The notes below the pieces were generated by a model. The model searched no databases and was not told the origin of the DNA. It worked only from the letters and a program-made list of their open reading frames with translations. Below are positions 1-56,012 of a DNA stretch of 56,012 bases, piece by piece. The translations under genes were made by a program, and so were the position numbers. The DNA is from Bradymonadia bacterium (GTDB lineage: Bacteria; Myxococcota_A; Bradymonadia; UBA7976; UBA1532): contig JBKAGE010000061.1 of NCBI GenBank assembly GCA_046290225.1, forward strand, positions 1-56,012, in the 5' to 3' direction. How positions within the stretch are numbered: the stretch's first letter is position 1; every line of letters starts with the position of its first letter.

Positions 1-947
1 GGCTCCCCCGGCCAAACAGCAACCTCCGGACCATCCATGCCATCACACCAGCGCCCACGCCCCATCCCCTCAGTGTGAAACGGCGCGATCATGTTGCCGT
101 AGGCGTCGATGGCGATGAGGCCTGCCTTGCCCCGGCCGAAGCGGGCCGAGAAGCGATCCAGAGCGTCGTTGGCCGCGAAGTCGAGTGTGTCCCCGCGGGC
201 CAGCGTATTGATCACTTGCTGACACAACATGCCGCGGATGATGAACTCCCCCGTGCCCGTGGCGCAGATCGCCCCCAGGCCGTCTTCAGCCCAGAAGCCT
301 GCGCCGGGGAGCGGCGAATCGCCCACGCGGCCAGGGTGTTTGAGCCAGATGCCGCCTGTGCTCACGGCCACGGCGAGGCGGCCGTGGGCGTCACGGGCCA
401 CCGCGCCCACTGTGTCGCCGGAGTCGTGGGTGCCGCCGAGGCGGGTCAGATCTTCCGCGGAGATCGGCGGGCCGGTGACTTGCTGAGCCAGCAGTTGAGC
501 CTCGTAGGCCTCTTGGCGGTGAGGGGAGATGATCGCCGGCTCGGGAGTGAAGCCCTGTGAAGTGGCGAATTTGGCCGCGCCTTCACCTGCGAGCAGACAA
601 TGGGGAGATTGTGTACGGATGAGCTCCGCCACCTCCACCGCGTTGGCCAGCATCGGTGCCGCCGCCACCGCGCCGATGAGGCCTTCAGTGCCGTCCATCA
701 CCGCAGCATCGGCCTCGATGTGGCCTTCTTGATTCAGGCATGAGCCATGGCCGGCGTTGAAGGCCCCGCAGGCCTCCATGACCCGGACTGCGGCGATGGT
801 GGCGTCTACTGCAGAGCCGTCGGCTGCGAGGACCTGTTGCCCCGCGTGCATCGAGGCGTGCAGCCCCTCGCGGTAGGCCCGCTCTCGCTCGGGGCCCATG
901 GACTTCATCGCCCCTGCGCCGCCGTGAATCACCAGAGACCAGCTCAT
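1..947 (-). CDS. iaaA: Isoaspartyl peptidase/L-asparaginase (Ntn hydrolase), 3' end runs off the window
   Basis: Absent from the ORF track (no stop in window). Manual translation from ATG 947 gives MSWSLVIHGGAG...FNAGHGSCLNQEGHIEADAAVMDG...DTVGAVARD...STGG...GRVGDSPLPGAG. ATGA overlap with the upstream gene. Confidence 0.9.
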   Translation of the reverse strand, partial: MSWSLVIHGGAGAMKSMGPERERAYREGLHASMHAGQQVLAADGSAVDATIAAVRVMEACGAFNAGHGSCLNQEGHIEADAAVMDGTEGLIGAVAAAPMLANAVEVAELIRTQSPHCLLAGEGAAKFATSQGFTPEPAIISPHRQEAYEAQLLAQQVTGPPISAEDLTRLGGTHDSGDTVGAVARDAHGRLAVAVSTGGIWLKHPGRVGDSPLPGAGFWAEDGLGAICATGTGEFIIRGMLCQQVINTLARGDTLDFAANDALDRFSARFGRGKAGLIAIDAYGNMIAPFHTEGMGRGRWCDGMDGPEVAVWPGE

Positions 948-1573
948 GAGGCGACACTCCAAGCCAGCAGCAGCTGACCGCCGAAATAGGCCGGTACACC
1001 CCAGAGGCGGTTGCCGAAGCCGGCCCCCATGAACCGATCTCGGGCCACGGAGATGTCAGAGGCCCAGAACGCCGTGGCCCCCGCGGTGATCAACCAGTCA
1101 GGGGCGTAGCCGAAGGTGCCCCAGGCCAGAGTGGCCATCACCGTGATGACCAGCATGTAGGCCCGTACGGGCCAGACCATGCCTCCGCGTACGTGGCCTT
1201 TGAGCATACGGGCCACCACCAGGGCGCCGAGGATCATGGGGGCCGTGGCCCAGGCGAGGGCGGTGAGATCGAGGCCCCGGGCCGCGAAGGCCCCGATGTA
1301 GGCCACGTGGCCGAGCAAAAAGGCGCTGAGCCCGAAGAGAAAAAAGCCCTTTGTGCGGCGCATCAGGGCCATGTCGCCCACCCACGACAAACACAACCCC
1401 GCAAAGATCCACTGGCCGTAAGTGTGACTGAGGGCGCCCCAGCTCAGAGCGGCCCACAGAAACCCGGAGGCCGCCAGAGGCTTGCACACCCAGACCCCGG
1501 GCCTTCGATCCAGCCCTTCGAAGGTGAGGGCCCCCACTGTAGCGACGATCGTGAGCACGGCGCCGGGGCTCAT
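944..1573 (-). CDS. Lysoplasmalogenase, YhhN family membrane protein
   Basis: Hydrophobic protein with KP, GD..L, FLLGHVAY, SD and YF.GQ motifs. Start placed at ATG 1573 because the longer ORF would cover the divergent promoter. Confidence 0.85.
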   Translation of the reverse strand: MSPGAVLTIVATVGALTFEGLDRRPGVWVCKPLAASGFLWAALSWGALSHTYGQWIFAGLCLSWVGDMALMRRTKGFFLFGLSAFLLGHVAYIGAFAARGLDLTALAWATAPMILGALVVARMLKGHVRGGMVWPVRAYMLVITVMATLAWGTFGYAPDWLITAGATAFWASDISVARDRFMGAGFGNRLWGVPAYFGGQLLLAWSVAS

Positions 1574-1590
1574 CGGATCTCGGATTTGTT

Positions 1591-1611
1591 TTTGTGTGTT
1601 TTTGACACTAA
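1591..1611. promoter_or_regulatory. NrtR-type operator upstream of ADP-ribosylglycohydrolase 1
   Basis: TTTGTGTGTTTTTGACACTAA = TTT-GTGT-N7-ACAC-TAA, a 21-bp imperfect palindrome matching the GT-N7-AC NrtR pattern. Confidence 0.7.
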
Positions 1612-1650
1612 GTTTGTCCTCATCAGGCAATCACTGGAGGATAGGCTGCC

Positions 1651-2652
1651 ATGCACACCACACACAACGCCCCACAGCTCACCCTCGGCGATCGACTCCA
1701 AGGCGCGCTGTGGGGGCTGCTCCTCGGCGACGCCACGGGCGTGCCCTATGAGTTTCACGGCCCTCGACAGATCCCACCGTTTCACGAGATCGAGCTCACA
1801 CCGCCCGTCCTCTTTCAGAGGGCGCACATCGGCGTGCCCGTAGGTACGTGGTCCGACGATGGGGCCCATGCGCTCGCCCTGCTCGACAGTTTGCTCGAGT
1901 GCGGTGGCCTCGATTTGTACGATCTGGGGCAGCGACTCGTGGAGTGGTACCGCGAGGGGCGATACGCTGTGGATCGTCGGGTTTTCGACATCGGAGTGCA
2001 GACCAGCCGGGCCCTCAATCGGCTCGAGCAGGGGGTCGACCCCGAGCAGGCCGGCCCGAATGGGGAATGGGACAACGGGAACGGTGCTCTGATGCGGGTG
2101 ATGCCCCTCGCCCTCTGGCACACAGGCACTGATGAGGCCCTCGTTGCTGATGCTCACCGGCAGTCCCTGGTCACCCATGGTCATCTGCGCTCGCAAATCT
2201 GCTGTGCGTGGTACTGCCTTTGGGCGCGGATGGAGCTTGCAGGCCACGCTGGGAGCGCGCAGCAAGCCCTCGAGCGCCTGCGGATGATCTATGACGCCCA
2301 CTGGCCCGCGCACCGGGCCGAGCTCGAAGACAAGCTGCGCCCTGATGCCCCAGAAGGTCCGAATGGCTCCGGGTATGTGGTCGATTGCCTCTATTCGGCG
2401 ATCTACGCCACCACCGCCGAAGATGTCCGTGGGGTGATTCGCAAGGCCATCGCCCTGGGCAATGACACTGATACCACTGCCTGTGTGGCTGCAGGCATCG
2501 CTGGGGCGCGTTGGGGGTACTCGGGCCTGCCGCAGGACTGGTTACGGATGCTGCGGGGTCAGGCCCTGGTGCAGCCACTCAGCGATGGCCTGGTGGCGCG
2601 GCGAGAGGCGCATCTCGATGATGCGTGGACGTATCACCCGACTGTGAACTGA
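1651..2652 (+). CDS. ADP-ribosylglycohydrolase family protein (DraG/Tri1-like)
   Basis: GLLLGDATGVPYEF, GTWSDDG, NGNGALMR and GNDTDT motifs; GGAGG RBS upstream. Confidence 0.92.
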   Translation: MHTTHNAPQLTLGDRLQGALWGLLLGDATGVPYEFHGPRQIPPFHEIELTPPVLFQRAHIGVPVGTWSDDGAHALALLDSLLECGGLDLYDLGQRLVEWYREGRYAVDRRVFDIGVQTSRALNRLEQGVDPEQAGPNGEWDNGNGALMRVMPLALWHTGTDEALVADAHRQSLVTHGHLRSQICCAWYCLWARMELAGHAGSAQQALERLRMIYDAHWPAHRAELEDKLRPDAPEGPNGSGYVVDCLYSAIYATTAEDVRGVIRKAIALGNDTDTTACVAAGIAGARWGYSGLPQDWLRMLRGQALVQPLSDGLVARREAHLDDAWTYHPTVN

Positions 2653-2657
2653 GTGCG

Positions 2658-3104
2658 TCACAACCAGCGCAACACCGCGTTGGGATCACCGAGCACTTGC
2701 TGACGCATGCTCTGAGCATCGAGCACGCCATCTCGCTCGGCGATCTCGGCCACTGCTTCAGTGACCCGTGCCATCTGCACGCCACCCGCGGCGAGCTTCA
2801 GCGGCGCCCCTTGCTTGAGCTCAAGGGCGATGGCGCGGCGATGGGCCAGGGCGCCCCCCGACATGTCCACCACGATGAAGTCACCGCAGAAGTCACGTTG
2901 GTTGCAGCGGTAGAGCCACATGTTGCGGCGCTCGAGCAGCAGACGGCGGGTGAACACCCGCTCCGGGCCGCTCAGGGCGAAGCGCTCCAGGCGCTGCCAA
3001 GCTTGAGAGCGTGACAGCGTGGGATCACGGGACAGCAGCTGGTCGATGTTGAAGCCCACGTCCACCATGGCGAAGGGCAGGCGCAGCGTCATCGGGTGGC
3101 GCAT
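2658..3104 (-). CDS. Hypothetical protein, possible PD-(D/E)xK-like fold
   Basis: Starts 3 nt after the PilT stop; contains GDF...ELK. Confidence 0.55.
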   Translation of the reverse strand: MRHPMTLRLPFAMVDVGFNIDQLLSRDPTLSRSQAWQRLERFALSGPERVFTRRLLLERRNMWLYRCNQRDFCGDFIVVDMSGGALAHRRAIALELKQGAPLKLAAGGVQMARVTEAVAEIAERDGVLDAQSMRQQVLGDPNAVLRWL

Positions 3105-3107
3105 GGT

Positions 3108-5306
3108 TCAAGATCCGCTGAAGATCGCAGGGTTGTTCACATAGCGCATGGCGTCGCGCACCGTCACCAGCCCCTTGTCGACCAGCATCATCAGCGACTC
3201 GTCGAGGGTGATCATGCCCTGGGCCTTGCCCGACTGCATGGCGCTCGCCGCTTGATGCATCTTGTTGTCGCGGATCATGTTCCGAATCGCCGGTGTGGCC
3301 ACCAACAACTCGAAGGCCCCTACCCGACCCTGACCATCTGCCCGAGGCAGCAGGCGCTGAGAGACCACCCCCAGCAGGCTCGCTGCCAGCTGGGTGCGGG
3401 CCTGAGCTTGCTGATGTGCTGGGAACACATCGACGATGCGGTCCACGGTCTGCACCGCGTCGTTGGTGTGCAGCGTGCCCATGACCAGGTGGCCGGTCTC
3501 AGCCGCCGTAAGGGCCGCAGAGACCGTCTCCAGATCGCGCATCTCGCCCACCAGAATCACGTCTGGATCTTGCCGCAGGATGTACTTCAGCGCAGCGGAG
3601 AAGCTCTTGGTGTCGGCCCCGACCTCTCGCTGGTGAATCGTCGCTCGAGCCCCGTCATAGTGATACTCGATGGGATCTTCGACGGTGAGGATGTGACAGT
3701 CCCGGGTCTGGTTGATGCGCTCGGTCAGGCAGGCGAGGGTGGTGGTCTTGCCTGCGCCCGTGGGGCCGACTGCGAGCAGCAAGCCATGCGGCGCCTCGCC
3801 CATGCTCAGAAGGGCCGGGGGCAGGCCGAGAGACTCTGCCGGGGGCGGGGTTCTGGGGATGGATCGCAGCGCCGCCGCCATGTTGCCTTTTTCGTAATAC
3901 GCGTTGACGCGATATCGCTGACCTGTGTCGAGGGCCAGGGCGAAGTCCAGCTCGCGCTCCAGCTCGTAAGTCGTGCGCTGGCGCACGCTCAGGATCGAAT
4001 ACAAGAGCACGCGCATGTCCGCGGCGTTCAGGGCGGGGATGTCGAGAGGTACCAGGCGCCCCGTGATGCGCAGCGTCGGCGGGCGGTTCACCGAGAGGTG
4101 CAAGTCGGAGGCCCCTCGGGCCTGCACCTCGTGCAGGAGCCGCTTCATGTCGAGACCTGTGGAGGCGACATCGTCGGCCTCGGCTCTGAAAGCCGAGACC
4201 CCGAGCTTGATGCCCTTGGCGTGGAGCGCGAACTCCTCGGGCTCGGTGGCGTAGGCCATCCCCTGCTCGTGGGTGATCATGTTGTCTTTGTAGAGGGTGA
4301 GCAGGGCGTCGTTGAAGGTCTGCATGCCCGGCTCATCAGAGGTGCGCATGAGATCTTGCAGCGCCTCGACCTGCTGCTCTCGAATCAGCCGGGCCGCCGC
4401 GGGGCTCACCATCAGCATCTCCACCGCCACCACCCGACCTTGATGATCGGCACGGGGCAGCAGGCGTTGGGCCACCACGCCTTTGAGACACATCGACAGA
4501 TCGAGCGACACCTGAGCCCGCTGATGATCGGGGAAGTAGCCCACGATGCGCTGAAGGGTCTGGCTGGCGTCGATGGTGTGCAAGCTGGCGAGCACCAGAT
4601 GGCCTGTGAGCGCAGCTTGCATAGCCGTACGCACAGTGTCTTCGTCTCGCAGCTCGCCGATCAAGATCACATCAGGGCTCTCGCGGACTGCCTGCCTCAA
4701 GCCCACCTGGAACGAGACGGTGTCCACCCCTACCTCTCGCTGGGTCATCCGGCTCTTGATGTCGTTGTGCAGGAACTCGATGGGCTCTTCGAGGGTGACG
4801 ATGTGGCAGCGCCGGTTGACGTTGATGTGGTGGACCATCGCCGCCAGGGTGGTGGACTTGCCCGAGCCCGTGGCGCCGGTGACCAGCACGAGCCCGCGGG
4901 ACATCTCGGCGAGTCGTCGCAAAGTCAGGGGCAGGTGCAACCCTTCGAATTCGAGGGCGCCGCTCGGCAGCGCTCTGGCCACCACTGCGATGCGGCCCTG
5001 CTGGCGAGCGAGGTTGAGCCGGAATCGACGATCTGCGTCCATGGAGAAGCCCACGTCGAGATCGCCCGTCTTCTCGAATTTTTCGCGGAGCGTCTGGGGC
5101 ACAGCCTGTTTGATCAGGGTCTGTAGATCCTGCTTCGTCGTGGGTGGGTATTCGAGGGGGCGCACTGCGCCGTGCAGTCGTACGGCGGGGACTTTGTCCT
5201 CACAGAGGAACAAATCAGAGGCACCCCACGACTGCAGAGATCCCATGATGCGTACCAGGGGCGGCCCTTGCTCCGGCATGGTCTCGTCGACGGATTGATC
5301 TGACAT
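3108..5306 (-). CDS. pilT: Tandem double-domain PilT/PilU type IV pilus retraction ATPase
   Basis: Two full PilT units: Walker A GATGSGKST and GPTGAGKTT, Walker B ILIGELRD and ILVGEMRD, His boxes TGHLV..LH, AIRNMIRD in unit 2. Start at ATG 5306 after GGAGCAGGTG. Confidence 0.92.
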   Translation of the reverse strand: MSDQSVDETMPEQGPPLVRIMGSLQSWGASDLFLCEDKVPAVRLHGAVRPLEYPPTTKQDLQTLIKQAVPQTLREKFEKTGDLDVGFSMDADRRFRLNLARQQGRIAVVARALPSGALEFEGLHLPLTLRRLAEMSRGLVLVTGATGSGKSTTLAAMVHHINVNRRCHIVTLEEPIEFLHNDIKSRMTQREVGVDTVSFQVGLRQAVRESPDVILIGELRDEDTVRTAMQAALTGHLVLASLHTIDASQTLQRIVGYFPDHQRAQVSLDLSMCLKGVVAQRLLPRADHQGRVVAVEMLMVSPAAARLIREQQVEALQDLMRTSDEPGMQTFNDALLTLYKDNMITHEQGMAYATEPEEFALHAKGIKLGVSAFRAEADDVASTGLDMKRLLHEVQARGASDLHLSVNRPPTLRITGRLVPLDIPALNAADMRVLLYSILSVRQRTTYELERELDFALALDTGQRYRVNAYYEKGNMAAALRSIPRTPPPAESLGLPPALLSMGEAPHGLLLAVGPTGAGKTTTLACLTERINQTRDCHILTVEDPIEYHYDGARATIHQREVGADTKSFSAALKYILRQDPDVILVGEMRDLETVSAALTAAETGHLVMGTLHTNDAVQTVDRIVDVFPAHQQAQARTQLAASLLGVVSQRLLPRADGQGRVGAFELLVATPAIRNMIRDNKMHQAASAMQSGKAQGMITLDESLMMLVDKGLVTVRDAMRYVNNPAIFSGS

Positions 5307-5421
5307 CACCTGCTCCAACTCGAGGGGGGTTGTGTTCGACTCTATACTTGCCTCTGGCCCGAGGCCACGATGAATGCAGGTTGGTTGCAAAGGCCACGTG
5401 TCCGCGAGATGCTCCCGTCCC

Positions 5422-6432
5422 ATGCAGTCATCCGCCTTGATGCCGGCCGAGTGGTCGCGCCAGAAAACCGTGTGGATCGCGTGGCCACATGACGCTGAAG
5501 AGTGGGGGGGCATCGGCACGCTCGCTGAGGTGCAGCGAGAGTGGCTCACGTTCGCTCAGCACCTCGGAGATCATCAGCATGTCGATGTGCTCGTGCCCGA
5601 GGCTGTGGCGGGTGACGTGGCCAATGCCCTCGGCGCCCGACCTCATCAGCTGCACACCGATGTGCCCTATGATGACATCTGGCTGCGAGACACAGCCCCT
5701 CTGTTCACCGGCAGAGGGGCCATGTGTTTCCAGTTCAATGGCTGGGGCGGCAAGTTCCCATTCGAGCAGGACAAGGTGTTGGCAGCGAAGATCGGTCATG
5801 CCGCCAGTGCCCGTGTGTTGTCGTGCAATTGGGTGATGGAGGGTGGTGCTGTTGACGTCGATGGTGAAGGCACGGCCCTCACCACCACTGATTGTGTGCT
5901 CAACCCCAATCGGTGGGCCCATGGTCAGACCCCGAGTCAGGCTGTGGTGGAGGCGCGGTTGAGCAATGCCCTTGGTGTCAGCCGCGTCATCTGGCTCACC
6001 GGCTGCTTGCCCAACGATCACACCGATGGCCATGTGGACACCCTCGCCCGCTTCGTGGCTCCAGGCCATGTGGTGTGTATGCGTCCCGGAGGGCCCGAGG
6101 CCCAGAGAGCGGCTCTACAGAGTATTCTCGATGGCCTCGAAGGTCAGCGTGACGCTCAGGATCGACCGCTGCAGATCACTCTGCTGCCCACGCCACCTGT
6201 CGTACTCGACGCAGAAGGGCAGTCATTGCCAGCCACCTATGCCAATTTCTACATCGGCAATGGGGTGGTGATCGTGCCTGCCTATGGACACCCTGCAGAT
6301 GTACAGGCCCGTGAGGTGCTCGCCGGCATTTACACCGAGCGAGTGGTGATCTCGTCACCCGCCGCGGCCATTCTGCGTGGTGGTGGATCATTCCACTGCA
6401 TCACCCAACAACAGCCGGAGGTCGGCACATGA
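5422..6432 (+). CDS. aguA: Agmatine deiminase (PPAD family)
   Basis: MPAEW, DIWLRD, FNGWGGK, EGGA, DHTDGHVD, YANFY and GGGSFHCITQQQP motifs. Confidence 0.93.
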   Translation: MQSSALMPAEWSRQKTVWIAWPHDAEEWGGIGTLAEVQREWLTFAQHLGDHQHVDVLVPEAVAGDVANALGARPHQLHTDVPYDDIWLRDTAPLFTGRGAMCFQFNGWGGKFPFEQDKVLAAKIGHAASARVLSCNWVMEGGAVDVDGEGTALTTTDCVLNPNRWAHGQTPSQAVVEARLSNALGVSRVIWLTGCLPNDHTDGHVDTLARFVAPGHVVCMRPGGPEAQRAALQSILDGLEGQRDAQDRPLQITLLPTPPVVLDAEGQSLPATYANFYIGNGVVIVPAYGHPADVQAREVLAGIYTERVVISSPAAAILRGGGSFHCITQQQPEVGT

Positions 6433-8048
6433 GCGCCGAGGGTGCCCTCGAACAGCTGGTCCACCAGTTTTCGGATCCGCTGTCGTTCTATCGCGAGCTG
6501 ATCCAGAACGCCCTCGACGCCGGCAGTCCCTCCATCGACATCTGGTTCGAGTTCGAGCCCGCCAAAGGGTCGAAAAAGAAGAGTGCCCCTGGGGTGATGA
6601 TCATCCACGTCGATGACGCCGGCGAGGGCATGGATCGCGAGATCATCGACACGCGCCTGACACGCCTCTTCAGCTCTGCCAAAGACGGCGACTTCACCAA
6701 GATCGGCCGCTTCGGCATCGGGTTCGTCTCGGTCTTTGCTGTAGAGCCCGAGGCGGTGTGTGTCGACACATCTCGAGGTGGAGAGCACTGGCGCGTGCTC
6801 TTCGAGAAAGATCGATCGTTCACGCGTATCGCCCGAGATGAGCCTGTCGACGGCACGTTGATTCGCATCTACAAGCCCATCGATGCCGAGGGGTACGCCG
6901 ACTTCGTGCGTCGGTCCGAGGAGACCGTACGGTTCTGGTGCAAGCACGTAGAGCAGGCAGAGATCATCTTCGAGGGGGAGATGATCAACGGCCCCGTCGA
7001 TCTCGACTTGCCCGTGATCGTGCGCCACGAGGTCGAGGGCACACAGCTCATCGCGGGGTATGCCGAGGACGGTTCGAGTCACTATGGCTTCTACAACAAG
7101 GGCCTCACCCTGCTCGAGGGCAGCGACGACACCTTCTTCCCTGGCGTGCACTTCAAGATCAGCTCTCGCTATCTAGAGCACACCCTCACCCGCGACAACG
7201 TGCTCCGGGACAAGCACTTCCATCAAGCCATGGCGTTGCTCAAGACCCAGATCGAGGAGTCGCTGCCTCTGGCGGCCTTTCGAGGGATCACTGAGGAGGG
7301 GGGTGAGCTGTCTCGTGAGGCGCTGTACCACATCCTTCAAGTACAGCTGGCCAATGGTGAACCTCCCAAGGCCGCCCTCGGCTTGCCCATCGCACGGCGT
7401 GCGGGCTCTGAGTACGAAGGGCCTGACTCCACAGACATAGATGCCAAAGGCACCTGGCTCACCCTCGCCCGATGCCAACAGGCCAAAGCGAAGGGGCGTT
7501 TGTTCTCCGCGCCTCTCGCCCACAGCCCCATCATCGCCCTCGCCGAGTCTGAAGAGGGCGTCACTGTCATCGAAGACACCCCAGTGGTGATCGAGTGTCT
7601 CAACGCTCTCGGGGGACCTGCCATCGAGCCGTTGAGCGATCGGTGGTGTGCGCCAGTCCCCCTCGGTGAGCAGCCCGAGGGCTGGCCAGCTCTCAAAGAG
7701 GCCGTCGTGGCGTTGCTCGATCGTCATGGCGCCAGGACCAGCGAGGTGTATCTCGGTCGATTCGACACCCCTGGATCAGGCATCGCCGATCGCGTGGCCA
7801 TCACTCAGAAGACCCCCTGGGGCCTCACCCCGCTCCAGGAGATTCAGGTGGTGAGCACGTCGTTCTTCAGCCGTAAGCGTGCGTTGATCATCAATGGCGG
7901 CCACGACGCGGTGACGCCTCTGCTGCGACTCGCTGCTCGAGAGCCTGCCCTTGCTGCTTACTTTCTGGTCAAGCAGTTCTTCCTCGGAGCGAGTCTCGAC
8001 CCCGAGCTCGACGTGGCTCTCGCAGAGGCTGCAGCCGCGGGCGTTTGA
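6429..8048 (+). CDS. HSP90/HtpG-like GHKL ATPase domain protein
   Basis: RELIQNALDA, DDAGEGM and IGRFGIGF motifs; ATGA overlap with aguA. Confidence 0.82.
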   Translation: MSAEGALEQLVHQFSDPLSFYRELIQNALDAGSPSIDIWFEFEPAKGSKKKSAPGVMIIHVDDAGEGMDREIIDTRLTRLFSSAKDGDFTKIGRFGIGFVSVFAVEPEAVCVDTSRGGEHWRVLFEKDRSFTRIARDEPVDGTLIRIYKPIDAEGYADFVRRSEETVRFWCKHVEQAEIIFEGEMINGPVDLDLPVIVRHEVEGTQLIAGYAEDGSSHYGFYNKGLTLLEGSDDTFFPGVHFKISSRYLEHTLTRDNVLRDKHFHQAMALLKTQIEESLPLAAFRGITEEGGELSREALYHILQVQLANGEPPKAALGLPIARRAGSEYEGPDSTDIDAKGTWLTLARCQQAKAKGRLFSAPLAHSPIIALAESEEGVTVIEDTPVVIECLNALGGPAIEPLSDRWCAPVPLGEQPEGWPALKEAVVALLDRHGARTSEVYLGRFDTPGSGIADRVAITQKTPWGLTPLQEIQVVSTSFFSRKRALIINGGHDAVTPLLRLAAREPALAAYFLVKQFFLGASLDPELDVALAEAAAAGV

Positions 8049-8445
8049 GCGGACGACCGTGCCTTCGGCACCGTCTGTAGCGGACGGCCGTGCCTTTGGC
8101 ACCGCCTGTAGCGGACGGCCCAGCTGCGCTGCGCCTGTAGCGGACGCCTCGCCTTTGGCGAGAGCTGTAGCGGACGCTCATTTGCCTCCGGCAAATTCCC
8201 TGTAGCTTTTTGAAGATCAGTTGGGGGGCGTTGACTCATCTGCCGCGAACGTCGCGGCCCTCTGACGGATCAGTTTCAGCGTAAGCCTCTACCTGGGTTG
8301 AGTAACCCACCACGCACACCAGAACTCTCTTAGAAAGCTACAGCTCAGGCTGCCGGAGGCAGACTCGGCGTCCGCTACAGCTCTGCAAGGCGAAGCCGCA
8401 GCAGGCGTCCGCTACAGGCGGTGCGCAGCACGGCCGTCCGCTCAA
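8045..8445. repeat. Two inverted arrays of CTGTAGCGGACG plus hairpin units (REP/BIME-like) around a ~125-bp core
   Basis: CTGTAGCGGACG at 8075, 8106, 8135 and 8165, with variants at 8045 and 8200. Inverted copies (CGTCCGCTACAG, CGTCCGCTCAA) lie in 8337-8445. Each spacer is a short hairpin. Confidence 0.85.
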
Positions 8446-8447
8446 GC

Positions 8448-9215
8448 TCACCAGCGGCGCTTCACCGCCTCGGGCAGCACCTCGCTCAGCGAAGCGCTCA
8501 CCTTCAGATCTGCGAGCGTGTCCAGAGGGGTCTCTCCGAGAGAGACGATGATCAGCGTGCTGCCCGTCTCCCGTGCGTGGATCGGCAGCTCAGCTGCAGG
8601 GTGCACCCCGAGGCTGCTGCCGAGGACCAGGAAAGCGTCGCAGTCCAGCGCCCAGCGGATCGCCTGGCGGTGTGCCGCGATGGGCAGCGGATCGCCAAAC
8701 GCGATCACATCCGAGCGCACCGGCGCGCCACAGGCGGTGCACCGCGGATCATCCACCTTTTGGGTGTACCAGCCTTTGAGGTCTTCGAGATCGAAGCGCT
8801 CTGGACATGCTGTGCAGTGTGCAGTGGCCACTGTGCCGTGCAGCTCGACCACCTTGTCGGGATCGTGCCCTGCTGCTTGATGCAGGCCATCGACGTTTTG
8901 CGTGATCACGCCGAGCAGACGGCCCTGACGCTCGAGATCGACCAGGGCCTCGTGGCCTGGATTGGGGCGGTGGGCTGCTGCTGGATCCACCAGGGCCCAG
9001 AGGGCCGACCAGAAAGCCTTTCGGCCTTCAGGCCCTGACTCGAAGCCCTGACACGACAACACGCTCGGATCGAGGCGGGACCAGACCCCGCCCGGGGATC
9101 GAAAGTCGGGGATCCCGGAGTCGACGCTGATGCCTGCGCCCGTGAGCACTGCGATCCGCTCATAGCGGCTGAGCAGGCGCTTCAGCTTCCACAGATCCCA
9201 TTGCTTGCTCATCAT
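8448..9215 (-). CDS. cobB: Sir2 family NAD-dependent protein deacylase
   Basis: GAGISVDSGIPDFRS, TQNVDGLHQAAG, ELHG, two CxxC and GSSLGVHPAA motifs. Confidence 0.93.
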   Translation of the reverse strand: MMSKQWDLWKLKRLLSRYERIAVLTGAGISVDSGIPDFRSPGGVWSRLDPSVLSCQGFESGPEGRKAFWSALWALVDPAAAHRPNPGHEALVDLERQGRLLGVITQNVDGLHQAAGHDPDKVVELHGTVATAHCTACPERFDLEDLKGWYTQKVDDPRCTACGAPVRSDVIAFGDPLPIAAHRQAIRWALDCDAFLVLGSSLGVHPAAELPIHARETGSTLIIVSLGETPLDTLADLKVSASLSEVLPEAVKRRW

Positions 9216-9230
9216 GCCCGTGTCTTCTCC

Positions 9231-10913
9231 TCAGCGATCCAGTCGCTCCAGACGCCGCGCGCCGGCTCGAAGTGCCACTGTACGCAGCGCCCAGGCGATG
9301 GCGAAGGCCACCACGAGGCCGCCGGCGACACCACCCCAGCCTCCAGGCACCGACTCGATGCCGCGGTACAGGCCACGCAGAGGCAGATAGAGCGCGCCAC
9401 AGCTCACCAGCAGGTAGACCACAGAGAGCAACATGAACACCACCCCACCAATGCTGCTGGCGATGCGGGCGGGGTTGTCCTCGTCGAATCGGGGATCAGT
9501 GGCGCCGAGGCCCACAGCGAGGCCGGAGAGTGTCCAGGTGTGCAACAGCGCCGTCAGGCCTGCGGCGCAGATGGGGATCCAGTCGGGGTTGAGCAGGCCC
9601 TGTCCGAGAGAGACCATGCCCAGGGCCAGGGCGCCTAGAGGCAGGAGCCCCCAGCGCACCTTCGCTGTCAGCAGCTGCCGGGCGGTGATCGGCGCCGAGC
9701 GGATGGCCCAGATGCCTCGCCCCTCCAAACTCACCGAGGGGTACAGGAAGCGCACCGCCAGGGTGGTGAGCACAAAGCCACCGAACATCTGGTTCATGAA
9801 GAACAGGCCCACTGATCCGGCGATGCCCAGCTCACCGAGGGTGCGCAGGTGGTGGAAGTTGAAGATGTAGACCGCCCCCAGAGCACCCACGAGCAGCAAC
9901 TGCGACCACTGCCCGATGGTGCGGAAGAAGATCAGCGAGTCACGGCGGGTGATGGCCCCTTGAGGCGACTCGATGATGCGTGCAGGCCGACGGCGGCGTC
10001 CTGAGGGGCTCACCGAGCCACCCTGGCCCTCTTGGGACAACCAGAAACTCTTCAGGTAGATGCCCCTGGCCACCCATGCGCCAAGGGCGCACGTGGCCCC
10101 AGCGCCCGAGATGAGCAGCGTCGACATCAAGCTCGCAGGTGCCGCGTCGCCGCGGAGCATGGCGAAGAGCCCCTCTACGACCCAGTCCGCAGGGCTCAGC
10201 GGTGCGCCCGAGGGGGCAAGCCCCTGGATCATCTCCACCAGTTTGGCGACCCCGTCAGGTCGCACGAACTGGTCGGGCTGAGCCACCCTGAAGGTCACAT
10301 AGAGGGCCACGAAGCCCACGAGGGAGAGCACCACCAGGGCGTCACGGCCTCGGCGAGCGGGGAGCGCTCGGGCGAGGACCATGGCCACCACCGTGCCGGC
10401 GGCGCCGCAGATGAGGGTCAGGGGCAAACACAAAAGGCCCAGGGCTACATAGAACCACCACGGTGCCCCGAGTGCAGGGCCACAGCCCGCCACCATGGGC
10501 AACGCGAAGACCAGCATCATCCAGGACGACTGCGCCCAGGTCTCCACCAGTCGGGCCATGTACAGCCGGCCGATGGGGACCGGTGAGCTCAACAACAAAG
10601 GCAGATCGTCGGCGAGGTAGAGGGTGGTGAAGGCCGTGATGGTGCTCGACAACAGCAACAAGGCTGTGAAGAAGGTAAGCACGAGGCTCACCACCCGTCG
10701 CATGAGGGGCTCGGCAAGAAACTCAAGCTGGGCAAACTGAGCGAAGAGCCACTTCGCGCCGATGAAGCAGCTCACCATGAAGAGCACACCGAGCACCGAG
10801 AACAACAGCAGTCGGGCTCGGCGAGTGTTGTTCTGAGGTGCGTTGCGCAGGGTGCGCCATCGAGGCCACAACAGATGATTGACGTGTTCGGTGGAGGAAG
10901 GCTGCACAGTCAT
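9231..10913 (-). CDS. Putative ABC-2 type exporter permease
   Basis: Multi-TM protein with DLPLLLSSPV and SLEG..W...SAP..AK motifs; downstream of an ABC ATPase. Confidence 0.82.
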   Translation of the reverse strand: MTVQPSSTEHVNHLLWPRWRTLRNAPQNNTRRARLLLFSVLGVLFMVSCFIGAKWLFAQFAQLEFLAEPLMRRVVSLVLTFFTALLLLSSTITAFTTLYLADDLPLLLSSPVPIGRLYMARLVETWAQSSWMMLVFALPMVAGCGPALGAPWWFYVALGLLCLPLTLICGAAGTVVAMVLARALPARRGRDALVVLSLVGFVALYVTFRVAQPDQFVRPDGVAKLVEMIQGLAPSGAPLSPADWVVEGLFAMLRGDAAPASLMSTLLISGAGATCALGAWVARGIYLKSFWLSQEGQGGSVSPSGRRRRPARIIESPQGAITRRDSLIFFRTIGQWSQLLLVGALGAVYIFNFHHLRTLGELGIAGSVGLFFMNQMFGGFVLTTLAVRFLYPSVSLEGRGIWAIRSAPITARQLLTAKVRWGLLPLGALALGMVSLGQGLLNPDWIPICAAGLTALLHTWTLSGLAVGLGATDPRFDEDNPARIASSIGGVVFMLLSVVYLLVSCGALYLPLRGLYRGIESVPGGWGGVAGGLVVAFAIAWALRTVALRAGARRLERLDR

Positions 10914-11150
10914 GGCTGTGATCCTGCCATCGCCTGTTGTGTGTCGAACGCAAAATCCAACACACACGAACACACGTGTATCTTGAAATTACGACAACAA
11001 CATATGGGGGGGAGAAAAATGAAAGTGGTGGGAACGGCCGCCCTTGGGTGTGGGGGGCGGGGCAGGGCCCCAAGACCGACCGGCCCACCGAGATAGATTT
11101 CTACAGAAAGCGGCCGGTGCATGCAACTCCCATATAGGGCGACATGTTCA

Positions 11151-11180
11151 AAAATCTCTCTGCTGAGAGCTCATTTTTTT
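11151..11180. terminator. Weak, possibly bidirectional intrinsic terminator after the ABC ATPase
   Basis: CTCTC-TGCT-GAGAG hairpin (11156-11169) flanked by an A-run and a T-run. Confidence 0.3.
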
Positions 11181-11194
11181 CTGTCTGTTTTTCG

Positions 11195-11980
11195 TTATGG
11201 TGCGTCGGAGAGTGGCAAGGTCTCAGATTGGTTGGTGTTTTCTGGATTTGTGAGCAGTAGGAAAAGTGCCTCGAGGTTCGATTCTTTTTCGTCCTCCAGA
11301 CCTTGGCGCTGCCTCAAAACATCAGGTGGCCCCTGAACCACGAGGCGCCCGTGATGCAAGATACCCACTGTGTCACACACCTCTTCAGCCACTTCGAGAG
11401 TATGGGTACTCATCAAAATGGCCAGACCATGCTCGTGGGCTTCTTTCTGCAAGAGCTGCTTGAGTCGCCTGGCGCCTCGGGGGTCGAGGCCCACCATGGG
11501 CTCGTCCACCACCAGCAGCTTGGGCCGGTGGAGCAGCACAGAAGCCATGACCAGGCGCTGCTTCATGCCATGGCTGAAGCTCTCCACGAGATCGTCTGCT
11601 TTGTGCACGAGCTCGAAGAGGGCCAGCATCTCCGCTGCTCTTTGGGCTGTGTCTTTACGCTTCATCCCGTAGAGCCCGGCGATGAAGTAGAGGTACTCCA
11701 GGGCCGTGAGTCGATCGTGCACATAGGGCCGATCGGGGATGTACCCCACCACCGACTTGGCGTGGACAGGCGACTGCACCACATCGATCCCATCGACGGT
11801 GATCTGCCCTTGAGTGGGCTGGATCAGGCCGGTGATCATCTTCATGGTGGTGGTCTTGCCGGCCCCATTGGGTCCCAGGAAGCCGAAGATCTGACCTGCG
11901 GGCACTTCGAAGGACAAATCGTCCACCGCGGTGAAGCGCCCATAGCGTTTGGTGACGTTCTTGATCTCGAGCATGTGCAT
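11195..11980 (-). CDS. ABC transporter ATP-binding protein
   Basis: GPNGAGKTT, FSHGMKQR, VVDEPMVGLDP and STH motifs. Confidence 0.95.
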   Translation of the reverse strand: MHMLEIKNVTKRYGRFTAVDDLSFEVPAGQIFGFLGPNGAGKTTTMKMITGLIQPTQGQITVDGIDVVQSPVHAKSVVGYIPDRPYVHDRLTALEYLYFIAGLYGMKRKDTAQRAAEMLALFELVHKADDLVESFSHGMKQRLVMASVLLHRPKLLVVDEPMVGLDPRGARRLKQLLQKEAHEHGLAILMSTHTLEVAEEVCDTVGILHHGRLVVQGPPDVLRQRQGLEDEKESNLEALFLLLTNPENTNQSETLPLSDAP

Positions 11981-12132
11981 CCTGCGTGAGCGGACTCGGC
12001 CATCAATTACGGGGCAACCACCGAGGCCCTGGTGATGTTCCCCAGGCAGCGTTATCTTGGCTCACCTTTCGACCAGATGCACCGCCAGATGCGCCATCTC
12101 AGGTGTTGGGCATCGAGGCGGCACGAGATCAC

Positions 12133-12585
12133 ATGACCGACGATCACACCCCCCACGACGCGTTGCTTGAGCTGCAGACGCGCCTCGCGGCCTTCACCAA
12201 GGCCCGAGATTGGGGCCAGTTCCACACCCCCCGCAACCTTGCAGCCTGCCTCTCCGTAGAGGCCGCCGAGCTGCTTGAACTCTTCATGTGGACCCGAGAA
12301 GGTCCCGGACCCCACCCCCCAGGCGCCGGGCCGCCGCCAGAGCACCGCATGCGCGAAGAGATCGCCGATGTGCTCCTCAGCCTGCTCAACTTCGCTTCTG
12401 CTGTGGGCATCGATCCGGTGCAGGCGGCCCTCGACAAGCTCAACGTGCTCGAGAACAAGTATCCCGTGCACCTCGCCCGCGGGTCGGCGGTGAAGGCCTC
12501 GGACCGAATGGCCGCTGAGCACGCTGCCAACAGCGATGATGCAGGTGAGGCTTCCGAGCCAGTGGATGAGGCGTCAGGCGAGTAA
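12133..12585 (+). CDS. MazG-like nucleotide pyrophosphohydrolase (dCTPase-like)
   Basis: ARDWGQFHTPRNL...EAAELLE...EEIADV...NKYP motifs. Confidence 0.88.
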   Translation: MTDDHTPHDALLELQTRLAAFTKARDWGQFHTPRNLAACLSVEAAELLELFMWTREGPGPHPPGAGPPPEHRMREEIADVLLSLLNFASAVGIDPVQAALDKLNVLENKYPVHLARGSAVKASDRMAAEHAANSDDAGEASEPVDEASGE

Positions 12586-12662
12586 AAATCAGCCCGCTTG
12601 GAATGATCTCCCCAGAGGGGGAGTCCTGCCTGCGTCCTGAAGATGACCGAAGGGTTCAAAGC

Positions 12663-13628
12663 ATGCGCGTAAAGGGTCTCTACTGCGGCGTTGCCGCCCT
12701 CGTCTCCATCGGCGCCATGGGCTGTGACGCGCTCAACAGCCTCAGCAATGGCGAAGAAGGTTTTGACCCGATGCCGCCCACGGCATCTCTGACCAGCGTC
12801 CTGCTGGTGGAGAACCCTTCTCAGTCCGAGCTGGCGGCCTACTACTGCGATGATCTCATCGGTGGTGGTGGCTTGCTCGGCGGCGCTTGTGAGCTCGCCT
12901 TCGGCCCCGCCCCTGTGAAAGAGAGCCTGCGGTTCAGCTTCGACACGGTCTATGGCCTCGGGAATCCCAACACCTTCCCAGTGCCCACGGTGGAGATCCT
13001 GGTGGCCCTCGACGTCTTCGAAGGCGACGCCAAGGCGGCCCTGGGTACGCTCTGTGTGTCGTTTTGCGATCCGGAAGAAGAGGACTGTGTGGCCCCGAGC
13101 GCTGAGCAGGCCTGCCAGGCCGATGGTGATGCCAGAGGCCTCCTCGACTACGAGCCCACTGTCGAGGGCTTCATCGAGCTGGCCACAGACGTCATCGACG
13201 GCACCTTCGAAGACAGCTTCGACAACCTGAAGTTTCGCGTGATCCCCGAGCGCCAGCTCTCGGATTGTCGTCCAGAAGAAGACGCCTGCGCGATCCAGAC
13301 TGCTGACGACGGCGCACAGCAAATCTGCTGCGACGGCGCGTGTACGCCCGTGCCCACTGAATGCCGGGTGGTGTTCGACGAGATGGGCCAGCTGTGTCAA
13401 TCCTGCCCTGGCAGCCTCGACGCCCACGTACAGTTCGACCTGGGCATCGACGCCATCGTGGGGATCCTGGGCCAGGTGGCCGACGACGCCATTGATCAGC
13501 TCAGCAGCGGCAACAGCCCCAACTTCGACATTCCATACAGCGTCGAAGGCACATTGTTCTTCGATGTGCCGGTGCTGGGCCGCCTCTCACTGAGCTTCGG
13601 GCCGTTCAACGGGGTGTGGTCTCTGTAG
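12663..13628 (+). CDS. Lipoprotein, LEA_2/WHy-like fold with Cys-rich insertions
   Basis: Lipobox AMGC; NPNTFPVP and IPYSVEGTLFFD motifs typical of LEA_2. Confidence 0.6.
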   Translation: MRVKGLYCGVAALVSIGAMGCDALNSLSNGEEGFDPMPPTASLTSVLLVENPSQSELAAYYCDDLIGGGGLLGGACELAFGPAPVKESLRFSFDTVYGLGNPNTFPVPTVEILVALDVFEGDAKAALGTLCVSFCDPEEEDCVAPSAEQACQADGDARGLLDYEPTVEGFIELATDVIDGTFEDSFDNLKFRVIPERQLSDCRPEEDACAIQTADDGAQQICCDGACTPVPTECRVVFDEMGQLCQSCPGSLDAHVQFDLGIDAIVGILGQVADDAIDQLSSGNSPNFDIPYSVEGTLFFDVPVLGRLSLSFGPFNGVWSL

Positions 13629-13781
13629 CGTGTGTTGATGGGGCGTGATGTCCCGACACAAAAAAATCGACCTCGAAAAAAGAAGATCAGGTGGCCCCTG
13701 TAAAGAGCAGGCACGGCGGGACAACCCCGCTGAACACCGGGCTTGAGCCCGGTGCCCACTCTTTTCATCGAGGCAACCACA

Positions 13782-14567
13782 ATGCACCTGTTCAACCTGA
13801 AGCGTCAGATCCTGACTGGCACGATCCTCGGCACGATCCTCGGCGCCAGCCTGATGGCCACCGCCGCCTCTGCGCGCAACACCAACACCCGGAACGCGCC
13901 CTCTCGCCTCGAGATCACCGAGACCAGCCCCTATACGACCCGTGGTGGGCCCCAAGGTGTCGAGGTGATGTCCAATGACACCGAGCCGTGTACGCCGATC
14001 CCTGGTGTGGGGCCTACTCAGCAGAACAGCAGCTTCAGCGCGTATCTTGAGGAAGACGGTGATTGGATCTCTGCGCGGCTGACCTCCCCGACTCTCGGGG
14101 CGTTCTCAGTGGAGCGTGCAGAGTACTTCTTGATCGAAGATGACACCTTCACTGTGGTGGATCACTTCCGAGACGCCGCGATGCCGCATCGGGTCAGGGT
14201 GTGGATCACGAACGACGAAGAGCCCGGCGCAGAGCCTGATGTCATCTATGAGTGGCGGGTCGAATTGTCCGATGTGAACAGCAATGGTCTGAAGCGTGTC
14301 GAGGTAGTGTTTCCGGCACCCGTCGTCCTGGAGCCCGGCGAGCATCTGATGATGGCGGTCCAGATGCACGCCGAGTCCAACCGTAGATCTCAGCGCCACA
14401 TGGCTGTGGCGACGTGTGTGCAGCCTCTGGACGACTCGAACGGTCGTCGGGGTTTCTGGACGTTTGAAGAGGCTGCGCCCTTCTCGTGGGTCAACCTGAC
14501 CCAGTACAGCCCGTTCAACGCGATCTCTCTGCCCATGTTCAGAGCGTTTGGCCACACGCTGGATTGA
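13782..14567 (+). CDS. Secreted hypothetical protein
   Basis: GAGG RBS; signal peptide ending ASA. Confidence 0.7.
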   Translation: MHLFNLKRQILTGTILGTILGASLMATAASARNTNTRNAPSRLEITETSPYTTRGGPQGVEVMSNDTEPCTPIPGVGPTQQNSSFSAYLEEDGDWISARLTSPTLGAFSVERAEYFLIEDDTFTVVDHFRDAAMPHRVRVWITNDEEPGAEPDVIYEWRVELSDVNSNGLKRVEVVFPAPVVLEPGEHLMMAVQMHAESNRRSQRHMAVATCVQPLDDSNGRRGFWTFEEAAPFSWVNLTQYSPFNAISLPMFRAFGHTLD

Positions 14568-14586
14568 TGGCCAGATCGACGGTCGC

Positions 14587-16716
14587 TCAGTAGAGCCGAT
14601 CCACCACGACGATGCGCTCGCCTCGGCTCGCGGAGACCACCGATTCGTAGGTCTCCGGGCCCATGACCACGCGGGCGTCGTCGAAGGGCGCCTCCACGCC
14701 CTGCACCACGGCGTGGGCCGAGCGGAGGCCGCCAAGCCACCAGCGCTTGTCGGCGATGTAGATCAGATCACCCACCTTTGCTTCGAGGGCCTGGGCCATC
14801 GCCGGTGAGAGCTGCACCCCGGGCAACAACGCTTCCCCAGTGGGCTCCGGCTCCGAGTCCATCCGCGCGGGGAGCGCCCGGGCGCGGCGCAGGGCTGTTT
14901 CGTCGCCGGGGGCGCCTTTGTAGCGGGCCAGGGCGTCGGCCACCGTGCCCCAGACCAGACCGCGCTGACGTTCTTTTGGCTCTGGGCGGGTGAAGAGCGT
15001 GACGCCGACGCCGATGATCAGGCTCACGCCGAGACCGAAGAAGGCCCGCATGAACTTGTACTGCTTCAACCCCGCCAGAGGGCCGTCACCCACATCGGCC
15101 ATGGGCACACCATGGGCGAAGGGCGTGATGATCTCGGGATAGATGAGCGACACGACGACGAGCCCCATGCCACCGATGAGGGTCCACAGAGCGGCCTTGG
15201 CGGTGTAGCGACGCCAGAACACCGACAACATCAGCGTCACCACCAGGGGAGGGGTGACCGCTGCGGTGAAGGCCCCGTGTGCCGAGTAGATCGACTTGAA
15301 GGTCATGAAGAGGGGCACCAGGGCCACGCCGAAGAGGGTGACCCCCACCGAGGTGTATCGGGCCACTCTCATCAGCTGAGCGTCGGTGGCGTCGGGGCGC
15401 ACATAGGGCTTGTAGAGATCGTTCACCGAGATGGCGGCCACTGCGGTGATCAGCGTGTCGACGGTGGACATGAGCGCTGCGGTGAGGGCGGCGAGCACGA
15501 GGCCGAACATGCCTGGCTGGCTGAGGAACTCCGCGGCGACGAAGAAGGCCTGGTCAGGGGCGATGTTGTCGGGCAACACCCCGGCGTTCACCAGGGCCCG
15601 GGCCACCCAGCCGCCGCTGGCCACCACGGCGGCGGCGACGATCATGAGCACCACCACCACGCTCAGCATGGCCTTGCGGCCGTCCTCGACGGATCGGGCC
15701 GCCATGAAGCGCATCATGATGCCCTGGTTGAGGAAGTAGAACATGGCGCTGTTGGCCATGGCGTCCTGCCAGAAGATGCCCACCCCGGGGAAGTCAGCCC
15801 GCTCGTTGAAGGTGGGGAACGCCTGCCGGGCGTCTCGGGGCAAGTTCTCCCACAGGCCGCCAGCATCACTGAGGTAGTCGGCGCCGAGGTACAGAATCAA
15901 GCCGCCCACCACGAGCAGCATCACGCCCTGTAACAGGTCGGTCATGATGACGCTGGTTTGGCCGCCGGCGGTGACATAGGTGGCAGAGATGGCCGCGATG
16001 ATGGCCGCGGAGAGCGGGATCGGCCACCCGAGCAAGATGTTGAGCACCTTGCCCATGGTGAAGAGGTTCACCCCCACGTACCCCACCAGATAGATGAGGA
16101 TGAAGATGGTGGACCACAACCGCACCCTGGAGCCGAACCGCCGGCCGAAGTACTCGGGGATACTGGTGATGCGAGAGAAATACAGGATCGGCAGCCAGCC
16201 GAAGGCCAGCAGCGGGAACCAGATCCAGTCGTTGAGATAGGTCTGGCTGGATCCGATGCCGAAGTTGTAGCCGATGCGGCTGTACTTCACGAAGGAGTAC
16301 GAGCCCACCACGGTGGCCACCATGCTGAAGGCGATGAGCCACCACGCGAACCGCTGGCCACCGAAGAAGAAGTCTTTGGTGGTCTTCTGCTTTCGTCCGA
16401 ACCACGTGCCCACGGCGAGGATCAGCACGAAGTAGCCGATCATGATGCCGTAATCGAGGGCGGTGCCCCGAGCACCACCGGCTCGGGCGACGACCTCGTC
16501 GGCCCCTCCGGCGTAGGGTTTGGCCGGGGCCACGGTCATGTCGCCATACTGCAGCCAGCCCTGCAGGCCGATGAACAGACCGGCGACACCGAGGCACGTG
16601 AGCAGGTTGCGCAGGGGCCTGCCGCTGAAGCCGATGTAGCCCTGGCGGGCGCCGATGTAGAGCCCGAACAGGCACACGAGGCCGCCGAAGACGAGCTGAT
16701 AGAGGAAGGTGTCCAG
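14587..16716 (-). CDS. Sodium:solute symporter (SSS) family with extra N-terminal TM segment; probable CTG start
   Basis: DFFFGG, SIPEYFGRRFG, GGQTSVIMTDLLQG and AALMSTVD motifs; GGAGG 5 nt before CTG 16716. Confidence 0.88.
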   Translation of the reverse strand: MDTFLYQLVFGGLVCLFGLYIGARQGYIGFSGRPLRNLLTCLGVAGLFIGLQGWLQYGDMTVAPAKPYAGGADEVVARAGGARGTALDYGIMIGYFVLILAVGTWFGRKQKTTKDFFFGGQRFAWWLIAFSMVATVVGSYSFVKYSRIGYNFGIGSSQTYLNDWIWFPLLAFGWLPILYFSRITSIPEYFGRRFGSRVRLWSTIFILIYLVGYVGVNLFTMGKVLNILLGWPIPLSAAIIAAISATYVTAGGQTSVIMTDLLQGVMLLVVGGLILYLGADYLSDAGGLWENLPRDARQAFPTFNERADFPGVGIFWQDAMANSAMFYFLNQGIMMRFMAARSVEDGRKAMLSVVVVLMIVAAAVVASGGWVARALVNAGVLPDNIAPDQAFFVAAEFLSQPGMFGLVLAALTAALMSTVDTLITAVAAISVNDLYKPYVRPDATDAQLMRVARYTSVGVTLFGVALVPLFMTFKSIYSAHGAFTAAVTPPLVVTLMLSVFWRRYTAKAALWTLIGGMGLVVVSLIYPEIITPFAHGVPMADVGDGPLAGLKQYKFMRAFFGLGVSLIIGVGVTLFTRPEPKERQRGLVWGTVADALARYKGAPGDETALRRARALPARMDSEPEPTGEALLPGVQLSPAMAQALEAKVGDLIYIADKRWWLGGLRSAHAVVQGVEAPFDDARVVMGPETYESVVSASRGERIVVVDRLY

Positions 16717-16908
16717 TGGGGCCTCCCGTGGTCATGTAGTGATGCTTGGGGTTATCTCAGCACAAGATGAAGCGCAAGGGGGCGAAAATGCGAGCGGAAA
16801 CGGGGTGGAGGGCTGAGTGCTCGGCTGTGCTGGCGATCTGTGTACTCAATGAAGCACACCACGAAGCCATCACTGAAAGGAGGGCACCTTCCTGACGAGG
16901 GCTGTGAC

Positions 16909-17419
16909 GGGCGTTGTGGCTGGTCCTTTGTAGGCAGTCATCGCTTCGCTCTGCCTGCGTAGGCAACTGCCGGCGGCCGGCCTTCGGCCCGCCTTGGAGT
17001 TGCGTACACGTCGACATACTCGCTGAGGCGAGCAGATCTCCGGGTAGGCAGGGTCGCTCAAGGCTTCGCCTTGTTTGCTCGCTCCCCTGCGTAAAGAGCT
17101 TCTTCTGTATCTTGTTGCTGAACCCGCCGGGATTCGACCTACCGCAAACGTGTAAGCCCCTGAGCCCCAACGCTGGGCGAAAGCCCCAACAGCATTGGGA
17201 GTGCTCTCAAAGCCACACCAGAACTGACTTTTTACGCAGGGGAGCGAGCAAACAATGCGTCAGCATTGAGCGACCCTGCCTACCCGGAGGGGTTCCGCGT
17301 TAGCGGATGCCCGAACGTGTACGCGACCGACGAGGCGCATCGAAGATGTGCCGAAGGCCGGGCGCCTACGCAGGCGGAGCGAAGCGACGACTGCCTACAA
17401 AGGACCAGCCACAACGCCC
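16909..17419. repeat. Large palindromic intergenic element A (MITE/REPIN-like)
   Basis: ~187-bp imperfect inverted arms (16909-17095 and 17231-17419) around a ~135-bp core; homologous to 31775-32340. Confidence 0.9.
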
Positions 17420-17477
17420 ACTCAATGACTACTCTTGGTGAATGTCCAGGCTCGTTTAAGGGCCAGCGTGTGTGGGC

Positions 17478-19190
17478 CTACTGCAGTCGCAATCGCCACA
17501 TCACCCAGTCATCACCTTCAGGCCCACAGGCCAACAGCGCGTCATCCCGGCAGTAAATCTGATGATCCACCGGCAACCCCCCTGCGGGTACCTGGCGTTC
17601 ACCGCTCTGGCCCACCTTCGAGCGCTGTAACAGCAACCCCTCAGACGTGGCGCTCACCAGCACACCCGTGTCGAGCAGCGCGAAGCTCACCGAGCGCTCG
17701 TCCACGTCTTCAGTGACGTGCAGGTCGAAATCCAGTGTGTGCCCTTTGAGCGCTGTACGGATCGTGATGCGATCCCAGCGACCGGACTGATGCTGGCCGA
17801 TCAACATGATCACTCCACCATGACGTGCGCCAGTGAGGGTGCGGTAGGCCTGCAAGTCGGGCAGTCGAAGCGTATGGCAGGCCCCCGAGGCCTGGCTCAC
17901 GTGTAGTCGAGGCAGGCCGTCGAGGTGATCGAGGGCGCAGCCGTGGAGCAATGTCGTCGCCAGGGGCGTCACGGGGGTGAGGCGACGCGGTGCAGCGATG
18001 AGCTGGGGGCCGATCTCCTTCAGCGTGAGCGTGTAGAGATCTGCGCCACTGCGGTAGAGCACCTGATCACCACCTGGGGCCAGATCATCAGCGTAGATGT
18101 TGAGCGTCAGCGGCTGTTCGGTAAGCAGATCGACCCCTCTCAGCGCTGAGCCATCGAGCCATACCAGAACCGGACGGCGCCCGCGAGGGCTCAGCACGAG
18201 GGCCCAGCGCACTCCAGGCAGAGGCATGACCGGGCGGTCACCGAGCCAGACCCGATCGTCGCTCACATAGACCGGGCCCCGAGGCGTGGGCAACCACGCG
18301 AGGATCGGCCCTGGCGCGCGGTGGACCTCCTGGCGGGTCATCGAGTCGTCATCCACAGCTGGTCGTACGGTGATGTGCGTCGTGGCCGTGGCGTTGAGCG
18401 TAGCCGGTGGTGGGCCGCGGTGGCCTTCTTGAAACACGCGCCAGTACCAGCTCTGCCACCCTTGAGGGATCACCTCGGGCCCCAAAGCTGCTCCGGGCAC
18501 TCGCACTGCGTCGTCAAGCACCGAGACGCCGGCCTGCATGCGGGCGTCGAGGCCTTTGACCGTGGGGTGTTTTCCCTGAAAAGGGTGTACCCCTCGGAAC
18601 ATCTGAAAGCTCACCACGGCGAAGGCGAACCAGTCCGTGCCTTCATTGAACACGCCCTGAGGGCCCTGGCGATCCCGTACACGCTCCGAGAGAGCCGTCG
18701 CCGGGTATCCGGGGGTCTGGTAGCTGTCGGTGTCGATGGCATAGAGGCGGCGTCCGCCGGGCTCGTCAGCCACCAAAAAGTTCATCTCGTTGAGATCGAC
18801 CACCAGGGTGGAGGCGGCGTGCACGCGACACACCATCTCCCGCAGTTCGAGCACCAGATCCGCGATGGTCTGCTCGGTGATCTGGTGTCGGCGGCGCCAC
18901 GCTTTGGAGAACAATGAGCACAGCGGGGTGGCGGTGTGCACGAAGCGTTGGGTGTACCCGATGACCTGCCCATTGCTGTCGAGCAGCCGCGTCTCAGGTA
19001 CGAGCACACCAGGATGATCGATGGCCCGCAGAGCGTTCATCTTGCCCACAGGGGGCACTTGCCCCGGATCATGAAACACCTTGTAGGCCACGTCGCCCCG
19101 GGCGAAGACCTTGCCCTGACCGCCCTCGGCGACGAAATCCCCGGTGCTCAGGTTGATGGGGGCGCTGTGGCCTTCAAGGTAGATCTGCAT
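17478..19190 (-). CDS. Ser/Thr protein kinase-like protein (TerY-P-type kinase) with beta-rich C-terminal region
   Basis: AEGGQGKVF, VAYK, VVDLNEMNFLV, IDTDSYQ and DWFAFAV..HPF motifs. Confidence 0.82.
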   Translation of the reverse strand: MQIYLEGHSAPINLSTGDFVAEGGQGKVFARGDVAYKVFHDPGQVPPVGKMNALRAIDHPGVLVPETRLLDSNGQVIGYTQRFVHTATPLCSLFSKAWRRRHQITEQTIADLVLELREMVCRVHAASTLVVDLNEMNFLVADEPGGRRLYAIDTDSYQTPGYPATALSERVRDRQGPQGVFNEGTDWFAFAVVSFQMFRGVHPFQGKHPTVKGLDARMQAGVSVLDDAVRVPGAALGPEVIPQGWQSWYWRVFQEGHRGPPPATLNATATTHITVRPAVDDDSMTRQEVHRAPGPILAWLPTPRGPVYVSDDRVWLGDRPVMPLPGVRWALVLSPRGRRPVLVWLDGSALRGVDLLTEQPLTLNIYADDLAPGGDQVLYRSGADLYTLTLKEIGPQLIAAPRRLTPVTPLATTLLHGCALDHLDGLPRLHVSQASGACHTLRLPDLQAYRTLTGARHGGVIMLIGQHQSGRWDRITIRTALKGHTLDFDLHVTEDVDERSVSFALLDTGVLVSATSEGLLLQRSKVGQSGERQVPAGGLPVDHQIYCRDDALLACGPEGDDWVMWRLRLQ

Positions 19191-19191
19191 A

Positions 19192-19923
19192 TCAGAAGCT
19201 CAGCAGTGCGCTCGCCGCACCAGAGCCCAGCGCCATCGACTGCGCCGAAATCGAACGCCCGATGAAGCCTGCCAGGGCCGCGAGTGTGTCTTCTGTGGCG
19301 TCGTTGAGCTCGAGATAGGCGTCGAAGCCCGCATCTTTCTTGAAGTCGCCCAGGGCCTGGCTGAGACCCTGGTGGTTGACGTTCACCCCTACGAGCACCG
19401 TGGTGAGCGACTCGAGGGCCTCCGCGCGGCGTGCTTGGGAGATCTGAGCTTTGATCTCCGCCGCCGTGGCGCTGGAGCTGTTGTCTTCGCCGTCAGTGAT
19501 GACGAAGACGATGGCGTTGCAGGCCACGTCGACGTCGGCGAGGCGCTCGCCATAACCGATGACCGAGGTGGTGGCGTTGAAGGCGGCGTCGTACAGAGCC
19601 GTGGAGCCGCCGATCTTGATCTCGCCGTCGTACTGCCCCGCTGGACAGTCGAGCACGGGCTTGAAACCGTGCAATTCTCGCAGCTGGCTGTTGAAGGTGA
19701 GCACCCTCAGCATGAGGTTGTCGGCCCTCGGGTGGCTGCGGCAGGCCTGGGCTGCCCGCTTGAGGCAGGCCTCGATCTCGTCTTTGAAGTCACCGACGCT
19801 GATGCTCACGTCGGCGGCGATGACCGCCAGGGTGTATTCCGTGGCCTCGAGCTCGTCCACCGGCAGGGCGGAGAAGCCATAGTGGCCTGAGAGAGGCTGA
19901 CTCTGATCGTCGAACAAAGGCAT
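19192..19923 (-). CDS. vWA domain protein (TerY-like)
   Basis: MIDAS DVSIS, GGSTALYDA and ITDGEDNSS motifs. Confidence 0.88.
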   Translation of the reverse strand: MPLFDDQSQPLSGHYGFSALPVDELEATEYTLAVIAADVSISVGDFKDEIEACLKRAAQACRSHPRADNLMLRVLTFNSQLRELHGFKPVLDCPAGQYDGEIKIGGSTALYDAAFNATTSVIGYGERLADVDVACNAIVFVITDGEDNSSSATAAEIKAQISQARRAEALESLTTVLVGVNVNHQGLSQALGDFKKDAGFDAYLELNDATEDTLAALAGFIGRSISAQSMALGSGAASALLSF

Positions 19924-19940
19924 GAGTCTTACTCCTTGAA

Positions 19941-20750
19941 TTACAGGTGGTTGAGCACGGTGTCAGTGGTGGCCGTCTTCATGCCCCGGGCGGTGAGATC
20001 GGCGATGAAGGCCGCCTGCAGATCTTCGAATCCGGGCACTGGCGAGGTGGCGTCGGTGAGCAACACGAGCTTCTCGACGTAGGCCGCCGCGGAGAACTGA
20101 TCGGCGATGTCCCGCACGGTGCTGGCGAGGCAGTGGCTGCCAGCCTCACCGGCGAGCAGAACCACGTCGGCCTGCTCGAGCGATTCGACAAAGCGCGTGT
20201 TGGTGTGGGTGGTGGCGTCTCGTGGATCAGGCACCTCGGCCTGCACTGCGCTGAAGTGCTCTGTCCAGGGGTTGCTGCCCTTGGTGACGTAGTCCACCCA
20301 GGCGAAGCGATCAGTCCACTCGCTCAGGGCATCGGCGAGATCGGGCATCAGGCCGTGACCCTCTGATCCGATCAGACAGTGCTGGGGCCAGACCGTGTGG
20401 GGGTAGCGGCCGCCCGCTTCGAGGGCCCGCAGGTACTCAAGGGTGCGGGCATAGGCCCCAGGGCGGGTGGTGGTCCAGACCCCGTCGGCGAGATCAGCGG
20501 CGGTGATCCGGGTAAAGGGCGCAGGGTGCTTGCCGTTGCTGTCGACGAACCAGGCCGGGTGGGCGATGTCCACCGGGTGGTGGGCGTCGAGGGTGACGTG
20601 CACGTCGCTGAGCGTGTTGCGCATGCGTTTGATGAGCAGGGCGAGCCGATCGATGTCCTTGTCGGCGCCGGGTACGCTCAAGGCCCCCTGGGGATGGCAG
20701 AAGTCGATCTGCGGGTCGATGATGACGAGGTGAACGTTCTTGCCGGGCAT
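19941..20750 (-). CDS. pncA: Nicotinamidase (isochorismatase/cysteine hydrolase family)
   Basis: IIDPQIDFC..GALSVPGA, TLDAH, WPQHC, TKG and GEAGSHC motifs (Asp-Lys-Cys triad); GAGGAGG RBS. Confidence 0.88.
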   Translation of the reverse strand: MPGKNVHLVIIDPQIDFCHPQGALSVPGADKDIDRLALLIKRMRNTLSDVHVTLDAHHPVDIAHPAWFVDSNGKHPAPFTRITAADLADGVWTTTRPGAYARTLEYLRALEAGGRYPHTVWPQHCLIGSEGHGLMPDLADALSEWTDRFAWVDYVTKGSNPWTEHFSAVQAEVPDPRDATTHTNTRFVESLEQADVVLLAGEAGSHCLASTVRDIADQFSAAAYVEKLVLLTDATSPVPGFEDLQAAFIADLTARGMKTATTDTVLNHL

Positions 20751-20772
20751 GTCTGGCCTCCTCGGTGAGGGG

Positions 20773-20812
20773 TTGGTGTATGATTTACACTAAAGTGTTT
20801 TTCGTACACGAA
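20773..20812. promoter_or_regulatory. Tandem NrtR-type operators upstream of pncA-vWA-kinase
   Basis: TTG-GTGT-ATGATTT-ACAC-TAA (20773-20793) and AAA-GTGT-TTTTCGT-ACAC-GAA (20792-20812). Confidence 0.78.
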
Positions 20813-20923
20813 GGCCAGAGGTTTTATTGTAGGTGTCTGATCTGGAAGTGGTTTTAGATTGGGGAGGCCCGAACTCGATTGTGACCGTGAGAGGTCTCAC
20901 GCTTCAGCGAGCAAGGTGAAAGG

Positions 20924-23900
20924 TCATGCGCCGGTGATCACGTGGATGTCCAGAGCCACTTCGCTGAAGACGACGGCCGGGGCCTCACGCCATTGGAGGG
21001 TGTCGTCGTCATGGCTGAGCGAGATGCCAGTGAGCTCGATCTCTTCGCCGGCGAGATCGGGGATGTAACCATCGTGGTGGAGGGTGATGTGATACTGGCC
21101 CACGGTACGGCTGGCCTCGTGGATGGCCCCAGCGTCTTCCCGAGGACCGCGTTCATAGCCCTGGGCGTTGAGGCCCTTCATGAGCTGACCTGCGGTGATA
21201 CGGGGCAGGTGCGTGAATAACTCACCATCGTCGGGCAGGTCGCTCGGGGTGAAGACCCGTCGATCCATCTGCATGAAGAGGGCGCGCTCTTTGGCATACC
21301 AGAGGGCATCTTTCCAGGCGTCACGCTGCTCCGCATCAAGGTGGATCGGGTGCTGCAGCCTGACGGCACCGCCTTCGGGCAAGGTGAAGGTGTTGTCTTT
21401 CAGATCGACGGTGGTGTGAGTCCCGTCTTCGTCTCGATCGACGCGGAACGCCCCCGCTGAGCTGCCGCTGGCGTGGACAGCCTCCCAGACGAGGCGGCGG
21501 CCGAGGGTGCGCATCAGCGGGTGCTCGACGAAGCGCTTGCGCCAGTCCGCCACGGGCCAGGTGCGTTGAGATGCGAGGGCGTCTTCGAGACGCCGGGGCT
21601 GCACCTTCTGGATCTGCTTCATCTCTTTGCGGATGGCCGACAACGCGGCCTTGGCCTGCTGCACTTTCACCACGTCATCGGTCGTGCGGGCCGCTGGCAG
21701 TGACTTCACCACCTTGCCTGAGTTGCTGATGATCTTGATGTTGAGATCTTCATCGAGCTGCAGGGTGATGGCTCGGGGCCCATAGTCGAGCATTTGTCGG
21801 CCCGAGCCGTCGAAGCCACAAGCCGACATCGCCGAGTCCACGAGATCGTCCGCAGTCATGCCTCGGGCGTCCGCCATGCGATGGAGCCCTGCGAGCGAGC
21901 GCCACCTCAGGGCATCACGACGGGTCTTGCGGTGGGCTGTGTCCAGGGCTCGAATCGCGGCGTCCGAGCCATTGCGCACCAGAGCCTCGACCCCTTCGTC
22001 GCCCCACTTCGTGCGCTGACTGCTCGCCAGCTCGTCGAGCTGGCCGGCGATGGCCGCTACCCGGTCGACACCGCCGAAGATCGCCTGGGCGAAGAGTGGC
22101 CACCCACTGTAGGGGAACCGGTGGGCGTCCACGAGGGCGCTGGCCAGTGCCTCTGCCTTCACCGGATCGAGGCGTCGAGCGAGGGCGTGCAGCGCCTCTG
22201 AGCCTCGGGTCAGGCTCTCCTGCCCCACGGTGCCGATGAGCCAGGCCTGGGCTGCCCGGGTCAGCGGTTCGCCGGATCTCCACTGAGCCAGAGGCAGTGT
22301 GTCGAGCTCGACACCGTATGGGGGCTCTGGAGCACTCAGGCCCTCAAGGGTGGCGTTGAGATCTGCGTCGGCGATCGCGTCGATGTCTATGCTGGCGGCC
22401 TGCACCTGGGCGAGGGCGCTCTTGAGGCCTGGGAAGTCCTCACCCACTCTGGCGGCAAATGCGCGAAGCGGTTCGAGGCTCGACGGCAACATGGTGCGGC
22501 TGAGGATCTGCACCAGTGCCCCTTGAATCAGGGGATCTTGGGTGGAAGCGAGCGTTGTGTGTAACGCCGGCAGCACCTCGTCAATGTGATGCACGAGAGA
22601 CTCGATCACTGGCCCGCGCACCTTGGTCCGAGTGTCGGTGAGGGCCCCAATGAACAGTGGCACAAAGGCCTCGAAGTCGTATTGTCGAGCCCAGGCGAGC
22701 ACACCGGCGAGGTCGAATTCGCCGCGGTGTCTGCCGAACTCCAGCGGGCGCTTGAGCGGGCCGCCGAGGGCCCAGGGGGTGATCTCGTCTTTGATGGCGG
22801 GGCACACTTCGACGAGGGCGCTCAGGTAATCGTCGCCGTAATGGCTGTAGCAGGGCGCGATGGCCAGCGCGCGACGGCGGACTTCAGGATCGTCACCGAA
22901 GGCTTTCACCACCTCGAGCCAGTGCTTCGAGCTCTGTGCATAGTGGGTGATGCTGCTGTCTTTGTAAGCCCGGGCGAGATACTGGCTGTAGATGTGGGCC
23001 AGCTGAGAGCCCTGGTCGCGAAACTCAGTCCACCGGGCACCGTCACTGTCGAAGAGCGCCTCGATGATCTGCTCGGTGACAGCCGCATCCCCTTCGCTTT
23101 CAGTCTCTGGATCGCGCACCAGCGCGAGGGCTGCCTTCACGGCAGCGGCTTTCTCTTTGCCGAGGCGGGCTTGGGCGGTGGTGTAGGCTTCGGTAGTGGG
23201 TGGCAGGCCGGCGAGGACCAGGGCGGCGGCGAGGCGGGTGTCCTTGCGCTTCGAATTGATCAGCGGGATCACGTGGGGTGTGACCGATTCGGGGGGCAGG
23301 TGGGCGATGGCGCCCTCTGCCTGCTCGCGGATGGTCTTGCTGGTGCTGTTGAGTCCTGCCACCACACCTTCGGCGGCCTCGGCCTGCCCACTCTTCGCCA
23401 ACAAGGTGAGCATCACCGAGTGGGTGGCGCTCGAGCCCCGTTGAGCCGTGAGCGCTGCGTTGAAGTTGGGCACGAGATCACTGAGCCGGTCGTACAGGTG
23501 CCCGTCGGTGTGCTTTTCGTACTCAGTGCCTACGAGCGTCTCGACGAGGTGCTTCTGGTCATAGTCCAGGCGTCCGGGCAGCGCACACAGGGTGTTGGTG
23601 ATGTGCTTGAGCACCTTGGGGGTGTTGCAGGCCCCGATGAACAGCCAGGGGGTCTCTTTCGGAGCCAGCACCAGGGCCTCGAGCCGTTCGGGCGGGATCA
23701 CGGCGATGCACGTACGCACCGCGCGCCGGTGCTCACCCTCACCGCTGCCACCCCAGTTCTGGTGGTGATGGGTGATGAATTGCTCGAATTGTGGGTCGAG
23801 GGTGGCTGCAGGGGTCTGACCATCACGCTGGCACCGGCGCAGATAGGTCATGATGAGCAAAAAGGCTGGCCAGGGCTTGCGGGATTCGACCGGGCCGATG

Positions 23901-24688
23901 GTGAGCCCGGCAATCGCGCGTTCGAGCTGGGGCAGTGCATCGTCAGGTAGGGCGTCGAGGGCCTCGATACCTTGCCAGATGTAATAACTGTATTGAGTCT
24001 TCTCGGCGACACGCAGCAGGGTCTCTGTGTCGGTGTAGGGGAGCATCGATCCGAGCAAGACAGGCTTCTCGATGCTCGTCACCTCGACATCGTCGGCAGC
24101 TTTCACCATCACCGGGGTGAGCAGGTCGAGGGGCAGTCCGTCGGCCTGGCCGGTGTGGTGCATCACAATTTGCCTGGCCACAGCATAGAGGGTGACCTCG
24201 TCGAGGGCAGACCACTCGAGCATACCGTTGCGGGTGAGATGCCAGCCCACGGCGGTGCGCCAGGGCTCGGGCAGATTCGACCAGCGCGTGCCCATGGCTT
24301 CGGCGAAGGCGGCATCTTCTCGTTTCATCTGGATGAGATACGAGATGGGATACACATCACCGTCGAGATCGTCACTGCCTGCCATGCGCGAGGTGTAGCT
24401 GCCGTGATCTTTGATGGCTTTGGGGTAGCAGGCCTCCATGGCCAGCACCCACTTGACGAAGTCGTCGGCGTCGAAAGCGTCAGGCTCGTCGTTGATCACG
24501 TTGTAGAGATGCTCCTCTCGGGCGAGGTCGACCTCTCCGGCCCTGAAGGCCGCCCACAAGAGCGTGGAGTGTTTGCCGTCGAACCTCTCTCGACACAGGT
24601 CTCTGATTTTATCGTCGAGGCTGTAGCTGTCGCGGTAGCGCGAGACTAGGCGTGTGAGCTCGGGGAACAGATCTGCTGGATTCGTCAT
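20924..24688 (-). CDS. DUF4132 domain-containing protein with HEAT-like repeats (MolR-like)
   Basis: C-terminal LDYGPR...SLP...RLEDAL...W...FVEHPLM...RLVW...HP...W...FMQMDR signature; GAGGAGG RBS. Confidence 0.82.
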   Translation of the reverse strand: MTNPADLFPELTRLVSRYRDSYSLDDKIRDLCRERFDGKHSTLLWAAFRAGEVDLAREEHLYNVINDEPDAFDADDFVKWVLAMEACYPKAIKDHGSYTSRMAGSDDLDGDVYPISYLIQMKREDAAFAEAMGTRWSNLPEPWRTAVGWHLTRNGMLEWSALDEVTLYAVARQIVMHHTGQADGLPLDLLTPVMVKAADDVEVTSIEKPVLLGSMLPYTDTETLLRVAEKTQYSYYIWQGIEALDALPDDALPQLERAIAGLTIGPVESRKPWPAFLLIMTYLRRCQRDGQTPAATLDPQFEQFITHHHQNWGGSGEGEHRRAVRTCIAVIPPERLEALVLAPKETPWLFIGACNTPKVLKHITNTLCALPGRLDYDQKHLVETLVGTEYEKHTDGHLYDRLSDLVPNFNAALTAQRGSSATHSVMLTLLAKSGQAEAAEGVVAGLNSTSKTIREQAEGAIAHLPPESVTPHVIPLINSKRKDTRLAAALVLAGLPPTTEAYTTAQARLGKEKAAAVKAALALVRDPETESEGDAAVTEQIIEALFDSDGARWTEFRDQGSQLAHIYSQYLARAYKDSSITHYAQSSKHWLEVVKAFGDDPEVRRRALAIAPCYSHYGDDYLSALVEVCPAIKDEITPWALGGPLKRPLEFGRHRGEFDLAGVLAWARQYDFEAFVPLFIGALTDTRTKVRGPVIESLVHHIDEVLPALHTTLASTQDPLIQGALVQILSRTMLPSSLEPLRAFAARVGEDFPGLKSALAQVQAASIDIDAIADADLNATLEGLSAPEPPYGVELDTLPLAQWRSGEPLTRAAQAWLIGTVGQESLTRGSEALHALARRLDPVKAEALASALVDAHRFPYSGWPLFAQAIFGGVDRVAAIAGQLDELASSQRTKWGDEGVEALVRNGSDAAIRALDTAHRKTRRDALRWRSLAGLHRMADARGMTADDLVDSAMSACGFDGSGRQMLDYGPRAITLQLDEDLNIKIISNSGKVVKSLPAARTTDDVVKVQQAKAALSAIRKEMKQIQKVQPRRLEDALASQRTWPVADWRKRFVEHPLMRTLGRRLVWEAVHASGSSAGAFRVDRDEDGTHTTVDLKDNTFTLPEGGAVRLQHPIHLDAEQRDAWKDALWYAKERALFMQMDRRVFTPSDLPDDGELFTHLPRITAGQLMKGLNAQGYERGPREDAGAIHEASRTVGQYHITLHHDGYIPDLAGEEIELTGISLSHDDDTLQWREAPAVVFSEVALDIHVITGA

Positions 24689-24835
24689 CGGGCCTCCTCA
24701 GGGAAGAGACTCTGGGTATGCCACGACATGTGCCCACGGGGAACGCCGTCGACTTGGCCCGATATGCCATGACCGACGGTTCGGGATGGATGGCACAGAG
24801 GTGGATCTGGCCCGTATGGAGAGCTTCTTCTGAGG

Positions 24836-25535
24836 TTACTCATCTGAGCGCCACAACAGATCGATGAAGCCGCGCATATAACGCTTGGCGCTCATACGGC
24901 CTCCAGTGACGTGGTCCACCACCTGATCCGCCTGCAGACGAATCGTCCGGCGCTTGTCGCCCCGGGCGCCACCACCGATATCTGCCCGTCGCCGAGCGTT
25001 TTGCTCGGCAGCCCGTGCAGAGCGTGCACGCTCTTGCAGGTGCGCACGCATGATGGCTTTGGCCTGCTGCAGGTTCTGGTGCTGGCTGCGCTCGGACTCC
25101 ACTCGAACCATCAACCCCGTAGGGATATGGGTCAGCTGGATCGCGCTGTCGGTCTTGTTGCGGTGTTGACCCCCGGCGCCGCTGCCGCGGCAAGCCTTGA
25201 ACGTGAGATCACGATCATCGAGACGCATCTCGGAGGCCTGCACCATGGGCAGCACCGACACCGTGATGGTGCTGGTGTGCACACGACCGCGTTTTTCGTT
25301 GGGAGGCACCCTCTGGAACCGATGGCCGCCCGCTTCGTGGGCGAAGGCCTCGGCGGCCCCGGAGCCGCTCACCTGCAAGCAGACGAAGCCGGGGCGCTGG
25401 TCGAGGACTCGGAGGTCAAAGACGTTTGTGATCCGTGTACTTCACGTACAGAGCCATTTGTGCTTCGACGAGGCTCTTGCTGTCGGCGCCGCCCTCGGCG
25501 GCCCGGATCTCCACGATCAGCGTCTGTGATCGCAT
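24836..25535 (-). CDS. RF1-like peptide chain release factor homolog lacking domain 1, split by a +1 frameshift (about 232 aa)
   Basis: AAGGAG RBS and ATG 25535 give MRSQTLIVEIRAAEGGADS...YVKYTDHKRL-stop. The +1 frame continues DLRVLD...EAGGHRFQRVPPNEKRGRVHTS...GAGGQHRNKTDSA...ERSQHQN. Confidence 0.88.
25415..25421 (-). other. Candidate programmed +1 frameshift site CTT-TGA-C
   Basis: Identical to the prfB shift site and located at the frame junction. Confidence 0.72.
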
Positions 25536-25568
25536 GGTCTTTCTCCTTGGCGCACATCTGCGCCTGCA

Positions 25569-25593
25569 AGAAGCCCTGACAGTCAGGGCTTCT
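25569..25593. promoter_or_regulatory. Perfect 25-bp palindrome upstream of the RF-like gene
   Basis: AGAAGCCCTGAC-A-GTCAGGGCTTCT. Confidence 0.5.
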
Positions 25594-25683
25594 GAGTGTC
25601 AGGCATCACATGGTTGTGATGGCATGGCTCACCGCGACGGATGAGCGAGTGGGAGGGTGACGCAAGTGGGTCTCGAGGGCAAA

Positions 25684-25866
25684 TCAGAGCCGATCGAGCC
25701 AGGCCCGCTGAGCATCGCTCACGTTCAGGAGAGGGCGAGTATTTCTGAGGGTTTCGAGAGCCTCATCGACGGATTGGGCTTGCCCGCGAGCCAGCAGAAT
25801 CGCTGCGGCGACAGTCCCGGTACGGCCGTGCCCTTGAGCGACCAGAAAGAAGAGCGCGTATCGCAT
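25684..25866 (-). pseudogene. Internally deleted dual-specificity/tyrosine phosphatase remnant
   Basis: MRYALFFLV joined directly to AQGHGRTG...: a CX5R P-loop missing its His-Cys, followed by phosphatase-like C-terminal helices; 60 aa. Confidence 0.7.
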
Positions 25867-25867
25867 C

Positions 25868-26902
25868 TCAGGGCACCAGCCGCCTGAAGCCGTGACCCAG
25901 CACCACCACCAGCTGCGCGAGGTTGCGGACGGGCACCAGGGGCCACCACCAGCGCACGCGTCGATCGTCGCCACGTGCCAGGGCCTCACCGGCTCTCTGG
26001 AGCGTCGCCAGAGACAGCGGGCCGTTCTTGATGGGTGTCAGCCACGCCTCAGGCCAGATCGACGGCCCGTGCTCGACGCCGAAGAGGGCCCCGGCGATGG
26101 CCCCGGTGGTGTCGGTGTCACCCCCGCAGCGCCAGAGTTGGTCCAGGCCTTCACAGGGATCTTCTCTGTGCCGCAGGACTGTGTAGATCACCATGGGGAC
26201 CGTGTGGTGCATGTACCCGGTAATGCCTTCCGACAAACCCAATAGATCTGCAAGGTTCGACACTGTGAGTTCGCCAGCCAAGGCGTGTTGCACCGAGTCC
26301 ATCGCCTCGCGCCATGTGGCGTCTCCGTTTGGCAGCGCGCGCAGGCGGGTGAGCAGATCGGCGACAGGCTCTGTCGAGCCGAGTCTCGACCAGGCCGCCA
26401 CCTCGGCGATGGCCAGGGCCCCTACGAGTGCTTGTGGATCGGTATGGGTCAGCCAGGTCGAGGCCTCCACGTGGGCGAGACGTGCCTCAGCGTCGTCGTG
26501 GAAATACGCGCCGATCATCGGGGCCCGCATGGCCGGCCCGTTCCCTGCAGACCAGACTCCGGCGCGGCGGCTCGGCCAGCCGAGGCACAGCTTGATACAG
26601 GCCCGGGCTGTGCCCAGACCCAAGCCCGGGGGCAGGGCGAGGAACCAGCCCCTCAAGGCCCAGGCGAGCCGGTCGCGGAATGCGTCGACGTCGCCCTGGC
26701 TGGTGATGAGGCTCTGGGCCACGAAGAACGCATGATCGGTGTCGTCGGAGCACATGCCCCAGGGGCCGAGCAGTCGGTGGCGCCAGGGTCCGGGCATACG
26801 TCGGGCGATCTGTCGGGGCTTCAGGCCCTCGGCGGGCAGGCCCACGCTGTCGCCGACGGCGGTGCCCATCAAACAGCCGACGAGGGCGTGCTCTGAGGTC
26901 AT
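25868..26902 (-). CDS. ADP-ribosylglycohydrolase family protein 2
   Basis: GTAVGDSVGLPAEG, SDDTDH, SAGNGPAMR and GGDTDT motifs. Confidence 0.92.
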   Translation of the reverse strand: MTSEHALVGCLMGTAVGDSVGLPAEGLKPRQIARRMPGPWRHRLLGPWGMCSDDTDHAFFVAQSLITSQGDVDAFRDRLAWALRGWFLALPPGLGLGTARACIKLCLGWPSRRAGVWSAGNGPAMRAPMIGAYFHDDAEARLAHVEASTWLTHTDPQALVGALAIAEVAAWSRLGSTEPVADLLTRLRALPNGDATWREAMDSVQHALAGELTVSNLADLLGLSEGITGYMHHTVPMVIYTVLRHREDPCEGLDQLWRCGGDTDTTGAIAGALFGVEHGPSIWPEAWLTPIKNGPLSLATLQRAGEALARGDDRRVRWWWPLVPVRNLAQLVVVLGHGFRRLVP

Positions 26903-26922
26903 GGTGCTTCCTTGGGGGATTC

Positions 26923-26943
26923 TGAGTGTTGTGTTGACAATAA
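26923..26943. promoter_or_regulatory. NrtR-type operator upstream of ADP-ribosylglycohydrolase 2
   Basis: TGA-GTGT-TGTGTTG-ACAA-TAA, 21 bp, 20 nt before the ATG. Confidence 0.68.
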
Positions 26944-27023
26944 CCGTCGAGGCCTAGGGTTTCTTTCATGCACGACTCGTGGCACAGATGAAGCGCGCAA
27001 CATCTATGGTGGAAGGGGGCGCT

Positions 27024-28793
27024 ATGTACTTGAGATCACGAGACCAGAGGCCCGAGCCGGGCCGGCCGCAGCGAGCCTGTGTGTGGGCGCTTTTGTCTGT
27101 GGTGTTGTGTCTCGTCGGGTGTGGTGGGGCCCAACGGGGCAGCGCGCCTGCTGTCGATCTCACCACCCATTTGAGGGCCTCGACGACGGCGATCTCGATG
27201 CACGGTCCCCACTGGCCCCAGACCATTGGTCAATATGCAGAGGCCTTTGCCCAGCTCCGACCGGAGCTGTTGCCTCGGGTGCCGTCCATCTTCCGACCTA
27301 GTGCCCGCACCGACGCGCTCGGGTTCGATCTGGCCGACGCAGGGGCTTGGCGAGAGCGGGGCTTTGATGCCGAAACAGGCGTATTGATCGCGCTCGAGAC
27401 ATTGTCTGAGAAGGCGCAGATGCAGTTGTTGTGTCTGATGCGGCTGACTGATCGGGCGAAGTTCATCAAGTGGCTGCGTGATCAGGGCGTGGAGATCGTG
27501 GTGGTCAGCCAGTCCGATCGGACATCGTCTCTGCTGACCATCAATGGCAGCGCGTTCTTGATGGGCACCCGGGGTGAGATCACGGTCATCAGCCCGAACG
27601 ACGGCACAGATCAGGCCGAAGCCGATGGGCGCCGGGACCGGTTCGAAGCGTTTCTGGCCCACAAAGCGCCTGCCCTCGACGCAGACGCGCTCTACCGCGA
27701 CACCTTCGCCGCTGACGATGGCTTCAACGGTCGGGTGTACGTCAACGGCGCCCGCATCTACGAGTTTTTGCAGGTGGGGTTCCCTGGTGCGCAGTGGTTG
27801 CAGCTGGTGCCCAGGGCTCTGGGGGTGTCTCTCGATCGAGGCGACACCACCCTGCACATCGTCAACACCCCCGAGGTGCATCGGGGGCTCGTGCGCATGT
27901 TCGACAGCCAGCACCCTGCGCCGGAAATCGCCCAACCCTACATGACCGGCAACGGCTGGATACAAATTCAGGCCCACATCAACCTCGAAGGCTTCTTCGA
28001 GGGCATGTCCATCATCGGCAAAGCTCTGAAGGTGAGCCCCGAGCAGCAAATCGACACCGGTTTGGAAGGCCTGCGCAGCAGCCTACCCCTCTTTGTCGGC
28101 AGCAGCATCGAGGTGCTGTCTCAGACCTTCACCGGGCAACTGCTCTTCGCCGGCAACCTTGGTGAGATCTCCGAGGCCACCGACTTCGGCATTGAGATCT
28201 CCACGCTCTTGAGGCGCTTGCAAGATGCTGTGTTGATCCTACCTGCACACCCGAAGGCAGATGGCCTCGGCGCCTTTGAGCGTCTGGCTCAAGCGACAGG
28301 TGGGGGCCCTGGCCAGCGTATGGAGCTGAGCGAAGAGCCAGTGCTCGTCTTCGATGACACTTACTTTGTTCAGCGCAGTGATCATCTGCTCGCTGGCCCG
28401 AAGGCCACAGTCGAGACCGCGTTGAGTGATCCTGGATGGGCACTGAAAACAGGCCAGTCAAAAGATCTCTTGCGCCTGCGCATGTCGGCGGGGGTGATGC
28501 GTTTTCTCCAGAGTGGGCCCACTGCCCGGGGGCGATCTGACGACATCGACACCGAGACTGAGCGGCTCACGGGGTTGATCTTCGCCCAGCTCAGCGATCT
28601 GGCACGCTATGGTGAGATCAGCGTGTCGCTCACTCAGCGGGGGGTCGACGTCACCACTCAAGGCCAGATGAGCGTGCTCTCGCTCGCCAGTCAGCTGTCA
28701 GCGATCATCATGATGCCTGAGCGCTTGCGTCGAAGGCCTCCGAGCATCGACGTCCCCCAGGGCCCTGGGCCGATCATCGACGCGGCCCCATGA
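27024..28793 (+). CDS. Hypothetical lipoprotein
   Basis: Long ORF with lipobox LVGC; start uncertain. Confidence 0.7.
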   Translation: MYLRSRDQRPEPGRPQRACVWALLSVVLCLVGCGGAQRGSAPAVDLTTHLRASTTAISMHGPHWPQTIGQYAEAFAQLRPELLPRVPSIFRPSARTDALGFDLADAGAWRERGFDAETGVLIALETLSEKAQMQLLCLMRLTDRAKFIKWLRDQGVEIVVVSQSDRTSSLLTINGSAFLMGTRGEITVISPNDGTDQAEADGRRDRFEAFLAHKAPALDADALYRDTFAADDGFNGRVYVNGARIYEFLQVGFPGAQWLQLVPRALGVSLDRGDTTLHIVNTPEVHRGLVRMFDSQHPAPEIAQPYMTGNGWIQIQAHINLEGFFEGMSIIGKALKVSPEQQIDTGLEGLRSSLPLFVGSSIEVLSQTFTGQLLFAGNLGEISEATDFGIEISTLLRRLQDAVLILPAHPKADGLGAFERLAQATGGGPGQRMELSEEPVLVFDDTYFVQRSDHLLAGPKATVETALSDPGWALKTGQSKDLLRLRMSAGVMRFLQSGPTARGRSDDIDTETERLTGLIFAQLSDLARYGEISVSLTQRGVDVTTQGQMSVLSLASQLSAIIMMPERLRRRPPSIDVPQGPGPIIDAAP

Positions 28794-28803
28794 GGGGCAC
28801 AAT

Positions 28804-31782
28804 ATGAGATACGCGAAGTGGTGGCTCTTCATCTGCGCGTGGTGGTTGCCGAGCCTCACTGGCGCCACCCCACACGTGGAGCTGAAGGCCAGGCTCGAAG
28901 ACAACACTCTCTCCGGTGTGGCGCGGTGGAGCTGGGTCAACCCAAGCGACCAGCCCATGTCGCAGGCCCAGTTCGTGCTCTGGGCCAACCTCGGCGCCGA
29001 GATCAATCCGCACCTGTCTTCAGTGGCCAACAGCGTGGGCTTCTTCAACGCGTGGGAGCCTTCGAAAACCACGGTGAAAGCCGTGCACGTCGTCGAGGGC
29101 GGCCTGCCCGGCGACGCCCTCGAGTGGTCATTGATCGACGGCCCTGCGCAGATTCAGACGTACAGCCTGAAGCGCTGGGCCCTCGCCGTAAATCTGCCAG
29201 AGGCTGTGGCGCCAGGGGCGTCGGTGACGCTGGAGATTGAGTTCAGCACCACCGTGCCGCACCGCATCGGTGATCAGGGCCACTTCAACGACGACACCAC
29301 GTGGCGCTTCGGCTGGTTCCCCCAGCCGCGTCATTGGGCCGATGGCCAGTGGTCCGACGCGGTGCTCCTGACACCGTTCACCCACGAGACCCGGCTCACA
29401 GTGCCCGATCACCACGGCGTGATCCTGCTCGGCGGTGAGTCCGGTGGCCAGAGCAACATGACCGGGTGGGCCACCTCCTCAGTCCCCGTGCGATCGGTGC
29501 CGGTGTTGATCTCCACCCAGCTGATCCGCCAATCGGTGGAATCCGCCGGGGTGCAGATCGAGGCCTACACCCGAAGCGACGCGGGCATGCTCTCCGATGA
29601 CTCTCGGGCTCAGGGCCAGTGGGTGATCAACCAGCTGCGCAACATGCTTCGCTGGATGGGGGAGCGCTATGGCGACTATCGCCTCAAGCGCCTCGTGGTG
29701 GTGGAGTCGCCGAGCAGCTTCGTGGCCATGGCCGCCGACGGCATGATCCTGCTGAGCGATCTGTGCTTCATCTATGACGACACTTGGCTCGCTGACGGCA
29801 TCTATCGCCCCCGGTGCATCCAGGTGCTCGCCCACGAGCTGGCCCACCAGTGGTGGGGCCTCGGGGTGGGGGTGGCCTTCAACAGCCACAACTGGCTCTC
29901 CGAGGGCATGGCTCAGATGCTGTCGTTGAGCTACACCGAGGCCAACCTCTCGGGGCGCGATGGCTTCGCGCCGAACTTCTTCGTGAAGTGGCTCACGGCG
30001 AACGCCGTGGGTTTTGGCCTGCCAGAGGAGCAGCTCACCCAGGAGCTGACGCCGGCCTACGAGGATGGTGTGCGCTTCGACATCGAAGAGCCGTTGATTT
30101 TGCCCTTTGCCCACGGACGCCACCACGAGGCTGATCCGTACCGGCTGTATCAGAAGGGCTACCTCGCCATTCGAGCGCTGTATGCCTGGTTGGGGGTGGA
30201 GCAGACCGAGGCGCTCCTCAAGGCGATCTATGAAGAGAAAGCCGGCGGCGCCCCCGTAGATGTGGCAGATCTACAACGCAAAGCCCTGGCATTGACCGGG
30301 GTGGATCTGACCCCCTGGGTGAAGGGCCTCGTCGAAGGGACACAGACCGCCAACGTCTCGGTCAACGACTGGTCCATGAGCCCCGACGGCAAGAGCGTGC
30401 AGGTGCAGCTGAGCCGTACAGGTGAGCTCGTGACCCCCATCACGGTGCGGGCTGAGGGTCTCTGGGGCCACGCGGACGTGGTGTGGGACGCCAGCGCCCC
30501 GACACAGACCGTGAAGATCCCCGTCAAAGGCACGGTGGATCGCGTGATCGCTGATCCGGAGATGTGGGCGCCGGACACGCGCCGCTACGACAACGCCCTG
30601 CCCCGAAAGACCCGCTTCAAGTGGCTGGCCCCCACCACGGACAGCGACGCCCATGTGTTGTCGCTGACCCCTCTGCCCGTGGGGCCCTACAAAAACCACG
30701 GTCTGGGCCTGCTGCTCAGCGGCACGCAGTCCAATCGCTGGGGCTGGTCCACAGGTGCCGGGGTAGTGGCCTGGCAGGCATACGCTGCCCCCGGTGAGGA
30801 TGTGGAGGATGATGAGGTGCAGCGGGACTTCGGCCCGTTGAGCTCTGCCAGCGCCGGCGGATGGTGGCGGCTCGATCGCGGCCACACCCTGCTCGCTCGT
30901 GTGTACGGCCACCACAGTCGCACGCTGAATGGTGGCGCGGTCTACACCCTCGGCACCGCATCGGTGGCACACCAGTGGGCGGTGTTCAGAGAGACTGAGC
31001 TGGGCATCACCGGGGTGACCGAGATCCCCCGCCTGGTGTTGAGCGTGGAAGGCCACCTGGACACGTTGGCGATCCACACGCGCCGCTACGGCCTCGAAGA
31101 GGCACCAGGGTTGTCGTTCAACGAGGCCTCCGAGAATCGCATGCTCGAAGACGGATCCACCGACAACTTCGGCCTCGGCGGTCGAGGCATCGTGGGCCTG
31201 ACCTTCAACGAGCTGATCAACCGCGGGCTGGTGCTCACGCTGAGCGGGGGCATGGGGCAGGAGCCTGGAGGCCGTGCTCAATATGGCATCGGCGAGGCTC
31301 TGGCAGTCCACACATGGGTGCTGCCCTGGGCGGCCCGCCTGGTGACGACGGCTCATGGTGGAGTGGTGGGGCCTGCGGCGTTCGAACTCCGCCGGCCGAC
31401 GGTCTTTGCGCTGCCGGCGACATTGGGGGATGGGCTGTTCCGTCTGAATCGCCCATATGACGCTCTCGCAGAAGGTGGCGTCAGGCTGACCTTCCCATTG
31501 CTTCAGGCGCTGCGGATCAAGAACGTGCTCACCCTGGGCACAGTGTTCAACACGCTCTCGATCTCGACCCACTATGGGGCTGTCGTGGGCAGCAACTGGG
31601 GGGCTGATGGCCTCGGTGACTGGTCAGCCCGGGGCGAGGTGGGCGCATCACTCGACATCGGGCTGGCACTTTTCGACGCCCAGACGTTTCAAATTCGCGT
31701 GGGAGCGGGGCTGCCAGTGCCGCCAGATGATGTAGAGCCTGCGGATTGGGGCTGGTTCGTACAGCTGGGTTTGACGCTCTAG
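28804..31782 (+). CDS. Secreted M1-family metallo-aminopeptidase with putative C-terminal outer-membrane beta-barrel
   Basis: Signal peptide, AHELAHQWWG...WLSEG and YQKG motifs; C-terminal ~400 aa of amphipathic beta-strands ending WFVQLGLTL. Confidence 0.8.
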   Translation: MRYAKWWLFICAWWLPSLTGATPHVELKARLEDNTLSGVARWSWVNPSDQPMSQAQFVLWANLGAEINPHLSSVANSVGFFNAWEPSKTTVKAVHVVEGGLPGDALEWSLIDGPAQIQTYSLKRWALAVNLPEAVAPGASVTLEIEFSTTVPHRIGDQGHFNDDTTWRFGWFPQPRHWADGQWSDAVLLTPFTHETRLTVPDHHGVILLGGESGGQSNMTGWATSSVPVRSVPVLISTQLIRQSVESAGVQIEAYTRSDAGMLSDDSRAQGQWVINQLRNMLRWMGERYGDYRLKRLVVVESPSSFVAMAADGMILLSDLCFIYDDTWLADGIYRPRCIQVLAHELAHQWWGLGVGVAFNSHNWLSEGMAQMLSLSYTEANLSGRDGFAPNFFVKWLTANAVGFGLPEEQLTQELTPAYEDGVRFDIEEPLILPFAHGRHHEADPYRLYQKGYLAIRALYAWLGVEQTEALLKAIYEEKAGGAPVDVADLQRKALALTGVDLTPWVKGLVEGTQTANVSVNDWSMSPDGKSVQVQLSRTGELVTPITVRAEGLWGHADVVWDASAPTQTVKIPVKGTVDRVIADPEMWAPDTRRYDNALPRKTRFKWLAPTTDSDAHVLSLTPLPVGPYKNHGLGLLLSGTQSNRWGWSTGAGVVAWQAYAAPGEDVEDDEVQRDFGPLSSASAGGWWRLDRGHTLLARVYGHHSRTLNGGAVYTLGTASVAHQWAVFRETELGITGVTEIPRLVLSVEGHLDTLAIHTRRYGLEEAPGLSFNEASENRMLEDGSTDNFGLGGRGIVGLTFNELINRGLVLTLSGGMGQEPGGRAQYGIGEALAVHTWVLPWAARLVTTAHGGVVGPAAFELRRPTVFALPATLGDGLFRLNRPYDALAEGGVRLTFPLLQALRIKNVLTLGTVFNTLSISTHYGAVVGSNWGADGLGDWSARGEVGASLDIGLALFDAQTFQIRVGAGLPVPPDDVEPADWGWFVQLGLTL

Positions 31783-32340
31783 AGAACTGACCAGGGGCCG
31801 AATCGGGCAATCACGGAGGTGGTGGCTGGGCCTTTGTAGGCAGTCATCGCTTCGCTTTGCCTGCGTAGGCAGCTTTGTCGGCCGGCCTTCGGCCCGCCTT
31901 GGAGCTGCGTACACGTTCGGGCATCCGCTTGCGCGGAACCCCTCCGGGTAGGCAGGGTCGCTCAATGCTGACGCATTGTTTGCTCGCTCCCCTGCGTAAA
32001 AAGTCAGTTCTGGTGTGACTTTGCACTGATTCCGGTGCTGCTGGGGCTTTCGCCGAGCATTCACACTCAGAGGCTTGCAGGTTCGCGGTAGGTCGAATCC
32101 CGGCGGGGTTCAGCAACGAGATACAGAAGAAGCTCTTTACGCAGGGGAGCGAGCGAGAAGGGCGAACCTGAGCAGGCTGGCTTCGCGCGCGGTGCCCAGC
32201 GTACGCGCCAGACGAGGCGGTCCGCAGGACTGCCGAAGGCCGGCGCCTACGCAGGCAGAGCGAAGCGATGACTGCCTACAAAGGCCCAGCCACCACCTCC
32301 GTGATTGCCCGATTCGGCTCTTGGCCTGTTCTCTAGAGCG
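31775..32340. repeat. Large palindromic intergenic element B (core inverted relative to element A)
   Basis: Inverted arms from CGCTCTAGAGAAC...GCCTTTGTAGGCAGTCATCGCTTCGCT to ...CCTACAAAGGC...GTTCTCTAGAGCG; core is the reverse-complement homolog of 17096-17230. Confidence 0.9.
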
Positions 32341-35176
32341 CCAGGAGTCGTCGGAGCACCCCATCCGGCTCCGCGAGCCCCAATGTCAGAATCTCCCGCA
32401 CTCGAGAGGGTGTATCCGCCGTGGCGTAGATCCGAAGCTGTGGCGCGTTCCCAGAGGGTCGAATGTGGGCGACGTCACCGCTCGAAAAGCGCACCCGGAC
32501 CCCATCGAGGAAGTTGATCCCCACCACCGGCCCGAAGTCGGGGCCGAACTGTGTCTCGAGCGTGGCGCACACGCCCTCGAGCTCTGCGGCGAGCCCGTCA
32601 CCCATGCTGTGCGATTCACCCGTAGCATCCTGCCAGCGGGGCGTGTCACCCAGCTCTACGGACTTCACCGCCGAGTCGCTCGGGCGGATGCGGGCCAGCA
32701 GCGCCATGCTCTGATCGCGTGGCACCTCGTCGAGCAGGCCCGCGCCGCTGAAGCGTTGGGGCAGGCGGTCGAAGAGCGCGCTCAGAGGCACACCCTCCCG
32801 CTTCGCCATCCACAGGGCTGTGACGATGGGCAGCACTGCGTCGCGGGTGGGCAAAGGCGCCAGAGCTCCACCCGGTAGAGGCAGGGGTGATCCTGTGAGG
32901 AACCCGCCGTTCGCCTCCCAGCCCACCACTCGATCACCCGACAGGCGATCCATCGCCGCGATCACCCAGGGCGAGCCGATGCGGGTGCGCTCCACCTGCA
33001 CCCCCCGAGGAGCAAAGTGGGCGTCGATGAGATCGTTCGCGCTCACCGGTACTGCCAACGCGTCCGCGTCGAGGGCTTCTGCCACCACCGCGCCGAGGAT
33101 GTCACCGCCGAAGAAGCGGACCTCGCCGTCGTGTACCCCGAGCACCATGGGTCGATCGCTGTCACCGTCCGTGGACACCAGAGCGTCGATGGGGCCCACC
33201 TCGGCCTCCACCCCTTTCACCATGTTTTGAAGGTGGACCAGCAGATCGTCGCCGATCGCCTCGGTGTCGATGGCCACGAACTCAGCCGAGCGGCCCACGG
33301 GATGCACCGTGGCGCCGAGGCCCCGCAAGATCTCCACGATGAGCGTGCGACCTACGGCGGAGTGCTCGTAGAACGCCACCGTGATCCCATCGAGGGCGCC
33401 CGAGGGGAAGGCGTCGAGTGCTCGGGCGCGATACATCTCGCGGGCGGCAGATTGCTCAGGTGGCAGCGAGGTGAGCCGACCCTCGCGGCCCATGCCCGCG
33501 TCATCGAAGTGCGAGTCGTTTGCTGCGCGGCCGTACTCCAGAGCCCGCACCCGAGCCACCGCGGCGAGGATGGGCTGCTCGTCCGTTTTGAGCACCTCAC
33601 CCTTCGAAGTGTTGAACTTGATGCCGTTGCGATCGAAGGGGATGTGGCTGCCGGTGATCATGATGCTCGGCCAGCGGCGCTGAATGCCGAAGAAAGTCAG
33701 CGCCGGTGTGGGCAGGCGTCCGCAATACACCGGAGACAAGCCTGCGTCCCGTACAGCCTGAGCCACAGCCCGTGAAATGCGGGGCGAGCTCGGGCGCAGA
33801 TCGCACCCGAGGGCCACCGGCGTGCCCGGCACCGCGTCGCCCGTGTCCACGAGATAGGCAAGAAAGCCTCGGGTGTTGATGTAGGCCTCGAGATCCGTGA
33901 TGTCGGTCACCAGGCCACGCAGGCCACTTGTGCCGAAGGCCAGAGGCTTCGGAGTACGGCCTCGGAAGGTCGATGCTTCACCACCTGGCATCCGCACCCG
34001 GAAGATCTGAAGCCCTTCTCCCTGAAGTCGATACTCTGTGCCCGGGGCGATGAAAGCGCTCACCCCGCTCTTCAACTGCAGAGATGCCCCGTCGGGCCCT
34101 TGGAGCAGACCCTCACCTGCGCCGATGGCCAGCACCAGCTCGGGCCCGTCAGCGTGTCGGATCACCGTGGCGCCCGTGAGCCGATGACTGCGCAGCTCGA
34201 ATGCCGATGTCGGGGTGGGGTAGATCTGCTCGGCCGCCCCGTCTGTGCCCAGCGTCACCGCCTCCATGGGGATCGGTGCCCGGGCGTCGCTGCGCACCAC
34301 CTTCAGCAGCTCTGCAGGATCGACATGCTTTTGGGTCAGGCCCGCCCGAAGCACATTGTCAGAACAGGCCATCAGCTCGATGCCCGCGCCCTTCAGGTAG
34401 GCGTGGGGCACCCCTGCGGGCAGGAACATGCCCTGACCCGGGTTCAGTCTCACATGGTCCAGCAACAGCACGAAGAGCAGGCCGCGGTCGGGTTGATCCC
34501 CACCTGTCTCCTGGTGGATTTGCAGCGCCAAGCGGGCGGGCGTCGAAGCCTTTGGTGCTGTGGCGAGCTCTTCGAGCCAGCGGCTCAGCGCCGGCACCAC
34601 CACATCGTCGGGGCATGCGAGATAGGCTTCGACGAGGGCCTGGATGCCCGCTGTGCTCGCCTCGAAGGGCGGCAAGATCGACGACACCGCCGTCGCCTGC
34701 TCGAGCAAAGTGGCGATCTCGCTCGGATCTCGAAATCCGCACAGGGCCTCGAAGGGGGTCAGCGCCACCATCAGCTCGGGCTTGTGCGATGCGTCTCGAT
34801 AGCGGCGATGAGCAGCATCACGGGGCACCCCGGCGGCCTCTTCTGCTTCGAAGCCCGCCAGAGCCTGCGCAGAGTTGGGGTGCACTTGGATCGACAGTGG
34901 CTGAGCGGCGGCGAGGATCTTGAGCAGATAGGGCAGCTCGGCGTGATCGCCGAGCAGGGCAGCGCCATGGGTGGTCAGGAGCGCGTCGAGGGGCTGTCGC
35001 TCACCATCGACGATGGCCTCGGAGGGCGCCGCAGCATGGGCGCCGAACCAGGCCTCTGCGCAGGGCTGATCAGAGGCAGGCATGCCCAGGGCCTCGGGGA
35101 TGAACGTCGTGTCACCCCACGCATAGTGTCGGAGGTTGGGCACCAGTTGGATCACGGCGGGTACGGTCGAGGTCAT
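32333..35176 (-). CDS. Fusion of mannose-6-phosphate isomerase class I and phosphomannomutase
   Basis: N-half YAWG, EAWFGAH, LSIQVHP, HKPEL, PHAY; C-half FGTSGLRG, ITGSHIP, DGDSDRP, GWEANGG, IRPSGNAP. Confidence 0.92.
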   Translation of the reverse strand: MTSTVPAVIQLVPNLRHYAWGDTTFIPEALGMPASDQPCAEAWFGAHAAAPSEAIVDGERQPLDALLTTHGAALLGDHAELPYLLKILAAAQPLSIQVHPNSAQALAGFEAEEAAGVPRDAAHRRYRDASHKPELMVALTPFEALCGFRDPSEIATLLEQATAVSSILPPFEASTAGIQALVEAYLACPDDVVVPALSRWLEELATAPKASTPARLALQIHQETGGDQPDRGLLFVLLLDHVRLNPGQGMFLPAGVPHAYLKGAGIELMACSDNVLRAGLTQKHVDPAELLKVVRSDARAPIPMEAVTLGTDGAAEQIYPTPTSAFELRSHRLTGATVIRHADGPELVLAIGAGEGLLQGPDGASLQLKSGVSAFIAPGTEYRLQGEGLQIFRVRMPGGEASTFRGRTPKPLAFGTSGLRGLVTDITDLEAYINTRGFLAYLVDTGDAVPGTPVALGCDLRPSSPRISRAVAQAVRDAGLSPVYCGRLPTPALTFFGIQRRWPSIMITGSHIPFDRNGIKFNTSKGEVLKTDEQPILAAVARVRALEYGRAANDSHFDDAGMGREGRLTSLPPEQSAAREMYRARALDAFPSGALDGITVAFYEHSAVGRTLIVEILRGLGATVHPVGRSAEFVAIDTEAIGDDLLVHLQNMVKGVEAEVGPIDALVSTDGDSDRPMVLGVHDGEVRFFGGDILGAVVAEALDADALAVPVSANDLIDAHFAPRGVQVERTRIGSPWVIAAMDRLSGDRVVGWEANGGFLTGSPLPLPGGALAPLPTRDAVLPIVTALWMAKREGVPLSALFDRLPQRFSGAGLLDEVPRDQSMALLARIRPSDSAVKSVELGDTPRWQDATGESHSMGDGLAAELEGVCATLETQFGPDFGPVVGINFLDGVRVRFSSGDVAHIRPSGNAPQLRIYATADTPSRVREILTLGLAEPDGVLRRLLAL

Positions 35177-35268
35177 GGGGCTCTCCGCTCAGCGTTCGCG
35201 AGACGCTGTGAGTTCTACCATGAGACACTGAGTCGCCAAGAAGGCGCCCTGACTCAACCGGGAGCAGT

Positions 35269-35514
35269 ATGAGGAAGAAACTGATACAGCAGGCGAAGAA
35301 CATCGGCGAGAGGTCGAAGGAAGAAGGCGCAGGGAGCCTGTCTGGCCTGAGGCCAGACGCTTCGGAGTCGACAGAGGCAAAGCCGGCGGAGCGTAGAAGC
35401 GCCCGAAGGGCAGGTTCTGAAGAAGCACTGAGCATTTCTGAGTTCGAGATCTCGCCGATGGGCGAGCCTGATGTGACAGGTTATTCCTCATACTGCTCTA
35501 AAGGGACCATGTGA
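35269..35514 (+). CDS. Small hypothetical peptide (81 aa)
   Basis: GGGAG RBS; fills the gap and stops 3 nt from the convergent Rrf2 stop. Confidence 0.4.
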   Translation: MRKKLIQQAKNIGERSKEEGAGSLSGLRPDASESTEAKPAERRSARRAGSEEALSISEFEISPMGEPDVTGYSSYCSKGTM

Positions 35515-35517
35515 AGT

Positions 35518-35973
35518 TCAGTCGTCGTTGTGACAGCACGCCATCATCTGATCGTAGACCGTGGCCTGCAGGCGGCAGAGCGTGATCTCACCGAGGCGGC
35601 TCTTGAGCACCTCTTCGATGTCGTTGAACAAGACCGTGAGCCAGGTGTTGATGTGGGGGGCCACAGCGCACTTCTCGTTGGGGCCGCCTGGGGGGGTGGT
35701 GAAGAGCACCTCGTCGCGTCCGATCGACTCGTACACCTGACGCAGGGTGATGGTGCTGGCGCAGCGGGCCAGTCGCGCGCCGCCGCCGGCACCGCGGCGG
35801 GTCTCGATGATGCCTGCCCGTTGCAGCTCGGCCATGACTTTGCGCACCACCACCGGGTGGGTGCAGATGCTCTTGGCGATGGCGTTCGAGGTCATCGAGC
35901 AGCCGGGTTTGCTGCGCTCGAACACGGCGAGCATGCCGAGGATGTGGACCGAAATGGCGAAGCGGCTCGTCAT
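35518..35973 (-). CDS. Rrf2 family transcriptional regulator
   Basis: SRFAISVHIL, IAKSICTHPVVVRK and RGAGGGARLA...ITL motifs. Confidence 0.92.
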   Translation of the reverse strand: MTSRFAISVHILGMLAVFERSKPGCSMTSNAIAKSICTHPVVVRKVMAELQRAGIIETRRGAGGGARLARCASTITLRQVYESIGRDEVLFTTPPGGPNEKCAVAPHINTWLTVLFNDIEEVLKSRLGEITLCRLQATVYDQMMACCHNDD

Positions 35974-36284
35974 CGCGTCGGGCTCGAAGATGTGCGTGTA
36001 CGGACCATACTACCCGACCTTTGCGACAAGCGCTCGATGAGACTGCATACTTAGAGGTCCTAACCAAACAGCTCCCGTCACCAGTGCCGCGATGTACTTC
36101 GCGAGACAACCAAAACCGTCCTCGACGATGCTTTGGCATCGCCTGCGGGTCTTCTGGATGTCTCGCTCGTACCTCACGACCCTGGCTCGGTCCGCTGTTG
36201 TGTCAGTACCTCTTAAAAAGCCACCGGTGCCTGAGAAGATTCATGGTGCAGGGCATAAAACGGACCAGCGTCCGTGTTCTTCAT

Positions 36285-37175
36285 TCACCGTCGGCGTCGC
36301 ATCAGCCCCTCTTGAACAGTGCTCGCCACCAATCGCCCGTCCATCGTGTAGAACTGCCCCCGCACCAGCCCTCGAGCGCCTGAAGCCGAGGGGCTCTCTA
36401 CGGTGTGGAGCAACCACTCGTCCATGCGGAACGGCCGGTGGAACCACATGGCGTGGTCCAGGCTGGCCACCTGCATGCCCGGGGTGAGCCACGACACGCC
36501 GTGGGGCTGCATCGCCGTGGTCAGGAAGTGAAAGTCAGAGGCGTAGGCCAGAAGGTAGCGGTGTAGAGACGGATCGTCGGGCAGAGGCCCTGCGGTCTTG
36601 TACCAGGTGGCCCGAACAGGGGGCAGCATGCCTGGGTGCATGGGGTTCACGGGGTTCACCGGGCGAATCTCGATGGGTCGATCGCTCACCGCCCGCTTGC
36701 GCATCTTCAGGGGGATCTGATCGATGACCTGTCGGGCGAGCTCCAGCTCCGAGGGCAGCCCCTCGGGTCCGGGGGTCTCGGGCATCTCGTCCTGATGGTC
36801 GAAGCCCGCCTCGATGCGTTGGAACGACGCCGCGAGGTTGAAGATGGCCTTGCCGTCCTGGATCGCCACCACGCGTCGGGTGGTGAAGCTGCCACCGTTT
36901 CGAATGCGATCGACGTGGTAGACCACGGGGCGATCCACCTTGCCAGGGCGCAGGAAATAGCCATGCAGTGAATGCACCGGTCGAGGATCGTCAGGGGTGT
37001 CCTCCACGGTCTGGGCCGCAGCGCTCAGGGCCTGCCCCAGCACTTGGCCACCGAAGACTGTGCCCCAGCCGAGATCCTGGCTCTGACCCCGGAACAGGTC
37101 TTCTTCGATCTTCTCGAGGCTGAGCTGATCGATCAGCTCTTGCAGAACAGGGTTGGCGGTCTCTTCGGTGTGCAT
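36285..37175 (-). CDS. tesB: Acyl-CoA thioesterase II
   Basis: VFGGQVLGQAL, HSLHGYFLRPG, LAYASD, ASLDHAMWFHRP and QEGL motifs. Confidence 0.96.
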   Translation of the reverse strand: MHTEETANPVLQELIDQLSLEKIEEDLFRGQSQDLGWGTVFGGQVLGQALSAAAQTVEDTPDDPRPVHSLHGYFLRPGKVDRPVVYHVDRIRNGGSFTTRRVVAIQDGKAIFNLAASFQRIEAGFDHQDEMPETPGPEGLPSELELARQVIDQIPLKMRKRAVSDRPIEIRPVNPVNPMHPGMLPPVRATWYKTAGPLPDDPSLHRYLLAYASDFHFLTTAMQPHGVSWLTPGMQVASLDHAMWFHRPFRMDEWLLHTVESPSASGARGLVRGQFYTMDGRLVASTVQEGLMRRRR

Positions 37176-37314
37176 CGGCGTCCTCTTCTTGGCGGCCTGG
37201 CATGTTCATCGAAGCCCGGCCTGGATGCCCGCACTATAGCCAGCGCATCGCAGGAAAAAAGATTCACCACAGCAGCCTGTAAAGCCCCCTCGTCCAACAC
37301 TGAGGAGGCTCTAC

Positions 37315-39270
37315 ATGAAGATTCGAACTGTCACCCTGGCTCTGCTGACCATGCTGCCCGCTCTCGCACATGAAGCTGGGGCCCGAGAGCAGACTGCACA
37401 GACAGAGGGGCGCCGTACACCCACGGCTGACGCCCGAACAGCCACGGCCACCCGAATGACTACGGCCACCCGCGCTGCCCTCGATGCCCGCCGTCAGCAC
37501 ATCATCACCGCCAGCGACCTGCTCGCCGACGAGCAGGGCATGATGTCGACGGTTCACCTGCGCGCTGCCCTCGACAGCGCCTACTTCATGGCCCATGTAC
37601 CGCCATTGATGCGTCACCAGCTCTCGAGCATCGCTGCACGTGCTGGAGACGCGATCCCCTTCAGCACCTTCGAGCCCTTTCTCGAGGTCGTCGCCATGGC
37701 CAAGGCGCCTCTCTGGAACGTGCTCCATGGCGAGTACACCCGAGTGAGGGTGGCCATAACCCTCACCGTCGTTGAAGCGCCCACCGAGGTGGCCGTGGCC
37801 CTCGTAGAAGACTGGGTGTGCACTGGAGAGCGGATGTGCGCAGCGGCGCAGATCTTCGGCCGTAGCACCTTGATTCGAGAGGCGCTGCAGGCCGTGGGGA
37901 GCGATCTCGCCACCTTCATCGCCGACGCTGAAGATCCCTTGCTGGAGATCTACAAGACCGCGTGGACGGCTGTGGCCGAGGCGAAGTTCCTCGAAGCGTT
38001 GGGCATCCCCCTCAACTCGGCGCTGACCCCGGAGCAAATCGCCGATTTGATCGACGAGGCCACCGGCAGCGGGTCGATGCCCCACGGCATGTCCGGGGTG
38101 GCTGATCAGCTCCGGGCCGATTTGCTCCGGAGCCCGGCGAGCTGTCACGGCGACACCATGGGGCTCGCCAATGGCCCTTTTGGGATGTGTGGTTTGCCCG
38201 AGATGCCCACGGGTGGTCCCGGCGGTGGTGATCCGAGCCCCATCGACGGCGCCGCCATGGGGGGTGGTGGTCCAGGGCCGAGCCTGGGCATGACGCCCAT
38301 GAACGGGGGCTGGGGGATCCCCGGGGGCTGCCAGGGCCTCAACCCGAGCGAGATCTTCAACGGCAACGCCGGTGCTGGCCAAGAAATTCAGGGGCAGCCC
38401 AATCCCGTCCGCACTCTCGATGCTGTGGTCAATCGGGTCTTCGAGGCAACGCTCAAGTCGCTCGTGGGCCTGAACATAGGCGCTGGAATCGGGCTCCTCA
38501 CGGGCTTCGCCAAGGCCATCGACAGCGTCCCAGCAGTGGCCTTCCCCGACCCGGTGCCTCCAGGGGCGACTCCTGAGCCGGACACGTCGACCTCGGACGA
38601 GGCCGCGGAGACACACGACGAGGGCCCTTGCCCTGAAGAGGGCTGTGGGGGCGGCGATGAGGGGAGCAGCTCGCCTTCGACCGGGACGGGGGGCGGCGGG
38701 TACGTCGATCCGCTCGGTGATGGGGCCCCGAGCCTCGCCGACGCGTGTGGCAATGCTGTGGGCAGCGCGCTGGTGGGCTGCATGTTCCCGAGCCAGCCTC
38801 AGGCGACCCATGGAGGCAACACGGCGCTGTTGTGCAACGCCCAGATGCCTGCGGATTGTGGCTTCGAGGCCTGTGACTTCGCCTGTGCGTGTCAGAACAC
38901 CGACACCGGCGATGTGTGCTCCCCGGCTCCCGGTGACGCAGGCCCCGCAGCCTGCGCCGAGGACACGGGCGACGAGGTCGACGCGTGCCCCGAGTCCTGC
39001 GAGGTGCTGGTGGTGGCGTCGATGGTGAGCCCCGGGCTGATGCCCCCGGATCAGCTCCCCGACGAGTGCCAGGGCTGTGGCGTGGTCTCTGCGGAGAGCG
39101 AAGATCACCCCTGCTTCGGCGATGAGCCGATGCCCCCCGCGGCGTTGGTGCCCCTGTGTGGGGCCATGGACCCCGTGTGGGACGAGACCCAGGCCATGGG
39201 GCGCGCCGATCCCTGGGCCGGTGAGGCACACATGACTCGGGCGGCAGAGCCGATGCCCCGCCGTCGCTGA
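37315..39270 (+). CDS. Secreted Cys/Gly/Pro-rich hypothetical protein
   Basis: GAGGAGG RBS, signal peptide, Cys-rich acidic C-half. Confidence 0.72.
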   Translation: MKIRTVTLALLTMLPALAHEAGAREQTAQTEGRRTPTADARTATATRMTTATRAALDARRQHIITASDLLADEQGMMSTVHLRAALDSAYFMAHVPPLMRHQLSSIAARAGDAIPFSTFEPFLEVVAMAKAPLWNVLHGEYTRVRVAITLTVVEAPTEVAVALVEDWVCTGERMCAAAQIFGRSTLIREALQAVGSDLATFIADAEDPLLEIYKTAWTAVAEAKFLEALGIPLNSALTPEQIADLIDEATGSGSMPHGMSGVADQLRADLLRSPASCHGDTMGLANGPFGMCGLPEMPTGGPGGGDPSPIDGAAMGGGGPGPSLGMTPMNGGWGIPGGCQGLNPSEIFNGNAGAGQEIQGQPNPVRTLDAVVNRVFEATLKSLVGLNIGAGIGLLTGFAKAIDSVPAVAFPDPVPPGATPEPDTSTSDEAAETHDEGPCPEEGCGGGDEGSSSPSTGTGGGGYVDPLGDGAPSLADACGNAVGSALVGCMFPSQPQATHGGNTALLCNAQMPADCGFEACDFACACQNTDTGDVCSPAPGDAGPAACAEDTGDEVDACPESCEVLVVASMVSPGLMPPDQLPDECQGCGVVSAESEDHPCFGDEPMPPAALVPLCGAMDPVWDETQAMGRADPWAGEAHMTRAAEPMPRRR

Positions 39271-39371
39271 GGGTAAAAAACAGCACCTCAGTCAGAAAGA
39301 GCACGCCCGCCACGAAGACCTCCACAGCGCGGACATGTGCCGCCATTCCACACACGAAATGGAGGTTCGTC

Positions 39372-40439
39372 ATGAAGAAGTCGTTGATCCTGGGTGCTCT
39401 CGTTGCTCTCTCTGCAGGGGCTGCCCACGGGCAGGTGAGGCCAGGGGGGGTCCACACTGGGGCGATTGGGGCTGCCTGTATTTATGGTGTGCAGTTCGAC
39501 GGCGCGTGTCGCAGCCGGATGTGGATCAAGAGCAACCTGGCTGATGGTCGGGACTTGCTCGATGTGGGCGCCTGTGAAGATGGCGATCACTGCGACCTTC
39601 ATTTCACCGTCCTCGACGTCGCCATCGCCGACACGTGCACCGACACCGCAGCCCACACGATGAGCACGTACATGGTCACTGATCGGGCATGCACTACGGG
39701 TGATGGCTGCCTCGAAGGCTACAGCTTGAGCGCTCGAACCACGCTCAATCTCGCCTACGACGTCGAGGACGAGACCGCCACGGGGCTCATGAGCCTGTAC
39801 GTCGCCCCTCGCACGCTGATGTCGGGCCTGGCGCGGCTCAGCTTCGCGGGTCAGGCCGAGATCTCGGCCAACCCCAACCGCAGTGGGTACGACGCCTACG
39901 ATCGCGACGGTGAGCGCATCAGTGGCGCGTACATGACCATCAGCCACGCCAGCAGTGGCCCCACCTGTGAAGCGTTCCCTGAGCAATTGCTCTCTGGCAG
40001 TGATCTGACGGTGGGCGGCGCTGTACGCCAGGCCCTCGAGGAGAGCGTCGAGGTGGTGGCCAGCGATCGCCGCGCCGACATCTCTTTCGGCTTCAGACCC
40101 CAGGCGAGCGATGCAGAGATCGCCCGAGTGTCGACGAGCAGCCTGACCGAGGGCATCGCCAGCCAGTACGCAGACAGCAGTATCTGCGACGCCCTAGACG
40201 AGGCATGTGATGGCACCGACGATGTCGTCATCGACTACAACGATCCCGACTTCGGGGAGCTCGAGCGGTACGGGTGCTACGTGTGCACGGAGCGTGAAGC
40301 CGAGGAGCGCGAGTTCTCCACCGAAGACAGTGATGGCAACACGGTGACGCTCACCGTGACTGGCCTCGAGGGGTGTGTGGAGTGGGAGGTCGACCCCAAC
40401 GGCACTGACGAGGACTGGGACGGCTGGTGCGACGACTGA
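39372..40439 (+). CDS. Secreted Cys-rich acidic hypothetical protein
   Basis: GGAGG RBS; signal peptide ending AHG. Confidence 0.75.
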   Translation: MKKSLILGALVALSAGAAHGQVRPGGVHTGAIGAACIYGVQFDGACRSRMWIKSNLADGRDLLDVGACEDGDHCDLHFTVLDVAIADTCTDTAAHTMSTYMVTDRACTTGDGCLEGYSLSARTTLNLAYDVEDETATGLMSLYVAPRTLMSGLARLSFAGQAEISANPNRSGYDAYDRDGERISGAYMTISHASSGPTCEAFPEQLLSGSDLTVGGAVRQALEESVEVVASDRRADISFGFRPQASDAEIARVSTSSLTEGIASQYADSSICDALDEACDGTDDVVIDYNDPDFGELERYGCYVCTEREAEEREFSTEDSDGNTVTLTVTGLEGCVEWEVDPNGTDEDWDGWCDD

Positions 40440-40467
40440 TTGCAGAGCGCGATCAGCCAACAAGCCC

Positions 40468-41220
40468 TCAATCGAACAAAAACCGCACCGCCGAATACAG
40501 CAACACCGCCATCACCGCCCAGCGAATCAGGGCCGCACCTTTGGCGATGGCTGCGCGGGCACCGAGCATGCTGCCCACCCAGCCCCCCGCTGCCAGCAGC
40601 AGCCCCGAGGGCCAGTCGATCTGGCTGTGACCTCCGAAGATGACCAGCACCACCAGCGTGTAGACCATCACCAGGGCCGCCTTCAGGGCGTTCGCCGTCA
40701 CCACGTCCACCCGCAGGGCCTGCACCAGCACCAGCAGCAACGGGATCCCCACCCCTGCCTGGAACATGCCGCCGTAGACCCCCACCGCCGCCATGGCGGC
40801 CAGCCCCCAATGGGGCGGTTTTCGAGCTTCTACCCCTTGAGGCAACTGGGGCACCAGCCACGAGGGCTTCGCCACCATCAGCACCGCCAGAGCCACGAAG
40901 AGCACGCCGAAGGCCAACTTGATCGCCTTGGGTTGCATGCTCGCCGCCGCGAGAGCGCCGGCCGTAGCGCCGAGAATCACCGGGGGCAGGATGTACCAGA
41001 GGGCCGACCACTGCATCAGCCCTCGGCGTTGGAACGTCAGTGTGGCGCTGATCGACTGTACCCAGACCCCCACCCGGTTGGTGCCGTTCGCCGTGAGCGG
41101 ATCGAGGCCCGCGTAGACCAGAAGCGGCACCGTGAGGGCCGAGCCGCCACCGGCCATGGCGTTCACAAAGCCCGCCGCTGCGCCGCCGAGGACCAGCAGC
41201 GCGCCCATCAGCAGGGTCAA
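40468..41220 (-). CDS. TSUP (TauE/SafE) family membrane transporter
   Basis: AGFVNAMAGGGS, ANGTNR and GVYGGMFQAGVG motifs; TTG start overlapping the ybaK stop. Confidence 0.88.
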   Translation of the reverse strand: MTLLMGALLVLGGAAAGFVNAMAGGGSALTVPLLVYAGLDPLTANGTNRVGVWVQSISATLTFQRRGLMQWSALWYILPPVILGATAGALAAASMQPKAIKLAFGVLFVALAVLMVAKPSWLVPQLPQGVEARKPPHWGLAAMAAVGVYGGMFQAGVGIPLLLVLVQALRVDVVTANALKAALVMVYTLVVLVIFGGHSQIDWPSGLLLAAGGWVGSMLGARAAIAKGAALIRWAVMAVLLYSAVRFLFD

Positions 41221-41699
41221 ATCGCCACCTCGACGGTGGTGGGCGAGAGCAGCTCTACGAGCACCTGTGGGGTGATCTCCACGAGAAACCCGCGCTTGCC
41301 GCCGTTGATGATCAGTTGTTCGAGCTCGAGGATCGAGGCCTCGACATACACCGGCATCGTTTTGCGGGTCCCAAAGGGGGAGGTGCCCCCCACCATGTAC
41401 CCAGTGTGCTTCTGGGCCACCTCTGGCGGGCAGGGATCTACAGCCCGGCAACCGATCTGACGGGCGAGGTTCTTCGTGGACACCTGCTTGTCGCCGTGCA
41501 TCAGCACCACGAGGGGGGCGCCAGCGTCATCGGCCATGATCAGCGTCTTGATCACCTGGTGCTCGTCCACACCAAGGGCCGCGGCACTCGCTGCGGTACC
41601 GCCTTTGGGTACGTAGTCGTAGAGGCGGGGGGTGAAGTCGACCTTCGCCGCCCTCAAGGCGCGGATCGCCGGTGTCACGGGGAATTTCACACGGGCCAT
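41217..41699 (-). CDS. ybaK: Cys-tRNA(Pro) deacylase YbaK/EbsC
   Basis: TPAIR, VIKTL, TGYMVGGTSPFG and INGGKRG motifs. Confidence 0.93.
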   Translation of the reverse strand: MARVKFPVTPAIRALRAAKVDFTPRLYDYVPKGGTAASAAALGVDEHQVIKTLIMADDAGAPLVVLMHGDKQVSTKNLARQIGCRAVDPCPPEVAQKHTGYMVGGTSPFGTRKTMPVYVEASILELEQLIINGGKRGFLVEITPQVLVELLSPTTVEVAI

Positions 41700-41758
41700 G
41701 GGGCTCCCTCTCTCGAGGACTCTTGAGTCTTCCACCCTCGTCCTGCCACAGTCGCCCT

Positions 41759-42466
41759 ATGAAACCCATTCTTTTGAAGACCGGCCGCACCTTCCCCGAA
41801 CTCAAAGCCCGGCGGGGTGATTATGAAGACTGGTTCGCCGCCGCCCTGGGCTGGTCCGTGGACCAGCTCGAGCTCATCGATGTCACCGACGTCGAAGCGC
41901 CCCTGCCCGAGCCTGGGGTCGATGCCCTGATCATCACCGGGAGCCCTGCCTCGGTGCATCATCGGGAGCCCTGGTCCGAGCGGGCCGGCGCTTGGGTCAA
42001 AGCCGTCGTAGAAGCCGGCGTGCCCACCCTCGGGGTCTGCTATGGCCACCAGATCATCGGCGATGTCTTCGGCGGCGAGGTGGGGCTCAACCCCAACGGC
42101 CGCGAGATGGGCGTGGTGCAGATGCAGCGCCTCGTGGAAGATCCGATCTTTGAAGGGCTACCGTCGGTGTTCCCCGTCGTCGAGACCCACACCGACGCGG
42201 TGAACGTGGCGCCTCCTGGGGCCACGGTGTTGGCAAGCACGGCGAACACAGCAGTGCAGGCCATGGCCTATGGTGACCATTGTCGCTCGGTGCAGTGGCA
42301 CCCCGAGTTCGACGCCGACATCATCCGTCATTACATCGACGCCCGCCGGGAGATGATCGACGCCGAGGGTGGCCCGGGCACCGCCGACGCCATGCTGGCC
42401 ACGGTTGTGGATGTCGACACCGGCCCGATCATCATGGCCAACTTCGTTCGGCACTGGCTGAAGTGA
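41759..42466 (+). CDS. Class I glutamine amidotransferase
   Basis: ITGSPASV, GVCYGHQ and QWHPE triad. Confidence 0.92.
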   Translation: MKPILLKTGRTFPELKARRGDYEDWFAAALGWSVDQLELIDVTDVEAPLPEPGVDALIITGSPASVHHREPWSERAGAWVKAVVEAGVPTLGVCYGHQIIGDVFGGEVGLNPNGREMGVVQMQRLVEDPIFEGLPSVFPVVETHTDAVNVAPPGATVLASTANTAVQAMAYGDHCRSVQWHPEFDADIIRHYIDARREMIDAEGGPGTADAMLATVVDVDTGPIIMANFVRHWLK

Positions 42467-43041
42467 CCGATGCGCGAGGCGCCCTCGGGGTGATCCTCGC
42501 CGGGGGGCGAGGCACCCGCATGGGTGGGGCGCACAAAGGCCTGCTCACCGTTGACGGTGTACCGCTGATCTCACGGGCGCACGATGTGTTGGCGTCGCAG
42601 TGTGAGGCGGTGCTGGTGATCACGTTCACGCCCGATGTGTACCGGCCTGTGTTGCCATCCATGGTGGATTTCGTCTCCGATCGACGACCGGGTCATGGCG
42701 CCCCAAGTGGCGTACACACAGCGTTGTGCGAGGCGCGAGATCGCGGGCTGGATCGAGCCTGTGTGCTGGCGTGCGACATGCCGGCGATCACCACCAAAGC
42801 CCTGGCTGAGCTACAGCACGCGATGCTCGATGGCACGCGGGCGCCTGGAGCGTTCTACGAGGCCGGAGGCCATCTGCACCCTCTGGCGGGTTGGTGGGGG
42901 CTGGAGATGTTGTCCGCCATCGAAGAGGCATTGGCATCAGGTGCGGGGTTACAGTCAGTGGTTCGTCAAACAGAGGCACTTGTATTGGCAGGAGACACTG
43001 TGATGTTGGCGAACTGGAACAGCCCTTCAGACATGGGCTGA
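42463..43041 (+). CDS. mobA: Molybdenum cofactor guanylyltransferase
   Basis: ILAGGRGTRMGGAHK, LACDMP, HPL and NWNSPSD motifs; GTGA overlap. Confidence 0.85.
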   Translation: MTDARGALGVILAGGRGTRMGGAHKGLLTVDGVPLISRAHDVLASQCEAVLVITFTPDVYRPVLPSMVDFVSDRRPGHGAPSGVHTALCEARDRGLDRACVLACDMPAITTKALAELQHAMLDGTRAPGAFYEAGGHLHPLAGWWGLEMLSAIEEALASGAGLQSVVRQTEALVLAGDTVMLANWNSPSDMG

Positions 43042-43188
43042 AAAACACTCGAGAAAACCATCCTTGCGAAAATGCCGGGTTTCACCGGCTTGGCCCATCG
43101 CTACATTTCACACATCCCCTGAACGCAGTCGCCGGGCCCGCATCTTTCGTGCGTGTCATGGCATGGAGGATGTGTCGTGTCTCGGTAC

Positions 43189-44175
43189 ATGCTGATCGTC
43201 GTTGTGATCTGTTCGATGCTCAACACCGCATGCCATCGTCTGTGGTACGGCGACTGCCCTGCACCTTCAGCGCTCGCCCGTAAGGCGTTGCCGAGCCACC
43301 TGTCAGAGACAGGGCTGTTCACCCACGTTGCAACACAGGCCCTCGCACCTGGTGTGAAACCCTATCGGCCACGATTCGAGTTGTGGACCGACGGCGCCGA
43401 GAAGTCGCGATGGATCGCATTGCCTGAGGGCGCCCAAATCGACACCAGAGACATGAACGCATGGCAGATGCCCGTGGGCACGCGGCTGTGGAAGACCTTC
43501 GTTCGAGATGGGGTGCGCGTCGAGACGCGTATGCTCATGCGTATCGACGAGGGTGCCGACGGTTGGACCGGCGGTGCATATGTCTGGTTGCCCGACGGAT
43601 CCGACGCCGTGCGCACGCTCGAAGGGGCCGACGATGCTCGAGGCACCCCTCATGATGTACCCTCCGCCGACGCGTGCCGTGGGTGCCATGGGGGCACCGA
43701 AAGCTTTGTATTGGGGTTCTCTGCTGTTCAGCTCGCCGAAGCTCGGGGGCCCACAACGCTGAGCACTCTCACCACCGAGGGCCGCCTCAGTCATCCGCCT
43801 GCACACCCCGTGAAGCTCCCAGGGTCGTCGGAGACGCAAGAGGTGCTCGGGCACTTTCATGTGCACTGTGGCCATTGTCACAACCAACATCGACCGAAGG
43901 GTGACAGCGCACGGTGTTACGATCCGCAGAAGGCTTTCGACTTGTCATTGCGGACTGATCGTATGGAGCGTCTCGACGACACTCCGCTGTATACGGCGAT
44001 GCGCGTGCACGACATGGTGAAGCCAGGTCACCCGGAAGACAGCGCACTGTATCAATGCATGACTCGGGGCACCGTGGGCTTTCAGGTGCGGATGCCACCC
44101 TTGGGCACAGAGATATTCGATGAAGCGGGTGTGGAGAAGGTCCGGCGGTGGATCGCGAACCTCGAAGGTGGGTGA
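43189..44175 (+). CDS. Putative dihaem c-type cytochrome lipoprotein
   Basis: CRGCH and CGHCH, LSETGLF, LWTDGAEKSRW, VETR and MPPLG motifs; lipobox-like TAC. Confidence 0.78.
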   Translation: MLIVVVICSMLNTACHRLWYGDCPAPSALARKALPSHLSETGLFTHVATQALAPGVKPYRPRFELWTDGAEKSRWIALPEGAQIDTRDMNAWQMPVGTRLWKTFVRDGVRVETRMLMRIDEGADGWTGGAYVWLPDGSDAVRTLEGADDARGTPHDVPSADACRGCHGGTESFVLGFSAVQLAEARGPTTLSTLTTEGRLSHPPAHPVKLPGSSETQEVLGHFHVHCGHCHNQHRPKGDSARCYDPQKAFDLSLRTDRMERLDDTPLYTAMRVHDMVKPGHPEDSALYQCMTRGTVGFQVRMPPLGTEIFDEAGVEKVRRWIANLEGG

Positions 44176-44189
44176 GCTCGCGAGAGCGA

Positions 44190-47100
44190 TTACTGCGCGA
44201 TGGCGAGGTTGTAGCGGTCGGCGATGTAAGCCTCGATCTCATCGAGCTCCGCAGCAGTGATGGCGCGGTCGTAGACGATGATCTCCGCGATCTGCGCGTT
44301 GGAGAACTCGCTGCCAGCCAGGTGGCCGGTGAGGGTGAGGCCGTTGGGACCAGCAGTACCACCAGCATTGGATGCGATGAGGGTGCCGTTTCGATAGATG
44401 TCGGAGCGATTGCCCAACATCACCGAAGCGTACATCCGCCATTGTGTGTCGGCGCTGGTGCCGGGGTTGTAGATCCAGCCATTGTGGTAGGCCTTGTCGT
44501 GTCCGCCGCTCCACCAGCCGAGAAGCCAGTTGTTGTTCACGCCAGAGAGAATACGGCTGTTGGCGCCGCCGGTCATGCGGGCGACATAGACGACTGTGGC
44601 AGGAGAAGAGAAGTTGGTGTTGTTGATGAGGGTGTCACCGCTGGAGTTCACCTGGATGGCAGGGTGACCGTTGATGGCGTTGTTCACCAGAGCGACCCGG
44701 CGGTTGACGCTGGGCGCCGTGAAGTTGCTGTTGTTGCCCGAGCGGTCGGACCACTGGTCCACCTCACCACCCACCATCACGATCCCCTCGTCTGCACGCA
44801 CCCACGATGCGATCCCGTTCTCGGAGATCTCGACGCAGGTGTTCACCATGTCGCTGCCAGCATCCATGTCAGCGTTGACGTCGGCACACTCGCCGATGGT
44901 GACCTGGCCGCAGACCTGCGTCTCACACACGGCCACGCCCAGCTCAATGCCCTGACGGATGGTGGCGCCAGCGCCGATGGTGGTCTCGGGGTAGATGATC
45001 ACATCATCTTCGATGGTCACATCATCACCGACATCGGCGGTGTCGCGAATGAGCACGTTGGCACCGACGCTGACGTCGTTGCCGAAGCCGGAGCGAGGCC
45101 ACAAACGACTGTTGTTGCCCAACGTGAAGCGGTGCCCGACAGTGACCTGCTCGTCGATGATGGTGTCAGTGCCGACGTTGGCGGTGTCACCGATGGTGGC
45201 TCGGAACAGAATGGTGCTGCGGGCCCCGATGGTGCCATCGACGCCGAGGGTGACGCCGTCGTAGATGGCGGAGTCTTCGCCCACATCACAGCGGGCACCG
45301 AGGGTGACGAAGATGCCAGTGGTGACGCGGTCGCCAAAGGTGCAGTTGTCAGCGAGGCTGCTCTGGTTGCCCACGAAGCAGTCAGCACCCAGAGTCACGC
45401 CGTTGCCCAGGGCACCGCGAATCTCGGAGTCGGCGCCCACAGCGGCGTCCTCACCAAGCTCCGCACCAGAGGCGAGGATGGTGCCTGCTGCGAGGTGAGC
45501 GTTACGGCCCACCACGGCGTAGTCACCGATGCGTACGCCGTTGCCGAAGTCAGCCTCAGGCTCGATGGTGGCGTTCGACTCGATGTAAACCGTGCTGCCA
45601 AAGACGAAATCATCGCCAATCTCGGTGTTGGATTCGAGGGTGCAGTCAATGCCTGTGGAGCCGTTGGCCCCCATTCTGGCGTTGTTGCCCAGCACACAAC
45701 CAGCACCCAACTGGGTGCTGGCCCCTACCCGAGAGATCTCACCGATTTGCACACCGTCGGGGACCACTGCGCCAGCGCCAATCTCCGTCTGAGTGCCAAT
45801 GCTCACACCAGCGCCGATGCTGGCCCCGTCGCCGATGCGGGCAATCACACCGATGGTGGTGTTGGCGCCAATGCCTACGTTGTCACCGACGCTGACGCCG
45901 TTTGCGAGGCTGGACCCTGCGCCCACAACTGAGCCAGCGCCGATGCCGACACTGCTGCCGAGGGTGCCCATGACAGTGGCGCCGTCGTCCACGCGGGCGA
46001 AGGCACCAATCACTGCGTTCTCACCAATCACGAGGTCGTTGCCGAGGGTCGCGGTGGGATCGATGTCGGCGTTCACGCTCACACAAGCGTCGCCGAAGCC
46101 ATCGCCGTTGTTGTCGGTCTGGTCCGCATTGGCCACGGTGATGCAGTTGTCCACGTCCTGGCAGACACCATCGCCGTCAGCGTCATCAGTGGCATCGTTG
46201 GCACACACATCACAGGCATCACCGGCACCATCGCCATCAGTGTCTGCCTGGTCTGCGTTTGCGGCGAGCGGGCAGTTGTCATCGGTATCACATTGCCCAT
46301 CATCATCTGCGTCGGGGCAGATCAGGCCCCCTGAGTTGTTCAGGCTGACGGGGATACTGAAGTTGCCCCCGAGGTTCACTGCGGGGAGGTTGTCACCAAT
46401 GTTCGTACCATTGGTGCCATAGTTACTGTTGTTGCCGAGACCGAGGTTGCCATAGGGGTTGTAGCCCCAGCACTTCAGGGTGTCGTTGTCCAACACGGCG
46501 CAGGTGCTGTGAAAGCCTACGCCCAGCGAGATCGCCGTGCGTCCGGTGCCGAGATTCACCGGAGGGAGGTTGTCGCCCATCTCACCACCGGCATCACCAC
46601 GATGGCTGGTGTGCCCCTGGCCGGCCTGGCCAAGCTCGTTGCGGCCCCAGCATTTCACCGTGCCGTTGTCCAGCAAGGCACACACATGGTGGTTGCCGGC
46701 GACGATTTGAGTGGCGGTTCGGCCGGTGCCCAGATCCGAGTAGGCGAGGTTGTCACCCATCTCGTTGGCACTGTCGCCACGAGTGGCTGTGTTGCCCTGA
46801 CCGAGCTGACCGTAGCCGTTGTGACCCCAGCATTTGACCCCGCCGTTGTCCAGCAGGGCGCAGCTGAACTGGTAGCCCACAGCCACCATCGTCGCGGTGC
46901 GTCCGGTGCCGAGATCGACAGTGGCGAGGCTGTCGCCCATTTCACCGCCATTGTCGCCGCGTTGGGTGGTGTTCCCCTGACCGAGTTGGCCTGTGGAGTT
47001 CCAGCCCCAGCACTTGACGTCACCGTTATCGAGCACCGCACACACATGGTAGTAGCCCGCCGACATCTGCACTGCTGTGCGGCCGGTACCGAGCTCGGTG

Positions 47101-47699
47101 TAGGCGAGGTTGTCGCCCATCTCGCCGCCATTGTCTCCGCGCTGGGTGGTGTTGCCCTGGCCGAGATGGCCATAGCCGTTGTAGCCCCAGCATTTCACCT
47201 TGCCGTTGTCCAGGATCGCGCATGTGCCATGGTAGAAGCTGGCCAGATGCACGGCGGTGCGGCCGGTGCCGAGGTCGGTGTAGGCGAGGTTGTTCCCCAT
47301 CTCGTTGGCGCCGTCGCCACGCTGAGAGGTGTTGCCCTGGCCCAGTTGTCCGTTGGCGTTGTTGCCCCAACACTTCACCCGGCCGTCATCGAGCAGGGCG
47401 CAGGTGAAGTAGCGGCCGTTGGTGACCTGCTGCACTGTGTGTGGTTGCCCTTGGGCGTTGGTGCCCAGGTCGATGGGCGAGAGGTTGGCCACCTCGTTGG
47501 CGTTGTCACCGTATTGCGTGGTGTTGCCCTGGCCGAGCTGGCCGTCGTTGTTGCGACCCCAGCACTTCATCTGGCCACCATCGTCGATGGCGCAGTGGAA
47601 GTAGCCGTTGCTTGCCTCGGCCATGCTCAGGCCGGCGAGGGTGACAACCCCTGCGGCGAGGGCGCTCTGCAGGAGTTTGCGCGTCAATGAATGGGCCAT
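44190..47699 (-). CDS. Secreted multidomain protein: RCC1 propeller + TSP type-3 repeats + hexapeptide beta-helix + LamG-like domain
   Basis: Seven CAxLDxGxVKCWGxNxxGQLG repeats, DNCPxxxNxDQxDxDxDGxGDAC repeats, ~400 aa of hexapeptide repeats and a C-terminal W.D.SGN...IAEIIVYDRA domain. Confidence 0.9.
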   Translation of the reverse strand: MAHSLTRKLLQSALAAGVVTLAGLSMAEASNGYFHCAIDDGGQMKCWGRNNDGQLGQGNTTQYGDNANEVANLSPIDLGTNAQGQPHTVQQVTNGRYFTCALLDDGRVKCWGNNANGQLGQGNTSQRGDGANEMGNNLAYTDLGTGRTAVHLASFYHGTCAILDNGKVKCWGYNGYGHLGQGNTTQRGDNGGEMGDNLAYTELGTGRTAVQMSAGYYHVCAVLDNGDVKCWGWNSTGQLGQGNTTQRGDNGGEMGDSLATVDLGTGRTATMVAVGYQFSCALLDNGGVKCWGHNGYGQLGQGNTATRGDSANEMGDNLAYSDLGTGRTATQIVAGNHHVCALLDNGTVKCWGRNELGQAGQGHTSHRGDAGGEMGDNLPPVNLGTGRTAISLGVGFHSTCAVLDNDTLKCWGYNPYGNLGLGNNSNYGTNGTNIGDNLPAVNLGGNFSIPVSLNNSGGLICPDADDDGQCDTDDNCPLAANADQADTDGDGAGDACDVCANDATDDADGDGVCQDVDNCITVANADQTDNNGDGFGDACVSVNADIDPTATLGNDLVIGENAVIGAFARVDDGATVMGTLGSSVGIGAGSVVGAGSSLANGVSVGDNVGIGANTTIGVIARIGDGASIGAGVSIGTQTEIGAGAVVPDGVQIGEISRVGASTQLGAGCVLGNNARMGANGSTGIDCTLESNTEIGDDFVFGSTVYIESNATIEPEADFGNGVRIGDYAVVGRNAHLAAGTILASGAELGEDAAVGADSEIRGALGNGVTLGADCFVGNQSSLADNCTFGDRVTTGIFVTLGARCDVGEDSAIYDGVTLGVDGTIGARSTILFRATIGDTANVGTDTIIDEQVTVGHRFTLGNNSRLWPRSGFGNDVSVGANVLIRDTADVGDDVTIEDDVIIYPETTIGAGATIRQGIELGVAVCETQVCGQVTIGECADVNADMDAGSDMVNTCVEISENGIASWVRADEGIVMVGGEVDQWSDRSGNNSNFTAPSVNRRVALVNNAINGHPAIQVNSSGDTLINNTNFSSPATVVYVARMTGGANSRILSGVNNNWLLGWWSGGHDKAYHNGWIYNPGTSADTQWRMYASVMLGNRSDIYRNGTLIASNAGGTAGPNGLTLTGHLAGSEFSNAQIAEIIVYDRAITAAELDEIEAYIADRYNLAIAQ

Positions 47700-47878
47700 G
47701 AGGTCTCCTCGAACCACTCTTGTGCTGATGTGTAGATAGAACCAGCACAGTGTAAGTGATGAGGGGAGGCAGGACTACACCAAAATCGTTCAGAGAGGGT
47801 CTGCGACCATAGAGGCCATGAGAGGCACACGCTGCACAATGAGGCGTTACCTGTACTGATGTGGGTGGGTCAGTGGGC

Positions 47879-50305
47879 TCAGAATGAGTGCTTGAAGCCA
47901 CCCACCACCATCAACGGTCGGCCAGGGCGAGCGCCATAGGGCCGACGTGAGGCCACATAAGTCTGATCAGTGACATTGTTGGCCCGCAGATAGATGCGGC
48001 CTGCGGCGTACGGGCGGTAGTACGCCGCCACGTCGACGATCACGCGGCCCTCGATCTTGAGCACGTCCTCGCTCTCCGAGGTGCCCGACTCGTCGAGGGC
48101 CTCCGAGGTGAAGTGGGCCAGGGTGTTCACCCCCCAAACGTCGTGCATCAGACCCAGCGACAACTGACCCTGGTGGATCGGCAGATAGGGCAGTCGATCG
48201 CCTTCTTCGACATCGCCGAAGAGCGGATCTCGCGAGGCGAAGCTGTTCTTGAACTCCGACATCGTGAGCGTATAGGTCAGGCTCGTGTCGAAGGTGTAGC
48301 CTCCGCCGAGCTTGAAGGCCTTCGCCAGCACCGCCTCGAGGCCATAGATGTCCACGGCGCCGCCGCTGAACTGCTCCTGGTTGTTGTCGCAGCCCGCCGA
48401 GATGGTGCAGTTGGCGATGATGTTGCTGTAATCGCTGAAGAAGCCGATGAGCTCACCGCGACCCCCCTCGAAGCTGAAGCGGGTACCCGCCTCGTAGTTG
48501 ATCGCCTCTTCGGCCCCCACGTTGGGGTCCGAGCCTGGTGATTTGGCGCTGAAGCCCTTGTGCACCCCGGCGAGCAGGCCGAAGTGGTCGGTGGCCTGCC
48601 AGAAGAGCCCCATGCCCGGCAGGAACACCGAGTAGTCGTCGGTGACGGTGTCGCCGCTGAGATCGTCCTCGAAGGTGTTGCTGATCACCTCGAGGCGGGC
48701 CCCGGGGGTCAGGAAGATCGACTCGCCCACGGTGATCTTGTCGAGGGCGTGCACCGCCAGGGCGTTGGTGCTGCCGGTGTTCGTGGTGGTGGTGATGGTC
48801 TGAGCGCTGGCGTCGGCCACGAGGCGGCCGCTCTGCATCAAGAACCGGTCTTCGGTGTGATTGCGGTTGATCTCGTCGGTGTGCAGCCGCACCCCGAAGC
48901 TGAGCTTCTGGGAGAACCACTGGCTGCCGCCGATGGACCAGTCGCCGTTGAGCTGTACGCCTTGAGAGATGAAGTCGCGATCATTGGTGCCCACGAAGAG
49001 GGCGTCGCCGATGCCCGTGGAGTCCTGGGCGCCGGTGAGCACCTCGTAGAGCACGGCGTTTTGCCCTCCGTTGGGATTGTTGATCAAGTCCCGCAGCGAT
49101 GAGCCGCTCTCCATGCGGTTGAGCTTGGTCCAGGCTCGGGTGAAGTCGTGACGGTATCCGGTGATGCGCAGATCGAAGTCCTCACCGATGAGCAGACGAT
49201 AGCTGGCCTGAATTTGCGTGCGGCGCCAGTCCATCAGGCCCTCTGCAGAGGCGGCGTAGCGGCGCAGAGGGTTGGCGTCGAAGTCGGCGTCGGTGAGGCC
49301 GAGGTAGGTCTCGTTCGACAACTCGTCGGCGTAGCCCAGCTTGAGATCGAAGCGGTGGAAGATCTCACCGGGGCTGCTGTTGAGACGCAGCTTGAGCATG
49401 GCCTCGTTCTTTTCGAAGCCTGTGTCACCGCCGCCATCCAGCTCTTTGAAGCCATCGCTGCGCAGGTGCACCCCCTCGACGAGCACGCCCCAGTGCTTGT
49501 CGCCGTAGCCGTACCAGCCGTGGGCCTTGCCAGTGAGGTACTGACCGCCGCTGACGTCGATTTGCCCGCGGTGCTGCGCGGACTGCACCCCCGTCTCGGG
49601 ATCCCGCTTCACCCCGGGGATCGCCCGTGTGACCAGGTTGATGGCGCCTGCGATGGTCTGAGGGCCGTGCTGCACCGCTGCAGGGCCCTTGAAGACCTCG
49701 ATCTGCACCATGCGGGTCATCATGGGGAAGTAGTACGCCGCCGGAGCAGAGTACGGCGCGGGCCCGAAGAGTACTCCGTCCTCAAGCAGCGTGATCTTGG
49801 CGCTGCGCTCGGGACTCACCCCCCGCAAGCCGATGTTGGGCCGAAGCCCGAAGCCGTCTTCGTCGCGGACCGAGGTGCCGGGCACCACGGTGAGGGCCCG
49901 GTGGATGTCGTCGAACTCGAAGGTCTCGAGGAACTCTTTGTCCACGGTGTGGGCCGAGCCGCCCATCTTCGCCAGCTCGTCCCGATCGCCGATGATGGTC
50001 ATGCCATCACCATCACCTTCAGCTTCGAGATCGACCTCTTCACCCTCTTCGTCATCGTCTGTGTCGAGGAGGATCACCTCGTCTTCACCGTCATCGCTCG
50101 AGGGCTCTGCAGGGACTTCTGCAAGGGGCTGGGCCTCAGCAGGTGTCTCTGTCGGTGTTTCAACAGGCGTCTTGGTGTCGTCGGAGGTAGGCGTCTCGTC
50201 AGCCACTGGGGGCGCGGCATCACCGGCAGGGGCCTGGGCGTGTGCAACGCCGCCGAGGGCGCAGAGAGCGAAGTGGGCCACGAGGGTGTGGGTGGTGAGC
50301 TTCAT
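47879..50305 (-). CDS. TonB-dependent receptor (FecA-like)
   Basis: Signal peptide, plug EDGFGLRPNIGLRG...KGP...GAIN and terminal Phe; ATGA overlap with the HTTM gene. Confidence 0.93.
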   Translation of the reverse strand: MKLTTHTLVAHFALCALGGVAHAQAPAGDAAPPVADETPTSDDTKTPVETPTETPAEAQPLAEVPAEPSSDDGEDEVILLDTDDDEEGEEVDLEAEGDGDGMTIIGDRDELAKMGGSAHTVDKEFLETFEFDDIHRALTVVPGTSVRDEDGFGLRPNIGLRGVSPERSAKITLLEDGVLFGPAPYSAPAAYYFPMMTRMVQIEVFKGPAAVQHGPQTIAGAINLVTRAIPGVKRDPETGVQSAQHRGQIDVSGGQYLTGKAHGWYGYGDKHWGVLVEGVHLRSDGFKELDGGGDTGFEKNEAMLKLRLNSSPGEIFHRFDLKLGYADELSNETYLGLTDADFDANPLRRYAASAEGLMDWRRTQIQASYRLLIGEDFDLRITGYRHDFTRAWTKLNRMESGSSLRDLINNPNGGQNAVLYEVLTGAQDSTGIGDALFVGTNDRDFISQGVQLNGDWSIGGSQWFSQKLSFGVRLHTDEINRNHTEDRFLMQSGRLVADASAQTITTTTNTGSTNALAVHALDKITVGESIFLTPGARLEVISNTFEDDLSGDTVTDDYSVFLPGMGLFWQATDHFGLLAGVHKGFSAKSPGSDPNVGAEEAINYEAGTRFSFEGGRGELIGFFSDYSNIIANCTISAGCDNNQEQFSGGAVDIYGLEAVLAKAFKLGGGYTFDTSLTYTLTMSEFKNSFASRDPLFGDVEEGDRLPYLPIHQGQLSLGLMHDVWGVNTLAHFTSEALDESGTSESEDVLKIEGRVIVDVAAYYRPYAAGRIYLRANNVTDQTYVASRRPYGARPGRPLMVVGGFKHSF

Positions 50306-51699
50306 CGGATACTCGATCGACGTGAGAGGGTGCTGGCCGGCAGAGGAGCCCCGTCGGGGTGGGGGGTGATCCACGCCGGGGGCCAGGTGTCGGGCAGGCG
50401 GATCAAATCAACATCAGGGTTCATCAACAACGCTGGGGGGCGGCCATTGAGAGAGACCCACGCCTCCGCGCGGACTTCGGTTTCGCCGAGGCCCCGCTTC
50501 AGGCAGTCGTCGTGGATATGGTGGGCGAGCTGGATGATGAGATCGGGTTGCCCCGACATCTCGGAAACCTGTCGCCACTCGAGATAGCGTTTTGGATCGA
50601 TCTGGAACACGCGCCCGGTGGATGTCTGGGTCACGTGATAGGTCACGCTGCCGTGCTTTTCCCGGATCATCACCCGCCACGAGAACCGCATGCCCAGCTC
50701 GTCCCACAAGACATGCCCGGGGTAGAGGTTGCTGCGCAGAGGCCACAGCGCCTGGAAGCCACACCATATACACAGGGGGATCATCCAGGCTGGCTTGAGG
50801 CCGAATCGGGTCGTTGGCTCAGGGCGGGCCTTCAGGGCTGGGCGCCAGCGGCCCAGCAGGCTTCTGGGCCAGCTGAAGGGGAAGAAGATCAGGGTGCTCG
50901 TCACCATGAGGGTCGGGAACATGCCGATGTCGAAGAGGGCCTGTGTCATGCCGTGGAACACCAGCACGCCCACATAGGCGAAGCGACGGGTTCTGCGCCA
51001 CGACATCCACAGGGGGATCGTCATGTCGTACAGGCAACCCGCCCAACTCATCAGCACTGGCGCCCAGGGCTGCGTGATCAGACCGCCGATGATGGGCAGG
51101 TCGGCCCGAGAGGCCATCCAGATGCCCATGGGCTGACCGTGCGTCAGCCAGTCTTCTCCCACCTTGGCCAGGCCTGCGTGCACATAGACCACCGAGAGCT
51201 GAAACCGGATGAGGTACACCGTCCAGGCGGGCACCTCGCCGGACCAGGGCTGCCCTCGACGACGACGTCGCCACGCGTCGACGGACCACAGATGGTGGGC
51301 AGGTAGAAAGACCAGGTATCCGCTCAACAGCACCACCAGATAGTAGTGGTTGAGGTAGTTGGTCACGTCCATGAGCTGCAACAGGGTGAAGCCCGCCCAG
51401 AACAGCACTGTGGTCACGCGATAGAACACCCCGAGGGCGATGCACACGGCCAGCGCCGACAGCGTGATCATCAACTCATAGAGCACCGGAGGCTCGAAGA
51501 CCGGCACCCACTCAAACCCCGAGAACTTGAAGAAGAAGCGGGGCTGAACGAGCACCTCGTCCACCCACCCTGAAAGGGTATAGCGCACCATGGCGAAGGC
51601 CATGGCCAGGCCGAAGATGATGCGGAAGGCGGCGAGGGAGGCCCCATCAACCGGGCGGGAGAGGCGGGCGAGAAGGCCGTCGCCTCGGTGGGTGCTCAT
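50302..51699 (-). CDS. HTTM domain / vitamin K-dependent gamma-carboxylase-like membrane protein
   Basis: LAAFRIIFG, YLNHYYL, AGLAK..DW, FDIGMFP and RFSWRVM motifs. Confidence 0.9.
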   Translation of the reverse strand: MSTHRGDGLLARLSRPVDGASLAAFRIIFGLAMAFAMVRYTLSGWVDEVLVQPRFFFKFSGFEWVPVFEPPVLYELMITLSALAVCIALGVFYRVTTVLFWAGFTLLQLMDVTNYLNHYYLVVLLSGYLVFLPAHHLWSVDAWRRRRRGQPWSGEVPAWTVYLIRFQLSVVYVHAGLAKVGEDWLTHGQPMGIWMASRADLPIIGGLITQPWAPVLMSWAGCLYDMTIPLWMSWRRTRRFAYVGVLVFHGMTQALFDIGMFPTLMVTSTLIFFPFSWPRSLLGRWRPALKARPEPTTRFGLKPAWMIPLCIWCGFQALWPLRSNLYPGHVLWDELGMRFSWRVMIREKHGSVTYHVTQTSTGRVFQIDPKRYLEWRQVSEMSGQPDLIIQLAHHIHDDCLKRGLGETEVRAEAWVSLNGRPPALLMNPDVDLIRLPDTWPPAWITPHPDGAPLPASTLSRRSSIR

Positions 51700-51712
51700 C
51701 AGTCAGATCCGA

Positions 51713-52936
51713 TCAGTCATTATCCGACGCCCCTTCCTGGGGCACACTCAGGTTGAGCACGGTGACGAACTGGCTCTTGAGCAGATCGGTGAGCGCTTTG
51801 ATGTCATTGTGGGCGTTGCGTACGTCTTCGATGCGATCTGCCATGAGCGGCATGAGATCGACACCGAGGCCGTCAAAGGTCGTGCGCGCGCCATCCGTGG
51901 CCCCCTTCATCTGAGCGAGCAGATCACCTGCACCGGCTTCAGTGAGCAGGTCATCGAAGCCCAGGCCATCACCGCCGGTGAGCAGTAGCTCGAAGCCTTC
52001 GATGTTGTGGATGATGTTGGCGCTGGCCCGCATGGCCCATTGTGACTCGAGGCGATCAGGGCAGCTCTCGGCCATGCAGTCGATGCTCAGGCCCGCGGGG
52101 GTGGCGAGCTTGGCATCCTTGACCTGCTTGTCGATGTAGAACATCGCCGCAAAGAGCTCATTGAGCGCATCCTGGGCGTCGGCATATGGGGAGTCGCCGG
52201 TACCAGGGTTGGAGAACGCAGCGATGAAGTTCCCGCCTTCAGGGGACCACGCGTCCACCAGGGTCTGGGCGCGGTTGACCAGCCACTTCGAGGCCGCAGC
52301 AGCGTACGCCGCCCGACGGGCCTTCACCCCGGCTTCACCGAGAGCTGCCCAGCCACCTTCACTGTTGATGGGCACTGGCGCAGGGCAGGCGTTCTCGGTG
52401 TCGGCCCTGAACAGCACGTATTCGATGGCGTCGAGGCCGTAGACGTTGATGAGGGCGCCTTCAAAGAAGCCCTCACCCGCGAACTCATTGTCGACCAGCT
52501 CTTGATCGACCCGGCAAGGGTTGGTGGTGGGCCAGCTGTAGATCTCGTCTCGCAGGTTCAGGCCTCCGGCGCGTACGCCGTCAGCACCTGCAGGCCCCAC
52601 GGAAAACAGCTCTGCTCTCTGCCAGACGTCCATGGCGTCGTTGAAGGCCAACTGGGCAGCTTCGAGGGCCGCCGCGTCGTCACCTCCAGCGGCCTCGAGC
52701 GCTTCGGTGGCCTCGGCGAGAGCCTGCGCCTTCTCGAGGAACTCAGTGTACGTGGGCACGATGACGTTGGCCCCGATGTCGGCGAGCATCGCCTGACGCG
52801 CGAGTCCGTCGGTGCCACCGGCAGATCCACCTTCCCCGCCGTTCCCCGATGTGTCGTCGTCACAGCCGAGAACGGGCAGTGTGACGAGGGCGGCACCGAC
52901 GAGGATCTGAGCGGCGATGGAGATGAATCTGGCCAT
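51713..52936 (-). CDS. Imelysin family (peptidase M75-like) lipoprotein
   Basis: Lipobox VLGC, IYSWP, GLDAIEYVLF and terminal DND. Confidence 0.88.
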   Translation of the reverse strand: MARFISIAAQILVGAALVTLPVLGCDDDTSGNGGEGGSAGGTDGLARQAMLADIGANVIVPTYTEFLEKAQALAEATEALEAAGGDDAAALEAAQLAFNDAMDVWQRAELFSVGPAGADGVRAGGLNLRDEIYSWPTTNPCRVDQELVDNEFAGEGFFEGALINVYGLDAIEYVLFRADTENACPAPVPINSEGGWAALGEAGVKARRAAYAAAASKWLVNRAQTLVDAWSPEGGNFIAAFSNPGTGDSPYADAQDALNELFAAMFYIDKQVKDAKLATPAGLSIDCMAESCPDRLESQWAMRASANIIHNIEGFELLLTGGDGLGFDDLLTEAGAGDLLAQMKGATDGARTTFDGLGVDLMPLMADRIEDVRNAHNDIKALTDLLKSQFVTVLNLSVPQEGASDND

Positions 52937-52972
52937 GGGGAACCTCCTGATGTGGGATCAGGTGGCGGTTGT

Positions 52973-53020
52973 ACTGAAATTTGTTTTCAAGTTCAAACAC
53001 AATTGAAAACGGATTTCAAA
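52973..53020. promoter_or_regulatory. Two Fur-like boxes upstream of the imelysin-HTTM-TBDR operon
   Basis: TGAAA-N5-TTTCA at 52975-52989 and 53004-53018 in an AT-rich region. Confidence 0.7.
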
Positions 53021-53045
53021 CGCAAATATTAGGGATAAGTGATTT

Positions 53046-53738
53046 TTAGGGTTGGGTTGGAGGTCGCCAGCACACCATCAGGCCATCCTGGCGCTCGAGC
53101 TTCGCCACACACTCGGGGTTGTGTACGCCCTGAGTCGTGCAGTGCTCGATACAGGCAGGCTCCTTGAAGCGCGCGGCCTTCACGATGGCTTCACGGCCTT
53201 CGGCATCCATGGGCCAGCCCTGTTCCTCAATCCCCGTGGCAGTGTCGCGGCCAGAGACATCGGAGAGCCGGCGGCAGAGCTGCGTGCACTGATCCTTGCT
53301 GGGGCGCTCTGCCCCCTCACGCAGGGCCGACATCTTCAACATGAGCTCGTAGACGAAGCTCGAAGTGGATCCGCCCCAGAGCTCTTCCAGGGTTTTGGCT
53401 TCGGAGACATATTTGGGCACTGGCAGCGCCGGCTGGGCTTCAGTGATACGGATCATGGACCGGATGATGGAGAGCCGTCTGTCGGCGGCGCCGAAGCGGG
53501 GACCCCCAAGACGGTCTGCTCGACTGTTCACCAGCTGCTCAAGGTGCTTCTTGAGGCCTTCGATCTTGGCTCGAGCAGCCTCTCGAGCAGGGTTGGATGC
53601 CCGAGGCACTTCTGCCATGGGTACCTCTGCTTGCGGCACTTCTGCTCGAGGGACCTCGGCCTGTGTCGGCGCTGGGGGATCAGCCCATGCGCCCGGCACC
53701 CACAATACCATCAAGGCACTGATCATCATTTTGTTCAT
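53046..53738 (-). CDS. Secreted hypothetical protein
   Basis: Signal peptide ending AWA, AEVP repeats and C-terminal cysteines. Confidence 0.65.
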   Translation of the reverse strand: MNKMMISALMVLWVPGAWADPPAPTQAEVPRAEVPQAEVPMAEVPRASNPAREAARAKIEGLKKHLEQLVNSRADRLGGPRFGAADRRLSIIRSMIRITEAQPALPVPKYVSEAKTLEELWGGSTSSFVYELMLKMSALREGAERPSKDQCTQLCRRLSDVSGRDTATGIEEQGWPMDAEGREAIVKAARFKEPACIEHCTTQGVHNPECVAKLERQDGLMVCWRPPTQP

Positions 53739-54172
53739 CGGTCGACTCCATGCTCGTGGGCTCAGACATGAGTGGGCCCAGACGCCGACGGATCTTCCAC
53801 GATTCATGGTGGGGCACAATCCACTCCTCGTCCGCAGTGGTTGTGAGTGTTGAGTCACGACTCAACCTGAACCCATCGCATGATGACTGGCCAGTCATCT
53901 TATGGCATTGCCTTCCATTTTGATTCAGCTATCTAGATGTGACGTTTTGTGTGTCACGCATGTCTCGTTGAGGTGCTGAGACGAGACGGTTTGGTGCAAT
54001 AAGTAGAAAGGTTTGTGTGTATGTTGTTGAAATTAAAGACAATGTTTGGTGTGTGAAAAATAGGTGTTTTTGACACATGTAGGTGAGGTGTATCCTGAGC
54101 ATCCGTATTTTTACCTGGAAGATGATGTGTGAAAAACACACGTCATCCATCGGGACCTCGGAGGGAAATCTC

Positions 54173-56012
54173 ATGAAGCAGGATCGTAGGGCTTCGGGGA
54201 TGCGCAAGGCATTGACGATGGGTGCGACGGCGGCAGCAGTGATGCTGGCCGCGAACGTCGCATCGGCCTTGACCGTCATCCCCGTGCCGCAGAACCCGCA
54301 GGACACGACCGTACCGCACGCTGCCTACAACGGCTCGGCGACGACGTTCAAAGCCATCGTGCGCAATGGTACACCAAACTATACGGTGTCATTCGATTAC
54401 ACCGGTGATGGTGTATACGACCATTCGTACTCGACCAGCAATTCATATGTGCTGGAGGCGACTTACACTTACCCCAATGTGGCTGTTGATACACTCTACA
54501 TTGCCGGTATTCGGGTTCAAGACGGCGCAGGTAATACTGCATTTGGTTCGTACCCGGTGCTCATCAGCGCTGACGTACCCGCCATTGCCAATGCAAACAA
54601 TGCCACTGAAGATCAGCTCAATGTCATGCGCTCTCGTGCTATTGATAATGGTCTTTGGTACCTCCACAAGGGTATGTCGAACCGTGGGGGGTCCAATAAC
54701 ACGATGAGCGGTTACATCAGTTTCTCTGATGCCCGTCATAATATCTCTGCTTCGGCTGCTTACATCTGGGCTCTGACCCTCAATGGTCACATTTGTGCAT
54801 ACCAGCCTGGAACCATCAACGGCCCAATTACGGCTGATGAGACGTTCCAGAACAACCAGATGTGGAACAACACGCCCTACGCCGAGGACTGCATCCGCAT
54901 CGTCAACTGGATGCTCAGCCAGATGAGCACATTCAACGTCAGTGCGACCGATGAGGGCGATGATGGCAACCCTGCCATTGCCGGCACCAATGATGGCATT
55001 GGCTATGACTTCTACAACAACATGTACTCTGATGGTCACGCCATCGCCGGCCTGGCTGTTGCCACTGCTCCTCTTGGCGACACTGTTGCTCAGACCGGTA
55101 TCGCCTCTGGTAACACCTGGCCTTTCATCGCCCAGCAGATGATCGATTTCCTGGTCTACGCCCAGAACGATGGTAGCAACAACGCCAATGGTATGGGCGG
55201 TTACCTTTACACCGCTCAGACCAGTAACCCTGGTGCTGGTGGTGCAGACAGCTCCACGTTCCAGTGGGCCATCATTGGTGTCGAGTCTGCCTACCGCGCC
55301 ATGGTGGATCGCGGTGTGTACGTGAACAACTTCTTCCGGGGACGCCTCGCCAACAACATCCGGTTTGCTCAGGGTGGAAATGGCGGTGTGGGTTATCGGA
55401 ACAGCAGTGGCGTACCCAACGCCACCAGCCATCCCAGCACTTTCGGCGGCATCAAGCTGACTGCGGGCATGATCGTCGCTTCGGGCCTGCTGGGCTGGAA
55501 CGACACGAGCGAGTTCAACTGTGACGGGTCGAACGGGGTGAATATCAACGAGCAGCCCTACTCCCCTTACGCCAACATTACTCGCTGTAACGCCCGCACC
55601 ATCTTCGACAACTACGTCAACTACATGGTGACTGGCTGGAACTACCACTGGTCGAGCCTGAACTACAACAGCAGCACCGAGAGCAACATCTACATGTACA
55701 ACATCTACAGCACGCAGAAGGGCGCCCGCTCCAACGTGCCGGAGATCGAGTCATTTGGTGGTCGCGATTGGTTCCGTGAGTTCTCGGTGTCTCTGGTGCG
55801 TACGCAGCGCTCCGGCGGTGGCTGGTACGGTTTTGGTCCTTACAGCGGCACGAGCCACCTGAACAGCTACCTCGGCGCTGGCTACGGCGTACTGGTGCTG
55901 ACCCAGACGCTGTTCAACCCCCGTCCTGAGGCTGTTGCTTCTGTGGCACCTTCGACCGTCATCGAGGGTTGCTCCGGTGGTGGCGCTGGTCAGGTCACTC
56001 TGGACCACAGTG
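54173..56012 (+). CDS. Large secreted protein with PKD-like and prenyltransferase/squalene-cyclase-like repeat regions, partial
   Basis: Absent from the ORF track (open to window end). GGAGGG RBS; MKQDRRASG...ASA signal, FDYTGDG, AIDNGLWYLH, YAQN..GG, DSSTFQWA and TQRSGGGW motifs. Confidence 0.8.
   Translation, partial: MKQDRRASGMRKALTMGATAAAVMLAANVASALTVIPVPQNPQDTTVPHAAYNGSATTFKAIVRNGTPNYTVSFDYTGDGVYDHSYSTSNSYVLEATYTYPNVAVDTLYIAGIRVQDGAGNTAFGSYPVLISADVPAIANANNATEDQLNVMRSRAIDNGLWYLHKGMSNRGGSNNTMSGYISFSDARHNISASAAYIWALTLNGHICAYQPGTINGPITADETFQNNQMWNNTPYAEDCIRIVNWMLSQMSTFNVSATDEGDDGNPAIAGTNDGIGYDFYNNMYSDGHAIAGLAVATAPLGDTVAQTGIASGNTWPFIAQQMIDFLVYAQNDGSNNANGMGGYLYTAQTSNPGAGGADSSTFQWAIIGVESAYRAMVDRGVYVNNFFRGRLANNIRFAQGGNGGVGYRNSSGVPNATSHPSTFGGIKLTAGMIVASGLLGWNDTSEFNCDGSNGVNINEQPYSPYANITRCNARTIFDNYVNYMVTGWNYHWSSLNYNSSTESNIYMYNIYSTQKGARSNVPEIESFGGRDWFREFSVSLVRTQRSGGGWYGFGPYSGTSHLNSYLGAGYGVLVLTQTLFNPRPEAVASVAPSTVIEGCSGGGAGQVTLDHS

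Follow-up and report, generated by a model that had tools for sequence, protein, structure and literature searches.

A putative third, RF1-like release factor behind a prfB-type +1 frameshift site in a Bradymonadia genome and its phage-associated relatives

Programmed frameshifting in bacterial release-factor genes is described for prfB. In their accessible text, reviews and a survey of 12,000 genomes present autoregulation by frameshifting as an RF2 peculiarity, in which the gating stop is UGA, seldom UAA and never UAG, and as absent from RF1 genes (PMC5009743, PMC12421855); the available portion of the survey reports no programmed frameshift for prfA (PMC12421855), and, in a sentence on in-frame stops, a UAG equivalent in the genes of release factor 1 is said to be unknown (PMC5009743). 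The release factors listed in the accessible part of a further paper are RF1, RF2, ArfB and PrfH only (PMC6514570). RF1 or RF-1-domain genes have been recorded on large phages and in tRNA arrays, the available passages giving their presence only, with no truncation, recoding or separate family (PMC7162821, PMC5966550). Release-factor genes also occur in recoded phages, the accessible text mentioning no recoding of the gene itself (bioRxiv 2021.08.26.457843), and in the available text of two other papers release factors are mentioned only in the references (PMC7824862, PMC9503650). No description of the family reported here, or of a gated RF1-like factor, was found in the literature searched (subscription papers and supplements lay outside its scope). 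The gate device is thus known; its place in an apparently undescribed RF1-like release-factor family appears to be new.

The stretch of DNA analysed here (the window, 56,012 nucleotides) comes from a Bradymonadia genome of 8.58 Mb, 64% GC and 99% completeness, which also has a separate prfA (on C53) and prfB (on C36), the latter with its own frameshift cassette, CGGAGGTATCTTTGAC, equal to the family consensus. Positions 24836–25535 of the window, on the minus strand, hold a further release-factor gene (Table 1). From the letters alone, an initial annotation had described a strong ribosome-binding site and ATG, a 39-codon frame ending in CTT TGA C, and a +1 frame complete to a GGQ factor. The open reading frames and the 232-aa product obtained by joining them through a +1 slip agree with that description, as does the anti-Shine–Dalgarno (anti-SD) duplex ahead of the start codon, at −8.5 kcal/mol against a family median of −6.2. 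The shift-site codon, Leu39, aligns with Trp144 of E. coli RF1. CTT, an in-frame stop, the C after it as in prfB-type sites, and a product going on in +1 are all present in this copy; an internal SD before CTT is absent (anti-SD duplex +0.6 kcal/mol). The inverted repeat upstream may be the end of the preceding transcript or a limit on expression.

Table 1. Features of the release-factor locus, in window positions
Feature	Position	Strand	Remarks
Shine–Dalgarno AAGGAG	25543..25548	-	7 nt ahead of start codon; from sequence
ATG start	25535	-	read from sequence
ORF1, 39 codons + TGA	25416..25535	-	domain 2 first strand and helix alpha5, AAEGG loop (RF1 GTGG equivalent)
+1 shift site CTT TGA C	25415..25421	-	CTT 25421-25419, TGA 25418-25416, C next
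ORF2, +1 frame from 25417, 193 codons + TAA (24838-24836)	24836..25417	-	rest of domain 2, domains 3 and 4
Position of the family's internal SD stimulator	25425..25430	-	CACAAA here vs CGGAGG in 68/132 shifted relatives
PPN tripeptide at RF1 PxT position	25298..25306	-	residues 77-79; alignment
GGQ catalytic motif	25166..25174	-	residues 121-123; alignment
Strong inverted repeat	25569..25593	.	34 nt upstream of start

In profile searches the joined product matches Pfam PCRF positions 100–194, the C-terminal half of that profile, and RF-1, and from residue 3 onward it can be aligned to solved RF1, ungapped across the frame junction. Domain 1 is missing, the alignment beginning at about RF1 residue 106, and the colinearity of the two halves with RF1, at first judged by eye, is upheld. 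An AlphaFold model built from a 51-row alignment (mean pLDDT 93.4) places the frame junction in the loop after helix alpha5, and the predicted structure resembles ribosome-bound RF1 (TM 0.90), the best match by fold. The prfA profile is likewise the best-scoring one (194 bits), but it stays below its cut-off of 423, and the product falls under every curated release-factor cut-off (prfB, 142 bits vs 370; PrfH, TIGR03072, 92 vs 167; ArfB, 35 vs 100). With PrfH it shares GGQ and the missing domain 1. Neither the PrfH SXY motif nor the RF2 SPF motif was found in the alignment, and the product departs from the ArfB type, a stand-alone GGQ with a basic tail and no decoding domain, in having domains 2 and 4; the early statement that it matches the motifs of neither PrfH nor ArfB is borne out by the scores and the lack of SXY. 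The net charge is +13 in this copy and has a median of +9 in the family, whereas RF1 cores are at about −2. In gene-caller annotations only the 3′ part appears (178 aa), and it is because of the split frame that these genes are annotated as fragments of 170–220 aa. On sequence and model, the gene likely encodes a third, domain-1-less, RF1-like factor, whose full length would likely be made only upon a +1 slip at the gate stop.

Relatives were fetched with the 3′ half of the gene and with an alignment of 51 full-length proteins, taking the best 80 at most per scan, which is no census. Among 307 sequences scored, 186 passed 28 bits (N part) and 200 bits (C part), giving 159 distinct loci; weak hits, truncated loci, true RF1 genes and distant subgroups are left out of this set, and a few near-duplicates remain in it. 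At this codon 132 loci break in +1, 15 are intact and 12 have in-frame stops, with a median pairwise identity of 52% and an invariant GGQ (159/159). The last codon before the gate is CTT in 131 of the 132 shifted loci, compared to 13% of other leucine codons in the same genes, which places CTT at the gate beyond chance and answers the call for a conserved CTT–stop break among homologs. The gate stop is TGA in 96 shifted loci, TAG in 31 and TAA in 5, and the base after it is C in 112. GGAGG stands at −11 to −7, three bases ahead of CTT, in 70 of the 132; 109 pair with the anti-SD at −5 kcal/mol or more strongly, and in 8 the pairing falls short of −2, namely in this copy and seven other loci that also have no internal SD. 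The SD duplex has a median of −10.0 in shifted loci and is weaker at the same place in the 27 unshifted ones (p 8e-10, kinship uncorrected).

dN/dS was 0.118 for ORF1 and 0.133 for ORF2 across 19 disjoint pairs, which were picked at 72–99.5% protein identity, biasing the ratio downward. Judged by these ratios (about 0.12–0.13), both halves are under purifying selection, and the downstream half is not near 1. Conservation, selection on both halves and the independent contigs described below make it almost certain that programmed frameshifting at this site is under selection in the family, and, as first proposed, the position does not correspond to that of the prfB site. Gating does not appear to be obligatory, intact members being common: among called proteins intact forms are the commoner, 72 of the 120 matches listed covering at least 94% of the query, a count in which the full-length protein query favours intact forms. 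Others among the matches listed start out of frame just ahead of the shift site. Fused longer forms were not found at E 1e-40 among 3339 candidates, which is weak evidence. Shifted genes end in TAA in 72 of 129 cases versus 98 of 438 neighbours, as expected for a gene translated when termination is poor; intact genes likewise favour terminal TAA (8/15).

The gate stop changes 25 times on the family tree, fewer than with shuffled labels (mean 32.7, minimum 28), and the shifted, intact and in-frame states change 12 times on this tree of modest support and unsure root. Gate stops swap between close relatives without a change in recognition residues, and no covariation of the gate stop with alignment columns was found beyond the forced residue 40. 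Among the in-frame-stop loci, seven have TGA or TAG directly after the Leu position and five have TGA further on; the sister phage loci L119 and L120 carry their in-frame stop, TAG or TGA, at one and the same codon and are flanked by the same tRNA-Glu genes. In distant loci CTT TGA C also occurs near codon 22 (three loci: L098, L101 and L102) and near codon 49 (four loci: L013, L016, L019 and L100). The latter form a shorter subgroup, mostly without an SD, that includes Aeromicrobium sp. 179-A 4D2 NHS and Ornithinimicrobium murale DSM 22056, a named type strain that has the distant version. Insertions of about 8 to 29 codons precede the site in L007, L278 and L320, and CTT TGA C still ends the first frame there. 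Stop-codon reassignment was considered as the cause of TAG gates and in-frame stops and rejected, table 11 ORF coverage being the same across gate types in a crude test; in L120, L236 and L248 coverage is 0.94–0.99, and TGA readthrough adds 0.06 or less, the case being less clear-cut for L119, L183 and L190.

The family occurs mostly on large phages and in tRNA arrays. Its 159 loci come from viral collections (77), metagenome contigs (71) and genomes (11), the named ones mostly Myxococcota; 51 of the 117 loci of at least 5 kb hold tRNA or tmRNA genes, up to 34, and the huge-phage record LR745208 carries a member with the full cassette. The factor is a third one beside prfA and prfB in all six genomes checked, and the five named carriers all have three. 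Among 401 genomes of the phylum, some of them incomplete, G000 and G240 were the only two with three matches at E 1e-40; the G240 gene sits within a 38-tRNA array, and G220 likewise carries a shifted copy. PHROGs offered only an unnamed family of RF1 length and short RF-1 domains. A conserved protein partner was sought and none emerged, the largest neighbour cluster (16 loci) being HNH-like by eye.

Horizontal spread of tRNA arrays, and induction of one of them under translational stress, are described in a paper whose accessible text does not mention release factors (PMC8421152). G000 has 96 tRNA genes, with tight clusters at C20:227-1226, C37:77269-79067, C42:92366-93501 and C79:72099-73132 (9, 10, 7 and 7 genes), which may derive from the break-up of one long tRNA array; the release factor of this locus may have arrived with such an array. 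In addition, ARAGORN places a CUA-anticodon tRNA, which may read amber codons, at C14:27995-28067 of G000. A predicted CUA-anticodon tRNA also lies 262 bases upstream of the TGA-gated gene in L220, and an odd CCTA-loop tRNA is found nearby in L183.

No tRNA genes were found in the window, no prophage was seen around the gene (nine window proteins scanned), and PADLOC returned no families among seven window proteins. The gene is part of a minus-strand run, with an ADP-ribosylglycohydrolase gene upstream and DUF4132 and isochorismatase-like genes downstream; rtcB is not immediately upstream, the window neighbours being ADP-ribosylglycohydrolase and DUF4132. It was not found in 17 same-family genomes scanned. 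A short minus-strand ORF (25684-25871) overlaps the stop of the ADP-ribosylglycohydrolase gene; by eye it looks like a tyrosine-phosphatase fold reduced to its C-terminal half, in which HGQGHGRTG replaces the catalytic loop, and it gave no Pfam or PHROG hit. Downstream of DUF4132, three adjacent minus-strand genes (17478-20750), kinase-like, vWA-like (by eye, no Pfam hit) and isochorismatase-like, are a possible stress or conflict module. Elsewhere in the window, an intergenic element with translated strings recurring in several ORF frames is repeated at about 16800-17450 and 31800-32300, and one 947-aa minus-strand ORF (32333-35176) is a fusion of phosphomannose isomerase and phosphomannomutase.

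On balance, we consider it probable that the gene has a prfB-type shifty stop as the gate to a back-up terminator, which in turn acts back on that gate. With tRNA-Leu on CUU, a ribosome would wait at the gate stop and slip +1: by analogy with prfB, efficient termination would release the 39-aa peptide, and slow termination would let the CUU tRNA re-pair on UUU. The factor, probably of relaxed specificity, would then recognise the gate stop in its own gene and thereby complete a negative feedback loop. Its origin would lie in a phage or mobile tRNA-array kit propping up translation under stress or infection, and we infer a back-up or rescue role for the product. In prfB, loss of the internal SD lowers shifting, and the same loss in this copy would lower the shift rate and give a tighter switch. 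Without domain 1 the factor would also act independently of RF3; domain 1 is described, in the accessible text, as dispensable for release and required for RF3 (PMC1586002). The initial annotation had supposed a factor made only when UGA termination is weak, which fits the TGA of this gate and of 96 of the 132 shifted loci but is too narrow in naming UGA alone, given 31 TAG and 5 TAA gates and three contigs with TAA.

Codon recognition is where the closest rival departs. Numbered by E. coli RF1 in an alignment of the 159 loci, the residues retained in the family are G120, G121, Q185 (158/159), P188, T198 (146/159), S199 and GGQ, with Glu for T119 in 157 and Asp for E123 in 154. Roles in RF1 decoding are assigned to G120, Q185, P188, T190 and T198 in the available text of PMC5776981, and the RF1-type residues present here predict, on sequence, reading of UAA and UAG, not of the UGA found at 96 of 132 gates. 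The PPN that had been noted in place of the RF1 PxT motif is real in this copy, in which PxT itself has no match, but it is a minority variant of PPT, an RF1-type PxT motif, and the family mostly fits PxT by alignment (at the third residue, the T190 column, T in 98 and N in 47 of 159 loci). T190 is implicated in rejecting G at the second stop position (PMC5776981, accessible text), so PPN could admit UGA. Asn in this column accompanies 33 of 86 TGA gates versus 5 of 32 others (Fisher p 0.026), an association not significant in independent pairs (median p 0.5), and 53 TGA-gated genes carry Thr there. Changes at the acidic RF2 residues E170, E172 and D329 are described as relaxing specificity (PMC7530605, available part); these positions are not acidic in the family, and at RF2 E167 an E or D is retained by 129 of 159 loci, in an alignment that is gappy around 167–177. 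The lost acidic positions and the basic charge are hints only of relaxed specificity.

It is accordingly conceivable, if rather unlikely in our judgement, that the frameshift is real and the product has plain RF1 specificity (UAA/UAG), so that a TGA gate senses host RF2 or general termination capacity without self-feedback and only TAG and TAA gates are autoregulatory. The kept equivalents of G120, Q185, P188, T190 and T198 point this way, as do the best matches, which are to RF1 both by profile (194 vs 142 bits for RF2) and by fold, and TGA C, a weak stop context according to the accessible text of PMC12421855, would be enough to account for the TGA excess at gates. A UAA/UAG reader made in answer to UGA trouble would, however, be poor logic; moreover, gate stops swap between close relatives with these residues unchanged, and Asn at T190 is commoner with TGA gates, if not in independent pairs.

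A codon-independent rescue factor like PrfH or ArfB, acting on stalled or damaged ribosomes with the gate as a proxy for translational stress, seems improbable. The product is without domain 1, as in PrfH, and basic, its relatives sit with tRNA arrays, tmRNA and HNH genes, and a quick tree puts PrfH next to the family on a branch that is long and unreliable; yet it scores far under the PrfH and ArfB cut-offs, has no SXY motif and keeps the RF1 decoding head, and RtcB was not seen among 3849 neighbouring ORFs of relatives in a crude search by clustering or by motif.

Strain variation bears on whether this particular copy is intact. Seven public marine runs contain parts of the stretch as contigs (conspecific and near-identical, among them X2, X3, X4, X6 and X7), at a depth of only 2–3, at which any one difference alone could be an error; no RNA run was among those listed. 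The independent contigs X3, X4 and X7 (depth 2.5–3) bridge the shift site without an indel, which settles the concern that the break reflects an assembly indel. Base 25417 differs in X2, X3 and X7, from two studies, turning the gate into CTT TAA C, and X4, as well as X6 near its end, reads TGA there. Among the other coding differences listed, a subset made up of sites away from contig ends, 10 of 11 are synonymous (neutral share 0.24, p 7e-6).

That this chromosomal copy, without its SD, is a decaying or scarcely expressed member of an otherwise functional family strikes us as very improbable. The early remark that no SD-like run precedes CTT holds, but the decay suggested along with it is not supported, because 10 of the 11 listed strain differences are synonymous. 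Decay would be in keeping with the lost SD, with the lack of a surrounding tRNA array, with an upstream ORF resembling half a phosphatase, and with a further scan of 24 same-family genomes, in which the gene's 5′ part had no match at the DNA level. It sits poorly with a gate stop that is kept while its identity changes, with a GC3 of 0.74–0.76 near that of the neighbours (0.78–0.82), and with the seven other shifted loci that also have no SD. An assembly indel, transcriptional slippage or two separately started proteins can be dismissed with near certainty: gene callers do annotate the 3′ part alone, but the same break recurs in 132 loci and in independent contigs, only three T stand in a row, and 105 of the 132 shifted loci have no ATG in the new frame within 30 codons; the split gene is not an assembly error.

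Beyond the self-gated back-up terminator that we favour, a bolder proposal may be entertained tentatively, namely that the family is a third class of codon-reading release factor, moved by large phages and tRNA arrays, that reads all three stops without RF3, and that its hazardous excess led gates (three +1 sites and in-frame stops) to evolve repeatedly, with UGA, UAG or UAA as the gate codon. If this were true, the family would represent a naturally omnipotent release factor of bacterial type, by which phages could counter the shut-off of host translation. Why bacteria lack a single factor for all three stops is an old question that becomes testable with natural proteins, and the family is likely to offer a handle on how large phages keep translation going. 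The same device at a new position and with all three stops is an independent replicate of how such a switch arises, retunes and is lost, and in the present locus the device is found on a chromosome, without the SD and with a gate stop that differs between near-identical strains.

Among described systems, the release-factor genes of huge phages and tRNA arrays can be likened to the family by their listed presence alone in the accessible text (PMC7162821, PMC5966550). The class I release factor of Mimivirus and Megavirus is also virus-borne and made via stop-codon recoding, read as autoregulation; according to the available text, however, it is of eRF1 type and needs readthrough and a frameshift, whereas the family is bacterial-type (PMC3521657). 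PrfH (RFH), which goes with RtcB2, is likewise a sporadic class I factor with GGQ and no domain 1, but the family query falls below its cut-off, has no SXY and shows no rtcB partner. RF1 (prfA) is closest in sequence and fold and shares the decoding residues and GGQ; the family differs in lacking domain 1, in its length of about 226 aa, shorter hairpin, basic charge and Glu at T119, and in a quick tree it is sister to RF1 rather than nested in it. With prfB the family shares the SD-N3-CUU-UGA-C cassette and its spacing. The prfB site lies at codon 25-26 in domain 1 (E. coli), in contrast to the family site in domain 2 at RF1 Trp144, and the family product is not RF2. Family gates also use TAG or TAA, whereas the accessible text of the survey gives TAG in 0 of 8,164 prfB motifs (PMC12421855).
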